The notes below the pieces were generated by a model that did not search any database, was not told the DNA's origin, and saw nothing but the letters and a program-made list of their open reading frames with translations. 58,072 nucleotides of DNA from an uncultured Candidatus Actinomarina sp. (GTDB lineage Bacteria; Actinomycetota; Acidimicrobiia; Actinomarinales; Actinomarinaceae), in the NCBI GenBank assembly GCA_902565645.1, contig CACFFJ010000005.1:1-58072 (forward strand). The letters run 5' to 3'. Both the position numbers and the translations under genes were made by a program. Every line of letters begins with the position of its first letter. The stretch's first letter is position 1. Positions 1 to 58,072 of the stretch are shown piece by piece.

Positions 1-62
1 TATAATATCAATAAATAATTAAAGGTAGAAATGAATTATTAATTAAACTACTCTATCTTTAT

Positions 63-683
63 ATGGAACTAATTGAAATAAAACACCCTTTAAAAGAACA
101 TTATCTATCAATATTAAGAGACAAAAACACAGATTTTGAAACTTTTAGAATTTGTGCATCAAAGTTATCTTATATTCTCGCAATAGAAGCAACAAAAAAG
201 ATCTCTCTAAATGAAAAAAATATTGAAACTCCTTTAACTGAAACTAAAGGTTTCAATATAGAAAATGATTCAGTAGCTGTCTCTGTTTTAAGGGCAGGTC
301 TTGGTCTTGTTGATGGTATACGAGAATTAATTCCAAATATTTCTTTTGGATATGTTGGAGTTCAAAGAAATGAAGAAACAGCTGAACCGGAAAATTATTA
401 TGAAAAATTACCTGTTCTCGAAAATAAAAATGTATTTATTCTTGAGCCTATGTTAGCTACAGGCGGTTCACTTTCTTTCGCAATAGATACTGTAAAGAAA
501 TACAATCCAAAAAATATTCAAGCCTTAACTGTTATTTCAGCACCAGAAGGTATAGATTTCATTAAAAAGAATCATGATGACATTACCTTGGTAACAGCTT
601 CTGTCGATGAAAAACTTAATGAGAATTGGTATATAGTTCCAGGTCTAGGTGACATGGGAGACAGACTCTTCGGCACAACATAA
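63..683 (+). CDS. upp: uracil phosphoribosyltransferase
   Basis: LRAGLG, EPMLATGGS PRPP-binding loop, YIVPGLGDMGDRLFGT C-terminus. Confidence 0.97.
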   Translation: MELIEIKHPLKEHYLSILRDKNTDFETFRICASKLSYILAIEATKKISLNEKNIETPLTETKGFNIENDSVAVSVLRAGLGLVDGIRELIPNISFGYVGVQRNEETAEPENYYEKLPVLENKNVFILEPMLATGGSLSFAIDTVKKYNPKNIQALTVISAPEGIDFIKKNHDDITLVTASVDEKLNENWYIVPGLGDMGDRLFGTT

Positions 684-694
684 TTTCAAATTAT

Positions 695-1858
695 ATGGGT
701 AAATGTTTACTAATAGTCATGGATTCGTTAGGAGTTGGAGCAGCTCCTGATGCACATTTGCATGGAGATGAAAAAGCCAATACTTTTTCTAATGTTTCAA
801 AAACAATTGGAATTCTTGATCTGCCTACATTCAATAAATTAGGTTTTGGAAAAATAACAGACATAAATGGATTAGATTCAGAAGAGTTTATTGCAACCGT
901 TGGAAAGTTAGCAGAAAAATCAAAAGGTAACGACTCAACAACTGGACATTGGGAAATAGCGGGTTTAATAAGTGAAAATGATTTTAATATTTACTTAGAT
1001 GGATTTCCTGATGAGTTAGTTAATAAGGTGTCTAATGAAACTGGTTATGAGTTTATTGGAAATTGCCATGCGTCAGGAACAGAAATAATAAATACACTCG
1101 GTAAAGAGCATCTTGATACGAAAAAATTAATTTTATACACTTCTGGAGATTCCGTATTCCAGATAGCTGCTCATAGCTCAATTGTTAATACAGATGAACT
1201 ATATGAAATATGTAAAAAAGCAAGAATAATTTGTAATGATTACAACATCGGAAGAGTTATTGCTAGACCATTTAAAGGAGAAATTGGAAGTTTTGAAAGA
1301 ACATACGATAGAAAAGATTTCGGAATGAAACCTCCAGGAGATACTATATTGAGTCATTTGAGTAAAAATAATTTTAAAACAATTGGGATTGGAAAAATAA
1401 GTGACTTGTTTGGAAATGAGTTTCTAGATAAAGATATCCATACAGAAGGTGATGAAGATGGTTTAAAACAACTAATTAATTCTTACTCTAGTGATAATTA
1501 TGATTTTTATTTTATAAATTTAGTAGATTTAGATATGCTTTATGGACATAGAGAAGATCCATATGGTTATTATGAAGGATTAAAAATAATTGATAAATTT
1601 CTTAAAGATTTGTTAGAAATTTTTAATGACGGAGATTTATTAATACTTACTGGAGACCATGGTACTGATCCTACAGATGGGAAAACAGATCACTCAAGAG
1701 AGTACGTTCCCCTTATTGCTTATAAAAATAACTTAATTGGAAACTCTATTGGTGAAAGAGATACTTTTGCAGATATTGCTTCATCAATTTGTGATTATTT
1801 TGATATTGAGAATATTTTTAATGGAAATAGTTTTATAAAAGATATTATCGAAAAATAG
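695..1858 (+). CDS. deoB: phosphopentomutase
   Basis: MDSLGVG, GNDSTTGHWEIAG, YTSGDSVFQIAAH, DMLYGHR, DHSREYVP motifs. Confidence 0.96.
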   Translation: MGKCLLIVMDSLGVGAAPDAHLHGDEKANTFSNVSKTIGILDLPTFNKLGFGKITDINGLDSEEFIATVGKLAEKSKGNDSTTGHWEIAGLISENDFNIYLDGFPDELVNKVSNETGYEFIGNCHASGTEIINTLGKEHLDTKKLILYTSGDSVFQIAAHSSIVNTDELYEICKKARIICNDYNIGRVIARPFKGEIGSFERTYDRKDFGMKPPGDTILSHLSKNNFKTIGIGKISDLFGNEFLDKDIHTEGDEDGLKQLINSYSSDNYDFYFINLVDLDMLYGHREDPYGYYEGLKIIDKFLKDLLEIFNDGDLLILTGDHGTDPTDGKTDHSREYVPLIAYKNNLIGNSIGERDTFADIASSICDYFDIENIFNGNSFIKDIIEK

Positions 1859-1872
1859 AGTACTCTTAAATT

Positions 1873-2698
1873 ATGTATAAAAAAAATAAAAGAAACATCT
1901 CAATATATAAAAGAAGCAACAAAGAACGAAACTATTAACTCTGCAATCATTCTAGGATCTGGAATGGGTGGTTTTGAAAATAGATTCGAAAGTAAGTATT
2001 CGATTGATTATGGAGATATACCAAATTTTATTAAACCCTCAGTTGAAGGTCATGCGGGAAATTTATCAATAGTTGAATTTGGGAATAAGCTGACAGCTAT
2101 TCTATCAGGAAGAGCTCATTACTATGAAGGTTACGATATTTCAGATATTGTTTTACCGACAAGAGCATTAATAGATCTTGGAATTAATACGTTAGTAATA
2201 ACAAATGCTGCAGGTGGTATATCTGAAAACTATGAACCAGGAGACATTGTAAATATTAAAGATCATATAAATTTAACTGGAAGCAATCCATTAATGGGTA
2301 AAAATATAGATGAATTAGGTCCAAGATTTCCTGATATGACAGATACATATAATAAAGAATTAAGGAAACTTGCAGAGAGTATTTCAAAAGATATTTTTAA
2401 ATACAAAGATGGTGTTTATGCTTGGTTTACAGGACCAACGTATGAAACTCCAGCAGAAGTAAGTTTTGCAAAAGCAATTGGTGCAGACCTTGTTGGGATG
2501 TCTACAGTACCTGAAGCTATAGTAGGAAATCATGCTGGAATTAATATTTCTGCATTTTCATTAGTTACAAATTTAGCTGCTGGAATTAGCAAAGAGCCTT
2601 TATCTCATGATGAAGTAATTGATATTGCTAATCAATCAAAAGATAAACTACAAAGTTTTATGGAACTATTTTTAACCGAAATTAATTTAACGAACTAA
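1873..2698 (+). CDS. punA: purine-nucleoside phosphorylase (trimeric type); apparent +1 frameshift in A8 run near the start
   Basis: GRAHYYEG, TNAAGG, GPTYETPAE, GMSTVPE. The conserved AIILGSG lies upstream of the 1964 ATG in the same frame; ATG 1873 joins it if the A8 run at 1879-1886 is A7. Confidence 0.9.
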
Positions 2699-2723
2699 AA
2701 AATTCTTATTAAAATAAATGCTT

Positions 2724-3473
2724 ATGAAAATAGCTGTTTGTGCAAAACAAATTCCAGATCCAGCAAATCCTATTGAGTACTCTGATGGACAAATAGTAAG
2801 GCCAGAAGAACAAGTATTAGACGACACAGATAGATATGGAATTGAAGTAGCCCTTCAATTAAAAGAAAAGTTTAATGCTGAGGTTACAGTTATTTCAATG
2901 ACCAAAGTTGGAACAGAGAAGGGAATCCAGCAAGCTTTACAAATGGGACCAGATAAAGCTTTAGTGCTAGAAGATGATTCTTTAAAAGGTGCTAGTTCGA
3001 TTATGACATCAAATGTTCTTAGCGAGTTAGCAAAAAAAGTAGATGCTGACATAATAATATTTGGTACAGAATCTACTGATGGTTATTCTGGTGTTGTTCC
3101 TCAACAAGTATCAAGAATTTTAAACCTACCCTGCATCTCTTATGTAAAAAATATAGAGATAGACGATAAAGTTACACTTACTAGACAAACAATTGAAGGA
3201 TCAGAGAAAATAAATCTACCTAGCAAATGTGTTATATCTGTTACAGCTAGTGGCGTTGAACCAAGGTACCCAAATTTTAAAGATATTATGGCTGCAAAAA
3301 ACAAACCGGTAGAAATTATTTCATTAAATGATATTCAATATACAGCTGAACAAAATATGGAATTTTTAGGTATTGAGGATGTATCTTCTACTAAAGAAGG
3401 AGAGAAAATTATAGATGAAGGTGAATCTCACAATATTATTATAGAAAAATTAAAAGAAATAAAAGCTTTATGA
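2724..3473 (+). CDS. etfB: electron transfer flavoprotein beta subunit
   Basis: MKIAVCAKQIPD, ALQMGPD, GTESTDG, EPRYP; second ATG chosen (2718 also possible). Confidence 0.93.
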   Translation: MKIAVCAKQIPDPANPIEYSDGQIVRPEEQVLDDTDRYGIEVALQLKEKFNAEVTVISMTKVGTEKGIQQALQMGPDKALVLEDDSLKGASSIMTSNVLSELAKKVDADIIIFGTESTDGYSGVVPQQVSRILNLPCISYVKNIEIDDKVTLTRQTIEGSEKINLPSKCVISVTASGVEPRYPNFKDIMAAKNKPVEIISLNDIQYTAEQNMEFLGIEDVSSTKEGEKIIDEGESHNIIIEKLKEIKAL

Positions 3474-4393
3474 AGACTTTAATAATCGGTGAAGTAACAA
3501 ATAATGAATTGAATTCAGGTACTTTAGAAATTATATCTAAAGTAAGGGAACTTAATTTAGAGTATGAAGTTGTTACAGTTGGTAGTTCTGATGTTTCTAA
3601 AATTGGATCAGATGAATTTACAAACACATATTTTAAAATGAATCCAAATAAATTAAATCTTTCATCTTGTGCGAATGAAATAAACAAGTTGATCGTTGAA
3701 AGTAATTATGAATTAATACTTTCTAATTCAACATATATCTGCAGAGATTTAATTGCGTTTCTTTCAGTTGATTTCAAAACAAGTCCAGTCTCAAATGTAA
3801 CTAATTTTAAAATATCAGATAATAATTTAACAGTAATGAACAACATAAATGGAGGTGAGAGTGAGTACAAAACTACTGTCAATTCTGATTATAAATTTTT
3901 ATTAATTAGACCAAAATCTTTCGAGCTTGAAGATATTGTATTAAATGAAAATTTTCAATCAAATAACATCAATGATGATGAAACTAGTTTGGATGTATTT
4001 GATGTTATTATTGAAGAAAAAACTGGGCCCCAATTAGAAGATTCAAAAATAGTAATTTCTGCAGGAAGAGGAATGGTTGAAAGTAGTAACTTATCATTAA
4101 TTGAAGAACTCGCAAATAAATTAAATGCTGCAATTGGTGGTACTAGAGCAATAGTTGATGCTGGTTGGATGCCATACTCTCAACAAGTAGGTCAAACTGG
4201 AAAAACTGTTAAACCAGATGTTTACATAGCTTGTGGTATTTCTGGAGCTACTCAACACCAAGTTGGAATGAAAGATTCAAAATATATTATTGCAATAAAT
4301 AAGGATGAAGAAGCACCAATATTTCAAATTTCTGATCTAGGAATTGTTGGTGATACCCTTACTGTAATTCCTAAACTTATTGATAATCTTTAA
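3470..4393 (+). CDS. etfA: electron transfer flavoprotein alpha subunit
   Basis: QVGQTGKTVKP, GISGATQH, IAINKD FAD-binding motifs; ATGA-type overlap with etfB. Confidence 0.95.
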   Translation: MKTLIIGEVTNNELNSGTLEIISKVRELNLEYEVVTVGSSDVSKIGSDEFTNTYFKMNPNKLNLSSCANEINKLIVESNYELILSNSTYICRDLIAFLSVDFKTSPVSNVTNFKISDNNLTVMNNINGGESEYKTTVNSDYKFLLIRPKSFELEDIVLNENFQSNNINDDETSLDVFDVIIEEKTGPQLEDSKIVISAGRGMVESSNLSLIEELANKLNAAIGGTRAIVDAGWMPYSQQVGQTGKTVKPDVYIACGISGATQHQVGMKDSKYIIAINKDEEAPIFQISDLGIVGDTLTVIPKLIDNL

Positions 4394-4783
4394 TTAAAAT
4401 TTAAAATCATAGGGCAAAATTTCATCAAACGTATATTTTTTGAATGTATCTTTTTGAACAACAATCACATAATCAGTGTTAAATTCAGATAACCTTTGTC
4501 TAGACAGTCCGCATGGAAATATTGCACTATCTGATTCAGCATCAATACAGGCAACTGCTATTGAATCTATTTTTGTTTCACCTTCAGAAATTGCTTTAAA
4601 AACAGCTACATCTTCTGCACAAATAGTTGCTGGATATGCTGCATTTTCAATATTACAGCCAGTATATATATTTCCTGATTCTGATATCAAAGCAGCACCG
4701 ACTCTAAATTTTGAGTAAGGGGCATAAGCTTTTTGAGCTATTTCTTTAGCTAAATCAGCAAGTTTATTATCGATATCTTCCAT
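4394..4783 (-). CDS. cdd: cytidine deaminase (tetrameric type), second Cys of PCxxC replaced by Ser
   Basis: AYAPYSKFRVGAAL, GCNIENA, ICAE, PCGLSRQ. Confidence 0.88.
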   Translation of the reverse strand: MEDIDNKLADLAKEIAQKAYAPYSKFRVGAALISESGNIYTGCNIENAAYPATICAEDVAVFKAISEGETKIDSIAVACIDAESDSAIFPCGLSRQRLSEFNTDYVIVVQKDTFKKYTFDEILPYDFKF

Positions 4784-7436
4784 TTAATTCCCTTTTTTTA
4801 TTACAAGAGATTCAAAGTCTTCTTTAGTTTTAATAAATACTCTTGAACCTGAACCTGGTTCCATTGTTACACCATAAAGAACATCTCCAGCATGCATAGT
4901 TTGTTGCTGATGTGTAACAATTAAAAACTGAGCATCATCTTTTAAATAATTTAACAAATTTATCATTCTATGTAAATTTGCATCATCTAATGCAGCTTCA
5001 ACTTCATCCAAAATATAAAATGGACTTGGAAAAGATTTGAAAATAGCAAATAGAAATGCAATGGCAGCCAAAGATCTTTCACCACCAGAAAGTAAACTTA
5101 GTTTTTTAACTTTTTTTCCATGAGGTTGAGCAGAAATTTCGATACCTGTTTCAAGTAAATTTTCTTTATCGGTTAATTCTAATTTTCCATTACCTCCTGG
5201 AAATAATTTCTCAAATATTTCTGCAAAGTTCACTGAAATTGAATTAAATGAAGAATCAATTCTAAATTTAATTTCATTTTCAATTTCATCAATATGTAAC
5301 TTTAATTCTTTTTTTGATTCATTTAAATCAGCAATTGATTTATTTATTTCTTCATACCTATTATTTAAATTTTCATAATCTTCTTTAGCTAAATAATTCA
5401 CAACACCTATAGACTCAATCAATTTTTCAGATTTATCAATATCTTTAATTATCTGCTCTTCTGTTATTTCTTCAGTGTATAACTCATCTATTTCCTCAAT
5501 TGATAAGCCGTGAATATTTGTAAGATTTGAATAATAAGTAGATACTTCCTTAGAATATTCTGAATCTTTTATCAATAAATTACTTTTTTTATCTTTCAAT
5601 ACATGCAATTTATCTATAGATTGATCTATCTCTTCTTCAATAAGATTAATTTTTTTCGTTACTAGAACCATATTTATTGTCGAAATATTCAGATTGTTTA
5701 CTTAAGACGATAGATGTATCCTTTAATATTTTAAATAACTCTGTTCCTTTTATTGATATCTCGTTTAATTCATCTATTTGGTTATTAAAATCTAGTAACG
5801 ACTTTTCCTTAATTAAATCACCTATTTCTAAATTTTCTTTATTTAAATATTTTATTTTTTCAGTTAATGAAATAACTTGATTAGTCAAAATAGATATTTC
5901 ATTCTCTATTAAATTTATGTTTTTATCTAATTTATTTCTTTGTAATTTTAATTCTTCCTTAAATTCATCTTGATTATTTATTGAATTTAATTGATTTTTT
6001 TTAGTATTTAGTAACAATTCTTTTGAATGTATTTTTTTATCTATCTCTTTATTGCCTTCAGTTAATGTTGAAACTTCCCTCTCGAAGATTGAAAATACTT
6101 TTTCCTTTATTAATATGAATTCCTCTTGTTCAATATTTAGTTCAGTTAATTTATTGTGATGACTGTTTATATAGTTACTAGAAATTCTTTTATCTTCTGT
6201 CCACAAATTTAATTTTTGATTATTAATTTTCAAAGTTTGTTCTGTTTCATTTAAAAATTCTTTTAGATACTTTATTTCATTATTAATTACTGCTTCATTT
6301 ATTTCCATATTTGATGATTGCTTTTGTGTAATATCTAATAACTCTCTATTTAAATTTTCTAAATATATTGTTTTTTCTTTAACTTCATTTTTCTTTGAAA
6401 TTAGTTGACTAGACATTGAAGAAATTGAATTTGTATTATCTAATATCTTTTTTTTGTTAACAGAAATTTCATTTTTAACTTTAATATTCGACCTTTCAAT
6501 ATTATCAAGTCTTTCATTTGCTATCTGAACTATATTTTTAATTTTTTCTGCATTATTTAAAACTTTATTTGAAATATCCTTAAATACTGAACCAAGTGAT
6601 ATGCTTTCACCCAAATTATTATTTAATTTTCTTTTAGAATTTTTCTGATCATCAATATAATTTGTAATCTCTTCTAGTTCATTTTTAATTTTGTTTAAGT
6701 CATTACTTAATGTTTTATTTTTATTTTTAAATTCATGATATTTAAATATATTAAGTTGAATTTTTAAATTTTTTAATTCCTTTACTGCTTTTTCATGTTC
6801 TATGGCTTGTTCAGCTTGTTTTTTAAGTGGATCTAATTGTTTTTTTATTTCTCTTAAAACGTCTTTGGCTCTTTTTATTTCTTTTTCTCCAGATTCAATC
6901 CTTTTTAAAGCTTTATCTTTTTTTGATTTAAATGGAAGAATTCCTGCAGCTTCTTCAATTGTTATGCGATGATCTTCTGGTTTAGAATTTAAAATTTCAG
7001 CAATTTGTCCTTGTGAAATTATAGTGTGTTGCTGTTTTCCTATACCTACATCACCCAAAAATTCTTGTACATCGAGAAGTCGGCAATTCAATCCATTCAT
7101 AAAATAATCTGATTGTCCATCTCTATATAATTTTCTACCAATAGAGATCTCATTTGTTCCATTAAATTTTTCAGGATTTACTTCAAAATTTAAATTTACT
7201 TCAGCGTATCCTTTTTGTGTTAATTTATCTGTCCCTGCAAAAATAACATCTTCCATTTTGTTTGTTCTGAGTGTTGCTGGACTTTGTGTTCCTAAAACCC
7301 AAGAAATTGCATCAACAACATTTGATTTACCTGAACCATTTGGGCCAACAACAACATTTACTTTATTTGATAATTGAATCGATGTATTTTCTGAAAATGA
7401 CTTAAAGCCATTAATATTAACTGATTTTAAATGCAT
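4784..7436 (-). CDS. smc: chromosome segregation SMC protein, split by a +1 frameshift at A7 run (~5650-5656); about 883 aa when joined
   Basis: N-terminal GFKSF, Walker A GPNGSGKSN, SQGQI; C-terminal LSGGE, Walker B LDEVEAALD, IVTH; the two ORFs overlap across a homopolymer. Confidence 0.9.
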
Positions 7437-7500
7437 ATTTACCCTGTTGTTAATATAAGAATACTAAAAATATAGAGAAATGCTTAGCTTTTAAAACTTT

Positions 7501-8433
7501 TTATTTAATTTTAAAATTATAAACCTTAGTATTTTGGAGATTTTTTGAATAATTATTATTTAGTAATTCATAAGGTTTCTCTGTGATAAAACCTAATTCA
7601 TTTAAAACTTTTGTTGCTACTAAATCAACAGCTCGAAAATTTCCATCTAAACATTTGAAAACAAAAGTTTCATCATTATTAGTTACAAATAATACACCTT
7701 CTGCACCTGACTTAGCTAACAATGGTGACTTTGAGTTAAGCATTATATTTGTATCTGTTCTATTTTCGCCACCTACTAAATTAGGGAAACTATTATATGA
7801 TTCAAAAACAGATAACCAATAATCTTTATATTCTGATTTATTAATATTTTCAACACCATTTATAAAAATAGAAGAGTCGATAAAAAGAGCTGGTAATCCA
7901 CAACCATCTATTGCAAATTCTAATTTAGGTAATTCAAATATTTCCATAAAAAACTTATTAATTTGTTCTTGTACAATATGATTATTTTCTTGATAGTTTT
8001 TATTATCAACTTTAAGTAATTTTGAAAAAAGAAGCATAGAGATATGTTTCCCGGAACAATTATTATTTAATTTAGTAAATGTTTTTTTATTTTCTAAATA
8101 TCTATCAGCAGTATTAATATGCATTGGTCTTTGTGGAGCACAATATATTTCTTCCCATCTAATCCCATATTTATTACAAATGTTTTGTAATAAGTCTGTA
8201 TGAATGTTCTGACCAGAATGTGATGAGCCAAATATAGCTATTTCTTCTTTGGTCAGGTAGGTATTACTTTCATTAGCCAATTTTATTAAGGGTATTATTT
8301 GAAATGGCTTTATTGCGGATCTTGGAAAAAATTTTTGTCCTTCGCTTTTATTTGTTGTCATTTCAACTTGATGAGTTGACTCAATATGCCCATTTCTAAG
8401 TAGCTCGATAATAAATGTTTTTATTTTACTCAT
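7501..8433 (-). CDS. class 3 (Rhizobium etli AnsA-type) L-asparaginase family protein
   Basis: PRSAIKPFQ, SHSG, NNCSGKH, DGCGLP, AKSGAEG; start chosen at ATG 8433 overlapping the rnc stop. Confidence 0.85.
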   Translation of the reverse strand: MSKIKTFIIELLRNGHIESTHQVEMTTNKSEGQKFFPRSAIKPFQIIPLIKLANESNTYLTKEEIAIFGSSHSGQNIHTDLLQNICNKYGIRWEEIYCAPQRPMHINTADRYLENKKTFTKLNNNCSGKHISMLLFSKLLKVDNKNYQENNHIVQEQINKFFMEIFELPKLEFAIDGCGLPALFIDSSIFINGVENINKSEYKDYWLSVFESYNSFPNLVGGENRTDTNIMLNSKSPLLAKSGAEGVLFVTNNDETFVFKCLDGNFRAVDLVATKVLNELGFITEKPYELLNNNYSKNLQNTKVYNFKIK

Positions 8434-9118
8434 CCTTATTAGCAAGAACATCTAAAGCATTTTTTGCTGCCATTTGTTCAGCACTTTTTTTTGATTTTCC
8501 TTCACCTTGTCCAATAACTTTATCATTCAATAATACATTCGAAGTAAATAGTTTTGAATGATCAGGACCGGTAGAAGAATCTTCATAGCTAACCTTTTTC
8601 CCTATTTTTGCATAATATTCTTGAAGCCTTGTTTTATAATCTTTTTGTCCAGGATTTTCTGACAATTTTTTTATATTTGGATAAATATATTTTTTTACAA
8701 ATTTATTTACTTCAATAATTCCACCATCAAAATAAATAGCTGCAATTAAAGCTTCTACAGCATCCTCCAGGATTGATTTTTTCTCCCTTCCTCCACTAGC
8801 ATCTTCTGCCTTACTTAAATATAAATATTTTCCTATTTCAATTTCGTTTCCTATTTTGACTAATGAATTTTGGTCAACAGCACTCGATCTAATCTTTGTT
8901 AAGTTGCCTTCATCTAAATTTGGAAAATTTTCAAATAAATACAATGTTAAATCAAAATCTAAAATTGTATCACCTAGAAACTCATATCTTTGATTTGATA
9001 AATATTCATTATGCTCATCTAAATATGATTTATGAGTTAATGCTATTTTTAAATATTTTCTATCTTTAAATTTATACTCAATAGTATTTTCTAATTCACT
9101 TAATTCATTTTTTGTCAT
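8426..9118 (-). CDS. rnc: ribonuclease III
   Basis: ALTHKS, NQRYEFLGD signature, EDAVEALIAAIY, dsRBD DYKTRLQE...AEQMAA. Confidence 0.96.
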   Translation of the reverse strand: MTKNELSELENTIEYKFKDRKYLKIALTHKSYLDEHNEYLSNQRYEFLGDTILDFDLTLYLFENFPNLDEGNLTKIRSSAVDQNSLVKIGNEIEIGKYLYLSKAEDASGGREKKSILEDAVEALIAAIYFDGGIIEVNKFVKKYIYPNIKKLSENPGQKDYKTRLQEYYAKIGKKVSYEDSSTGPDHSKLFTSNVLLNDKVIGQGEGKSKKSAEQMAAKNALDVLANKDE

Positions 9119-10086
9119 AATTCTGAAATAGCATTTGAAAATTTATTTATAAAGCCTCTCTCAATTGCCTTATTGGTGTGTAGTATTGAATTTTTTACTG
9201 CTTCTGCTGATGATGAGCCATGACCAATTGTAACTACACCATTAACACCTAGAAGGTAGGAACAGTTAATTTTATCTGGATTAAGTTTATCTTTTACTGG
9301 TTTCAAAGCATTCTTTACTGGTATTAATAACGGTTTAAAAAGTTTATCTTGTAAAGTTTGAGATATTAAAGTCTGTTGTAATTTTGCTGTACCCTCCATT
9401 GTCTTCAATACAACATTTCCAGTAAACCCGTCTGTAACAAAAACATCCGCTTTGGAGTTAGCAAGATCTCTTCCTTCAACATTTCCAATAAAATTTAAAT
9501 TTGATGATTTCAATAAATTATATGCAGAAATTTCTAAGTCTCTTCCTTTATTTTCCTCTTCACCAATATTTAGTAAACCTACTTTTGGACTTTCAATTTC
9601 AAATAATATTTCAGCAAATTTAGAACCCATTGCAGCAAAATATAACAATGTTTTTGGTTTAACGTCTACATTAGCTCCTGAATCAAGAAAAACTATATCC
9701 CGTTCTAATCCGGGTAGTACAGAGGCAATCGTTGGTCTAATATCTCGTTTTAGTTTACCTAATACGCTAATTGCTCCAACTAACGTTGCCCCAGTAGATC
9801 CAGCTGAAAATACTCCTTGAGCTTTATTTTCATTTAACATATTTAAAGCTCCTACAATTGATGCTTTTGGTTTTCTTCTAATGGCTTTAGATGGACTATC
9901 TTCCATTGATATAACTTCTGGATAATCAACAACTGGAATTTTATTTCCTTCTAAATATGGTTCTATTAAGTCTTTGTCACCAGATAAAATAACATCAATT
10001 CCTAAATTTTTTGCAAGAATTGCTCCTTTAACGATCTCTTCGGGAGCAAAATCTCCTCCCATTGCATCTATTGCAATTGTATTCAT
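9115..10086 (-). CDS. plsX: phosphate acyltransferase PlsX
   Basis: IAIDAMGGDFAP, DSGANVD, GLLNIGEE, TDGFTGNVVLKTMEG. Confidence 0.97.
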   Translation of the reverse strand: MNTIAIDAMGGDFAPEEIVKGAILAKNLGIDVILSGDKDLIEPYLEGNKIPVVDYPEVISMEDSPSKAIRRKPKASIVGALNMLNENKAQGVFSAGSTGATLVGAISVLGKLKRDIRPTIASVLPGLERDIVFLDSGANVDVKPKTLLYFAAMGSKFAEILFEIESPKVGLLNIGEEENKGRDLEISAYNLLKSSNLNFIGNVEGRDLANSKADVFVTDGFTGNVVLKTMEGTAKLQQTLISQTLQDKLFKPLLIPVKNALKPVKDKLNPDKINCSYLLGVNGVVTIGHGSSSAEAVKNSILHTNKAIERGFINKFSNAISEL

Positions 10087-10096
10087 AATTAATTAA

Positions 10097-10279
10097 TTAT
10101 TCGTTATTTGGTTCTTTTACTTGACGTCCGTTATAAGTCCCGTCAACTGGATTTACTCGATGTGATTGTTTCGCTACACCTGTTTCTGGATCAATTACAA
10201 AATGAGGTTTAGAAATTTTATGCATTGCCTTTCTTCTTTTTGTTCTAGATTTAGACATCTTTTTTTTAGGTACTGCCAT
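10097..10279 (-). CDS. rpmF: 50S ribosomal protein L32 (Cys-free form)
   Basis: MAVPKKKMSKSRTKRR; position between DUF177 and plsX. Confidence 0.96.
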   Translation of the reverse strand: MAVPKKKMSKSRTKRRKAMHKISKPHFVIDPETGVAKQSHRVNPVDGTYNGRQVKEPNNE

Positions 10280-10299
10280 TATTATTATTTCCTTTCAAC

Positions 10300-10800
10300 T
10301 TACAAATCTAGCTCACTTAGAGAAGAAAATGGACTTTCTTTTATGTTTTTTTCTTGATGATTACAAGTATAATCATTTTGATTCTTTCCACACAACGAAC
10401 ATAAGCCTTTACAGTCTTTCTTACACAAGTATGTAAAGTTCATCTTTTTAATTATGATTTCTGAAATAATTGGTAATAAGTCAATGTTTTCTGAATAAAA
10501 GTCTATTTCATAATCACTTAGTGAATGAAAACTTAATTTTTTATTAAATTTAGCTTTTTTATTAATTTGTTCAATATTTAAACATCTTGAGCATTCAGAA
10601 TCAAAAATAAATTGAACATTTATATCAAAATGAATATAATCATTTTCCTTGATTAATTCTGTTTTTAAGATTGTTCTATGACTTTCACTAGTTTTATTAC
10701 CAGAAAAAATTATATTAATGTATCCTTCTGATTCGTGTTTCAAACTATTATTTGAATGTTTTAATTTATTAATATTTACAACAGTAGATAGCTGTTCCAT
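10300..10800 (-). CDS. DUF177/YceD family protein
   Basis: CSRCL, LCKKDCKGLCSLCG, SPFSSL; upstream of rpmF. Confidence 0.88.
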   Translation of the reverse strand: MEQLSTVVNINKLKHSNNSLKHESEGYINIIFSGNKTSESHRTILKTELIKENDYIHFDINVQFIFDSECSRCLNIEQINKKAKFNKKLSFHSLSDYEIDFYSENIDLLPIISEIIIKKMNFTYLCKKDCKGLCSLCGKNQNDYTCNHQEKNIKESPFSSLSELDL

Positions 10801-10805
10801 AAAAG

Positions 10806-11312
10806 TTACTCAGGTTCAATAATTTTTCTAGGCTGTCTTAAATTATTCTTTTCTGTTTCAATGTATTTATTAACTTGTTCAAATTTATTTAATATTTCGG
10901 TCAACTTTGAGTCAATTTGATCTTCAATATGTGCTCTGTTTGCTTGTGCTTCATCTTCTGCTTTTTTAACCATTGCATTAGCTTCAATTACGGCTTCTTG
11001 TAATACATAAGAATCAGAAATTAATCTTTGAGATTCAACTTTAGCTATATTTAATATTTCGTTAGCTTCTTCTCTGGCTCTGTTGAGATATGTATCTTGC
11101 TCCCTAACTAACCAACGAGCAGTTCTTAATTCAACTGGCATCAAATCAATTAAATTTTCAACAATATCAATAAGTTCTTTTTTGTTTGATCTAGTATTTA
11201 GAACATTTCTTGAATTTAATTTTTCTCTTAAAAGTTCTAATTTATCTACGTATTCAATTTTTTTTTCACCACTGATTATGTCGTCTAGATGAAAATTTTC
11301 TTCTTCAGACAT
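10806..11312 (-). CDS. conserved coiled-coil protein (DivIVA/ATP synthase B-like repeat) typical between coaD and DUF177
   Basis: MPVELRTARWLVREQD..AREEANEIL helical pattern; conserved synteny. Confidence 0.7.
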   Translation of the reverse strand: MSEEENFHLDDIISGEKKIEYVDKLELLREKLNSRNVLNTRSNKKELIDIVENLIDLMPVELRTARWLVREQDTYLNRAREEANEILNIAKVESQRLISDSYVLQEAVIEANAMVKKAEDEAQANRAHIEDQIDSKLTEILNKFEQVNKYIETEKNNLRQPRKIIEPE

Positions 11313-11769
11313 TTTTTAATCTTTCTAAAACATTATGAGGAACAAGTTCTTTAACGTCACCACCATAAGAATGTATCTCTTTCACCAATGAACTCGATAC
11401 ATAACCATACTCTGGAGATGATGGAATAAATATTGTTTCAAAATCAGCTAGATTAAAATTCATTTGTGCCATTTGTAATTCGTAATCAAAATCTGTCATA
11501 GCTCTTAAACCTTTGACTATTGCATTTACACTATTTTTTTTAGCAAAATCGACTAACAAACCTTCGAAACTTTTAATTGTAATTTTTTTATTATCTTGAA
11601 AGATCTCCTCTAGCATTTCTGATCTATTTTCTTTTGAAAATAGTGAATCTTTTGTTGGATTGATAATCACCCCCACTAAAACTTCATCAAATACCTTTGA
11701 GCATCTTGTGATAACATCAATATGCCCATTTGTCGGTGGGTCAAACGATCCTGGTACTAAAACTTTCAT
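11305..11769 (-). CDS. coaD: pantetheine-phosphate adenylyltransferase
   Basis: PGSFDPPTNGHID, KGLRAMTDFDYELQMA, VSSSLVKE. Confidence 0.97.
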   Translation of the reverse strand: MKVLVPGSFDPPTNGHIDVITRCSKVFDEVLVGVIINPTKDSLFSKENRSEMLEEIFQDNKKITIKSFEGLLVDFAKKNSVNAIVKGLRAMTDFDYELQMAQMNFNLADFETIFIPSSPEYGYVSSSLVKEIHSYGGDVKELVPHNVLERLKNV

Positions 11770-12302
11770 TTTTTTCTTAATATTAAAACTTTACTTTGTC
11801 CGTATTTCTTTTCTTTATATAATTCTACATCTTTAGGATAAACTGTCGATGGAGAATTTGAATGTCTATGAATAACAATAAAACCTTCCTCATCTAAGTT
11901 ATTTGATAATTGACTTATATCTTTATTTACAATTTCTGACTCGTAAGAAAAAGGTGGATCGTAAAATATTACATTAAATTTAGATTTATTTTGAATTAAG
12001 TAATTAGATACATTTAAATTTAAAACAGAATAGTTGTTATCAATATCTTTAAGATTGTATTTGATTTTATCAATACACTCTTTTGAGTTATCAATAAACG
12101 TTACGTAGTTAGCTCCCCTACTTAAAGCCTCAATTCCCATGCTTCCTGAACCAGCAAATAAATCTAAAACATCAGAATCTTTAAAACTAAATTGTAAAGA
12201 ATTAAAAATGCCTTCTCTCGCAATTCCCATCATTGGCCTTGTTGATGAGTCATTAATAGTTTGAATAGTTCTACCCTTGTATTTTCCAGATATAATTTTC
12301 AT
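11766..12302 (-). CDS. rsmD: 16S rRNA m2G966 methyltransferase
   Basis: MKIISGKYKGR, LDLFAGSGSMGIEALSRGA, DPPF. Confidence 0.94.
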   Translation of the reverse strand: MKIISGKYKGRTIQTINDSSTRPMMGIAREGIFNSLQFSFKDSDVLDLFAGSGSMGIEALSRGANYVTFIDNSKECIDKIKYNLKDIDNNYSVLNLNVSNYLIQNKSKFNVIFYDPPFSYESEIVNKDISQLSNNLDEEGFIVIHRHSNSPSTVYPKDVELYKEKKYGQSKVLILRKK

Positions 12303-14395
12303 GTTGTGTCTTCGACATCTTCAAAATTTGGAAATAAAATCTTAGCTTCATTTGATACTGCTTTTCCAATTTGATCTGAAATATTTTCAAAATACTCTTT
12401 AGATTTTTCCAAAATTTCGTAATCATAACGAAGATCAGCAATTTTTAAATCAGAGATTCCTGATTGACTTGTGCCTGTAACTTTACCTTCTCCTCTTATC
12501 TGTAAATCAATTTCGGCTAATTTAAATCCATCTAAGTTATCAACTATAGCCAATAACCTTTTTTTACCTTCATCTGTTATTGTTTCTAAATCTTTACCTT
12601 CTGTAATGTGGAAAACACATTCTGATTCTTTTTCTCCCCTGCCAACCCTGCCTCTCAATTGATGAAGTTGATTTAATCCAAATCTTTCGGCGCTTTCAAT
12701 TATCATTAATGTAGCATTTGGAATGTCAATCCCAACTTCTATTACAACTGTAGAAATTAATATCTGTGTTTCATTTTTATGCATTGACCTCATAACAGCT
12801 TCCTTCTCTTCTGAAGTCATTTTTCCATGAAGAATTTCTATACTATATTCGGGTAATTCTTTCTTATAGGCTTTATAGACATTTTCTGCTGCTTTAATGT
12901 CCAATGTCTCACTTTCTTCAATAAATGGACAAACAACAAATACTTGTGAATTATTTTTAATATGTTCTTCGCATAATTTATAAATCTTTTCATTATCTTC
13001 TTTGTATCCTTCATATAAAAATGATTTAACTGGTTTTCTTCCTGGCGGTAATTCATCAATTACTGATAAATCTAAATCGCCATATATTGCCAATGCAGTA
13101 GTTCTAGGTATAGGAGTTGCTGTCATAACAAGTTGATCAGGAGTTGTTTTAAGATCAGTGGTTAATTTTTTTCTTTGTTGAACGCCAAATCTTTGTTGCT
13201 CATCAATAATTGCAAGTCCCAAATTATTAAATTTTATATTTTCTTGTATTAATGCATGTGTGCCAATTATGAAAGCAGGGTCTCCACTGTTTATGGTGTT
13301 CATTATTTCTTTTCTTTCTTTAACTGATGAAGTAAGTAAGTGAACTTTAAAATCATCAAATAAAAGAATTTTGCTTAAAGAGTTGTAATGTTGCTCTGCA
13401 AGGACTTCTGTTGGTGCCATAAGTACGGCTTGGTATGAAGATAATATGGTTGCATAGATTGCTGCAGCAGCAACTATAGTTTTCCCTGAGCCAACATCAC
13501 CTTGTAGAAGTCTTTTCATTGGAGATTCCTCATTCATATCACTAAAAATTTCATTTATAACATCTTTTTGTGATTTAGTTAATTTAAAAGGTATTTTTTG
13601 TTCAAAATTAGTTAAAGTATCTTTTTTTAATTTATATTTGATACCACTTTGAGTTTTATTATATGAAATTTTATGTTCTTTAAAAATAGCTTGTAAATAT
13701 AGAAATTCGTCAAAAGCTAAACGATTTCTTGCATTTTCATAATCAGATAACTTCTCTGGAAAGTGAATATCATTATAACTTTTTGTTCTGTTGACAATTT
13801 TATAGCTAACAATGTCATCTTTATGTAAAAAATCTTCGAATTCTGGAATTCTTCTTAAAGATTCCTTTATTCCTTTTCTTATTATTGAGCTAGATAAACC
13901 ATCTATTTTTGGATAAATAGGTATTAATGAACCAGTTTCATTAAGTTCTTCTGGGTCAGAAAATTTTTCGATTGTAGGGTTTTTAAACTCAATTGAACCA
14001 GTTTTTTTAACATCTGGAATTCCAGATAACGCAACTGAATCCCCCGTCTTAAACCTAGTTTCAATATATTGAGGTCCAAACCATTTAGCCCTGATTGAAC
14101 CTGTTTCATCGTTTATAATCAAAGTAGCAATTCTTAATCTAGTTTTAGTTGTAAAAACTGATACATCTTTAACTTCTCCTAAAACAGTTATCTCTTTCTT
14201 TATTTCACTATTTATTGACTTAATTTTTGATACTTGTGATCTATCTATATGTTTTTTAGGAAAAAATCTAATTAAATCTGAAATACTATTTATTCCATAT
14301 TTTTTAAATGAAGATATCCTTTTTTCTCCAAAACCTTTTATTTCATTTAATGAAATATTTTTTAGATATTCTAAATTTCTTTCAACCACAATCAA
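12299..14395 (-). CDS. recG: ATP-dependent DNA helicase RecG
   Basis: RLLQGDVGSGKT, DEQQRFGV, MTATPIPR, QLHQLRGRVGRG; start TTG 14395 or GTG 14389. Confidence 0.96.
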   Translation of the reverse strand: MIVVERNLEYLKNISLNEIKGFGEKRISSFKKYGINSISDLIRFFPKKHIDRSQVSKIKSINSEIKKEITVLGEVKDVSVFTTKTRLRIATLIINDETGSIRAKWFGPQYIETRFKTGDSVALSGIPDVKKTGSIEFKNPTIEKFSDPEELNETGSLIPIYPKIDGLSSSIIRKGIKESLRRIPEFEDFLHKDDIVSYKIVNRTKSYNDIHFPEKLSDYENARNRLAFDEFLYLQAIFKEHKISYNKTQSGIKYKLKKDTLTNFEQKIPFKLTKSQKDVINEIFSDMNEESPMKRLLQGDVGSGKTIVAAAAIYATILSSYQAVLMAPTEVLAEQHYNSLSKILLFDDFKVHLLTSSVKERKEIMNTINSGDPAFIIGTHALIQENIKFNNLGLAIIDEQQRFGVQQRKKLTTDLKTTPDQLVMTATPIPRTTALAIYGDLDLSVIDELPPGRKPVKSFLYEGYKEDNEKIYKLCEEHIKNNSQVFVVCPFIEESETLDIKAAENVYKAYKKELPEYSIEILHGKMTSEEKEAVMRSMHKNETQILISTVVIEVGIDIPNATLMIIESAERFGLNQLHQLRGRVGRGEKESECVFHITEGKDLETITDEGKKRLLAIVDNLDGFKLAEIDLQIRGEGKVTGTSQSGISDLKIADLRYDYEILEKSKEYFENISDQIGKAVSNEAKILFPNFEDVEDTT

Positions 14396-14479
14396 ACAAT
14401 AGCTAAAAAGTTTTTAATTCAAAGTACCTAAATATTATTAGAATAGTTATAGTTATTTATATAAATTTAGAGGATAGTA

Positions 14480-14668
14480 ATGGCTAAAAAATGTGAAGTT
14501 TGCGGAAAAGGACCTTGGTTTGGTAAGCAAGTAACTTTTTCACACAAAAGATCAAGTAAAAAATGGTCTGCAAATATACAAACAGTTAAAGTAGCAGACA
14601 ATACAAACACCAAAAAAATTAAGGTTTGTACATCATGTTTAAAAGCTGGAAAAGTTACTAAAGTTTAA
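14480..14668 (+). CDS. rpmB: 50S ribosomal protein L28 (zinc-ribbon form)
   Basis: CEVCGK...SHK...VCTSCLK; GAGGA Shine-Dalgarno upstream. Confidence 0.96.
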   Translation: MAKKCEVCGKGPWFGKQVTFSHKRSSKKWSANIQTVKVADNTNTKKIKVCTSCLKAGKVTKV

Positions 14669-14884
14669 ATGGCTCAAGGTGTCGTAAAGTCATATGATCC
14701 TAATTCAGGAACTGGAATAGTTTTATTAGACACAGATAAAACAGAAGTATATTTACATCCTGGCTCATTAAAGGATTCGATATTTAGAACATTACGACAA
14801 GGACAAAGAATTAATTTTGATATCGAAAATATTGAAGGTAAAGATATTATTAAGAATGTAAAAATTGGTCAAGGCGAATATTAA
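14669..14884 (+). CDS. cold-shock-domain-like OB-fold protein (degenerate RNP1)
   Basis: MAQGVVKSY, FRTLRQGQRINFDI resembles CSD; abuts rpmB. Confidence 0.72.
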   Translation: MAQGVVKSYDPNSGTGIVLLDTDKTEVYLHPGSLKDSIFRTLRQGQRINFDIENIEGKDIIKNVKIGQGEY

Positions 14885-14887
14885 AAG

Positions 14888-15322
14888 TTGATTAAAACAT
14901 TAAATTTATATGTGAGATTTCTTTTTATTTATATTCATAATTATGTATATATATATTCAAAAGGAACTATTGGTAAAACTATTTTTGGAAGACCTTGTTT
15001 AATTTTGTTTAGTACTGGAGCAAAAACTGGTAAAGAAAGAAAAAATGTATTGGCTTATTTAAGAGAGAATAATTCATTTTGCATTGTTGGATCTAATGGT
15101 GGTCGTGAAAAAAATCCAGGATGGTATCACAACTTGAAAAAAAACCCAGATTGTGAATTCCAAATTGGAAGAAAGAAGTATTTAGGTAAAGCAATTCAGA
15201 TACACGATGATGAATATATAGAGTGGTGGAAAAAAATGGATCATATGAATGACGGAGGATATACATCATATCAAAAAAGGACTGAGAGAAAAATACCTTT
15301 AATTTTAATAAATATAACTTAG
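14888..15322 (+). CDS. deazaflavin (F420)-dependent nitroreductase family protein (Ddn-like)
   Basis: TGAKTGKER, GSNGG..NPGWYHNLKKNP, YQKRTERKIP. Confidence 0.88.
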   Translation: MIKTLNLYVRFLFIYIHNYVYIYSKGTIGKTIFGRPCLILFSTGAKTGKERKNVLAYLRENNSFCIVGSNGGREKNPGWYHNLKKNPDCEFQIGRKKYLGKAIQIHDDEYIEWWKKMDHMNDGGYTSYQKRTERKIPLILINIT

Positions 15323-15375
15323 TCTATTTTTGCGCCTAAGTCAGTTTTGTAATTTATTTTTGTTTTTCTTAATAA

Positions 15376-16011
15376 TTAAAGGCTCTCATTAACCTCTAAT
15401 ATAATTTCTGGTGTAATTTTTTTTACTATTAAATTTGCTTTAGATAATTGTTCTTCAGTAAATACTCCTCGATCAATGGCTATAACAAACTCTCCACTTT
15501 CTATACCCGCTTCTATACCAAAAGGACTATCTTCAATAATAATATTTTTACTTGTTTGTAATTTATTAATTGACTCTAAATAAATATCTGGATATGGTTT
15601 ATTTCTTTCTACCGAATCTCCTCCTATTACATGGTGAAAGTATTGATAAATTTCTGTATCCTTTAATTTGTTCTCAAGGTGCTGCTGAGGAGAAGCAGAA
15701 ACACATGCTTGCTTCCAATCATAATGAAAGAAATATTCTAAACATTCTAAGGCATCATCAAACATTGTCTTTTCACCAAAATTTTTTAAAATTATTTCTG
15801 ATAATAAATTCATAGTTTCATCAAATGAAGGCAAATCTACTTCAGATGAGAATTTTTTATGAACAATTTTATCATCCACACCTATATATTGATCAAAATG
15901 TTCAATAGGTAATTCTAAATTCTTAGACTGTAGTATTTCTTGCCATGCATAAGCAAAGGCTTTTTCTGTATCCATAAGTGTTCCATCACAGTCCCAGTAA
16001 ATGCCATTCAC
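15376..16011 (-). CDS. HAD-superfamily phosphatase (beta-PGM-like)
   Basis: WDCDGTLMDT, KPYPDIY, IEDSPFGI. Confidence 0.9.
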   Translation of the reverse strand: MNGIYWDCDGTLMDTEKAFAYAWQEILQSKNLELPIEHFDQYIGVDDKIVHKKFSSEVDLPSFDETMNLLSEIILKNFGEKTMFDDALECLEYFFHYDWKQACVSASPQQHLENKLKDTEIYQYFHHVIGGDSVERNKPYPDIYLESINKLQTSKNIIIEDSPFGIEAGIESGEFVIAIDRGVFTEEQLSKANLIVKKITPEIILEVNESL

Positions 16012-16014
16012 TTT

Positions 16015-17094
16015 CTATCCTAATTTTGATTGTATATCTTTTGCACTTTTCAGTGCTAGACCATCTGATCCTGTTGTTGTCCAAATTGTTAGATCATCGG
16101 AAAGAGCTTCATCAATAATATCATTCAATAATTCATACTTAGATTTGTCTATATTTTGCCATAGATACAATGCATGGCTACCAGGTATTGTATTAATTTC
16201 ATTTATATAGATATCATTACCATCTACTAAAAAGTCATATCTAAAAATTCCTCTTGTCGGAATAATTGAATTGATTTTCTCTACATATGAGATTATTTTT
16301 TTTGTTATTTCATTATTTAAGTTTGCAGGCAGTTCTCTTTGAGAACCTTCTAAACCCCCATTTTCTAAATATTTTTCTGAATATGAAAACAATGTTTCAT
16401 TTTTTATTGGTTTTTCTATTTCAGACAGAGATAAAGATGGATAATTTTTAACTCCAATTAATATATCTTCTGAATTTTCTAAATATTTCTCTACAACAGC
16501 ACCTTCAGTGTAAAGATCAGAAGATTCTACAATTTTTAATACAGATTCATAATCACTAACAACTTCTACACCGATTGATGATCCACCAAAACGTGGTTTC
16601 AAAATATAAGGACCTTTAAAAGATACATCTACTTCTCTATTTACTAAATCTTTATGAAGTACAGGAAGTCCATTTTCTTTCATGGTTGTGTAAAACACAT
16701 ATTTATCCATGCAAATTTGAGCAGAAATTACATTAGGACCGGTATATTTAACCTTTAAAATATTTAACAATGATTGTAAAGATCCATCCTCTCCTGGGCC
16801 TCCATGGCATGAATTTAAAAATACATCAAAATCAAGCTTTTTTTTCTTAAAATAAAACCCTGAATCACTATTAAATCTAAGTTCTATAGGCTTTTTAAGT
16901 ACTTTTTTATCTTCAAGAAAGTCTTTGGACTCTAATATTGAATCTAATAAGTACCATTTATTATCTTTTGACCAATAAAGAATACTTACTTTATTATCTT
17001 TTGAAAGAATTCGAGCACTTTGTAGCCCAGTAAGAATTGAGATATCATGCTCCGAAGAAGGTCCACCAATAATTACTGCTATATTTTTACTCAT
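16015..17094 (-). CDS. ddl: D-alanine--D-alanine ligase family protein
   Basis: GGPSSEHDIS, HGGPGEDG, KPRFGGSSIG, NEINTIPGS. Confidence 0.9.
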   Translation of the reverse strand: MSKNIAVIIGGPSSEHDISILTGLQSARILSKDNKVSILYWSKDNKWYLLDSILESKDFLEDKKVLKKPIELRFNSDSGFYFKKKKLDFDVFLNSCHGGPGEDGSLQSLLNILKVKYTGPNVISAQICMDKYVFYTTMKENGLPVLHKDLVNREVDVSFKGPYILKPRFGGSSIGVEVVSDYESVLKIVESSDLYTEGAVVEKYLENSEDILIGVKNYPSLSLSEIEKPIKNETLFSYSEKYLENGGLEGSQRELPANLNNEITKKIISYVEKINSIIPTRGIFRYDFLVDGNDIYINEINTIPGSHALYLWQNIDKSKYELLNDIIDEALSDDLTIWTTTGSDGLALKSAKDIQSKLG

Positions 17095-17097
17095 ATT

Positions 17098-18624
17098 TTA
17101 TGGATAATGGTCAGGTAAATCATTTTCAAATAATACAATATCATCTGATTCTACAATAGAATTTAAGAAAGCAACAGCTTCATCTCTATTGATAAACCAG
17201 TTAACTGGAGTATTATTCTCTTCAAATCCAGCTATTAAAGATCTTTTATTGGTATACCCAACAACTAAAGCTTGATCAACAATTATGCTTGCTTCAGTAG
17301 CAAATGCATAGTTTATTGAAAATTGATCACTACCTAATTCAATTAGTCCTGGGGTGATCAAATATCGTTTTGAATTCTTAGTTCCAAGTTCAGATAAAGT
17401 TTCAAGACTGTATTCTATAGCCATTGGGTTTGAATTAAATGAATTATCAATAATTGAATGTCCATAATCACTTTTAATAATATTTTGTCTGTGTTCTGTT
17501 TTATCTAATGAATTTAAATTCTTGAAATACTCTTTTACATTCAAATCTAGAGCAAGCAATACACCAACTGATAAAGAAATAGATAATTGTAATAATTTTG
17601 GCCCACTAACTGAATCAATAAATTTTCCTTCAATATAAATATCATGTTTGTTATTTTTATGTTCTACATAAACTGCTGCATCTTTACTAGTGATGGAGCA
17701 ATCATAAACATTTTTCTGATTAGTCCATAATCTAGCTTCGTTTAGTAAGAGATCATCGTCGCCATTAATAACAACAGAACCTGCCAATTCTACAATTTCT
17801 GATTTAGCATCTAAAATATTCTCAAGACTTTTCATGCGCTCTAAATGAACTGGAGCTATTCCAGTAATAACTGCAATGTGTGGTCTAACCCATGAACAAA
17901 TTTCTCTAATCTCTCCATTTGAATAAGTACCCATCTCAATAATTGCAACTTCATCTTCATTTTGAAAATTTTCATTAATAGCTTTGGCTATTCCTAATCT
18001 GTTGTTGTAGCTTTCAGGAGTTACAAATGTTTTATTTTTAACTTGAAGAATTTGATTTAATACATTCTTGGTAGTTGTTTTTGAATATGATCCAGTTATT
18101 CCCACAACAGGTAATGTCCTTGAATTTAATTTAAGTGATGCATCATTGACAAACACTTTAGAAATATTTTTTTCATATGATTGCAAAATTCTTAAACATT
18201 GGTCGTAAATAAAAAATGAAAATAAATTAATTATTAATGCAAAAATATAACCATATCCAAATAAATAAGAAACTAATGAAATTAATAGAACAATTGAATA
18301 ATACAGGTAGTTAACCCTTTTTAATCTTTCTGTAATAACAATTTCACCTGTTCGGCTTTTAAAGTTTATGCCTAAAGGTGAAAAAATCGTTAAGCAAACA
18401 ACTAACAAAGGTACATAATAAATCCATAAAGAGACGACAAATAAAATCAGTGAGATGAAAAACATAAATCTGTTTATAAATTTTGTTCTAATCCAACGAA
18501 AGTAAAATTTTGTGACTGAACCTGGAAGGTAGTGTTCTCTTTGAGCAAATCTTCCCCATTTAATTGAATTGAATAAAGTTCCTGCTGTAATAATCAACAA
18601 AATAATTAAATAGACAAAATTCAT
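17098..18624 (-). CDS. murF: MurF-like Mur ligase with N-terminal transmembrane region
   Basis: VGITGSYSKTTTK, SYNNRLG, IEMG, IDNSFNSNP, TPGLIELG; about 140 aa hydrophobic N-terminus. Confidence 0.85.
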   Translation of the reverse strand: MNFVYLIILLIITAGTLFNSIKWGRFAQREHYLPGSVTKFYFRWIRTKFINRFMFFISLILFVVSLWIYYVPLLVVCLTIFSPLGINFKSRTGEIVITERLKRVNYLYYSIVLLISLVSYLFGYGYIFALIINLFSFFIYDQCLRILQSYEKNISKVFVNDASLKLNSRTLPVVGITGSYSKTTTKNVLNQILQVKNKTFVTPESYNNRLGIAKAINENFQNEDEVAIIEMGTYSNGEIREICSWVRPHIAVITGIAPVHLERMKSLENILDAKSEIVELAGSVVINGDDDLLLNEARLWTNQKNVYDCSITSKDAAVYVEHKNNKHDIYIEGKFIDSVSGPKLLQLSISLSVGVLLALDLNVKEYFKNLNSLDKTEHRQNIIKSDYGHSIIDNSFNSNPMAIEYSLETLSELGTKNSKRYLITPGLIELGSDQFSINYAFATEASIIVDQALVVGYTNKRSLIAGFEENNTPVNWFINRDEAVAFLNSIVESDDIVLFENDLPDHYP

Positions 18625-19331
18625 ATTTCCTTCAATATTCTTATAATTTCTTCCGACCTGCTTCTTAACATATTATGGCCTTCATTCTTTATTACAGTTA
18701 TTCTAGATTCTTTAAATTTAGTATTAGCTTCTTTACCAATTGCCAAAGGTATGACATTATCGTTTTCTCCCCAAATTAAATGGACTTTTGTATTCACAAA
18801 TTCTAGTAACTGACTCAAATCATCATTAACTGTTTTAACAAGTGTATCTCTCATAATTCCATGTGCATTTTTATAATCTTCAGATCCATACTTGTTTTTA
18901 TATCTTTCTATACTTTTTTCAGAAATTAAATTCAAATTATTAAGAAATTTATATAATTTAAATTGAAAATTTTGATTATTTTTTGGATTCTTTCTGATTA
19001 AAGGAGCCCCGATTAAAACAAGATTTTTGTATTTTTTTATAAATGACATATGTACTGCTATTTTTCCACCAAATGAATGCCCAACTAAAACTTCTACCGT
19101 ATCAGGAATTAGTTGAGTTAAATAATCGGCATATTCTTTTGGATTCATACTATTTTCAGGTTCTTGAGATTTACCAAAACCAGGAAGATCAATAGAAATA
19201 CTATCAAATTTACTTGATATTAAATTAAAATCATTGCTTGATCTTCCCCATCCATGTAAAAAGCATACTGTTGGATTGTCTGAATTTACTTCAGCAAATG
19301 TTTTTCCATCATTTAGTACCTTTAAAGCCAT
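18621..19331 (-). CDS. alpha/beta fold hydrolase
   Basis: LHGWG, DLPGFG, GHSFGG nucleophile elbow, WGEND, GH. Confidence 0.9.
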   Translation of the reverse strand: MALKVLNDGKTFAEVNSDNPTVCFLHGWGRSSNDFNLISSKFDSISIDLPGFGKSQEPENSMNPKEYADYLTQLIPDTVEVLVGHSFGGKIAVHMSFIKKYKNLVLIGAPLIRKNPKNNQNFQFKLYKFLNNLNLISEKSIERYKNKYGSEDYKNAHGIMRDTLVKTVNDDLSQLLEFVNTKVHLIWGENDNVIPLAIGKEANTKFKESRITVIKNEGHNMLRSRSEEIIRILKEI

Positions 19332-19708
19332 TAATATAGCACCTCTCCAAGTGTTGTAATTGATCTAATAGTTAATCCCATTAAATAGAGTAGAGCAAGA
19401 CCCCAATATAAATAGAAGTTTTCTTTCATTTGATCTTTATAAATATATAAAAATGTCAATGTAAACAAGACAACAGCGACATAAAAAATATGGAATGTAC
19501 CTAAATTTTCGTTTGTTGAATATAAGTAAGCTGCCATTAATGCAGTTATTAATAATAAACTTATTGATAATCCAATAATATATTTAGCAACTATTTCTTT
19601 TCTAAATTTAATTTTGAAATGCATGATAAAAATTACTATTCCACTAATTCCACAACATATAGCACTATACATAAGTGTTGAAGAGTAGTAATCACTTATT
19701 GTTATCAT
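19331..19708 (-). CDS. hypothetical membrane protein (about 4 TM)
   Basis: four hydrophobic segments; 1-nt overlap with the downstream hydrolase. Confidence 0.7.
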   Translation of the reverse strand: MITISDYYSSTLMYSAICCGISGIVIFIMHFKIKFRKEIVAKYIIGLSISLLLITALMAAYLYSTNENLGTFHIFYVAVVLFTLTFLYIYKDQMKENFYLYWGLALLYLMGLTIRSITTLGEVLY

Positions 19709-19770
19709 ATATTTATTTTACTATCTATAGAATTGAGTATTAAATAATAATCAGTTACAGTGAATTGGTA

Positions 19771-21039
19771 ATGTCAAACAAAGATATAAATACAATAAAA
19801 GAAAATGTTCCAGCATCATGGACTTCATCAATGGACTCATTCATTGTAAAAGGCAAGAATGCTGAAATTTGGGACAGAGAAAACAATAGATATATAGATT
19901 ATGTTGGTGGTTATGCTGTTCTAAATACTGGTCATTTAAATCCAAGAGTAGTCAAAAGAGTTGAAGACCAACTAAAAAACTATTCACATTCTTGTTTTGC
20001 ATTTGCGCCACATGAAAATGCAGTCAAAGTTGCAAAAGAAATAAATGAGAGATATCCAATTAAAGAAAATACAAAAACTTTTTTAGTTAACAGTGGTGCA
20101 GAATCAATAGAAAATGCAACAAAGATTGCAAGATATTTCACCAAACGTAAAAATATAATAGCATTTAAAGGTGGATTCCACGGAAGAACATACCTAACGA
20201 TGGGATTGACAGGTAAAGATAATCCATACAAAACAGGTTTCGGTCCTTTCCCAGAATTTATACACCATGCAGAATATCCATATTTATACAGAGATGTTTC
20301 AGATGAAGTTGCAATTGACAGTGTTAATAAATTATTAGAAAATAATGTAAATCCTGATGATGTTGCTGCATTTGTAGTCGAAGTTCAACTTGGAGAAGGT
20401 GGATACATACCTGCTTCTAAACAATTTTTAGCTGAGCTGAGAAGAATCAGTAATGAGAAAGGCATCTTACTGATTTTTGATGAAGTCCAAACTGGTTTTG
20501 GTAGAACTGGAGAAATGTTTGGAGCAGACACTGTTAATGTTTCACCTGATATTGCAACACTCGCTAAAGGAATTGCTGGTGGTTTTCCACTAGCTGCAGT
20601 TGTAGGAAAATCTAATATTATGGATTCAATACATGAGTCAGGTATTGGAAGTACGTTTGGTGCTTCACCTATTTCATGTGCGGCAGCTTTAGGGGTGCTT
20701 GAAGTTTTTGATAAAGACGATTTAATAAAAAATACAAAACAACATGCTGAAATAATGAATAAATCATTAAAAGGTCTCATGGAAGAATCAACATTTATAG
20801 GAGATGTTAGAGGATATGGCACAATGATAGGTGTAGAAATTGTAGAGAATCAAGAAACAAAAATTCCAGCTAAAGATATTGCATTAAATATAATTGATAA
20901 TTGTAAAACAAACGGATTGCTTTTAGTTAATTGTGGATTAGAAGGAAATGTAATTAGATTTATGGGTCCATTAACAACACCAATTAATCAAGTAGAAGAG
21001 GCTCTTGAAATATTCAAAAATTCAGTAATTAATATTTAA
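19771..21039 (+). CDS. gabT: 4-aminobutyrate aminotransferase-like class III aminotransferase
   Basis: NSGAESIENA, FHGRT, PYKTGFGPF, DEVQTGFGRTG, AKGIAGGFPL; start ATG 19771 or TTG 19765. Confidence 0.85.
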   Translation: MSNKDINTIKENVPASWTSSMDSFIVKGKNAEIWDRENNRYIDYVGGYAVLNTGHLNPRVVKRVEDQLKNYSHSCFAFAPHENAVKVAKEINERYPIKENTKTFLVNSGAESIENATKIARYFTKRKNIIAFKGGFHGRTYLTMGLTGKDNPYKTGFGPFPEFIHHAEYPYLYRDVSDEVAIDSVNKLLENNVNPDDVAAFVVEVQLGEGGYIPASKQFLAELRRISNEKGILLIFDEVQTGFGRTGEMFGADTVNVSPDIATLAKGIAGGFPLAAVVGKSNIMDSIHESGIGSTFGASPISCAAALGVLEVFDKDDLIKNTKQHAEIMNKSLKGLMEESTFIGDVRGYGTMIGVEIVENQETKIPAKDIALNIIDNCKTNGLLLVNCGLEGNVIRFMGPLTTPINQVEEALEIFKNSVINI

Positions 21040-22109
21040 TCTTCTATGTGTGTCAAATTATGAAGTTTTGATAATGTATCATTATCTTTTGCTGTTTTGG
21101 CTGGAGCTTTCATAAGCCAAGCAGAAACCAAATCTAGTGAATCAAGATCACCTTTATCAGTAAAATATTTCATATATCTTATTGCATCAATTACAACACC
21201 TGCACTATTTGGTGAATCCCATACTTCAAGTTGAACTTCAATATTTAAAGGTACTCCGCCGAATGCTTCTCCTTCTAATCTTATGAAAGCTTTTTTACGA
21301 TCTTCTAACCATTTAACATAATCTGAAGGGCCAATTCTTACATTATCAGGATCCATACCTTTACCTTTGTTTGCTACTGAAGTAACAGAGGATGTTTTGC
21401 TAGTTCTTTTAGTCTCTAAACGGTCTTCTTCAAGCATATTTAAAAAATCCATATTTCCACCAACATTTAATTGATAAGACCTCTTAAGTTCGACACCTCT
21501 ATCGGAAAATAATTGAGCTAATGCTCTATGAACAATTGTTGCTCCTACTTGACTTTTAATGTCATCACCTATTAGAGGAACTTTATTATCTCTAAATTTG
21601 TTATACCATTCTTCATCTCTAGCAATAAATACAGGAATACAATTAATAAATCCTACTTTTGCGTCAATAGCGCATTGTGCGTAAAATTTTACTGCTTCGT
21701 CAGAACCAACAGGTAATAAATTTATCAGTATTTCAGCTTTTGATTCCTTAAGCTCTTTTACAATTTCTTCTGAGTCATCAACTGTAGTTATTAATTCTTT
21801 TACAAATTTTCCTACTCCATCTAGAGTTTTACCTGGTTTTACTTCAATATTTAAATTTGGAACTTCACAAAACTTTGAAGTATTATTTGGCTCAACAAAT
21901 ATTGCATCAGAAATATCTTTACCTACTTTATCTTTATTGATATCAAATGCTGCAACTATTTGTATATCTGAGACCTTAAACCCACCAATTACATCTGAAA
22001 TTAATCCAATCTCAGTTTTTTCATCTTTGTAATACTCCAATCCTTGAACAAATGAACTTGCACAATTTCCTACTCCAAGAATTGCAACTTTAATTTTAGG
22101 ATTACTCAT
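21036..22109 (-). CDS. ino1: myo-inositol-1-phosphate synthase
   Basis: GVGNCASSFVQG, GDDIKSQVGATI, QLNVGGNMDF, VWDSPNSAG. Confidence 0.96.
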   Translation of the reverse strand: MSNPKIKVAILGVGNCASSFVQGLEYYKDEKTEIGLISDVIGGFKVSDIQIVAAFDINKDKVGKDISDAIFVEPNNTSKFCEVPNLNIEVKPGKTLDGVGKFVKELITTVDDSEEIVKELKESKAEILINLLPVGSDEAVKFYAQCAIDAKVGFINCIPVFIARDEEWYNKFRDNKVPLIGDDIKSQVGATIVHRALAQLFSDRGVELKRSYQLNVGGNMDFLNMLEEDRLETKRTSKTSSVTSVANKGKGMDPDNVRIGPSDYVKWLEDRKKAFIRLEGEAFGGVPLNIEVQLEVWDSPNSAGVVIDAIRYMKYFTDKGDLDSLDLVSAWLMKAPAKTAKDNDTLSKLHNLTHIED

Positions 22110-22157
22110 TCAATTAACTTTAGCAATTTTTCGATTTATCAATAATTAGAAGTTTTA

Positions 22158-22271
22158 TTATCCAAAAATATGGTTGTACCAACTTATAGAATTATAGAAA
22201 ATACCTACTATGAAATAGATTATGAAAGTGATAACACCCACAATTTGTAATACTTTAATAAACTTTCTCAC
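22158..22271 (-). CDS. unannotated 37-aa single-pass membrane protein
   Basis: GTG-start ORF MRKFIKVLQIVGVITFIIYFIVGIFYNSISWYNHIFG fills the gap; TAATCT -10-like hexamer 6 nt upstream of the start. Confidence 0.6.
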   Translation of the reverse strand: MRKFIKVLQIVGVITFIIYFIVGIFYNSISWYNHIFG

Positions 22272-22324
22272 ATTACAAGATTACATCCTAGAAAAAATAA
22301 TTAAAAAATAGTTATAGTTTATAT

Positions 22325-23296
22325 ATGATTAAAAATTTATCACCTTCAAGGGCTTCACAGTTTAAAACATGTCCAAAACAATATAAATTTGCAAATGTTG
22401 ACAAAATTATTGAACCAACAAATGAAGTTCAAGCAAAAGGGACTACAGTTCATCAAGCTCTTGAAGATCTATATGAGTTACCAAAAGAAGAAAGAAGTTC
22501 CGAGAATTTATACAATTTATTTAGAAATGCTTGGACAAAAGTAAGAGGTAACGATGAACATGTAGATCTATTTGACACAATTGAAGAAGAGAAAGAATGG
22601 GGTTTAGATGCATTAAATTTGTTAGCAAATTATTTAACTTTAGAAAATCCAAAGGAAATAGAACCTATGGAAAAAGAGAGATGGGTGCGAGGTTCTATAG
22701 ACGATTTAAATCTTAGAGGAATTTTAGACAGAATGGATAGAGACAAGGATGGAAACTTAATAATTATCGATTATAAATCAGGTAAAGCCCCATCAGCTAA
22801 ATATAAAGAACCAAGATTCTTTGCACTTAAGTTATATGCATTACTAATTAAAGATGAACTTGGTGAAATGCCTAAAGAACTTAAATTAATTTATTTACAG
22901 AATTCAACAATCCATACTTTACAAATCGATGAAGATATTTTAAATAAAGCAAAAGAAGAAATATTGGATATCTGGAACAATATTAAAAATGCTTATGAAA
23001 ATAATCAGTTCCCAGCAACAAAAAATACACTTTGTGATTGGTGTTACTATAAACCAATTTGCCCGGAATTCAATGATTCAGCGCCTGATACTGATGATCT
23101 ACAAAATATAAATATTGAGATAGAGGATTTAGAAAAGAATATAGAAGCAGTAACAATGTTTGAAAATCCTGATGATATCCCAGATGAAAGTCCTATTAAA
23201 AAAATTGATATGGAGTCTACTAATGAGCAACTTAAAAATTTAAAAGACAAAAAACAATCAATAATAAATGAAATTGAGAAAATTTTAAGGAAATAA
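22325..23296 (+). CDS. RecB-family PD-(D/E)XK exonuclease with four Cys (probable Fe-S) and acidic/coiled-coil tail
   Basis: LSPS..QFKTCP, GTTVH, RGILDRMD, IIDYKSG, CDWCYYKPIC. Confidence 0.88.
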   Translation: MIKNLSPSRASQFKTCPKQYKFANVDKIIEPTNEVQAKGTTVHQALEDLYELPKEERSSENLYNLFRNAWTKVRGNDEHVDLFDTIEEEKEWGLDALNLLANYLTLENPKEIEPMEKERWVRGSIDDLNLRGILDRMDRDKDGNLIIIDYKSGKAPSAKYKEPRFFALKLYALLIKDELGEMPKELKLIYLQNSTIHTLQIDEDILNKAKEEILDIWNNIKNAYENNQFPATKNTLCDWCYYKPICPEFNDSAPDTDDLQNINIEIEDLEKNIEAVTMFENPDDIPDESPIKKIDMESTNEQLKNLKDKKQSIINEIEKILRK

Positions 23297-24547
23297 TCCT
23301 CTAGTTAACTTAGCTGCTGCTACTCGTTTTATGCCTTTAATAAGAGAAGCAGTCCTTAGATCACATTTATTTTTTTCAGCTATAACCCAAATTTCTTCAA
23401 AGGAGCTAGTTAAAACATCAATCAATTTTTCATAGAGCTCCTTTTCCTTCCAGAGATAATTTTGTGTGTTTTGTACCCATTCAAAATAACTACCTGTAAC
23501 ACCACCAGCATTAGCAAGAATATCCGGAATAATTAAGATATCGTTATCTCTTAAAATTTTGTCAGCATTTAATGTTGTCGGAGAGTTTGCACCTTCGACT
23601 ATAACCCTGGCTTTTATTTTTTGTGCATTACTTGAAGTTATCACACCACCAACAGCTGCTGGAATAAGTACATCACATTCTAATTCTAGAATTTCTGAAT
23701 CAAGAGGATCACCTCCTGGAAAACCATCTACCGTGTTCTCTTTAGCTATATGCTTAAATAATTCAGGAATGTTTAAACCTTTTTCGTTATACACGCCACC
23801 TTTTAGATCATTAACAGCTATGACTTTTGCTCCCTCTTCATAAGATGCTAAAGCAGCATATCTTCCGACATTTCCGAAGCCTTGAACGACTACTTTAGAA
23901 TCTGAATATTTTTTGTTATATTTATCCATTGCAGCTTTTGCAATAGCTACAGCTCCTCTGCCTGTAGCCTCTCTTCTAGTTATTGAGCCTCCTAAAGAAG
24001 CTGGTTTTCCTGTAACAATGCCTGGTTGTGGTGAACCTACAAAGTTGCTATATGTATCCATAATCCATGCCATTGTTTGTTCGTCAGTTCCTAAATCAGG
24101 AGCTGGAATATCTTTATCTACACCTATTACAGGTAATAATTCTGCGGTAAACCTTCTTGTAACTCTTTGCTTTTCAGCTCGCGATAGAGGTCTTGGATCG
24201 ATAGCTACCCCACCTTTTGCTCCTCCATAAGGTAAACCTACAATTGCAGACTTCCATGACATCAAAATTGCGAGAGCTGTAACTTCTCCAAGATTCACAT
24301 CCGGAGCATACCTAATTCCACCTTTCGTTGGTCCCATTGATAGAACATGCTGTACCCTATAACCGATAACAGTTTCTACTTCTTCATACTCATCTCTTCT
24401 AAATGGAAAAGTAACAGTTAAAGCTCTTTGTGGTAATTTCAATCTTTCTTTAATATTTGGATCAAGATTAATAAATTCAGCTACTTCATCATATTGACGA
24501 ATTACTTCATTGTACATATGTGAAGCGAAGATATCCCCATTTGTCAT
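23285..24547 (-). CDS. gdhA: Glu/Leu/Phe/Val dehydrogenase (probable glutamate dehydrogenase)
   Basis: GPTKGGIRY, PYGGAKGG, DIPAPD, QGFGNVG, NAGGVTGSYFEW. Confidence 0.92.
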   Translation of the reverse strand: MTNGDIFASHMYNEVIRQYDEVAEFINLDPNIKERLKLPQRALTVTFPFRRDEYEEVETVIGYRVQHVLSMGPTKGGIRYAPDVNLGEVTALAILMSWKSAIVGLPYGGAKGGVAIDPRPLSRAEKQRVTRRFTAELLPVIGVDKDIPAPDLGTDEQTMAWIMDTYSNFVGSPQPGIVTGKPASLGGSITRREATGRGAVAIAKAAMDKYNKKYSDSKVVVQGFGNVGRYAALASYEEGAKVIAVNDLKGGVYNEKGLNIPELFKHIAKENTVDGFPGGDPLDSEILELECDVLIPAAVGGVITSSNAQKIKARVIVEGANSPTTLNADKILRDNDILIIPDILANAGGVTGSYFEWVQNTQNYLWKEKELYEKLIDVLTSSFEEIWVIAEKNKCDLRTASLIKGIKRVAAAKLTRGLFP

Positions 24548-24582
24548 TACAAGCCTATATTATTGCTGTTTGGTTTTAGAAG

Positions 24583-24607
24583 CGACATAAAATAATATTT
24601 TTTGTCG
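24583..24607. repeat. 25-bp imperfect palindrome CGACA-N15-TGTCG (candidate operator)
   Basis: cgacataaaataatattttttgtcg: only one mismatched pair around the central base. Confidence 0.7.
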
Positions 24608-24624
24608 TAGATGCTTTCTAATAT
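24602..24624 (+). promoter_or_regulatory. candidate RecA-independent (PafBC-type) DNA-damage promoter
   Basis: TTGTCGtag-atgctttc(8 nt)-TAATAT fits the mycobacterial RecA-NDp pattern tTGTCRgtg-N8-TAnnnT; ATG 8 nt downstream. Confidence 0.55.
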
Positions 24625-24632
24625 TTGAAAGT

Positions 24633-24749
24633 ATGAAATACAAAAATATAGAAGATATCCTAAAAGATAGCGGCCTTGATGCTGTTGTTATATGTTATAA
24701 ACATAACGACCAATGCAGTTGTCATGAAAGCTACAAAGAAGCAGCTTAA
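24633..24749 (+). CDS. unannotated 38-aa Cys/His-rich peptide
   Basis: MKYKNIEDILKDSGLDAVVICYKHNDQCSCHESYKEAA; fills the gap between the promoter and the AGGAG RBS of the next gene. Confidence 0.6.
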   Translation: MKYKNIEDILKDSGLDAVVICYKHNDQCSCHESYKEAA

Positions 24750-24763
24750 ATTTAGGAGAAAAT

Positions 24764-25327
24764 ATGAACAATAAAATCGAAGATGTTCTTGATCTAACAA
24801 GAGAGATCTCAATACAGGATAATGAAGAGATTGATTTTTCAATAACTCCATTTGGTGAAAAATTATTATCTACTGAAGATATTGAATTTCTTTGGGTTGC
24901 AAGAAATGCATCTAGTTCAGTAAAGTCAGCATCTTCAAATATTAAAACTTTTAATGACGAAAAAATTGCTAATAATGTTAATGAAAATGGATCAGTTAGG
25001 TTGGGAGATGAAGTTTTTGTGTATAGCAAATCATACAACTGGAAAGTACAAGAGTTAAGAAATTTTATTAAATGGGTGATAGAGAAATCAAGTGACAATG
25101 AGGAGCTACTTAATTCTTTGTTAGCTATTATAGGTCCTACTTTTGTACCAAAATTAAAAGGACTTGATGCTGTTTCAGCTTCTAGAAATTTGAATCCAGA
25201 AGTTATTAGAGATACTTTCTTATTTAAAGAGTGGAAGGATAAAGCAGATTTAAAAACAATAAATACAAATAACAAATCGGCTCCAAAATGGGCTAAAGAT
25301 TTAGGTCATAAAGAAAGGAAGAAATGA
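24764..25327 (+). CDS. hypothetical protein (no family recognised)
   Basis: 187-aa ORF with AGGAG RBS; ATGA overlap with the Rad52-like gene. Confidence 0.75.
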   Translation: MNNKIEDVLDLTREISIQDNEEIDFSITPFGEKLLSTEDIEFLWVARNASSSVKSASSNIKTFNDEKIANNVNENGSVRLGDEVFVYSKSYNWKVQELRNFIKWVIEKSSDNEELLNSLLAIIGPTFVPKLKGLDAVSASRNLNPEVIRDTFLFKEWKDKADLKTINTNNKSAPKWAKDLGHKERKK

Positions 25328-25752
25328 ATCAATTATACGAACTATCAAGACAATTTCCCGATGAATGGGTTAAAAAAGCTCCTAAAGGAAAGTTTGGAAA
25401 TTATATCCCTCATTCTGTAATTACTCAGAGATTGCTTGAGGTATGCGGTCCATATACTTGGGAAGTTAAAGAATTAATCAGACAAGAAAATGATGGAAAA
25501 GTTGTTGGATGTTTTGGAAAACTAACTGTAGAAATTGATCAAAAATTAGTAACTGTAACATCCATTGGCGATGTAGAACACGACCAAGGAAGTGACGGAA
25601 CAAATGCTAAACATGCTGAATCTGATGCATTTAAAAGATGCGCTATGAAAATAGGTTTAGGTTTACATCTTTGGGCTGGTGAAGAATACTATTTAGATAA
25701 GAAATTAAATGATGATAAAAGTAAGAAGAATCTAAAACTTAAATCAGCCTAA
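25324..25752 (+). CDS. Rad52/Sak-like single-strand annealing protein (core domain only)
   Basis: YI...VITQRLLEVCG..W, AKHAESDAFKRCAMKIGLGLHLW matches the Rad52/22 core (K.A.SDA.KRA...G.G..L). Confidence 0.82.
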   Translation: MNQLYELSRQFPDEWVKKAPKGKFGNYIPHSVITQRLLEVCGPYTWEVKELIRQENDGKVVGCFGKLTVEIDQKLVTVTSIGDVEHDQGSDGTNAKHAESDAFKRCAMKIGLGLHLWAGEEYYLDKKLNDDKSKKNLKLKSA

Positions 25753-26204
25753 TTTAATAATTTTCCATTTTTTGATTCTAATAAAATTGTTACAGGGCCA
25801 TCATTTATTAATTCAACTTTCATAAATGCCCCAAACTCACCCTCTTTAACATCCACTCTCCCACTGAATTTTTCAACTACAATTTTTAAGAGTTCTTTTG
25901 CGCTATCTGGGTCTTCTGATTTGATAAAGGAAGGTCTATTTCCCCTTGAAAGATCAGCTAAAAGTGTAAATTGGCTGACTAATAGAATAGAACCATCAAC
26001 ATCAACTATAGATTTATTCATTTTGCCTTCTTCATCAGAAAATATTCTTAAATTTAAAATTTTTTCAGTTAAAACACCTACATCTTCAATAGTGTCTTCT
26101 TTCTCTACACCCCATAAAAGAAGTAATCCATTATTTATTGAAGATATTTCCTTTTCACTTACTTTTACAGAAGATGATTCAACTCTTTGTATTACTACTT
26201 TCAT
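25749..26204 (-). CDS. dtd: D-aminoacyl-tRNA deacylase
   Basis: MKVVIQRV, LRIFSD..GKMN, SQFTL, GNRPSF, NDGPVT. Confidence 0.96.
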   Translation of the reverse strand: MKVVIQRVESSSVKVSEKEISSINNGLLLLWGVEKEDTIEDVGVLTEKILNLRIFSDEEGKMNKSIVDVDGSILLVSQFTLLADLSRGNRPSFIKSEDPDSAKELLKIVVEKFSGRVDVKEGEFGAFMKVELINDGPVTILLESKNGKLLN

Positions 26205-26227
26205 AAATACTATTCTAAGATATACAC

Positions 26228-26641
26228 ATGGTATTAGACAAAAAAACTATAGCTATGGCTTCAGGTCCTAACTATGCTGCTTTCACTACTTTGTTTAAAA
26301 ATGGATCACCTCAAACCCATATGATGTGGGTTGATACAGATGGTGAGCATTTGTTAATTAATACTGAAATTCATAGAACAAAATACTTAAATACAAACAA
26401 CGATAAAAGAGTTAATGTCATGATTTGGAAACATGATGATACTTTTAAATTTGTAGAAATACGTGGAAAAGTAATTGATGAAATAAGAGGTGAAGAAGCT
26501 TTTGATAATATTAATAAATTATCTGAAAAATACTTTAATAAACCTTATCCATTCGAAGTTCAAACTGAAAGAATTGTTTTGAAAATTGAAGCTGAGAGAG
26601 AGTTTTTCTTTAATTTAAAAGAAGAAGATTTTGATTTTTAG
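26228..26641 (+). CDS. PPOX-class F420-dependent oxidoreductase
   Basis: FTTL..NGSPQT..MWVDTDG, K..N...DKRV, FVEIRGKV. Confidence 0.85.
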   Translation: MVLDKKTIAMASGPNYAAFTTLFKNGSPQTHMMWVDTDGEHLLINTEIHRTKYLNTNNDKRVNVMIWKHDDTFKFVEIRGKVIDEIRGEEAFDNINKLSEKYFNKPYPFEVQTERIVLKIEAEREFFFNLKEEDFDF

Positions 26642-27489
26642 GAATAGTCATAAAACCCTTTTCCTGTTTTAACTCCTAAATCTCCTTTTTTAACTTTTTC
26701 TTCAAGAAATTTTTTTGGATAATCTTCTGGATCTTTTGTTTCATTGTAAATTTTTAATTTAGCATAATAATGTATATCAAGACCAGAATAATCAGATAAT
26801 TCAAATGGTCCTCTGGGGTGATGCAGACCATTTTTTATTGCTATATCTATATCCTTAAAATCAGCAATTCCCTCATCATATAATTTATATGCTTCATCTG
26901 TTAGAGCCGCCAACATTCTGTTAACAATGAATCCAGGAGTTTCTTTTTTACAAGTAACTACTGTTCTTCCCATGTCTTTTCCTAGATTTTGTGTACGTTC
27001 AATAGTCTCTTTATTAGTTTCTTTAGGATAAGAAATTTCAACTAAATCCATCCTTATTGGTGGATAGAAGAAGTGCATATTTATAAACCTACTTGGATGC
27101 TCACAGGGTTTAGCTAATTCTGATGCAGGTATAAAGGAACTATTTGTTGCTAAAACAACATCCTCATTTAATTTCTTTGATATGTCTTCAAAAATCTGTA
27201 ATTTTACATCTAGCTTTTCAACAACAGCCTCTATAACAAATGATTTATTATTAATTGTTTCATCAATAGACTCTGCAGTTTTAAGATAATTTTTAAAATT
27301 CTCTAAGTGAGTCTTTTCATATCTACCTTTTTCAACAAGGTTCATTAAATTTTCTTCAGTAAATTTAATTTTTGATTTTAGATTTTTAATATCTTTATCA
27401 TAAATATTTGTTTCATATCCTGCCATAGCAGCAAGTGCAGCAATTTGACTTCCCATTTGACCACCGCCTATAACTGCTACAGATTCCAT
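26638..27489 (-). CDS. 3-hydroxyacyl-CoA (3-hydroxybutyryl-CoA) dehydrogenase
   Basis: GGGQMGSQIA, EAVVE, ATNSS, MHFF, PGFIVNR, LGVKTGKGFY. Confidence 0.92.
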   Translation of the reverse strand: MESVAVIGGGQMGSQIAALAAMAGYETNIYDKDIKNLKSKIKFTEENLMNLVEKGRYEKTHLENFKNYLKTAESIDETINNKSFVIEAVVEKLDVKLQIFEDISKKLNEDVVLATNSSFIPASELAKPCEHPSRFINMHFFYPPIRMDLVEISYPKETNKETIERTQNLGKDMGRTVVTCKKETPGFIVNRMLAALTDEAYKLYDEGIADFKDIDIAIKNGLHHPRGPFELSDYSGLDIHYYAKLKIYNETKDPEDYPKKFLEEKVKKGDLGVKTGKGFYDYS

Positions 27490-27491
27490 AA

Positions 27492-28697
27492 TTACCTATG
27501 TTTATTTATTTCTCTTTTAGCTATTGATTGTAGATGAACTTCATCTGGACCATCAGCTATTCTCAGCACTCTTGCTCCAGCTGCCATTTTTGCTAAAGGT
27601 GTGTCTTGAGAAACTCCCATAGCTCCATGAGCTTGTATAGCTTTATCAATAACATAAGTAGCTGCATCCATTACTGAAACTTTAATTGAAGAAATTTCTA
27701 TCCTTGCTTGATCTTTACCTACAGTATCCATTAACCATGCTGTTTTAAGAGTAAGTAACCTTGCTTCTTCAATTTTAATTCTTGATTTAGCAATCCACTG
27801 TTGTATTACACCTTGCTCAGATAATGTTTTTCCAAATGCTTCCCTTTCAAGAGTCCTTTTAATCATAAGTTCTAATGCCCTTTCTGACATTCCTATAGTT
27901 CTCATGCAATGATGAATTCTTCCTGGGCCTAATCTTGCTTGTGCTATCTTAAATCCTGCACCTTCCCCTCCGATTAAGTTAGTTTTTGGAACGATTACAT
28001 TTTCAAACTTCACTTCTGGATGGCCCGTATAACCATCGTCATAGCCAAATACATGCATAGGTCTTACAACAGTTACGCCTTGTGTATTCATTGGAACCAA
28101 TACTTGGCTTTGTCTCTGGTGTGGCGGGTTGTCAGGATTTGTAACTCCCATAAATATACATATTTCAGCTCTTGGATTTATGGCATTAGAAGTCCACCAT
28201 TTCGTTCCATTGATTACATAATTATCTCCATCACTTTCAATAGAGCTACCAATATTTGTTGCATCAGACGAAGCAACGTTAGGCTCAGTCATTGCAAAAC
28301 ATGATCTAATTTTGCCTTCTAAAAGTGGTTCAAGCCATTCTTTCTTTTGTTCTGGAGTTCCAAATTCTGCAAGTATCTCCATATTCCCAGTATCAGGAGC
28401 AGAACAGTTAAAAACTTCTGATGACCACCAAACTCTACCCATAATTTCAGCTAAAGGCGCGTAGTCAAGATTAGATAGTCCAGGGCCATGATTTTTATCT
28501 GGCAAAAATAAGTTCCACAAACCAATTTTTCTTGCTTCTTCTTTTAATTCATCTAATACATCTGGTATATGTAAGGGATCTCCTGATTCTTCAATAGCTT
28601 TATCGTAACTATCTTCATTTGGATATATATGATCATCAAAAAATTTAATTAAACTTTCTTGTAATTCAAGCGATTCTTTTGAGTAATTAAAATCCAC
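27492..28697 (-). CDS. acyl-CoA dehydrogenase, ACAD10/11 or LvaC-like clade
   Basis: [59 protein letters not shown]; GTG start. Confidence 0.92.
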
Positions 28698-28756
28698 AAT
28701 TTATTCTATCAATTAACTGCCCTCAACAAAAGAAACTTTGAGTAATATATTTCTTA

Positions 28757-29773
28757 ATGGACTTTTTTAACACTCAGATAAGGGAATTAATTGTTGAAAA
28801 TATTGAAATAGATAGAAACTTTCAATATGAACAATTCAAAGTTGGTAGGTCTAATATTACATTTAAAATCTTTGACGATAAAAATTCTTATGTGCTCAGG
28901 AGACCTCCATATGGAAATAAATTGGAATCTGCACATAATATGTCGAGAGAATACAAAATTATTGATGAACTATCTAAAAATAATTTAAAAGTTCCTAAAC
29001 CAATATTTCTTTATACAGAAAAAGATATTACTGAAGATGATTTTTATATTATGGAGTATGTAGAGGGTAAAACTATTTCCGATAATATAGAAGCCAAACT
29101 GTTGTCTAGTGATGAAAAGCAAACTATATCAAATTCATTTATAGAAACTATTGCAGATATCCATAATTTTGATGTAGTAAATTCAAAATTAAATGATCTT
29201 GGTAAGCATGAAGGTTATGTTGAAAGACAACTTAATAGATGGACTAAGCAATTTGAAGCACAAAAGGTTAGAGAAATTGAGGACCTAGATTTTGCAACAG
29301 AAATGTTATTTCAAAATATACCAAAACAACAGAAAATTAGCATAGTTCATGGAGATTATAGATTAGATAATGTAAGAGTAAACAATGGAAAAGTAGCAGC
29401 TGTAGTAGATTGGGAACTTTGTACTATTGGTGATCCATTAGCTGATCTAGGTACAATAATTGCATCTTGGTCAAATAGTAAAGAAAAAGATACTCCATTT
29501 ATTTACTCCCCTACATTGTCTGATGGATTTTTATCAAGGAGTGAACTGCTTGAGATTTACTCAAATAATTCAGATCTAGATTTAAAAAATATAGAATTTT
29601 ATGTAAGACTGTCTTACTGGAAACATGCAATGATTATGGAAGGCGTCTATGTAAGATATTCTCGCGGTTCTTATGGAAAAATTAATAAAAAAGAAATAGA
29701 ATTATTTAAACAAAGTACAGTTATGTTTGCGAAAAAGGCAGCAAACCAAGATTTATTAAAGGAGATAAAATGA
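28757..29773 (+). CDS. APH-like phosphotransferase, ACAD10/11 kinase or LvaA-like
   Basis: GRSNIT, VLRRPP, SAHNMSREY, HGDYRLDN, DWELCTIGDPLADL. Confidence 0.9.
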   Translation: MDFFNTQIRELIVENIEIDRNFQYEQFKVGRSNITFKIFDDKNSYVLRRPPYGNKLESAHNMSREYKIIDELSKNNLKVPKPIFLYTEKDITEDDFYIMEYVEGKTISDNIEAKLLSSDEKQTISNSFIETIADIHNFDVVNSKLNDLGKHEGYVERQLNRWTKQFEAQKVREIEDLDFATEMLFQNIPKQQKISIVHGDYRLDNVRVNNGKVAAVVDWELCTIGDPLADLGTIIASWSNSKEKDTPFIYSPTLSDGFLSRSELLEIYSNNSDLDLKNIEFYVRLSYWKHAMIMEGVYVRYSRGSYGKINKKEIELFKQSTVMFAKKAANQDLLKEIK

Positions 29774-30231
29774 AAGTAGTACCTGCTAGTGAATTACAAA
29801 ACCACGTCGGTGAAGAGGTTGGAGTTTCTGATTGGTTAGAAGTAACTCAAGAAAGAATTAACCAGTTTGCAGAAGCAACAAATGATCACCAGTTTATACA
29901 TGTTGATACTGAAATGGCTAAAAATACTCCTTGGGGAACTACAATAGCTCACGGTTTCTTAACACTTAGTCTTATTCCATATCTGTCAGCTGAAAATGGG
30001 ATAATGCCAGATAACATTCAAATGGCTGTTAACTATGGAACTGATAAAGTTCGATTCTTAGAAGCTGTTCCTGTTAATAGTAAAATTAGGGGAAGGTTTG
30101 TACTTTCAGATGTTCAAGAAAAACCAGGCAACAGATGGTTACTTAAGTCAGATGTTACTATAGAAATTGAAGGTAAAGAGAAGCCAGCTGCAATAGCTGA
30201 AACGCTTGCTCTTTTCGTTGTTACAGAATAA
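29770..30231 (+). CDS. MaoC-family (R)-enoyl-CoA hydratase
   Basis: [33 protein letters not shown]; AAGGAG RBS. Confidence 0.92.
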
Positions 30232-30245
30232 TAAGGAGAGTACAG

Positions 30246-31424
30246 ATGAGAGAAGCAGTTATTGTTTCAGCAGCAAGAACACCTATAGGCAAAGCTTATA
30301 GAGGGGCCTATAACAATACAGCGGCTCCTACACTCGCTTCCTACTCAATAAAGGAAGCTGTTCATAGGGCTGGAATTGATCCAGAAGAAGTTGATGATGT
30401 CGTAATGGGCTGTGCTCAACAACAAGGTTCTCAAGCATTAAATATTGGAAGACTTGGAGGAATAGCAGCAGGACTTCCAAACACTGTTTCAGGTATGACT
30501 ATTGATAGACAGTGTTCTTCAGGAATGATGGCTATAGCTACTGCTTCTAAACAGATTATTACAGACAATATGGATACAGTGGTTGCTGGAGGTGTTGAAT
30601 CTATTTCATTAGTTCAAACTGCAGAAATCAGATTAGATATAGATCCTAACGTAACTGAACATGCTCAACACGCATATATGCCAATGATAGAAACAGCTGA
30701 TAACGTTGCTGAAAAATATAGTGTAAGTAGAGAAGATCAAGACGAATACTCTCTTCAGAGTCAACAAAGAACAGCTTCAGCACAAGAAGCTGGAATCTAT
30801 GCTGATGAAGTAATATCCACTACTACAACTAAATTAGTAAAAGATAAAGAATCTGGTGAAATTTCCGAAGAAGAAGTAACTTTAGAAAAAGATGAGGGAA
30901 ATAGACCAGAAACAAACATAGAAGGACTTTCATCACTTATGCCTGTGTATGGTGAAGGAAAGTTTATTACTGCAGGAAATGCTTCTCAACTTTCAGATGG
31001 ATCGGCTTCAGTTGTAGTTATGGAAGCAAAGGTTGCTGAAAAAAAAGGATTGAACCCTATTGGTTACTATAGAGGAATGGCTGTAGCTGGGTTAGCTCCT
31101 GAGGAAATGGGGATTGGTCCTATATATGCAGTTCCAAAGTTGTTAGACAGATTCAATCTAACGGTTGATGATATTGGTCTATGGGAATTAAATGAAGCAT
31201 TTGCAGTTCAAGCTTTGTATTGTAGGGATAAAATTGGTATCGACAATGAAGTTTACAATGTAAACGGTGGTTCCATATCTATTGGTCATCCATATGGAAT
31301 GACTGGATCGCGTATGACTATGCATGCACTAATGGAAGGTAAAAGAAGAGGCGCTAAATATGTAGTAGTAACTATGTGTGTTGGCGGAGGAATGGGTGCT
31401 GCAGGACTGTTTGAAGTCATATAA
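30246..31424 (+). CDS. acetyl-CoA C-acyltransferase (thiolase)
   Basis: [27 protein letters not shown]; TAAGGAG RBS. Confidence 0.95.
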
Positions 31425-31477
31425 TTAAATTTAAACTTTAAAAAGCCTTCGACTGTTTTGAAATTCTATAATATTAT

Positions 31478-32938
31478 ATGGAGAAAATTTCCAATAAAGA
31501 AGAATACTTAGAATCAATATCTAATAGAGATTTAAAAATATATTTAATGGGTGAACTTGTAGAAGATCCACTAACTCACCCAATAATAAAACCCAGCATT
31601 GAAGCTATGGCAGAAACTTATGAATTAGCAGTTAGAGAACCAGATTTGGCAAGTGTAAAATCACCTTATACTGGTGAAGCAATAAATAGATTCTTACATA
31701 TTGCTGAAAACAGTGAAGATCTATATCTCCAAAACAAAATGCAAAGGAAACTTGGACAATTAACTGGTACATGTTTTCAAAGATGTGTAGGGATGGATGC
31801 ATTCAATGCTTTGCATTCTGTAACATTTGAAATAGACGAAAAATATAAAACGCAATATCACGAAAACTTTAAATCATTTTTAACTGAAATGCACAAATAT
31901 AATTTAGTTATTGGTGGTGCAATGACAGATGTTAAAGGCGATAGATCAAAATTACCACACGAACAAGAAGATGAAGATCTGTATTTAAGAGTTGTTGATA
32001 GAGATAAAAAAGGTGTTTATGTTAAGGGTGCTAAAGCACACCAAACTGGTTGCATTAATTCTCATTGGATGGTTGTTATGCCAACACTAAGGTTATCTGA
32101 AAATGATAAGGACTATGCAATTGTTGGAGCTATTCCAGTAGATGCAGATGGTATAACATATATTTATGGAAGACAATCTTGCGATACAAGAAGTATGGAA
32201 CCTGGTGAATATGATGTAGGTAATAAATATTTTGCAGGTCAAGAAGCAATGGTTATTTTTGATAATGTTTTCATCCCTAATGAATATATCTTTATGAACG
32301 GAGAGTATGACTATGCTTCAATGCTTGTAGAAAGGTTTACTACATATCACAGAAGGTCTTACGTATGTAAATCAGGTGTTGGTGATGTGTTAATTGGAGC
32401 CGCTGCAACTATTGCCGAATATAACGGAGTAGAAGATGCATCACACATTAAAGATAAACTTGTTGAGATGAATAAATTAAATGAGACTATTTATGCAACT
32501 GGGATAGCATCATCACTTCAAGGATCAGAAACTAAATCTGGAAATTATATTAACGATGATTTACTTGCAAATGTTTGTAAACAACACGTTACTAAAGAAA
32601 CATACGAAATAGGTAGAATTGCACAAGATTTAGCTGGAGGTTTAGTTGGTTCAATGCCATCAGGAATTGATTTTAATGAAGGTGAAATGTCTGAAGATTT
32701 AAAAAAGTATTTAAAAGGTAAAGAAGATATTAATGCTGAGGATAGAGTAAAAATATTAAGGCTTATTGAGAATATGACACTTGGAAGAAATGCTGTAGCT
32801 TACCTAACAGAATCTATGCATGGTGCAGGCTCACCACAAGCTCAAAGAGTCCAAATAAGAAGAAAAGTTAATATAGAAGAAAAAAAAGATTTTGCTAAAA
32901 AATTATCTGGAGTTCAAGAAAGGAATGAAAAATCATGA
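31478..32938 (+). CDS. abfD: 4-hydroxybutyryl-CoA dehydratase / vinylacetyl-CoA isomerase
   Basis: TGTCFQRCVG (two Fe-S Cys), MTDVKGDRS, GAKAHQTG, YHRRSYVCK (His and Cys ligands), ESMHGAGSPQAQR. Confidence 0.88.
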   Translation: MEKISNKEEYLESISNRDLKIYLMGELVEDPLTHPIIKPSIEAMAETYELAVREPDLASVKSPYTGEAINRFLHIAENSEDLYLQNKMQRKLGQLTGTCFQRCVGMDAFNALHSVTFEIDEKYKTQYHENFKSFLTEMHKYNLVIGGAMTDVKGDRSKLPHEQEDEDLYLRVVDRDKKGVYVKGAKAHQTGCINSHWMVVMPTLRLSENDKDYAIVGAIPVDADGITYIYGRQSCDTRSMEPGEYDVGNKYFAGQEAMVIFDNVFIPNEYIFMNGEYDYASMLVERFTTYHRRSYVCKSGVGDVLIGAAATIAEYNGVEDASHIKDKLVEMNKLNETIYATGIASSLQGSETKSGNYINDDLLANVCKQHVTKETYEIGRIAQDLAGGLVGSMPSGIDFNEGEMSEDLKKYLKGKEDINAEDRVKILRLIENMTLGRNAVAYLTESMHGAGSPQAQRVQIRRKVNIEEKKDFAKKLSGVQERNEKS

Positions 32939-33906
32939 AAGCTATTGTTTGTACGAAGCTAGGTGAACCAAATCTTTTAGAAATAAAAGAAATTGATAAA
33001 CCAAGTATTACTGAAGAAGATGTATTAATAAAAGTTGAAGCTGCTGGAGTTAACTTTCCTGATGCATTATTAGTGCAAGGCAAATATCAAATCGTTTTAG
33101 ACCCTCCTTTTACACCTGGAAACGAGGTCTGTGGTGTAGTTGAAGATAAAGGAGCAAATGTAGAACTACCAATTGGTTCAAAAGTTATTGGATTACCACC
33201 TGTTGGAGGTTTTGCTGAATATGTAGCTTTAAACAAAAATCTAGTAATCCCAGTAAATAGTGATTTTGATCCATTAGCTGGAGCTAGTTTACCAATAAAT
33301 TATGGAACAACCTATTACGCACTTAAAAGAAGGGCAAAAGCCAATAACGGAGAGACTTTATTAGTTCTAGGAGCATCTGGTGGAATAGGAACTGCGTCTA
33401 TTCAGCTAGCTCAAGTTATGGGATTGAAAACAATTTGTGCAGTTGGATCTTATGAAAAAGAAGATTATGTTAAAAGCTTAGGTGCTGATGAGATTGTTAG
33501 ATATGATCAAGTTGACCTAAAAGAAACTGTTAAAAGTCTTACAAACGGAAAGGGTGTCGATATAGTGATGGATCCTGTTGGTGGAAATGTATCCGAGGAA
33601 GCATTACGAGCAACAGGATTTAATGGTAGACACCTAGTAATAGGATTCGCTAATGGAGAAATACCAAAAATTTCTCTTAATTTAACTCTTGTGAAAGGAG
33701 TATCTATAGTTGGTGTATGGTGGGGTCGTTGGACAAATACTTCCCCCAAAGAAACGGCTGAAGACTTTATTGAATTAGTTTCATATATAAATGATAAAAA
33801 ATTAAATATCTCTCCAAAAAATATCTACAGTCTTGAAGAAACATCAATGGCTTTGGAAAACTTTTTAAATAGAAAAAATATTGGAAAAACTGTTATAAAG
33901 TTCTAG
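32935..33906 (+). CDS. NADPH:quinone oxidoreductase family (MDR superfamily)
   Basis: AAGVNFPD...GKYQ, PFTPG.E, LGASGGIG, IGFANG. Confidence 0.9.
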   Translation: MKAIVCTKLGEPNLLEIKEIDKPSITEEDVLIKVEAAGVNFPDALLVQGKYQIVLDPPFTPGNEVCGVVEDKGANVELPIGSKVIGLPPVGGFAEYVALNKNLVIPVNSDFDPLAGASLPINYGTTYYALKRRAKANNGETLLVLGASGGIGTASIQLAQVMGLKTICAVGSYEKEDYVKSLGADEIVRYDQVDLKETVKSLTNGKGVDIVMDPVGGNVSEEALRATGFNGRHLVIGFANGEIPKISLNLTLVKGVSIVGVWWGRWTNTSPKETAEDFIELVSYINDKKLNISPKNIYSLEETSMALENFLNRKNIGKTVIKF

Positions 33907-34542
33907 TTAGTGTTGATGTGATGATTCAAAATATGGATTAGTTCCTGAAGCATGATCTGTTGAATCAATAATATTCCCTATTTCAGGAATTGCTTCCCTT
34001 AATGAAGCTTCTATTCCCTGCTGTAAAGTCACTTGTGCCATTCCACAACCCTGACAACCTCCACCTAATCTTAAGTATATATCTTGCCCTTCTACTCCTA
34101 CTAGCTGTGCTGCTCCACCATGTGAAGCAATTGCTGGATTGATTTGATTTTCTAAAACTTGTTGAACCTTTTCAGCTAGCTCACCTTTTAATTCAGGCAA
34201 ATCTTCAGGGTTTCCAAACATTGCTGGGCTAGGAGTATTTGGATTGTCCATTGTTAAGCCGGGTGTGTCTGGATCTTCAGAAAGTTCTAAACTAGCACCA
34301 TTAAAGTTTTCAATATCTTTATTTGCAATAACTACAGGTAAATTCTTAAAATCTAACCTCTTATCATCTGACTTAATTGCATCTATATCTAGAAAACTCA
34401 GATCATAAGTATATTGATTTCCGTGAGCGCCATCTATCTGTAAAAATAATGCATAATCTTTATCACCAGGCTCTTGATCCTTCAATTCAAGGATTTTATC
34501 CACAGCTCCATCGCCAATATGAAATTTGAATTCATCAGTCAT
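33907..34542 (-). CDS. nfuA: Fe-S biogenesis carrier NfuA-like (degenerate A-type plus NifU domain)
   Basis: INPAIASHGG, GGGCQGCG, TDH..G.NPYF. Confidence 0.88.
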   Translation of the reverse strand: MTDEFKFHIGDGAVDKILELKDQEPGDKDYALFLQIDGAHGNQYTYDLSFLDIDAIKSDDKRLDFKNLPVVIANKDIENFNGASLELSEDPDTPGLTMDNPNTPSPAMFGNPEDLPELKGELAEKVQQVLENQINPAIASHGGAAQLVGVEGQDIYLRLGGGCQGCGMAQVTLQQGIEASLREAIPEIGNIIDSTDHASGTNPYFESSHQH

Positions 34543-34585
34543 ATACTTAATATTAGTAAATATAAGATATGTGCAAATATTTAAA

Positions 34586-35203
34586 ATGAAAAAAGTAATT
34601 TTATCTCTTGCAGGAGAATGTTCAATAAATAGAGATCAACTTGAAGAGTACGATTTTGTAATAGGTGTTGATTCTGGAGCAGAATACCTATATAAACTCT
34701 TCTTAATTCCTAACTTAATAATAGGTGATTTAGATTCAATCAATATAAAGACACTAGAACGTGCTGAAAAAGATAAAGCTGAGATACTAAGTTATGAAAG
34801 GAATAAAGATAAAACTGATTTTGAATTATCTCTAAATTATTTAAAGGAAAAAGAGTATAAAGATATAACAATAATAGGTGGTGAATCAGGTGATATTGAC
34901 CATCTCTTTGGGAACCTATTAAGCCTTTCACATTTTCATACAAATGAATCTATTGAATGGAAACAGAGTAATCAAAATATAATATTTCCAAATTCTGAAT
35001 CTATAGATGTTGAAACCAATAAAATCTTTAGTCTTATACCTTTATCAAAATTAGAGAAAGTATCAATAACAGGAGCTAAATGGAATATAGAAAATGAAAA
35101 CATAGATTTTGGAAGCAGCAGAACACTTAGGAATGTAACTCATGGAACAGAGCTTAAAATTAAAGTAGAGTCAGGAAGTTATTGTTTAGTTTTTAACAAC
35201 TAA
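34586..35203 (+). CDS. thiN: thiamine pyrophosphokinase
   Basis: GVDSGA, IGDLDS, KDKTDFEL, DHLFGNL; start moved from 34526, which overlaps nfuA (GTG 34571 also possible). Confidence 0.88.
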   Translation: MKKVILSLAGECSINRDQLEEYDFVIGVDSGAEYLYKLFLIPNLIIGDLDSINIKTLERAEKDKAEILSYERNKDKTDFELSLNYLKEKEYKDITIIGGESGDIDHLFGNLLSLSHFHTNESIEWKQSNQNIIFPNSESIDVETNKIFSLIPLSKLEKVSITGAKWNIENENIDFGSSRTLRNVTHGTELKIKVESGSYCLVFNN

Positions 35204-36414
35204 GATCTAGGAATGTCTTTCCAAGCTTTATCTTTATCCAATTTGGGCTCACTAGGTAATCCCAATACCCTTTCAGCAATAATATTTCTCATTATTTCTG
35301 AAGTACCACCTTCAATAGAGTTTGCTCTTGATCTTAAAAATAAACTTTGAGTATCAGTGAATCCAAAAGTTTCATTATCAAAATTCAAATCAGGTTGAGT
35401 AAGCTCATAACCTCTTGGGAATAGTAATCCGTCATTACCTAACAATTCCATACCAAATTCATATGATGCTTTATTTATTTCAGCCTCATAAAGTTTACTA
35501 GTAGAACCTTCTGGTCCAGGTGTGCCTTTTTCACGTAGCTCAGTAGCTCTCATATTTGTAAGCCTTACAGACTCCTGCTCTATCCATAATTGAATCAATC
35601 GATCTTTAATGACAGGATCTTCAAGCTGTCTTTCTTTCCATAACTGAATCAAATGTCCAGGAGCGCCACTTCCTCTTTCTCTTACATTTCCTCCAATAGC
35701 AACTCTTTCATTCATTAATACAGTTAAAGACACTCTCCAGCCATCTCCAAGCTCTCCAAGCATATTCTCTTTGGGAATTTTTACATCTGTAAAATATATC
35801 TCATTAAATTCTGCTTCTCCTGTAATTTGTCTAAGAGGTCTTACCTCAACACCCTCTGATTCCATATCGACAATAAAAAAAGTAAGGCCTCTATGCTTAG
35901 GAACTTCTGGATCTGTTCTTGTAACTAATAATCCATACTTGGCTAAATGTCCCAAAGTAGTCCAAACTTTCTGACCATTAACAATATAGCCATCTCCATC
36001 ATCAACCGCTTTTGTTGATAAGCTTGCTAAATCAGAACCTGAACCAGGTTCTGAAAACATCTGACACCATATTTCTTCAGCAGTGAACATTGGCCTTAAA
36101 TACTTTTTAATCTGTTCAGGTGTTCCATATTCTACAATTGTTGGAGCACCCATTCCAATTCCTAATATATTTGCGACCCTATTTTGATAAGATATGCCTT
36201 CTTTCCTCAGAGTCTCATTTATTAGTAATTGATACTTTGGATCAACACCTAATCCTCCTGCTTCTTCTGGAAAATGTACCCAAGCTAAACCCAGGTCAAA
36301 TTGTTTACCCCACACTTCCGTCAAAGAGACTTCATTTTTTGCAAAACTTACTAATTGATCTAATTTTTCTTTAACTAGTACTTCAACACTGTCTTGAACT
36401 GAGGTATCAGACAT
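35200..36414 (-). CDS. acyl-CoA dehydrogenase
   Basis: WCQMFSEPGSGSDLASL, NGQKVWT, EFNEIYF, SIEGGTSEIMRNIIAERVLGLP. Confidence 0.94.
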   Translation of the reverse strand: MSDTSVQDSVEVLVKEKLDQLVSFAKNEVSLTEVWGKQFDLGLAWVHFPEEAGGLGVDPKYQLLINETLRKEGISYQNRVANILGIGMGAPTIVEYGTPEQIKKYLRPMFTAEEIWCQMFSEPGSGSDLASLSTKAVDDGDGYIVNGQKVWTTLGHLAKYGLLVTRTDPEVPKHRGLTFFIVDMESEGVEVRPLRQITGEAEFNEIYFTDVKIPKENMLGELGDGWRVSLTVLMNERVAIGGNVRERGSGAPGHLIQLWKERQLEDPVIKDRLIQLWIEQESVRLTNMRATELREKGTPGPEGSTSKLYEAEINKASYEFGMELLGNDGLLFPRGYELTQPDLNFDNETFGFTDTQSLFLRSRANSIEGGTSEIMRNIIAERVLGLPSEPKLDKDKAWKDIPRS

Positions 36415-36416
36415 TT

Positions 36417-37319
36417 TTAATCTCCCTGCAATGCTTGTTGGATTATTCCAAATTCATCAGCATTATTCATTGGATATATTCCATCTTCAATTGTGCTTAT
36501 AGTTTCAATATTATCTGAAATATCCTCTGGAGTTGCTTCAGGATTTACATATCCTTTATGTGTATTAATACCAATCCTTGCGTATCTTCCAGCACCTGCA
36601 GAAAATATTTGGTGTGTTGTATCACATGCCTCTGATGCGAGGTATACAACTAACGGTGTCACCTGCTCAACTTTAAATAATTTACCAAAATCTTCACCGA
36701 ATATATCTTCTGTCATTCTTGTAGTTGCGTTAGGGGCAAGTACATTAGCTTTTATATTATATTTTTCACCTTCAATTGCAATTATATTTGTCAAACCAAC
36801 AATACCCATTTTTGCAGCTGCATAATTTGCTTGTCCAAAATTTCCAAATAGACCAGAAGGAGATGCGACATTTACAAAACGTCCATAACCATTATCTTTC
36901 ATATGAGTAAAGGCTGGCTGACAAACAAAGAAAGTCCCTTTTAAGTGGACATCAATCACTGCATTAAATTCTTCCTCACTTAGCTTTGCAAAACTTTTAT
37001 CTCTTAATATTCCAGCATTATTTACAACAGCATGGACTGCTCCAAAGCTTTCAATAGCAGAATTTACGATTGACTCTCCTCCTTCCTTTGAAGAAACAGA
37101 GTCGTAATTAGCAACTGCATTGCCACCGTTATTTTTTATTTCATCTACAACTTCATCAGCAGCAGTATTACCTGAGCCAGAGCCATCAACAGCACCACCT
37201 AAGTCGTTGACTACTACATTTGCTCCCCTTTTACCAAACTCTAAGGCATAAGATTTTCCTAAACCATTACCGGCTCCAGTTACAATTACTGTTTTATTTT
37301 CAAAAGTTACGTTTGCCAT
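36417..37319 (-). CDS. SDR, MFE-2-like (R)-3-hydroxyacyl-CoA dehydrogenase
   Basis: TGAGNGLG, VVVNDLGG, NNAGILRD, GNFGQANYAAAK. Confidence 0.9.
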   Translation of the reverse strand: MANVTFENKTVIVTGAGNGLGKSYALEFGKRGANVVVNDLGGAVDGSGSGNTAADEVVDEIKNNGGNAVANYDSVSSKEGGESIVNSAIESFGAVHAVVNNAGILRDKSFAKLSEEEFNAVIDVHLKGTFFVCQPAFTHMKDNGYGRFVNVASPSGLFGNFGQANYAAAKMGIVGLTNIIAIEGEKYNIKANVLAPNATTRMTEDIFGEDFGKLFKVEQVTPLVVYLASEACDTTHQIFSAGAGRYARIGINTHKGYVNPEATPEDISDNIETISTIEDGIYPMNNADEFGIIQQALQGD

Positions 37320-39251
37320 TTATTTATCCTCCTTGTACATTCCTTCAATCTGTTCATTATATTTTTCTGTTATTACATTCCTTTTTAATTTCAATGTTGG
37401 AGTCAATTCTCCGCTGGTATCAGTCCATTCATTTTCTAATATAACGAATTTTTTTATTTGTTGAACTTGGGCTACTTTACTATTTGCAGAGTCTACTTGT
37501 TCTTGAACAGCAGCTATTACTTTTTCATCTTTAGACATTGATGAAATATCATATGTAACTCCATTTTCTTCTGCCCATTTCTCAGCTCCACCATCACCGT
37601 CTAATACTACTAATGCAGTTAAGTATTTCTTACCATCACCAACAAGGCAAACTTGACCAATTAATGGGTGAGGTTTAACAAGATCTTCTACTTCTACTGG
37701 TGCAATATTTTTTCCTGCAGAAGTAATTAAAATCTCCTTCTTTCGTCCAATTATTTTTACATATCCATCTTCATCAATTTCAGCTAAATCCCCAGTATGA
37801 AGCCATCCATCATCATCAAATGTTTCTTTTGTTTCAGCTTCTGCTTTGTAATAACCTTGAGATACATGGTTTCCTCTTTGACAAAGTTCACCATCCTCAA
37901 GTACTTTGACTTCAGTACCAGCAATCGGTATTCCTACTTTGCCTATTGGATTTAAAACTTTAGGAACTTTTACTCCATTTGCTTTAAATTTTGCAGTAAT
38001 AAATTCAGCAGCATTGTTTGCTACTCCAATTGTTGTAGGTCCTGTATTCTCTGTCATGCCGTATATTTCAGTAACATTAATATCTATTGCGTGGAACCAT
38101 TTTTGCAAATCAGGATTCATTGCTGCAGCTGCTGTTACAAAATATTCTGTATTTGAAATACCTAAGCCATCTTTAAATTTCTTAAATACTAATTTTTTAA
38201 ATAATTTATCTTTCAATAAAACACCGAGTGGAGCTTTTTCACCTTTTTGTTCATATTCAACTCTCTCCAATGCATTATCTATAGCTTTAAGTGCTAAATC
38301 TTTCTTATCTGATTCATTTATTTTATTAAGCAATCCTGCTTGGAATTTCTCCCATACTCTAGGTACAGCTATAAATACAGAAGGTTGAATTGTAGGTAGA
38401 GCAGCTGCCATATCTTCAAGTTGTGGAACAGGAAAAATTTGACCAGTTCTATATATTGCTTGATAATGGTCGCCTGCTCTTGCAGCTATATGTGCCATAG
38501 GTAAATACGAAACTATTCTTGGGAACTGACTAGCTGGAATCATTTCTGAAAATAGACTTTGGATTGTCCATAAAACATTCTTATGAGTAATCATTACACC
38601 TTTTGGATTTCCAGTTGTTCCTGATGTAAAGATTAAACAAGCTAATGATTCAGGCTTAACTGAATCAATTCCAGCTTGTAATTTAGAGTCATCTTTTTCA
38701 TTTATTTCTTTTCCTTTAGAAAGCAACTCTTGGTAGCTAACAACATAATCTTTGTCCTTAACTTTTTCATATCCATCTATTAAGACTATGTGCTTTAAAT
38801 CAGGACAATTATTTCTAGCAGCATCAACTTCTTCAAATAATTCAAGATCACCTACAACTGCTATTTTTGCTTCCATTAAATTTGCTACATATTCAATTTG
38901 TCCTGATTTTAATTGTTTATAAATGGTTGAAGGTGTTGCTCCGCTATATACAATTGCTAAATCTGAAATATTATGTTCTTTAATATTATTAGACATAATA
39001 AAAGCCATATCTCCAGGGTTTAAGCCAAGATCAATCATTCCAGAAGCAAGGTTTCTAACTTCTTCTCTTAATTCATACCAAGACATAGAGTCCCATGCAG
39101 AATATTCTGCATTTGCTGGTGTATTTATTGCTGGATAATTGCCATATTCTTCAGCATTTCTATTTATAAAATCAATTAATGTTTTTCCCTCAATTGCGCT
39201 TGTTATTTCTTTTTCTTGTTCTTTAAGAAATGAATGTATGCTTTTTGTCAT
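37320..39251 (-). CDS. long-chain fatty acid--CoA ligase
   Basis: FTSGTTGNPKG, YGMTE, GWLHTGD, GRKKEIL, ELTPTLKLKR; GAGGAG RBS. Confidence 0.94.
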   Translation of the reverse strand: MTKSIHSFLKEQEKEITSAIEGKTLIDFINRNAEEYGNYPAINTPANAEYSAWDSMSWYELREEVRNLASGMIDLGLNPGDMAFIMSNNIKEHNISDLAIVYSGATPSTIYKQLKSGQIEYVANLMEAKIAVVGDLELFEEVDAARNNCPDLKHIVLIDGYEKVKDKDYVVSYQELLSKGKEINEKDDSKLQAGIDSVKPESLACLIFTSGTTGNPKGVMITHKNVLWTIQSLFSEMIPASQFPRIVSYLPMAHIAARAGDHYQAIYRTGQIFPVPQLEDMAAALPTIQPSVFIAVPRVWEKFQAGLLNKINESDKKDLALKAIDNALERVEYEQKGEKAPLGVLLKDKLFKKLVFKKFKDGLGISNTEYFVTAAAAMNPDLQKWFHAIDINVTEIYGMTENTGPTTIGVANNAAEFITAKFKANGVKVPKVLNPIGKVGIPIAGTEVKVLEDGELCQRGNHVSQGYYKAEAETKETFDDDGWLHTGDLAEIDEDGYVKIIGRKKEILITSAGKNIAPVEVEDLVKPHPLIGQVCLVGDGKKYLTALVVLDGDGGAEKWAEENGVTYDISSMSKDEKVIAAVQEQVDSANSKVAQVQQIKKFVILENEWTDTSGELTPTLKLKRNVITEKYNEQIEGMYKEDK

Positions 39252-39303
39252 ATCTCCTCGTATTTTCTATATATAAAATATTAATTAAATTTTCTAATAT
39301 TAA

Positions 39304-40652
39304 CTAACTAATTTCCTTAAAAATTAAGGCAGAATATGAAGGCATATTTGATATTCTGATTTTATTTTTTTTATAATCAACATCTTTATGCCCCCAAACT
39401 AGTTCGATATCTTTTGAATCTGTATTTATATTCCATTCTTTAAGTTCAGAATCTTTATTTATAAGACAAATTAAAGTTTCAGAATCATCATATCTCTTAA
39501 ATGCGACTGCTGAATCTTTATAACCAATGAGTTCAAATTTTCCACTTTTTAATGCACTAAGTTCTGATTTAAGATTCATAAGTTCTTTGTACCAATTTCT
39601 TAAATCTTTATTCCATGAATCTTCATCATGCCAAGGAAATGCTTCTCTATTTGAAGGTTCATCTCCACCATTAAGCCCAACTTCATCACCATAATAAATA
39701 CCAGCAACACCAGGAAAAGTAGCTTGAAGGAAAACAGCTGATTTTAAAGATCCAATGTTGTTATCAGACCTATTTAAGAATCTTCTAACATCATGCGAAC
39801 TCAGTAAATTTTGACAACATGATAATGCTTCAAAAGAATACATTGTGTAAAGACCAACTAAACCTTCAGCAAACTCTTTAGCTGTGATCGAATTATGAGC
39901 AAAATAATCATTCATTAATTCTCTAAATGAATAATTCATTGGAGAATCAAATTTGTCACCCTGAAGCCATAATGATGAATACTTGTTGAAAGGAATATAG
40001 GGTTTAAATATATAATATTTACACCTAATTCATCTAAGTAGTCTAGTTTTTCAATAATTCCGTATAAATCTCCACCTTGATGTTCTAATCTTTTTGGAGT
40101 ACTTCCCCATTTAACTACTCCATCTTTATTGAGTTCTTCTTTGGAATTATGAAACCTATCAGGAAATATTTGGTACATAACACCGCCAAATACCCAATCT
40201 GGTATCTCATGTTTTAAAAAATTATTTTTATTAAATACCCACTTTTCAGAAGGAGAAATAAAATTTGCTACCCCACTAGTTCCAAAATATGTTCCAGATT
40301 TATTTTCAGTTGTTCCTGCGAAAGAAAATTTAAAACTATCCATTTCTACTGGAATTTCAATCTCCCAATATATAAACCTTTCTGTTGTGCCAATCTTTCT
40401 CATCTCTAAAGGCAGTAACTCTGGATTTTCTAATAAGAGCCATACTTGGTTAATTTTTGGTTCTGTATGTATCCTTATATTTGCTGAATTATCTGAATTA
40501 ATTGAGAAATATTTCTTGTCATTAAAGTCAAATCGAAAATCATAATTTCCTATATGAACATCTTCATAAGGATGTAATTCGCCATCAAAAAAAACTATTT
40601 TTTGACCATCAACATTTTCATCTGCAAAGTCAACATTATGTGTTTCTACCAT
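39304..40652 (-). pseudogene. GH13 neopullulanase/cyclomaltodextrinase-like gene with internal deletion and frameshift
   Basis: YQIFPDRF, GGDLYG, IYLNPIF..SIHHY is joined out of frame directly to WLQGDKFDSPMNY; NLLSSHD and YYGDEVG retained; conserved regions I-III absent. Confidence 0.85.
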
Positions 40653-40684
40653 ATTAAATCCAACAAATTATATATTAGCCGGTT

Positions 40685-42217
40685 ATGATATACGAACATA
40701 AGGAAAATGGAGCAGTTTTGGATATAGAAAAATCAAGTATGCTTATTCTTCATCCTACAGCCCTTCCGGGAGGGCATGGGATTGGTGATTTTGGAAAAAA
40801 TGCTTACGAATGGATTGATTTCTTAGAAGAATCTGGAGTAAGAATTTGGCAAGTTCTACCTTTTGGTCCTACTGATTTTACACAATTTTCTCCTTATTCA
40901 AGTAGTTCATCTGTTTTAGGTAATTTTGCATTAATTGATTTAAATTATCTTTCTGAACTTGAAATTATCAATAGAGATGACTTAGAGGGAGCCCCAGAAA
41001 ATAAAGCGAGAGTTGACTTTCCTAATGTTTATAAATATAAAGAGGAAAAATTAAGAAAAGCACATGAAAATTTAACAAAGTCTGATGAAAGTTCATTAAA
41101 AAATAAAATAGAAATTTATCAAAATAAAAACACTGAAATTGAGAAAGAATTAATTTTCCAAATGGCTTCATCAATTTATGGTGAAGATTGGAAAAAATGG
41201 CCGAAAGAAATGATTAATCCTACAACAGAAACTTTAAACAATTTTAAAGAAGCAAATTTTAATGAATACTCTTATCAATTATTTGTACAGTATTTATTTG
41301 ACGAACAATTAAAAAATATAAATAAATATAGTGCTAAAAAAAATGTAAAGATACTTGGAGATGTTCCTATATATACAAATTTTCATTCTTGTGATGTTTG
41401 GTTAAATAAAAATTTATTCGATCTAGAAGAAAATTATGAAATGTCAAACTTAGCTGGGGCTGCGCCTGATATTTTTACAGCAGCGGGACAAATTTGGGGT
41501 AATCCACTTTATTTATGGGAAGAACATAAAAAAGAGAACTACAAATGGTGGAAGGATAGATTGAATTCATGTTTAAATAAATATGACTTATTAAGAATTG
41601 ACCATTTTGGTGGTTTATTTCAATTTTGGGCAATTCCAAATGGTGGCCTTGGTGTTGAAGGTGTTTGGAGAAAAGGACCTGGAAAAAGTTTTCTAGATGA
41701 TATTAAAGAAGATATTCAACTAGAGAGAATTCTTGCAGAAGATTTATTTGCATTAGATCTTATTGAAATGGATGATGCGCGTGAAGATTATGATATTCCT
41801 GGAATTAGAATGTTGAATCAAAGAATTCCTCATGATAATTGGGATATAGAAATACCACCATCTGAATGGCCTTACAATTGTGCAGCATATACTGGAACTC
41901 ATGATTCTCCAACAACAAAACAATGGCTAGAAGAAACAACAGATGGTCAAAGAAAACATTTTAAAGAATGTGTAGATAATAATTTAAAGAATAAATTTGA
42001 ATCTGAAGTATGGAATGCAATATCAGTAATATGGGAAACGCCTTGTCAGCTATCTGGTACTTTAGTTCAAGATATTTTGGAATTAGGTAGTGAAGCAAGA
42101 TTTAATATCCCAGGCCAACAGTTAGGAAACTGGGGATGGAGATTAGATTCTTTGGAGCCTTTAAATAATGTAAAAGACAGATTATTTGAATTAAATAAAA
42201 AGACTGGAAGAATTTAA
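40685..42217 (+). CDS. malQ: 4-alpha-glucanotransferase (amylomaltase, GH77)
   Basis: LHPTALPG..GIGDFG, WQVLP, SPYSS, GQIWGNPLY, LRIDHF, AEDL, YTGTHD. Confidence 0.95.
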   Translation: MIYEHKENGAVLDIEKSSMLILHPTALPGGHGIGDFGKNAYEWIDFLEESGVRIWQVLPFGPTDFTQFSPYSSSSSVLGNFALIDLNYLSELEIINRDDLEGAPENKARVDFPNVYKYKEEKLRKAHENLTKSDESSLKNKIEIYQNKNTEIEKELIFQMASSIYGEDWKKWPKEMINPTTETLNNFKEANFNEYSYQLFVQYLFDEQLKNINKYSAKKNVKILGDVPIYTNFHSCDVWLNKNLFDLEENYEMSNLAGAAPDIFTAAGQIWGNPLYLWEEHKKENYKWWKDRLNSCLNKYDLLRIDHFGGLFQFWAIPNGGLGVEGVWRKGPGKSFLDDIKEDIQLERILAEDLFALDLIEMDDAREDYDIPGIRMLNQRIPHDNWDIEIPPSEWPYNCAAYTGTHDSPTTKQWLEETTDGQRKHFKECVDNNLKNKFESEVWNAISVIWETPCQLSGTLVQDILELGSEARFNIPGQQLGNWGWRLDSLEPLNNVKDRLFELNKKTGRI

Positions 42218-42508
42218 CTAATAACTGCTTTTTATATATTCAATAACTAATTCAACTTCATTTTCATTTAATCTTACAGCAGGCATTGATCCTTTTCCTT
42301 TTGTAATCGTTTGGATCCAATATGTATCTGGCATTTTAGCTGATGGTGAGTTTGAATCAATACTCGGTCCAACCCTACCTTTAAAATCTGGAGCATGACA
42401 AGCACTGCATCTTGCTTCATAAACTTCTTTTCCTGATTGAAATTCTTCAAAACCGCTTTGATTGCATCCAAACAAGAATAATAAAAGCAATAAATATATT
42501 TTTTTCAT
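42218..42508 (-). CDS. lipoprotein monoheme cytochrome c
   Basis: lipobox LFGC, CSACH heme motif, GKGSMP axial Met. Confidence 0.88.
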   Translation of the reverse strand: MKKIYLLLLLFLFGCNQSGFEEFQSGKEVYEARCSACHAPDFKGRVGPSIDSNSPSAKMPDTYWIQTITKGKGSMPAVRLNENEVELVIEYIKSSY

Positions 42509-42513
42509 TGCTG

Positions 42514-42651
42514 TTATTCTTCTTCTAAACCTGTTTTAAACTCTCTTGTAGACTTTCCTAATGATTTAGCTAATCCGGGTAGACGTTTAGCGCCAAATAA
42601 CAATAACAATATTGATAAAATAATTAGTAATTCTGGTAAACCTAATCTCAT
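42514..42651 (-). CDS. tatA: twin-arginine translocase subunit TatA (45 aa; missed by the ORF track)
   Basis: MRLGLPELLIILSILLLLFGAKRLPGLAKSLGKSTREFKTGLEEE has the TatA FG.K.LP...G.S.REFK pattern. Confidence 0.93.
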   Translation of the reverse strand: MRLGLPELLIILSILLLLFGAKRLPGLAKSLGKSTREFKTGLEEE

Positions 42652-42671
42652 AATTTAATTTTAACCTAATA

Positions 42672-43580
42672 TTACTCTTTGTTATCTTCTAAAGATTTCT
42701 TTTGTAAAAAGGAAATTAACATAGAGCCAATTAAAGAAAATATAAGAAAATATAGTATTTCTTCTATATTATCCAAGCTTGGAAGGGTTGGTCTTGTTAT
42801 AAATGGTTCAGCAACACCTTCACTGTTAACTCTACTTTCAGCAATTTCTCTAAAAGGCCAGATTTTTATTAGTGATCCAAATAAAAATCCTGCAAGTATA
42901 GATAAAACATAATCCTTATAGTTATGAAATAGATAAGAAAGGAATCTACTAAACAAAAGTAGCCCAAATAAACAACCAATCGAGAATACTAATAAAATGT
43001 CAATTTTTAATTCGTTAATAGCATTTAATATGAACTCATATTTAGAGAGTAATAATAATATAAACGATCCACTAATACCTGGTAGGATCATCGCACAGAT
43101 AGCTATTGATCCTGAAAAAAATATAAAAAAGTAATTCTCTGGAGTAGTAGTTGGACCTATTAGGGATATTAGTGAAGCTATGAAAATCCCAATTATAAGA
43201 TAACTTATAGTTGTTTCTTTAACTTGTCTTAAAATTAATATTCCTGAAAATAAAATCAGACCAAAAAAGAATCCCCATAACTTAAATTCGTGATTTACTA
43301 GTAAATAAGTTATGAAGCGAGAAAGTAACAACACTGAAGATAAAATTCCTAGTGCAATAGTAAGTAAAAAATTTCCATTTAAGTCTTTCCAAAAGGATTT
43401 GAAACCAGCTTTAAATAAAGACCTAAATAACTTAATATTTATATTCTTTATTGATTCAACAAGTTCCTCATATATTCCAGTTATAAGTGCTATCGTTCCT
43501 CCAGATACCCCTGGCAAAATATCCGCAGCACCCATTGCTAATCCTTTGAGGAATAATGTTATCTTAGAATTCATGCTCAT
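42672..43580 (-). CDS. DUF368 family membrane protein (undecaprenyl-phosphate translocase family)
   Basis: KGLAMGAADILPGVSGGTIA and AMILPGISGS repeats. Confidence 0.92.
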   Translation of the reverse strand: MSMNSKITLFLKGLAMGAADILPGVSGGTIALITGIYEELVESIKNINIKLFRSLFKAGFKSFWKDLNGNFLLTIALGILSSVLLLSRFITYLLVNHEFKLWGFFFGLILFSGILILRQVKETTISYLIIGIFIASLISLIGPTTTPENYFFIFFSGSIAICAMILPGISGSFILLLLSKYEFILNAINELKIDILLVFSIGCLFGLLLFSRFLSYLFHNYKDYVLSILAGFLFGSLIKIWPFREIAESRVNSEGVAEPFITRPTLPSLDNIEEILYFLIFSLIGSMLISFLQKKSLEDNKE

Positions 43581-44731
43581 TCATCTTTTATCTTTGGGGA
43601 AAGTAATTTATAGCCTATAGGTGAGACTGTGGCAGTTAATACTGCTAATAAAATAATCTGTTGTTCTATTGATTTCGAAATTAAATCTATCTCAACACCA
43701 ATTTCAGCCATTGCAATGATAAGACTAAACCTAGCTGATAGTAAGAAGCCTCCTGCAAAAATTTGTCTAAAGCTTACTCCTGAAAAAGCCAAAAGTAAGG
43801 TTGGTAATAATTTAACTATTATTGCAATAGCAAACAGATACATAACCCCAATATAAAATTCAGTATTTGAAAAAACACTTATGTCATAATTTAATCCAAT
43901 ATTTATAAAAAATATAGGAATCAGAAATCCATAAGAAAAACCTTTGAGACTGCTTTCCAAGCTTCCCCTGTTTGGAAAAATAAATGCGAATATTGTTCCT
44001 GCAAGAAATGCACCCAAAATTGCCTCTATTTCAAAAAGTACAGCGACACCTACAAGTGTTAACATTAACGCTATAGAACTTCTAATTCCAAGCTCCTCAG
44101 GATCATTACCGTCAAACATCCTTGAAAATAATTGTGGATTCCACCAAGCAACTCTCCTAACAATCCTTAAAATCAAAGTAACAAATATAAAATATAAGAG
44201 TACATTTAGGTTCTTTATGCCAAAACCTCCAGATCTTTCTACTGATGCAAGGACTGTTGCACCAAGCAAAGTTAAAATGTCTGAAAGTAAAGCTGTCATA
44301 AATAACATTTGTCCATAATTAGATTTGATCGTGTCATCGCTTCTTAATATTGGAATTACAATTGCAACACTTGTTGTGCATAGTACTAATCCAAGGAAAA
44401 ATGGATAATTTAATTGTGTAACTAAGAAAAATGAAATTAATACTGTCCCTGAAAACATAAGAGTCGGTAATAGAAGAGCTTTTAGCCCTTTTTCCTGAAA
44501 TTTTTCAATTTCTATCTCAAAACCAGATAAAAACATAAGAAGTAAGAAACCTAAAATTGCTAAACCTGAAATAAATTCTGAAGGACTTACTAGATTCAAT
44601 ATTGGCCCAACTAAAATTCCATAAGCAATCTCCAAAACAATTCCAGGGATTTTAATTTTGTTTGCAAATAAAGGAAGTAAGAATGCTCCTAAAGAGATTA
44701 CTACAAGAGAAATTGCATCAAAACTTTCCAT
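43577..44731 (-). CDS. cation:proton antiporter (CPA2 family)
   Basis: multi-TM; LLMFLSGFE, TTSVAIV, ILGAFLAG, FLIPIFF. Confidence 0.88.
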   Translation of the reverse strand: MESFDAISLVVISLGAFLLPLFANKIKIPGIVLEIAYGILVGPILNLVSPSEFISGLAILGFLLLMFLSGFEIEIEKFQEKGLKALLLPTLMFSGTVLISFFLVTQLNYPFFLGLVLCTTSVAIVIPILRSDDTIKSNYGQMLFMTALLSDILTLLGATVLASVERSGGFGIKNLNVLLYFIFVTLILRIVRRVAWWNPQLFSRMFDGNDPEELGIRSSIALMLTLVGVAVLFEIEAILGAFLAGTIFAFIFPNRGSLESSLKGFSYGFLIPIFFINIGLNYDISVFSNTEFYIGVMYLFAIAIIVKLLPTLLLAFSGVSFRQIFAGGFLLSARFSLIIAMAEIGVEIDLISKSIEQQIILLAVLTATVSPIGYKLLSPKIKDE

Positions 44732-44739
44732 GTTTACCT

Positions 44740-46146
44740 CTAATTTGGAATATACAATACTGTTGAGCTAGAATTTAAAGCTACAAATTCACTAATTTTT
44801 TTGGATTGCCATCCACTTGAATTATCTTTACCAACAACAGCAAGATCAAATTTACTGGAATTCTCAATAAACGTTTTTGCTTCATTTCCTTCAGAACTAA
44901 AAATATCTAATTGAGTTTCATGTGCTAACGCTATATCCTGCAGTTTTTCTAACAAATCTTTATTAGTTGCAGAGTTTTCTTGAGATAAAAATTTTGGTTG
45001 ATTCACTTTTAAGCCAAATATTTTTGCAGACATTGAAACTGCTAAGTCAAATGAAACTAAAGTAGGGCTATTTTGATTAAAATTATTACTTATAAGAATT
45101 CCAATAGTTTTAAATGGAGAACTACCTCTAGAAAATAAAACAGGGACATTTTTATTATTTGACAAGTTAATAATAGATTTTACGAAAGATTTTTTAAGAT
45201 CATCTTCATCCACAGGAATCACTAATGTCCCAATTGACAATTCTTCAATTTTGCTTTCTAGTTCTTTTAAGGAATTTTTTTGATTCTGAATAATTTGATA
45301 TTCTTGATCTTTTAATATTGCATCATATGTTTCTTGGTTTGATTCTTTATTATCTTTAAATACTTCTTCACTGGAAAAGATTATTAGTTCTTCAGCTTTT
45401 GTATTTCTTGTATAAAATTCAGCTTCACTTAAATTTTTTAAATTTTTTTCGGATTTTATAACTACTGCTACATTTTTTCCAAACTCAAGAGGGTATCTTG
45501 ATTCAGAACCTGTAAATAATTCAATCACATTCCCAAAGGCACCAGCTTGCAAAACAACAGTTACTAAATCTCCAGTTTCTAGTTCAGTATCACCATGTGG
45601 AATAAGTACCTGACCTTTTCTAAGTATTGCCCCAACAATGTAATATTTAGAACCAATTTCCTTCAATTTTTTTCCCCTTGCTGGGCTATCAGGGCTTATT
45701 TCTAATTCTATTGCTTCCGCTCTACCACCAGCAAAAGCTTGGGAAACAACTCTTCGAGGTTCCAATATATGTTCTAATCTTCTAGAAATTAAAATACCTG
45801 GATCAACAATTTCTACTTCAAGTTCTTGATATTTCTTAATAAATGATTCTTTATTTACCACTGATGAAAGTCTCAATATGTTGTTTTGTTTTGCTATTTT
45901 TAATATTTCTATATTTACTTCATCGTTTTCTGTAAGAGCTATTAGAGCAGTAGCACTCTCTATTCCAGCCTTTTTTAATACGAGTGTTGAGGTCCCATCA
46001 CCTTGATATTTTTCAATTTGTCGATTAGTTGAAAAGTTTCTTAATTTTTCCTGATCAATATCAATTACAGAAATACTCCAGCCAGCACTTATTCTATTTA
46101 TTAATTGCTTAGCTTCGCTATGAGCTCCAACTATTATTACTTTCAC
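44740..46146 (-). CDS. TrkA/RCK-domain regulatory protein with extended USP-like C-terminal region
   Basis: KVIIVGA, GDGTSTLVLKKAGI (RCK_N), IPHGDTELETGD (RCK_C); about 250 extra aa; GTG start. Confidence 0.8.
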   Translation of the reverse strand: MKVIIVGAHSEAKQLINRISAGWSISVIDIDQEKLRNFSTNRQIEKYQGDGTSTLVLKKAGIESATALIALTENDEVNIEILKIAKQNNILRLSSVVNKESFIKKYQELEVEIVDPGILISRRLEHILEPRRVVSQAFAGGRAEAIELEISPDSPARGKKLKEIGSKYYIVGAILRKGQVLIPHGDTELETGDLVTVVLQAGAFGNVIELFTGSESRYPLEFGKNVAVVIKSEKNLKNLSEAEFYTRNTKAEELIIFSSEEVFKDNKESNQETYDAILKDQEYQIIQNQKNSLKELESKIEELSIGTLVIPVDEDDLKKSFVKSIINLSNNKNVPVLFSRGSSPFKTIGILISNNFNQNSPTLVSFDLAVSMSAKIFGLKVNQPKFLSQENSATNKDLLEKLQDIALAHETQLDIFSSEGNEAKTFIENSSKFDLAVVGKDNSSGWQSKKISEFVALNSSSTVLYIPN

Positions 46147-46300
46147 GTGCTTTATTATCCTATAAATAGAATTTAGTTAAAGCACTACTTTTTTAAAAAT
46201 CTTATTTCTTAAATATATCTAACATTTACTAATTATTTCTAATTTTGAAGCCCTGTATTTATTGGCTTTCTCAATACATGAAAAAAAGGTGAGAAAAATG

Positions 46301-47395
46301 TTAATTTACATTAAACAAGAAATGCAACACATCACCTTCTTGGACTATATACTCTTTGCCTTCTGAACGGAGTTTACCAGCTTCTTTTGCACCTTTTTCT
46401 CCACCATATTCTATAAAGTCATTAAAAGTTATTGTTTCAGCACGAATAAATCCTTTTTCAAAATCACCATGTATCTTTCCTGCTGCTTGTGGTGCTAGAT
46501 CTCCTACATTTATGGTCCAAGCGCGTACCTCTTCTGGACCAGCAGTAAAATATGTTTGTAATCCTAATATTTTGTATCCAGCTTTGACTAGCTTATCCAA
46601 GCCAGATTCATTTTGACCCATCTCTGATAGGAATTCTTGTTTTGCTACGATATCTAACTTAGATATTTGAGCTTCTATTTCGGCACATATGACTACAACT
46701 TCAGAACTTTCTTTATTTGCTAAATCTAGAATCTCATCTAGATGGGGATTGTTTTCAAATCCATCTTCACTGACATTAGCAACATACAGGGTTGGTTTAA
46801 TTGTTAATAATTGAAATCCTTTTAAAAGCTTGGACTCTTCATGGTTAAAAGATATTGTTCGTAAAGCTTTACCTTCCTCAAGAGGAGGAAGAATTTTTTC
46901 TATTAATTCTCTTAAAGGCAAACCTTCTTTTTGTCCAGATTTGGTGTTTTTAATTGCTTTTTGGTAAAGTTTTTCTACGGTACTTAAATCAGCAAGTACC
47001 AATTCAGTATTAATAATTTCTATATCATTAAATGGAGAAACCTTACCTGAGACGTGTACAATGTCATCGTTTTCAAAAGCTCGGACAACGTGAATAATTG
47101 CTTCAGTTTCTCTAATGTTGCTTAAAAATTGATTACCTAATCCCTCACCTTTTGAGGCACCTTCAACAAGTCCAGCAATATCAACAAACTGCATAGCAGT
47201 GGGAATAATTTTTTTTGGATTTACTATTTTTGCTAATTCTTCTAAACGTTGATCATTAACTGGGACGATTCCTACATTTGGTTCAATTGTGCAAAATGGA
47301 TAATTTGCTGACTCAATTTCAGCTTGTGTTAGTGCATTGAATAGTGTTGACTTGCCTACATTCGGTAATCCAACAATTCCACATTTAAATCCCAT
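46301..47395 (-). CDS. ychF: ribosome-binding ATPase YchF
   Basis: [53 protein letters not shown]. Confidence 0.97.
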
Positions 47396-47519
47396 TAATT
47401 TTTACCTCTATTTCTAATTTGAGACATAACCTTGAATATACAGTTGTTTTTTACTTAATTTTTCATATATAAAATACATCGGAAGGTTTTTTTTATTAAA
47501 GTTGACTTATGGGGGAAGT

Positions 47520-48827
47520 ATGACAGAAAAAAATAATAAAAGAACAATATTTGGTTGGTCAATGTATGACTGGGCAAAATCAGCATATGAAACAACAACA
47601 TTAGGTGCAGTAATGCCAGTATATTTCGTAAGTGTAGTTGTGCCTGCGGAAGGTTTTAACTTCAGAGGAAAACTTTACACAGGAGCAGAAGTTTGGGGCT
47701 TTGCTATTGGGTCTGCTCTTTTTATATTTTTCTTAATTATGCCAACACTTGGAGCTTTGGCAGATTTAGCAGGTTCTAGAATGAGACTATTTAAATCTTT
47801 TGCTTATGGTGGGGCTATATTTGCTTCAACTTTTTATTTCGCAACTTCAGGAGATGTAGTATTAACACTTCTTATTTATTTCCTTGCACAATTTGGAGCA
47901 ACTGGATCTAATGTTTTTTATGACAGTGTACTTAAGGATATAACTACGGAAGATACAATTGATCAAGTATCAGCAAGGGGATATGCTTTAGGGTATCTTG
48001 GTGGTGGTTTACAACTACTTTTATCATTAGCAATTATACAACTAGGACCTGGGATGTTAGGAATCGAAACTGAACTTGCTTCTCGTATTGCAATTACTTT
48101 TGCTGGCTTATGGTGGTTAGTATTTTCAATGTTTAGCTTTTCAAGAATGAAAATAGATGAAAAGAAACCTGAAGAAGGTACAAAAATTAGTGTATTAGAT
48201 GGATGGAAAACAAATATAACGACTTTGAAAAAAATAAGAAGATTTCCATTTTTATTGTATTTCCTATTAGCTTATATTTTCTATTGGGACGGAGCTCAAA
48301 CAGTTATAAATATGGCAGGTCCATTTTTTAGCGAGGTTCTTTTACTAGATCAAACTTCAATTATTATTGTCTATTTAATTGTTCAATTTATTGCTTTTGC
48401 AGGAGCTAGGTTAGCTGGTTATCTTGCAGGTAGAATTGGACAAAAAAATACATTACTTTTTACAATAACCTTGTTCTTTATTGCAGGTAATAGTGCTTTC
48501 GTTGTACCTGAAAAACAACTTATACCAGTCATAATTTTAGGAGTCGTTGTTGGATTAGGGATGGGTGGCCTACAGTCTGTTAGTAGAAGTGTTTATGCAA
48601 CTATGTTGCCTAAAGGTGCAGAAGGAGAATTCATGGGATTCTTTTCTGTAATATCTAGATTCTCAGCAATTTGGGGGCCACTTATTTATAGCTATGTAAG
48701 TGCTTCAACTGGAAACCCTAGATTATCTTTACCAGGAATATCTTTATTTTTTGTAATTGGATTTATTCTTTTAAGAAGAGTAGATATAAATTCACAAATT
48801 TCTGAAGAAGAGTGGGCAGCTAGCTAA
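47520..48827 (+). CDS. MFS transporter (Atg22/UMF1-like)
   Basis: GWSMYDWA.SA, NVFYDS, SARGYALGYLGG, SRS.YA; ATG 47520 after GGGGA. Confidence 0.88.
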   Translation: MTEKNNKRTIFGWSMYDWAKSAYETTTLGAVMPVYFVSVVVPAEGFNFRGKLYTGAEVWGFAIGSALFIFFLIMPTLGALADLAGSRMRLFKSFAYGGAIFASTFYFATSGDVVLTLLIYFLAQFGATGSNVFYDSVLKDITTEDTIDQVSARGYALGYLGGGLQLLLSLAIIQLGPGMLGIETELASRIAITFAGLWWLVFSMFSFSRMKIDEKKPEEGTKISVLDGWKTNITTLKKIRRFPFLLYFLLAYIFYWDGAQTVINMAGPFFSEVLLLDQTSIIIVYLIVQFIAFAGARLAGYLAGRIGQKNTLLFTITLFFIAGNSAFVVPEKQLIPVIILGVVVGLGMGGLQSVSRSVYATMLPKGAEGEFMGFFSVISRFSAIWGPLIYSYVSASTGNPRLSLPGISLFFVIGFILLRRVDINSQISEEEWAAS

Positions 48828-49656
48828 TCAATTTAGCTAAATTTGAATAAAGAGCTGAAACTGTAATTGGCCCAACTCCACCTGGATAAGGAGATCTGCT
48901 TAATAAATGATTTTCAAGATTACTTGTATCAATATCTCCATATGTTTGGGAGTCTACGCTCGAAATTCCGATATCAATAACAACTGAATTTTCTTTTAAA
49001 AAAGAAATGTCATAATTCTTTGGTTTACCAATTGCAGAAATAAATATATCTGCATTAAGAGTAAAACTTTTTTGATTTGTAGTTCTGCTATGAATTACTG
49101 AAACGTTAGCATTGTATTTTTTTGAACTTAATATTTTTGCTAAAGGTGAAGATACTAATCTAGACCTTCCTGCAATAACAATATTCTTATCATTAGTGTC
49201 AATATTGTAATATTTAATCAATTCCAATATAGCTAAAGATGTTGCAGGTATAATTTTATAATTATCTGAGTAGAGATTTCCTAAATTTAATGCTGTGAGT
49301 CCATCCACGTCTAAATTATTTGGAATCATATTTATTGTTTGCTCTGCATGAATATGTCTAGGAAGTGGAAGTTGAACAATTATTCCATCTGATTCTTTTA
49401 TAATTTCTTTAATTTGTGAATCTAAATCATTTTGTGATGTTTTTTCTGGTAATTTAATCCAATTAAATTCAACACCTAGGTCATTAGCCTTTTCTTCTTT
49501 CCTTGATACATACAAAAGAGAAGCTGGGTCTTCTCCAACAGTTATTGCAGTTAATTTTGGATTTCTTTTATTAGATGATTTAAATTCATCAAAAACCTTC
49601 TTACTATTCTTATCTAACTCTTCAGCTACAGGCTTCCCGTAAAGTATTATTTCCAT
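48820..49656 (-). CDS. folD: bifunctional methylenetetrahydrofolate dehydrogenase/cyclohydrolase
   Basis: VGEDPAS..YV..K, GIIVQLPLP, DVDG, GRS.LV, PGGVGP. Confidence 0.93.
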   Translation of the reverse strand: MEIILYGKPVAEELDKNSKKVFDEFKSSNKRNPKLTAITVGEDPASLLYVSRKEEKANDLGVEFNWIKLPEKTSQNDLDSQIKEIIKESDGIIVQLPLPRHIHAEQTINMIPNNLDVDGLTALNLGNLYSDNYKIIPATSLAILELIKYYNIDTNDKNIVIAGRSRLVSSPLAKILSSKKYNANVSVIHSRTTNQKSFTLNADIFISAIGKPKNYDISFLKENSVVIDIGISSVDSQTYGDIDTSNLENHLLSRSPYPGGVGPITVSALYSNLAKLIS

Positions 49657-49726
49657 CTGATTTAGTTTAATAATATTCGACTATAGTTTACATATTAAAA
49701 TTGGTTAAAATGACTTTGAAAAGAAT

Positions 49727-50911
49727 ATGGATATTTCTAAATTAAATAGTTTAATAACGCCTTCTGGAACTATGGCTATATCAAATAAGGCCAAAGAACT
49801 TAAAGAAGAAGGTAAACCTGTCATTGGTTTTGGTGCAGGAGAGCCTGATTTCAGTACGCCTAGTTATGTTATTGAAGATGTAAAAAAAGCCGCAGAGGAT
49901 CCAAAAAATCATAAATATACAGCAGTAGCTGGTTTAGAAATTTTAAGAAACGAAATATCTAGAACAACAAGCATTTATTCAAATTTCGATTCAGATCCTA
50001 ATAATATAGTTATTACAAATGGTGGTAAACAAGCAATATTTAATTCACTTATAGCTATTTTAGATCCTGGTGATGAGGTTTTGATTCCTACACCTTACTG
50101 GACTACTTATCCAGAAGCAGTCAAGATTTCAGGAGGTGTCCCAAATTTTGTAGAAACTAATTATCAAGATAATTTTAAAGTTTCAGTTGAACAATTAGAG
50201 GAAAATAGAACAGATAAAACAAAAGCTTTGGTATGGGTCTCTCCGTCTAATCCGACCGGTATTGTTTACTCAAAGGAAGAAGCCGAAAAAATCTATGAAT
50301 GGGCTTTTAAGAATAACCTTTGGATTATTTCTGACGAGCTTTACGAGCACCTAGTCTATGAAGGAGAAACTTCTCCTTCGCCTGCTATTTATGATCCACA
50401 ATTTAAAAATACAATTGTTGTAAATGGTGTTGCAAAATCATATGCAATGACCGGATGGAGAGTAGGTTGGATTATAGGCAACTCTGATGTAATAAATATG
50501 TCAAAGAAGATCCAATCACATGCTACTTCTAATGTTGCAAATTTATCTCAAATTGCTGCACTTTCAGCTTTAAAAAATGGTTTAAACGAAACAAATAAAA
50601 TGAAAGAAGCATTTAACAAAAGAAGGCTCTATGCATTAAATGCTTTTAAAAATATAAAAAACATCAATCTTGTTGAACCAACTGGTGCTTTTTATCTTTT
50701 CCCAGATATAAGTTATTACTGTGATGGAAAAATCAAAAATGTTTCTAATTCAATAGAATTTTGCAACTGGTTACTTGACGAACACTATGTAGCATTTGTG
50801 CCTGGTGAGGTCTTTGGAGTTAATGGGTATCTTAGGTGCTCATATGCTTTAAGCGATGATGATTTGGCTGAAGGTTTAAAAAGATTCTCTGATGCTTTGA
50901 ATAATTTATAA
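49727..50911 (+). CDS. class I/II PLP aminotransferase (aspartate aminotransferase-like)
   Basis: GAGEPDF, NGGKQA, SPSNPTG, SDELY, AKSYAMTGWRVG. Confidence 0.92.
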   Translation: MDISKLNSLITPSGTMAISNKAKELKEEGKPVIGFGAGEPDFSTPSYVIEDVKKAAEDPKNHKYTAVAGLEILRNEISRTTSIYSNFDSDPNNIVITNGGKQAIFNSLIAILDPGDEVLIPTPYWTTYPEAVKISGGVPNFVETNYQDNFKVSVEQLEENRTDKTKALVWVSPSNPTGIVYSKEEAEKIYEWAFKNNLWIISDELYEHLVYEGETSPSPAIYDPQFKNTIVVNGVAKSYAMTGWRVGWIIGNSDVINMSKKIQSHATSNVANLSQIAALSALKNGLNETNKMKEAFNKRRLYALNAFKNIKNINLVEPTGAFYLFPDISYYCDGKIKNVSNSIEFCNWLLDEHYVAFVPGEVFGVNGYLRCSYALSDDDLAEGLKRFSDALNNL

Positions 50912-52128
50912 TGAATAATGTAAAAAGAAGTAGCTTATTTTCTTGGCTTCTTTTCGATTTAGCAAATACAGTTTATGCATTTGTAATCCCAGGATTATAT
51001 TTTTCTGTTTGGCTAGTAAGCGAGCAAGGATGGACAGACCAAGCATTAGGTTTTGCAACATCAGGTGCAATGGTAATTGTTGCACTTACTGGACCTTGGG
51101 TGGGTGCTAGATCTGATGGTTCCCAAGGTAAAAAACCTCTTTTATTTATAACAACAATCGCATGTATAGTGTCAACTTTTTTACTTGGAACATTTAATGT
51201 AAGTACTTCAGTAATTTTATTTATTATTTCATTAATAGGCTTCAATCTTGGATCTGTAGTCTACGATGCTTTACTGGTTTCAGTAAGTAACGAAAATAAC
51301 CGTGGAAAAATTTCTGGCATGGGTGTTGCTTTTGGATATGTTGGATCGTTAATAGGTTTCGGTGTAGCAACATTTCTTCAAAATATTGGTTATAGCTATG
51401 TTGAAATTTTCAGATCTGTAGCAGTACTATTTATGATTTTTTCAATACCTGCATTTATATTTATTGATGAAAAAAAAGTTTCTGAAAATAAATCAAAAAT
51501 TAAACTTTCAGATTCAATAACAATAGTTATAAAATCATGGAAACATTCAAGAAAATATGATGGCCTAACAAGGTTTCTAATTGGTAGATTTTTTTATGCC
51601 GATGCAATTAACACTCTAATCGGAGGACTTCTAGCTGTTTATTTAGTTGAAGAAGCTGGATTAACTCCTGAAGATAGTCAAGGAATACTTGCAATAGCTA
51701 TTGTTGTTTCAATTATAGGTGGATATGTTTTTGGTAGAGCTGGGGATAAATATGGACCAAGACTATGTACTCTTGCAAGTTTAATTTGCTGGATGATATC
51801 TTTAACACTCGCAATTATTGCTACAGAATTTAATCAGATTTGGCTGATATATGTAACAGGAGTTATCGGTGGATTTAATATTGGTGGAATATTTGCAGTA
51901 GATAGATTGTTTATGACAAGACTTAGCCCGGAAAAGCATTTAGGAGAATTTTATGGTTTGTACTCAACGGTTGGAAGATTTGCAACAATTATTGGTCCTT
52001 TACTCTGGGGATTTATTGTTAACACACTGGGACTTGGAAGAAACCCTGCTATGTTTTCATTAATAATTCTTCTTATAATTTCATTTTTTATTATTAAAGG
52101 TGTTTCGGATAATCAATATAGGAATTAG
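50911..52128 (+). CDS. MFS transporter (Atg22/UMF1-like)
   Basis: SWLLFDLANT, YDALL, GKISG.G..GYVG, GEFYGLY; about 12 TM. Confidence 0.87.
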   Translation: MNNVKRSSLFSWLLFDLANTVYAFVIPGLYFSVWLVSEQGWTDQALGFATSGAMVIVALTGPWVGARSDGSQGKKPLLFITTIACIVSTFLLGTFNVSTSVILFIISLIGFNLGSVVYDALLVSVSNENNRGKISGMGVAFGYVGSLIGFGVATFLQNIGYSYVEIFRSVAVLFMIFSIPAFIFIDEKKVSENKSKIKLSDSITIVIKSWKHSRKYDGLTRFLIGRFFYADAINTLIGGLLAVYLVEEAGLTPEDSQGILAIAIVVSIIGGYVFGRAGDKYGPRLCTLASLICWMISLTLAIIATEFNQIWLIYVTGVIGGFNIGGIFAVDRLFMTRLSPEKHLGEFYGLYSTVGRFATIIGPLLWGFIVNTLGLGRNPAMFSLIILLIISFFIIKGVSDNQYRN

Positions 52129-52135
52129 CTAGTAT

Positions 52136-52480
52136 CTAAAAAAAGAAGAACCGCTTTTTTTTCTTTGAAGCCTCAAGTTCTTCTCTAGTGTTCTTTAATT
52201 TTTCTCTCAAAAACTCTGCTTCTGCTTCAGCTTTAGCTGCACGTTCCCTAGATTCTGCCATTAGTTGATTTGCTTCATGTATATTGCCAAGTTGATTTAA
52301 TACATTCTGCCAAGCTTCTAGGGGTACGATTAAATTATCCCCAGATGTTTTTTGAACAGAATCTTCTTCTGACTCTTCTGTAGTTTCAGATTGTATTTTA
52401 TCTTTTTTGATTTCTTTTTCAGTAGTTTCGTTTGAAAAGAAGCCGTACTTTTTTGCCATTCTTTCTTCGTAATTGCTCAA
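52136..52480 (-). CDS. hypothetical coiled-coil protein
   Basis: VPLEAW...QLGNIHEA..LMAESRERAAKAE.E.EFLRE; TTG start overlapping the upstream gene. Confidence 0.65.
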   Translation of the reverse strand: MSNYEERMAKKYGFFSNETTEKEIKKDKIQSETTEESEEDSVQKTSGDNLIVPLEAWQNVLNQLGNIHEANQLMAESRERAAKAEAEAEFLREKLKNTREELEASKKKKRFFFF

Positions 52481-53415
52481 TCTACAAACTCCTCTTTACA
52501 CATTTCCAGTGTTTGACATTCAAAATTAAAATTCTCTTTTAATAGTTTTTCTGGAATTATTCTCATACTAGTAAGTCCTAAACTTTCTCCTAATTCCCAT
52601 CCTATTGCTATCTTCATTAAAATTGGTGGCAATGGTGGAAAAAAATATTTTTTATTCATAATTTTCGCAATAATTCTTGAAAAATCTTTTTGTTTTAATG
52701 GTTCTGGTGATACAAAATTAATAGGACCTTCAAGATTTTTATTTTCTAAGCAAAAAATATAAGCATTCACAACATCCTCTATTGAAATCCATGAAAAATA
52801 TTGATTGCCTTTCCCGATTGGACTACTGATATTCAATTTAGATACAAGAGTAAAAATATCTGTTGCTACATTTCCTTTTCCTAAAATAATACCTTTTCTC
52901 GCATTAACTACTCTAACTCCATGTTTCTTTATTTCTAATAATGGATCCTCCCAAGCTTCTTCAACTACAAGCTGCTCAAATGATCCTCTATTGTATTGAG
53001 TTTTTTCAGTTATAACTTCATCACCATGTTCACCATAAATGCCTATACCTGAAGCGGAGATGAATATTTTTGGAAATTTATCTAGATTAGCATAAGTATC
53101 TACAAATAAATCTGCTGCCCACTTTCTAGACCAGTAAATTCTTGATTTTCTTTCTTTGTTCCACCTTCCTCCAGCAAAAGGTAGGAAGCCAAAAATATCT
53201 TTTGGTGCAATTGATTCTCCTGCTAAATGAATCACAGCGTCAAGATTTTTAAATTGTTCAATATCAATCTCTTGTTTTAATGGGCTCCAATATATTTCAT
53301 CTTCATTTAATACTTCTCTCCGAACAAATTTTTTTACTTCGTATCCTGATTCAGTTAATTTCTTAGTAAGCTTTCTTCCAATAAAACCACTTGCGCCTGT
53401 TACGCCTATCTTCAT
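52477..53415 (-). CDS. TIGR01777 family NAD-dependent epimerase/dehydratase
   Basis: TGASGFIG, HLAGESI, SASGIG.YG, G.G.QYFSWI. Confidence 0.9.
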   Translation of the reverse strand: MKIGVTGASGFIGRKLTKKLTESGYEVKKFVRREVLNEDEIYWSPLKQEIDIEQFKNLDAVIHLAGESIAPKDIFGFLPFAGGRWNKERKSRIYWSRKWAADLFVDTYANLDKFPKIFISASGIGIYGEHGDEVITEKTQYNRGSFEQLVVEEAWEDPLLEIKKHGVRVVNARKGIILGKGNVATDIFTLVSKLNISSPIGKGNQYFSWISIEDVVNAYIFCLENKNLEGPINFVSPEPLKQKDFSRIIAKIMNKKYFFPPLPPILMKIAIGWELGESLGLTSMRIIPEKLLKENFNFECQTLEMCKEEFVD

Positions 53416-53714
53416 TCCTCTTCATCCTTATAGTAAAGAAAGAATTCTTCGATTTGTTTTTCATATTCACTTACGGCAGTTCCTATATTGCTTATAAAGT
53501 TAACTGTTACAACATTTGACTGTATAAATATATTATCTATCTCATTAGAAAATTGAAATAATTTTAAAGCAAGTTGTGCACTTACTTCATTTGTTAATGA
53601 AGCATGCGCAATATTGTAATAAGTTACACCATCTTGACCAGACAAGGATCTATTGAGGTCAAAAATAACATTCTTATTAAACTTAGTTATTTTCATTTCA
53701 ATTTTTTGTCCCAT
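53412..53714 (-). CDS. hypothetical protein (NifU N-terminal scaffold-like)
   Basis: FDLNRSLSGQ, LA..LF, IFIQSNVVTV resembles the Nfu_N pattern. Confidence 0.6.
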   Translation of the reverse strand: MGQKIEMKITKFNKNVIFDLNRSLSGQDGVTYYNIAHASLTNEVSAQLALKLFQFSNEIDNIFIQSNVVTVNFISNIGTAVSEYEKQIEEFFLYYKDEEE

Positions 53715-55111
53715 TAAAATTCTCCTATTTTCATAACTCTTATTAAGTTAGTAGCTGCCTCTTTGTTAGGAGGTGTTCCAGCAACAACTACAACTTTATC
53801 ATTTTTTTTATAGTTTTTATTGTTTTGAAGCCAAGAATCTGCAATTTTAAACATCTCATCAGTAGTTTCTAATCTAGTAATTTTAATCTGCTCAACACCC
53901 CAAAGAATATTCATTTGGTTATAAGTTTTATCAATACTTGTAAAAGTGAATATTGGAGCTTCAGGTCTGTAATTTGAAATAAGTAATGGAGTCCTGCCCG
54001 TTTCTGTAAATGCAATTATTGCTTTTGCATCTATTTCATTTGCAATCTGAACAGCTCCCTTCGCTATCGAAGTAGTTAGTGTATCAATTACTGATTGCTC
54101 TTTAAACTTTATTGTTGAAGTATCATTCCTTGAATCCACCTCTTTACAAATATTTCCCATAACTTCTACTACAACTTCCGGATGTTTACCAATAGCAGTT
54201 TCTGCTGATAGCATGACACAATCTGTACCTTCTAATATTGCATTTGTTATGTCAGTCACTTCAGCGCGAGTAGGTCTATGTGAATCTTTCATAGATTGAA
54301 GCATTTCTGTAGCAGTAATGGTGATCTTGCCTTTTGCATTAGCTTCATCTAATATTTGCTTCTGTACAAATGGTATTTTTTCTAATGGAAGTTGAACACC
54401 TAAATCCCCTCTTGCTACCATAACTCCATCAGACTCATCAATTATTTCACCTAAATTTTTAACAGCAGATTTTAATTCGATTTTTGCAATGATTTTTATA
54501 TTTTTGTTGATAATTTTTTTTACTTCCGTAATATCATTTGCATTCCTTACAAAGGAAACGGCAACAATATCTACATCTAATTCGTTTCCAAATTTAAGAT
54601 CTTTGAGATCTTTTTCTGTTAAAGATGATACGGATAAACTAGAGTCAGGGAATGCGACTCCTTGATTAGACCTTAGTTCTCCTCCAACCTCAATCTGTGC
54701 GTTCATTGATGATCTTGTTTTTTTAACTACTCTTAAGGTAATTTGACCATCGTCAATAAGAATCCTCTCTCCAGAATTAATATCTTTATATAAATTTTTG
54801 TAGTTTATATATAATGAATTTTCATCTGAGGTTGAATCTTTATTTGTGATTTCGATATTATTTGATGCTTTTAAAATGGTTCCGTTTTTAGCTTCACCTG
54901 TTCTTATTTTTTGACCTTGTATGTCTTGCATTATTGCAACAGATTGATCGTGTTCTCTTGCCCACTTGACTATATTTGAGTGGTCTTCATTACTTCCATG
55001 TGAAAAATTTAATCTTAATACATCAGCACCCGAATTGATTAATTTATCAATACCATCTTTTGAATTAACACTTGGCCCTACGGTCGCAATTATTTTTGTT
55101 TTTCTTGTCAT
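53714..55111 (-). CDS. pyk: pyruvate kinase
   Basis: RKTKIIATVGP, RLNFSHG, AKIE, MVARGDLG, TRAEVTD, MLSAETA. Confidence 0.97.
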   Translation of the reverse strand: MTRKTKIIATVGPSVNSKDGIDKLINSGADVLRLNFSHGSNEDHSNIVKWAREHDQSVAIMQDIQGQKIRTGEAKNGTILKASNNIEITNKDSTSDENSLYINYKNLYKDINSGERILIDDGQITLRVVKKTRSSMNAQIEVGGELRSNQGVAFPDSSLSVSSLTEKDLKDLKFGNELDVDIVAVSFVRNANDITEVKKIINKNIKIIAKIELKSAVKNLGEIIDESDGVMVARGDLGVQLPLEKIPFVQKQILDEANAKGKITITATEMLQSMKDSHRPTRAEVTDITNAILEGTDCVMLSAETAIGKHPEVVVEVMGNICKEVDSRNDTSTIKFKEQSVIDTLTTSIAKGAVQIANEIDAKAIIAFTETGRTPLLISNYRPEAPIFTFTSIDKTYNQMNILWGVEQIKITRLETTDEMFKIADSWLQNNKNYKKNDKVVVVAGTPPNKEAATNLIRVMKIGEF

Positions 55112-55154
55112 TGAAATATATAACTTAATAGCATGGTATTACGGAAATAAATAT

Positions 55155-55781
55155 ATGGATAAAAATTTTATAATAGGAATACCTGTAAGAGATTTTGAAA
55201 ACCCTATGACTAGGCTCTCTAATACTTTAAACAAGGAAGAAAGAATTGAACTTTCAAAATCTATGTTTTTAAATATTGTAAATTCTTTTGACGATGAAAA
55301 TGTTGATATTTATTGCATCACAAATAACTCTTCAGTTGTTGATTATTGTACCAAGAATAAGATTGAAACATTTAACGCAAAAAATAGTGGTTTAAATAAT
55401 GAAATAAATGAATTTATTAATTTAACAAAAGATTATTCTGCTTGGACTATTGTTCATGCAGATCTTCCATATGTAAATAGACACTATGCAAAAGTTTGGA
55501 TAGAGGAATGCTTATTAAACGAAATTATCATTAGTGAAAGTAAAGATTCAGGCACTCCAATAATAGGCGGAAACAAATTTATAAATGAATTTCAATATGG
55601 TGAAAAAAGTTTTATAAAACATATCGAATTATTCAATAAAAAAAATATAAATTATAAAAAAATTTTTAATAAAGAACTTTCTTTTGAGGTTGATGACATA
55701 AATGATTATAAAGATTTAATTAAAAATCAACCCAGATGGTTTAGGAAGAATAGTTTACTTAGCAGCCCCGACCGGATTTGA
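55155..55781 (+). CDS. cofC: CofC/FbiD-like guanylyltransferase (F420 biosynthesis)
   Basis: IPVR....TRLS..L...ER..L, GLN, HADLP, DSGT, FQYG..SF..H, EVDD..D; start ATG 55155 (54966 overlaps pyk). Confidence 0.8.
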   Translation: MDKNFIIGIPVRDFENPMTRLSNTLNKEERIELSKSMFLNIVNSFDDENVDIYCITNNSSVVDYCTKNKIETFNAKNSGLNNEINEFINLTKDYSAWTIVHADLPYVNRHYAKVWIEECLLNEIIISESKDSGTPIIGGNKFINEFQYGEKSFIKHIELFNKKNINYKKIFNKELSFEVDDINDYKDLIKNQPRWFRKNSLLSSPDRI

Positions 55782-55835
55782 ACCGGCGTTTCCGCCTTGA
55801 GAGGGCGGCGTCCTAGGCCTCTAGACGACGGGGCC
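55763..55835 (-). tRNA. tRNA-Glu (CTC)
   Basis: GGCCCCG acceptor stem, anticodon arm CCGCC-CTCTCAA-GGCGG, TTCAAAT T-loop; CCA not encoded. Confidence 0.95.
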
Positions 55836-55841
55836 AAAATG

Positions 55842-55913
55842 CTCGGGGAGAAGGATTTGAACCCTCAATAATGGGACCAGAACCCATTGTGTTGCCAATT
55901 ACACCATCCCCGA
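55842..55913 (-). tRNA. tRNA-Gln (CTG)
   Basis: TCGGGGA/TCCCCGA acceptor stem, ATGGG-TTCTGGT-CCCAT anticodon arm, TTCAAAT T-loop. Confidence 0.95.
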
Positions 55914-55919
55914 AGGTAG

Positions 55920-55992
55920 CAGCCCCGACCGGATTCGAACCGGCGTTTCTGGGTTGAAAACCCAGCGTCCTAGGCCTCTGGACGACGGGGCC
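55920..55992 (-). tRNA. tRNA-Glu (TTC)
   Basis: GGCCCCG stem, CTGGG-TTTTCAA-CCCAG anticodon arm, TTCGAAT T-loop. Confidence 0.95.
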
Positions 55993-56031
55993 GTATAAGT
56001 AATAAGAATATAGTAATTAAATTATTATTTG

Positions 56032-57342
56032 TTACAAATCTTCAATACTTTCAGCCAATCTTGCAATTGTTGTCTCTTTACCAAGAGCAAATATTGATTC
56101 GAACAATGGTGGACTTATTTTTGTTCCTGTAACGGCAACTCTTGTAATTTGGAATCCTATCTTTGGTTTAATACTTAGTTCCTCTAATTCAAATCTCATT
56201 ATCTCCTCTATATTTTTAAGTTCAAAAGATTCAGTTGAAATAAACCTTTCCCTTATTTTTTTCATATATTTTTGTCCTTCTAAAGAGTTAACATTTTTCC
56301 AGTCATTTTGGTCTATTTCAAATGGTTCATCTAACAAAAATTTAATTTGCTCATTAATATCATTCAATGTTTCTATTCTTTCTTGAACAGGTTGTACAAT
56401 TTTTTTCAATCTATCAAGTTCATCCTCAAATAATTCTCTCGAGATAGAATTTTCAATAGATTCTACAAATAATGTTTCAAAATCATCTTTTACAATTTCT
56501 CTAATATACTGTCCATTCATCCATAGAAGCTTTTTTGTATCAAAAATTGCTGGATTAGGCAGCACATCGTTTAAATCAAATTTTTCAATTGCTAAGTCTC
56601 TCTCAAATATTTCTAAATCATTTCCAGGAGACCAACCTAATAAACACATATAATTAAATAAGGCTGAAGCTAATATTCCTTTGTCTTTATACGAAGATAC
56701 CGAAGTATCACCATGTCTCTTGCTTAATTTCTTTCCATCTGGCCCGAAAAGTAAAGAAAGATGACAAAATTCAGGCAATGGAGCATCAAGGGAATTCATT
56801 AATAATATATGCTTTGGGGTTGATGATAAAATATCTTCACCTCTTGCAATTAAAGTTATCCCATAATCAATGTCATCTACTGTAGAAGCTAAATGATATG
56901 TGGGAGACTTATCAGATCTTAAAAGAACAAAGTCCTCTATATCAGATAAATCAAACTTCATAGAGCCTCTAACTTTATCATGAAATTTGATTTCTCCTTT
57001 ATCCTCGACTTTAAACCTTACAGCACCATCTTCTTCATAAGCTAATCCTTTTTCTAATAACTCTTCTGCAACTTGAGTATATCTTTCAAATCTATCTGAT
57101 TGTCTATAGGTTCCCTCTTTACCTCCAACCTCAATACCTTCATCCCAATCTATGCCAAGCCATTTTAAATTATTAATAATATTTTCTTCATACTCTGGGA
57201 GACTTCTTTCTGTATCTGTATCGTCAATTCGGACTAAAAATTGACCATCATTAGACCTAGCGTATAACCAATTAAATAGAGCTGTTCTTGCATTTCCTAT
57301 ATGTAAGTTGCCAGTTGGAGATGGTGCAATTCTAAGCTTCAT
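56032..57342 (-). CDS. gltX: glutamate--tRNA ligase
   Basis: RIAPSPTG.LHIGN, RIDDTD, YRQSDR, RGED, KLSKR; upstream of the Glu/Gln tRNAs. Confidence 0.96.
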   Translation of the reverse strand: MKLRIAPSPTGNLHIGNARTALFNWLYARSNDGQFLVRIDDTDTERSLPEYEENIINNLKWLGIDWDEGIEVGGKEGTYRQSDRFERYTQVAEELLEKGLAYEEDGAVRFKVEDKGEIKFHDKVRGSMKFDLSDIEDFVLLRSDKSPTYHLASTVDDIDYGITLIARGEDILSSTPKHILLMNSLDAPLPEFCHLSLLFGPDGKKLSKRHGDTSVSSYKDKGILASALFNYMCLLGWSPGNDLEIFERDLAIEKFDLNDVLPNPAIFDTKKLLWMNGQYIREIVKDDFETLFVESIENSISRELFEDELDRLKKIVQPVQERIETLNDINEQIKFLLDEPFEIDQNDWKNVNSLEGQKYMKKIRERFISTESFELKNIEEIMRFELEELSIKPKIGFQITRVAVTGTKISPPLFESIFALGKETTIARLAESIEDL

Positions 57343-57346
57343 TATT

Positions 57347-58072
57347 TTATTTAATATTATTTACTAATGTACCTATAGTATCAATTTCAATTCTTATTTC
57401 ATCTCCTGGTGAAACTTTACTTACACCCTCAGGTGTTCCTGTTAGCAATACATCACCCGGCAATAGAGTCATTATTGAAGTAACAAACGTTAATATTTCT
57501 CCAATACTGAAAATCATATCTCGTGTATTACCATCTTGCTTTAATTCATTATTAACATAACATTTAATATTTAGTTCTGGATTTTTATCAAATTCAGTTT
57601 GTATTACAGGTCCTAGTGGACAAAATGTATCAAAGCTCTTTGCTCTAGTAAAATTTCCATTAAATGATCCATCTTGACCTTGTAATATTCTTTCTGATAA
57701 ATCATTAGCATTAGTAAAACCAAGAACACTTTCCATCCAATTATCTTCATTAAGGTTTTTTGATAATTTTCCAATAACAATTGCTAATTCTGCTTCGTGA
57801 TCTACATGCTTACCAAGTGTTGGATAAATTATTGATTCACCTGAGCCAATTACTGAAGTTGATGGTTTAATAAAAAAAACTGGATTCTCTGGTGCATGAT
57901 AATCTAAAACTCCAAGCTCTTGTGCATGCTTTTGATAATTTTTTGCTACAGCAACAACCTTTGATGGTAATACAGGTGCTAGCATCTGTACTTCTCCCTT
58001 TTCATAAACTTCTTCTGTCTCTTCCCATACAACAAATGGAGAGCCTTCGTATCTAATTATCTTTTCATCAAC
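57347..58072 (-). CDS. fumarylacetoacetate hydrolase family protein (5' end outside the window)
   Basis: NY..HA, FFIKPST, HEAELA, RAKSFDTFCPLGP, LLPGDVLLTGTP; frame stays open to the window edge. Confidence 0.92.
   Translation of the reverse strand, partial: VDEKIIRYEGSPFVVWEETEEVYEKGEVQMLAPVLPSKVVAVAKNYQKHAQELGVLDYHAPENPVFFIKPSTSVIGSGESIIYPTLGKHVDHEAELAIVIGKLSKNLNEDNWMESVLGFTNANDLSERILQGQDGSFNGNFTRAKSFDTFCPLGPVIQTEFDKNPELNIKCYVNNELKQDGNTRDMIFSIGEILTFVTSIMTLLPGDVLLTGTPEGVSKVSPGDEIRIEIDTIGTLVNNIK

What the first reader, a model, noticed from the sequence alone, without database searches (positions are those of the whole stretch)
24583..25752. Candidate DNA-damage-inducible, phage-derived annealase operon (peptide + orphan + Rad52/Sak-like SSAP)
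Seen: three tightly coupled + strand ORFs, namely a 38-aa Cys/His peptide, a 187-aa orphan with AGGAG RBS and a 142-aa minimal Rad52/Sak-like core with ATGA overlap. They sit between gdhA and dtd with no integrase or other phage genes. Known: Rad52-like SSAPs in bacteria are mostly phage recombinases (Sak) or radiation-response proteins (Deinococcus DdrA). Inference: a domesticated RecA-independent single-strand annealing or end-protection module under damage control, useful in UV-exposed surface water. The orphan (helical N-half, then SVRLGDEVFVYSK) could be a Gam/Gp157-like DNA-end-binding partner, but this is speculative.
Basis: partly seen in the sequence, partly recalled or inferred. Interest (0 to 1): 0.85.

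Follow-up and report, generated by a model that had tools for sequence, protein, structure and literature searches.

The report
Damage-regulated phage-derived annealase operon
A tiny marine actinobacterium keeps, as a core gene set, a three-gene operon of phage origin built around a Rad52-type DNA-annealing protein, apparently switched on by DNA damage, in a lineage where the usual bacterial RecF, RecO and RecR repair helpers were not found.

Summary
The three + strand ORFs are real: 38 aa (24633-24749), 187 aa (24764-25327) and 142 aa (25324-25752), with an AGGAG site and an ATGA overlap. The 142-aa protein is a Rad52-family annealase: Pfam PF04098 is over its cut-off, and Foldseek's best hits are RAD52, Mgm101 and phage Sak.

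The operon is a syntenic core feature of the order that public records label Ca. Actinomarinales. The annealase is in 58 of 65 genomes. The peptide and a promoter motif are in 55 of 55 evaluable loci.

The "orphan" is not an orphan. Its family occurs in marine viral contigs, in 29 of 41 directly upstream of a Rad52-like gene.

The promoter matches the published actinobacterial PafBC (RecA-NDp) damage motif. Within the genus the same motif precedes rmuC, a Y-family polymerase gene and the gene divergent from lexA.

New here: RecF, RecO and RecR were found in 0 of 25 genus genomes but in 16 of 16 other Acidimicrobiia, the inverse of the annealase.

Best reading: a domesticated phage recombination cassette serving as damage-induced annealing or mediator machinery. 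Induction, annealing and RecFOR replacement are inferred, not shown.

The parts
24603..24624 (+). PafBC-type (RecA-NDp) promoter motif, TGTCGT-N10-TAATAT. The tGTC element is at 24603-24606 and the -10 hexamer at 24619-24624, 8 nt before the peptide's ATG, which predicts a leaderless mRNA.
   Evidence: The sequence is. It matches the published consensus tGTCgg(N10)tA(N3)T (PMC8635444, passage) and tTGTCRgtg-8nt-TannnT (PMC5656591, passage). It is present in 55 of 55 evaluable orthologous loci, with the -10 ending 6-8 nt before the ATG. An RNA-library contig of run X2 begins exactly at 24633 (a weak hint only).
24633..24749 (+). 38-aa Cys/His peptide, first cistron. Invariant M1, K2, G14, C21, H24, D26, C28, C30, H31, A37 and A38, that is C-x2-H-x-D-x-C-x-C-H and a C-terminal [E/K/D]-A-A. 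Putative zinc knuckle; function unknown.
   Evidence: It is exactly 38 codons long in 55 of 55 loci (the regex used to find it required the C/H/D pattern). dN/dS is about 0.42. It was not seen in 106 non-Actinomarinales loci and occurs once in G000. There was 1 marginal hit in 400 other Actinomycetota genomes.
24754..24758 (+). Shine-Dalgarno AGGAG for the second cistron.
   Evidence: AGGAG or GGAG is present at the same place in all 13 loci printed; the other-genus locus L034 reads AGGAAG.
24764..25327 (+). 187-aa accessory protein of an unnamed family (the 'orphan'). Conserved blocks are G-x-[VI]-[RK]-[LI]-[GS]-[DN]-x-V-F, FVPKL[KR]GLDA, RDTF and APxWAxxLxxxER[KR]K. Likely partner of the annealase.
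   Evidence: There is no Pfam, PHROG, NCBIfam or PADLOC hit. It is always adjacent to the Rad52-like gene in the genus. The family has 86 representatives at E <= 1e-3. In viral contigs it lies directly upstream of a Rad52-like gene in 29 of 41 loci, and in L198 between a phrog_284 exonuclease and the annealase.
25324..25752 (+). 142-aa minimal Rad52-family single-strand annealing protein, translationally coupled to the gene before it (ATGA overlap).
   Evidence: PF04098 at 28.1 bits against a 20.3 cut-off; phrog_3290 at 1.4e-14. The model core, residues 30-110, has the pattern alpha, three beta strands, alpha. Foldseek's best hits are human RAD52, Mgm101 and phage 80alpha Sak (E 3e-4 to 5e-3). 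It is 77-96% identical across 58 of 65 genomes of the order.
22325..23296 (+). Stand-alone Cas4-like PD-(D/E)XK nuclease (323 aa), two genes upstream and a separate transcription unit. A possible end-resection partner; the link is not shown.
   Evidence: PF12705 at 2.3e-34; phrog_69 exonuclease at 3e-29. It has the same position in 12 of 12 relatives. In the 5 genomes tested it is one of only two kinds of reading frame with a PDDEXK_1 match over the cut-off; they are about 330 and about 490 aa long, and none is of RecB or AddB size.

Best explanation
This is a domesticated phage recombination cassette. It consists of an accessory protein of an unnamed family and a minimal Rad52-family single-strand annealing protein (SSAP). 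The ancestor of the Ca. Actinomarinales lineage acquired it once, and it has been inherited vertically at a fixed chromosomal site ever since. In this lineage a 38-aa Cys/His (probably zinc-binding) peptide was placed in front of it. All three genes are read from one leaderless mRNA, driven by a PafBC-type (RecA-NDp) promoter. It therefore belongs to the small DNA-damage regulon of these cells, together with rmuC, a Y-family translesion polymerase and the gene divergent from lexA.

Proposed mechanism. After damage the SSAP forms oligomers on single-stranded DNA, helped or targeted by the accessory protein. It anneals complementary strands at gaps and resected breaks, and may help RecA onto SSB-coated DNA. 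That is the job RecO and RecR do in other bacteria and Rad52 does in yeast. These genomes keep RecA, LexA and SSB, but no RecF, RecO or RecR and no RecB/AddB-sized nuclease were found in them.

Shown here: the ORFs; Rad52-family membership; conservation and synteny; phage relatives and the recurrent gene pair; the promoter motif and its sharing with other repair genes; the failure to detect RecFOR; presence in RNA libraries.

Inferred: damage induction, the leaderless start, annealing activity, a physical partnership between the two proteins, zinc binding, and replacement of RecFOR.

My odds for the sub-claims: Rad52-family SSAP 0.9; vertically inherited core operon 0.95; member of a PafBC-type damage regulon 0.75; functional stand-in for RecFOR 0.45.
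For: SSAP identity. PF04098 scores over its gathering cut-off and phrog_3290 gives 1.4e-14. Foldseek's best hits are RAD52, Mgm101 and Sak. In alignment A5 (20 proteins) the helix motif SDAFKRCAM-x-GLGLHLW holds the invariant residues S100, D101, K104, R105, M108, G111, G113, L114, H115 and W117.

Core and vertical. The SSAP is in 58 of 65 genomes of the order, and in 11 of 12 that are at least 90% complete, at 77-96% identity. Gene order is the same in 12 of 12 relatives, including the second genus. In the SSAP tree the Actinomarinales rows form one clade (SH-aLRT 97) among viral and MAG rows (quick tree). GC shows no anomaly.

Phage origin. At least 183 SSAP relatives lie in IMG/VR contigs at 36-54% identity. 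Outside the order, genome records give only 23 scattered hits at 54% identity or less. No SSAP match was found in 16 of 16 other Acidimicrobiia. The accessory gene lies directly upstream of a Rad52-like gene in 53 of 72 non-chromosomal loci, 29 of the 41 viral ones. In L198 the order is phrog_284 exonuclease, accessory gene, SSAP, then an SSB-like gene.

Damage regulon. The motif TGTC-N12-TAnnnT matches the published PafBC consensus. It is present in 55 of 55 orthologous loci. In G000, only 4 intergenic copies lie within 30 nt of a start codon: this operon, rmuC (PF02646 1e-50), a Y-family polymerase gene (PF00817 6e-39) and a LysM gene divergent from lexA. Across the genus the motif is kept at rmuC in 26 of 26 evaluable loci, at the polymerase gene in 30 of 30, and at the LysM gene in 23 of 23. 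A WYL-domain protein with an adjacent, overlapping partner gene is present.

RecFOR. RecO_N 0 of 25 against 16 of 16; recR 0 of 25 against 16 of 16; recF 0 of 25 against 16 of 16 (genus against other families of the class). recR was found in 0 of 65 genomes of the order and TIGR00613 recO in 0 of 5 at E <= 1. RecA is in 5 of 5 and LexA in 5 of 5.

Expression. Four marine metatranscriptome runs from four studies hold the stretch. One contig (24660-25483) spans parts of all three ORFs, and three others bridge the junction between the accessory gene and the SSAP gene.

Precedent. A lineage without RecFOR in which another annealing protein was proposed to fill the gap (Borrelia ResT), and lambda Orf suppressing recFOR mutants: both from passages of PMC4914115.
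Against: The inverse pattern of RecFOR and the SSAP rests on one lineage, that is, on a single evolutionary event. In a genome of about 1 Mb the loss of RecFOR may simply be part of streamlining.

Deinococcus and Thermus carry a Rad52-family gene and also keep RecO and RecR. A bacterial Rad52-like protein therefore need not replace RecFOR.

A very divergent RecO could escape the profiles used.

Seven of the 65 genomes gave no SSAP match, one of them 90% complete (G075).

No measurement of induction was available. Contigs cannot show transcript ends, strand or level, and DNA can be present in RNA libraries.

The second gene of the putative PafBC pair has no Pfam hit, and the regulator-motif link is carried over from mycobacteria.

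The accessory gene also occurs without any Rad52-like gene in 19 of 72 loci, so it is not an obligate partner.

Both structure models were of low confidence: pLDDT 49.9 and 59.6.

No exonuclease gene is part of the chromosomal operon.
Confidence: 0.55

Rival explanations
1. DdrA-like role only. The Rad52-like protein binds and protects 3' ssDNA ends, or carries out RecA-independent single-strand annealing after breaks. It has no mediator role, and the loss of RecFOR is unrelated.
For: It belongs to the same Pfam family that rings in the Deinococcus and Thermus control genomes. It has a damage-type promoter. The 142-aa core has no C-terminal extension that could carry a RecA- or SSB-binding region. 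That Deinococcus DdrA is damage-induced and protects ends is recalled, not tested here.
Against: This reading does not explain why a roughly 1-Mb genome that keeps RecA would do without any detectable RecA loader. The conserved accessory protein and peptide suggest more than simple end binding.
Confidence: 0.25
2. Recombineering-like gene exchange. The SSAP mainly anneals incoming or displaced single strands at replication forks and drives the very high homologous recombination and cassette swapping reported for this lineage. Repair is secondary.
For: Passages of PMC7771536 report an unusually strong signal of homologous recombination and swapping of small gene cassettes in Ca. Actinomarinales. 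Passages of PMC2896510 state that phage SSAPs pair short and divergent sequences efficiently.
Against: The promoter is shared with a translesion polymerase gene, rmuC and the lexA region, which points to damage rather than uptake. Competence genes were not looked for.
Confidence: 0.1
3. Phage-conflict module. The pair is kept because of interactions with phages, as a decoy, sensor target or exclusion factor, and the accessory protein evolves in an arms race.
For: Identity of the accessory protein to the window's copy is bimodal, 61-87% or 38-45%, while the SSAP stays at 77-96%. Solo phage copies cluster (SH-aLRT 98) with the 173-aa chromosomal type. According to the abstract of PMC11846896 (search listing), phage recombinases are targets of defence systems.
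Against: None of the three proteins hits a PADLOC model. The site is fixed in the core genome rather than in a variable island. The promoter is of the damage-regulon type.
Confidence: 0.07
4. Inert prophage remnant with no host function.
For: The family is typical of phages.
Against: It is in 58 of 65 genomes at 77-96% identity in a highly streamlined genome. All three frames are intact in 55 of 55 loci. There are no phage genes around it. It has a conserved host-type promoter and is present in RNA libraries.
Confidence: 0.03

Closest known systems
Phage Sak / Rad52-family SSAPs (lactococcal ul36 Sak, staphylococcal 80alpha Sak; PHROG 3290)
   Same: It belongs to the same Pfam family, PF04098, and to phrog_3290. 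Solved 80alpha Sak structures are among the Foldseek hits (8pq8, 8qe9). It is a minimal N-terminal annealing core. Its relatives in viral contigs sit in exonuclease-SSAP-SSB modules.
   Different: Here it is a chromosomal, order-wide core gene at a fixed housekeeping site, with no exonuclease or SSB gene in the operon. It is driven by a host damage-type promoter and preceded by a lineage-specific peptide.
Deinococcus-Thermus DdrA (chromosomal bacterial Rad52-family protein)
   Same: It is a cellular, non-prophage Rad52-family gene; PF04098 rings in the D. radiodurans and T. thermophilus control genomes. It appears to be tied to the DNA-damage response. That DdrA is damage-induced is recalled.
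   Different: Those genomes keep RecO and RecR, which were not found in Actinomarinales. The regulatory motif is different (PafBC-type here). DdrA has no conserved accessory gene or leader peptide that I know of (recalled). No direct sequence comparison with DdrA was made.
RecO/RecR (and yeast Rad52) as recombination mediators
   Same: The proposed job is the same: annealing of ssDNA and help for RecA on SSB-coated DNA. Passages of PMC4914115 list Rad52, RecO and UvsY as mediators with shared properties. The phyletic pattern is complementary to RecFOR.
   Different: There is no homology to RecO or RecR. Mediator activity, SSB binding and RecA loading are untested.
Borrelia ResT, and lambda Orf as RecFOR substitutes
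   Same: Both are precedents for an unrelated protein proposed or shown to supply RecFOR functions, in one case in a bacterium without RecFOR (passages of PMC4914115).
   Different: The protein families are different: a telomere resolvase and NinB/Orf. Here the candidate is a Rad52-family SSAP with an accessory protein.
Mycobacterial PafBC / RecA-NDp regulon
   Same: The bipartite motif has the same spacing, tGTC-N12-TAnnnT. A WYL-domain regulator gene with an adjacent partner gene is present. The targets are DNA repair genes.
   Different: The regulon seen here is very small: 4 well-placed sites in a genome that is 75% complete. The -10 element lies 6-8 nt from the start codon at three of the four targets, which implies leaderless mRNAs. 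No SSAP is known to me in the mycobacterial regulon (recalled).

Membership tests
Rad52/Sak superfamily SSAP (Pfam PF04098) | A profile match over the curated threshold | tested here: met
   PF04098 at 28.1 bits against a cut-off of 20.3, E 2.3e-6, residues 6-120. The whole-genome scan gives 26.9 bits, also over the cut-off. phrog_3290 'single strand annealing protein' at 1.4e-14.
Rad52/Sak superfamily SSAP (Pfam PF04098) | The Rad52 N-terminal fold: a three-stranded beta sheet packed on a long helix, with a beta hairpin | tested here: met
   The AF2 model has H30-41, E44-53, E60-71, E74-83 and H93-109, with a core pLDDT of about 65-84. The top Foldseek PDB hits are human RAD52, Mgm101 and 80alpha Sak, with E 3e-4 to 5e-3 and probability 0.99-1.0. 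TM-scores are only 0.36-0.45 and the mean pLDDT is 59.6.
Rad52/Sak superfamily SSAP (Pfam PF04098) | Conserved basic residues of the ssDNA groove on the long helix | tested here: inconclusive
   K104 and R105 in SDAFKRCAM are invariant in alignment A5 of 20 proteins. The stretch aligns weakly with the helix SNALMRCC of Mgm101 (E 1.2). That these residues correspond to human RAD52 K152/R153 is recalled, not computed.
Rad52/Sak superfamily SSAP (Pfam PF04098) | Ring oligomers and ATP-independent annealing of ssDNA | not testable with these tools
   Needs protein work. No homo-oligomer prediction was run.
Lambda Red / RecET-type two-component recombination module (exonuclease + SSAP in one operon) | An exonuclease gene adjacent to and co-oriented with the SSAP gene | tested here: not met
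   The chromosomal operon holds no nuclease gene. The Cas4-like nuclease (22325-23296) is separated from it by a gene on the opposite strand. Phage relatives do have one: phrog_284 in L198, and a protein of about 354 aa alike in sequence to it lies upstream of the SSAP gene in 32 of 99 loci.
PafBC (RecA-NDp) regulon | The bipartite promoter tGTC(gg)-N10-tA-N3-T | tested here: met
   TGTCGT-N10-TAATAT at 24603-24624. The consensus is quoted from passages of PMC8635444 and PMC5656591. The motif is in 55 of 55 orthologous loci and also at rmuC, the Y-family polymerase gene and the lexA-divergent gene.
PafBC (RecA-NDp) regulon | A PafB/PafC heterodimeric WYL regulator is encoded | tested here: inconclusive
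   There is one WYL-domain ORF per genome in 5 of 5 genomes. In G000 it is a 275-aa protein (PF13280 5.6e-10) followed by an overlapping 285-aa gene with no Pfam or NCBIfam hit.
PafBC (RecA-NDp) regulon | Transcription induced by DNA damage | not testable with these tools
   Only contigs from RNA libraries were available. They show presence, not level or induction.
LexA (SOS) regulon | A LexA box GAAC-N4-GTTC in the promoter | tested here: not met
   The best site in each of 56 operon upstream regions has 2-4 mismatches. recA upstream has a perfect box and the lexA region has one with 1 mismatch.
   The window protein has no Pfam or PHROG family at E <= 1 beyond two PHROGs of unknown function at E >= 0.02. 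None of the 38 family members hits any PHROG. The only Pfam hits are RibD_C and Vint, one member each. The fold could not be tested (pLDDT 49.9).
RecO / RecR / RecF (orthologues) | Profile matches anywhere in the genome | tested here: not met
   PF11967 in 0 of 25, TIGR00615 in 0 of 25 and TIGR00611 in 0 of 25 genus genomes, against 16 of 16 other Acidimicrobiia. TIGR00613 in 0 of 5 at E <= 1. recR in 0 of 65 genomes of the order. The controls ring in 9-10 of the 14 known genomes.

The most novel reading that the evidence does not exclude
The whole RecFOR presynaptic pathway has been displaced in a free-living bacterial order by a captured phage cassette: an accessory protein, a Rad52-type annealase and a new zinc-knuckle peptide, wired into the host's PafBC damage regulon. 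These bacteria would then load or bypass RecA in the way eukaryotes do, with Rad52. Their phages in turn carry solo copies of the accessory subunit, closely related to the host's 173-aa type, to commandeer the host annealase. That would explain why the accessory gene falls into two deeply divergent types while the annealase stays conserved.
Probability: 0.3. Interest if true: 0.88.

Novelty: new variant of a known kind. Interest (0 to 1): 0.72.

Why it matters
RecFOR is regarded as the near-universal bacterial route for loading RecA at gaps. A free-living, globally abundant marine lineage that lacks it, yet keeps RecA and a conserved, damage-wired Rad52-type annealase, would be a natural case of non-orthologous displacement of a core repair pathway by a phage gene. 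It would also be a bacterial parallel to eukaryotic Rad52.

The case is directly testable by annealing and RecA-loading assays and by complementation of E. coli recO/recR laboratory mutants.

It also defines an unnamed protein family that recurs next to Rad52-like SSAPs in marine phages, and a 38-aa Cys/His peptide with no relatives found.

It gives the first outline of a PafBC-type damage regulon in Acidimicrobiia with leaderless targets.

A compact SSAP-plus-accessory pair from a low-GC actinobacterium could also interest people who build recombineering tools.

The two Actinomarinales genome papers I could search do not mention Rad52, RecF, RecA, repair or annealing.

Tried and rejected
Structure of the 187-aa protein. 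AF2 with a 13-row alignment gave pLDDT 49.9, too poor for a fold search.

Complex prediction of the SSAP (A5) with the accessory protein (A3) gave 'no answer', score 0.00. This is no evidence either way.

PDB sequence searches with A1, A2 and A5 gave nothing significant. The best hits were Vipp1 at E 0.049 for A1 and Mgm101 at E 1.2 for A5.

ESM Atlas. The accessory protein's best score was 0.79, to unnamed clusters. The peptide scored 0.79 to fragments of GFO_IDH_MocA. This echoes a Pfam hit at E 0.084, but both are within chance.

tblastn of the accessory protein and of a distant relative (P0161) against 50,697 phage records found no match.

The search for related loci with P0150 and P0161 in viral contigs found no confirmed relative. 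The genomic context of the distant, GC-rich family members (P0150-P0206) therefore remains unknown.

My first look from the SSAP side found the accessory gene next to only 2 of 103 non-Actinomarinales SSAP loci. This undercounted, because only the 80 best SSAP matches of viral contigs had been kept. The search from the accessory gene's side corrected it.

The viral and metagenome collections overlap. L198, L297 and L389 are the same 9,432-nt contig. The 72 loci are therefore not independent.

Parts without RNA-contig cover. No contig of the four runs covers 24538-24632, and cover is patchy within 25440-25660.

A search of 400 other Actinomycetota genomes gave 1 weak hit for the accessory family (E 3.5e-4) and 1 for the peptide (E 0.004). 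I read neither as a relative.

The careful SSAP tree did not finish within the time limit. The quick tree is reported.

I considered and rejected a LexA-controlled operon and a defence-system component.

Competence genes, RecN, RuvABC, DprA and Ku/LigD were not searched.


Full report
OBSERVATION. AGGAG lies at 24754-24758, 5 nt before the second ATG, and the second and third genes overlap as ATGA. The flanks are a Glu/Leu/Phe/Val dehydrogenase on the minus strand and D-Tyr-tRNA deacylase on the minus strand. The deacylase gene's stop overlaps the third gene's stop by 4 nt. Other neighbours are an inositol-1-phosphate synthase, an aminotransferase, a PNPOx-like protein, a 3-hydroxyacyl-CoA dehydrogenase and an acyl-CoA dehydrogenase. 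GC stays near 0.30 throughout, and the only tRNA genes in the window lie near 55.8 kb. Nothing looks like a prophage.

THE THIRD GENE. The 142-aa protein matches Pfam Rad52_Rad22 over the curated cut-off (28.1 against 20.3 bits, residues 6-120). It matches Mgm101p weakly and PHROG 3290 'single strand annealing protein' at 1.4e-14. An AF2 model from a shallow alignment is poor at the ends, but its core (residues 30-110, block means 65-84) has a helix, three long strands and a long helix. Foldseek against the PDB returns human RAD52 N-terminal domain, yeast Mgm101 and staphylococcal phage 80alpha Sak as its best hits. E-values run from 3e-4 to 5e-3 and probability is 0.99-1.0, but TM-scores are only 0.36-0.45. 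Across 20 relatives the helix motif SDAFKRCAM-x-GLGLHLW carries most of the invariant residues. I file it as a minimal Rad52-family SSAP. Ring formation and annealing are untested.

CONSERVATION. The window's genome (G000) is 864 kb in 31 contigs and 75% complete. The SSAP is found in 58 of 65 genomes of its order, and in 11 of 12 that are at least 90% complete, at 77-96% identity. The seven genomes without a match are 60-90% complete. Public genome records with the closest copies are titled Candidatus Actinomarina or Actinomarinales. In twelve relatives fetched with flanks, one of them from the second genus, the order of eleven genes around the operon is identical. The 187-aa gene is always directly upstream of the SSAP gene. 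Its identity to the window's copy is bimodal: 61-87% in 12 genomes (a 186-188-aa type) and 38-45% in 11 genomes (a 173-aa type). The SSAP shows no such split.

The peptide ORF is exactly 38 codons long in 55 of 55 evaluable loci of 56 fetched. I located it with the pattern C-x2-H-x-D-x-C-x-C-H, so that pattern is present by construction; that it was found everywhere is the result. M1, K2, G14, C21, H24, D26, C28, C30, H31, A37 and A38 are invariant in a 13-row alignment. dN/dS is about 0.42, and variability by codon position runs 3 > 1 > 2. I take it to be a real small protein, probably a zinc knuckle. I found no relatives of it: none in 106 non-Actinomarinales loci, one marginal hit in 400 other Actinomycetota genomes, and nothing useful in the Atlas.

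THE 'ORPHAN' HAS A FAMILY, AND THE FAMILY LIVES IN PHAGES. No Pfam, PHROG, NCBIfam or PADLOC model matches it. An exhaustive profile search found 86 representative proteins at E <= 1e-3, among them full-length proteins of about 160-230 aa far from Actinomarina. None of 38 aligned members hits a named family. Scans with a narrower alignment found 41 viral-contig loci, and 80 metagenome loci were kept.

I examined 72 loci whose copy is at most 46% identical to the window's: 41 viral and 31 from metagenomes. The two collections overlap. In 53 of them a Rad52-like ORF begins within 100 nt of the end of the accessory ORF on the same strand (29 of the 41 viral loci). Six of the metagenome loci look like Actinomarinales chromosome. 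In 19 loci no Rad52-like gene is present in the locus. In viral contig L198 the order is phrog_284 exonuclease (6.7e-52), accessory gene, Rad52-like SSAP, then an SSB-like protein, with lysis and tail genes nearby. In L139 the pair sits in a replication module. From the SSAP side, the commonest upstream neighbour is a protein of about 354 aa alike in sequence to the L198 exonuclease (32 of 99 loci).

The SSAP itself has at least 183 relatives in IMG/VR at 36-54% identity. Outside the order, genome records hold only 23 scattered relatives at 54% identity or less. It was not found in 16 of 16 other Acidimicrobiia. In a quick tree the Actinomarinales rows form one clade (SH-aLRT 97) among viral and MAG rows. 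The simplest history is one capture of a phage accessory-plus-SSAP pair at the base of the order. The trees are unrooted, so the direction of transfer is an inference.

In the accessory-protein tree the 'solo' phage copies (GC 0.32-0.36, next to DNA methylase genes and small phage ORFs) cluster with the 173-aa chromosomal type (SH-aLRT 98). The pair-type phage copies form a separate clade. This suggests later traffic of this gene between the hosts and their phages.

REGULATION. The 85-nt spacer upstream of the peptide holds TGTCGT-N10-TAATAT (24603-24624). This fits the PafBC (RecA-NDp) consensus as printed in two papers: tGTCgg(N10)tA(N3)T (PMC8635444, passage) and tTGTCRgtg-8nt-TannnT (PMC5656591, passage). 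The spacing is too short for a -35/-10 promoter. The motif is present in 55 of 55 orthologous loci, although the rest of the spacer is poorly conserved. Its -10 ends 6-8 nt before the ATG, which predicts a leaderless mRNA.

In G000 the loose pattern TGTC-N12-TAnnnT occurs 101 times, 14 of them in intergenic DNA (about 8 expected). Only four of these lie within 30 nt of a start codon. They precede this operon, rmuC (PF02646 1e-50), a Y-family polymerase gene (PF00817 6.2e-39) and a LysM gene divergent from lexA. Across 30 further genomes of the genus the motif is kept at rmuC in 26 of 26 evaluable loci (of 30; 3 had no tblastn hit and 1 lay at a contig end), at the polymerase gene in 30 of 30, and at the LysM gene in 23 of 23 evaluable loci (of 27).

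The genomes encode LexA (5 of 5) and one WYL-domain protein (5 of 5). The WYL gene is followed by an overlapping gene of similar size that has no family hit. This is a PafB/PafC-like arrangement, but not a proven one. recA has a perfect LexA box. The operon has none: the best sites in 56 upstream regions have 2-4 mismatches. I therefore read the operon as a member of a small, conserved, PafBC-type damage regulon. This is comparative inference; induction was not measured.

RNA. Twenty runs on record as RNA hold part of the stretch. I laid four marine metatranscriptome runs from four studies on it. All four are kept as contigs, which cannot show strand, ends or level, and DNA can be present in such libraries. 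One contig (X1, 824 nt) covers 24660-25483 and so parts of all three ORFs. Contigs of X2, X3 and X4 bridge the junction between the accessory gene and the SSAP gene. One X2 contig begins exactly at 24633, the predicted leaderless start. I count that as a weak hint only.

WHAT IS MISSING FROM THE GENOME. In the same set of 41 genomes, RecO_N, recR and recF profiles match 0 of 25 genomes of the genus. They match 16 of 16 genomes from eleven other families of the class, all over the curated cut-offs. The SSAP shows the inverse pattern, 23 of 25 against 0 of 16. recR is found in 0 of 65 genomes of the order, including 12 that are at least 90% complete and one single-contig genome of 1.01 Mb. TIGR00613 recO gives nothing even at E <= 1 in five genomes. 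RecA is present in 5 of 5. SSB was found in 4 of 5 genomes, over the cut-off in 3. The only reading frames with a PDDEXK_1 match over the cut-off are about 330 aa long (the Cas4-like nuclease two genes upstream of the operon, at the same place in 12 of 12 relatives) and about 490 aa long. None is of RecB, AddB or AdnAB size. So RecA is there, but neither canonical loader was detected.

The caveats matter. This is a single lineage, and kin are not independent. Streamlined genomes lose many genes. A very divergent RecO could be missed. Deinococcus and Thermus carry a Rad52-family gene and RecO and RecR together.

MECHANISM I COMMIT TO (0.55 overall). On DNA damage, the WYL regulator activates the leaderless operon. 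The SSAP oligomerises on ssDNA at daughter-strand gaps or at breaks resected by a nuclease; the neighbouring Cas4-like enzyme is the obvious candidate. There it anneals complementary strands, and perhaps hands SSB-coated ssDNA to RecA. The accessory protein recurs next to Rad52-like SSAPs in phages and diverges much faster than the SSAP. It would be the adaptor that targets or loads the SSAP. The peptide's role is open; a small zinc-binding modulator is my guess.

Passages of PMC4914115 supply the conceptual precedent. [quoted passage not shown]

The rivals, with my odds: DdrA-like end protection or RecA-independent annealing only (0.25), a recombineering-like role in gene exchange (0.10), a phage-conflict role (0.07), and an inert remnant (0.03).

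COMPARISON AND NOVELTY. As a protein, the SSAP is a new member of a known family. As a system, it differs from phage Sak modules: it is chromosomal and core, has no exonuclease or SSB gene in the operon, and has a host damage promoter and an added peptide. It also differs from DdrA: the regulator is different, it has an accessory partner, and RecFOR was not found.

I found no mention of this in print. A full-text search for Actinomarina or Actinomarinales with recombination or RecO led to two genome papers. In both, the words Rad52, RecF, RecA, repair and annealing occur 0 times (passages only). A search on Rad52-like, RecFOR, SSAP and genome reduction (a listing of 15 of 67 papers) showed no such case. 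Supplementary tables were closed and may list gene absences. I rate it a new variant of a known kind, with interest 0.72.

LIMITS. Several properties cited for comparison are recalled and were not tested here: DdrA biology, the DNA-binding residues of human RAD52, and the mycobacterial gene divergent from lexA being damage-induced.

Noticed in passing
window 22325-23296 (+): A stand-alone Cas4-like PD-(D/E)XK nuclease (PF12705 2.3e-34; Cas4 and AddB-type profiles below their cut-offs). It is conserved two genes upstream of the operon in 12 of 12 relatives. It is one of only two kinds of reading frame with a PDDEXK_1 match over the cut-off in five genomes. It could be the resection nuclease of this lineage.
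   Followed up: partly
G000:C2:7165-7186 (-), G000:C15:7035-7056 (+), G000:C8:12591-12612 (+); loci L209-L295: The same tGTC-N12-TAnnnT motif precedes rmuC, a Y-family polymerase gene (divergent from a LexA-like S24 peptidase gene) and a LysM gene divergent from lexA. It is conserved across the genus: 26 of 26, 30 of 30 and 23 of 23 evaluable loci. At rmuC and the LysM gene the -10 lies 6 nt from the ATG, which implies leaderless mRNAs. This outlines a minimal PafBC-type regulon.
   Followed up: yes
G000:C8:7850-7950 (upstream of recA): recA carries a perfect LexA box, TAGAACAAATGTTCTA. About 20 nt downstream there is a near-PafBC element, TGTCAT-N10-TTTAAT, whose -10 does not fit TAnnnT. recA may have dual control, as in mycobacteria (the latter is recalled).
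   Followed up: no
loci L306-L333, L400-L414 (viral and metagenome contigs): Nineteen loci carry a 'solo' copy of the accessory gene with no Rad52-like gene. These copies lie among DNA methylase genes and small phage ORFs, at GC 0.32-0.36. In the tree they cluster (SH-aLRT 98) with the 173-aa chromosomal type of some Actinomarina genomes. This suggests exchange of the gene between host and phage, and it may explain the bimodal divergence of the chromosomal gene.
   Followed up: partly
G020:C30:9057-9446 and 52917-53306; G020:C36:20808-21161 (loci L037-L039, L121): One genome bin of the genus holds extra, distant Rad52-like genes (40-44% identity) in longer reading frames. On contig C30 the same gene appears twice, 43,860 nt apart. 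This is probably a phage genome assembled past one unit length and binned with the host.
   Followed up: no
L041 (G000:C7:31417-34590): The WYL-domain gene (275 aa) and its overlapping 285-aa neighbour lie directly downstream of a gene that looks like a SAM-dependent tRNA methyltransferase. I judged this by eye from its GxGxG motif; it was not scanned. I did not look for proteasome or Pup genes.
   Followed up: no
window 24633-24749: The peptide shows a weak likeness to the segment 'D-A-V-x-I-x-x-x-x-x-x-H' of Gfo/Idh/MocA oxidoreductases (Pfam E 0.084; Atlas 0.79). Both values are within chance. If the likeness were real, the peptide could descend from a gene fragment.
   Followed up: partly
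proteins P0150-P0206: These are distant, full-length relatives of the accessory protein, with compositions that suggest high-GC organisms. They share G-x-[VI]-R-[LF]-G-D, V-R-x-T-x-L-R, D-T-F and A-P-K-[WY]-A-x-x-[LM]-x-x-G-E-R. Their genomic context could not be obtained.
   Followed up: partly
window 24300-24547 (-): RNA-library contigs over the dehydrogenase gene stop at 24530-24537 in three runs from three studies, 10-17 nt short of its start codon at 24547. No contig crosses the divergent promoter spacer. I recorded this only as an observation.
   Followed up: no
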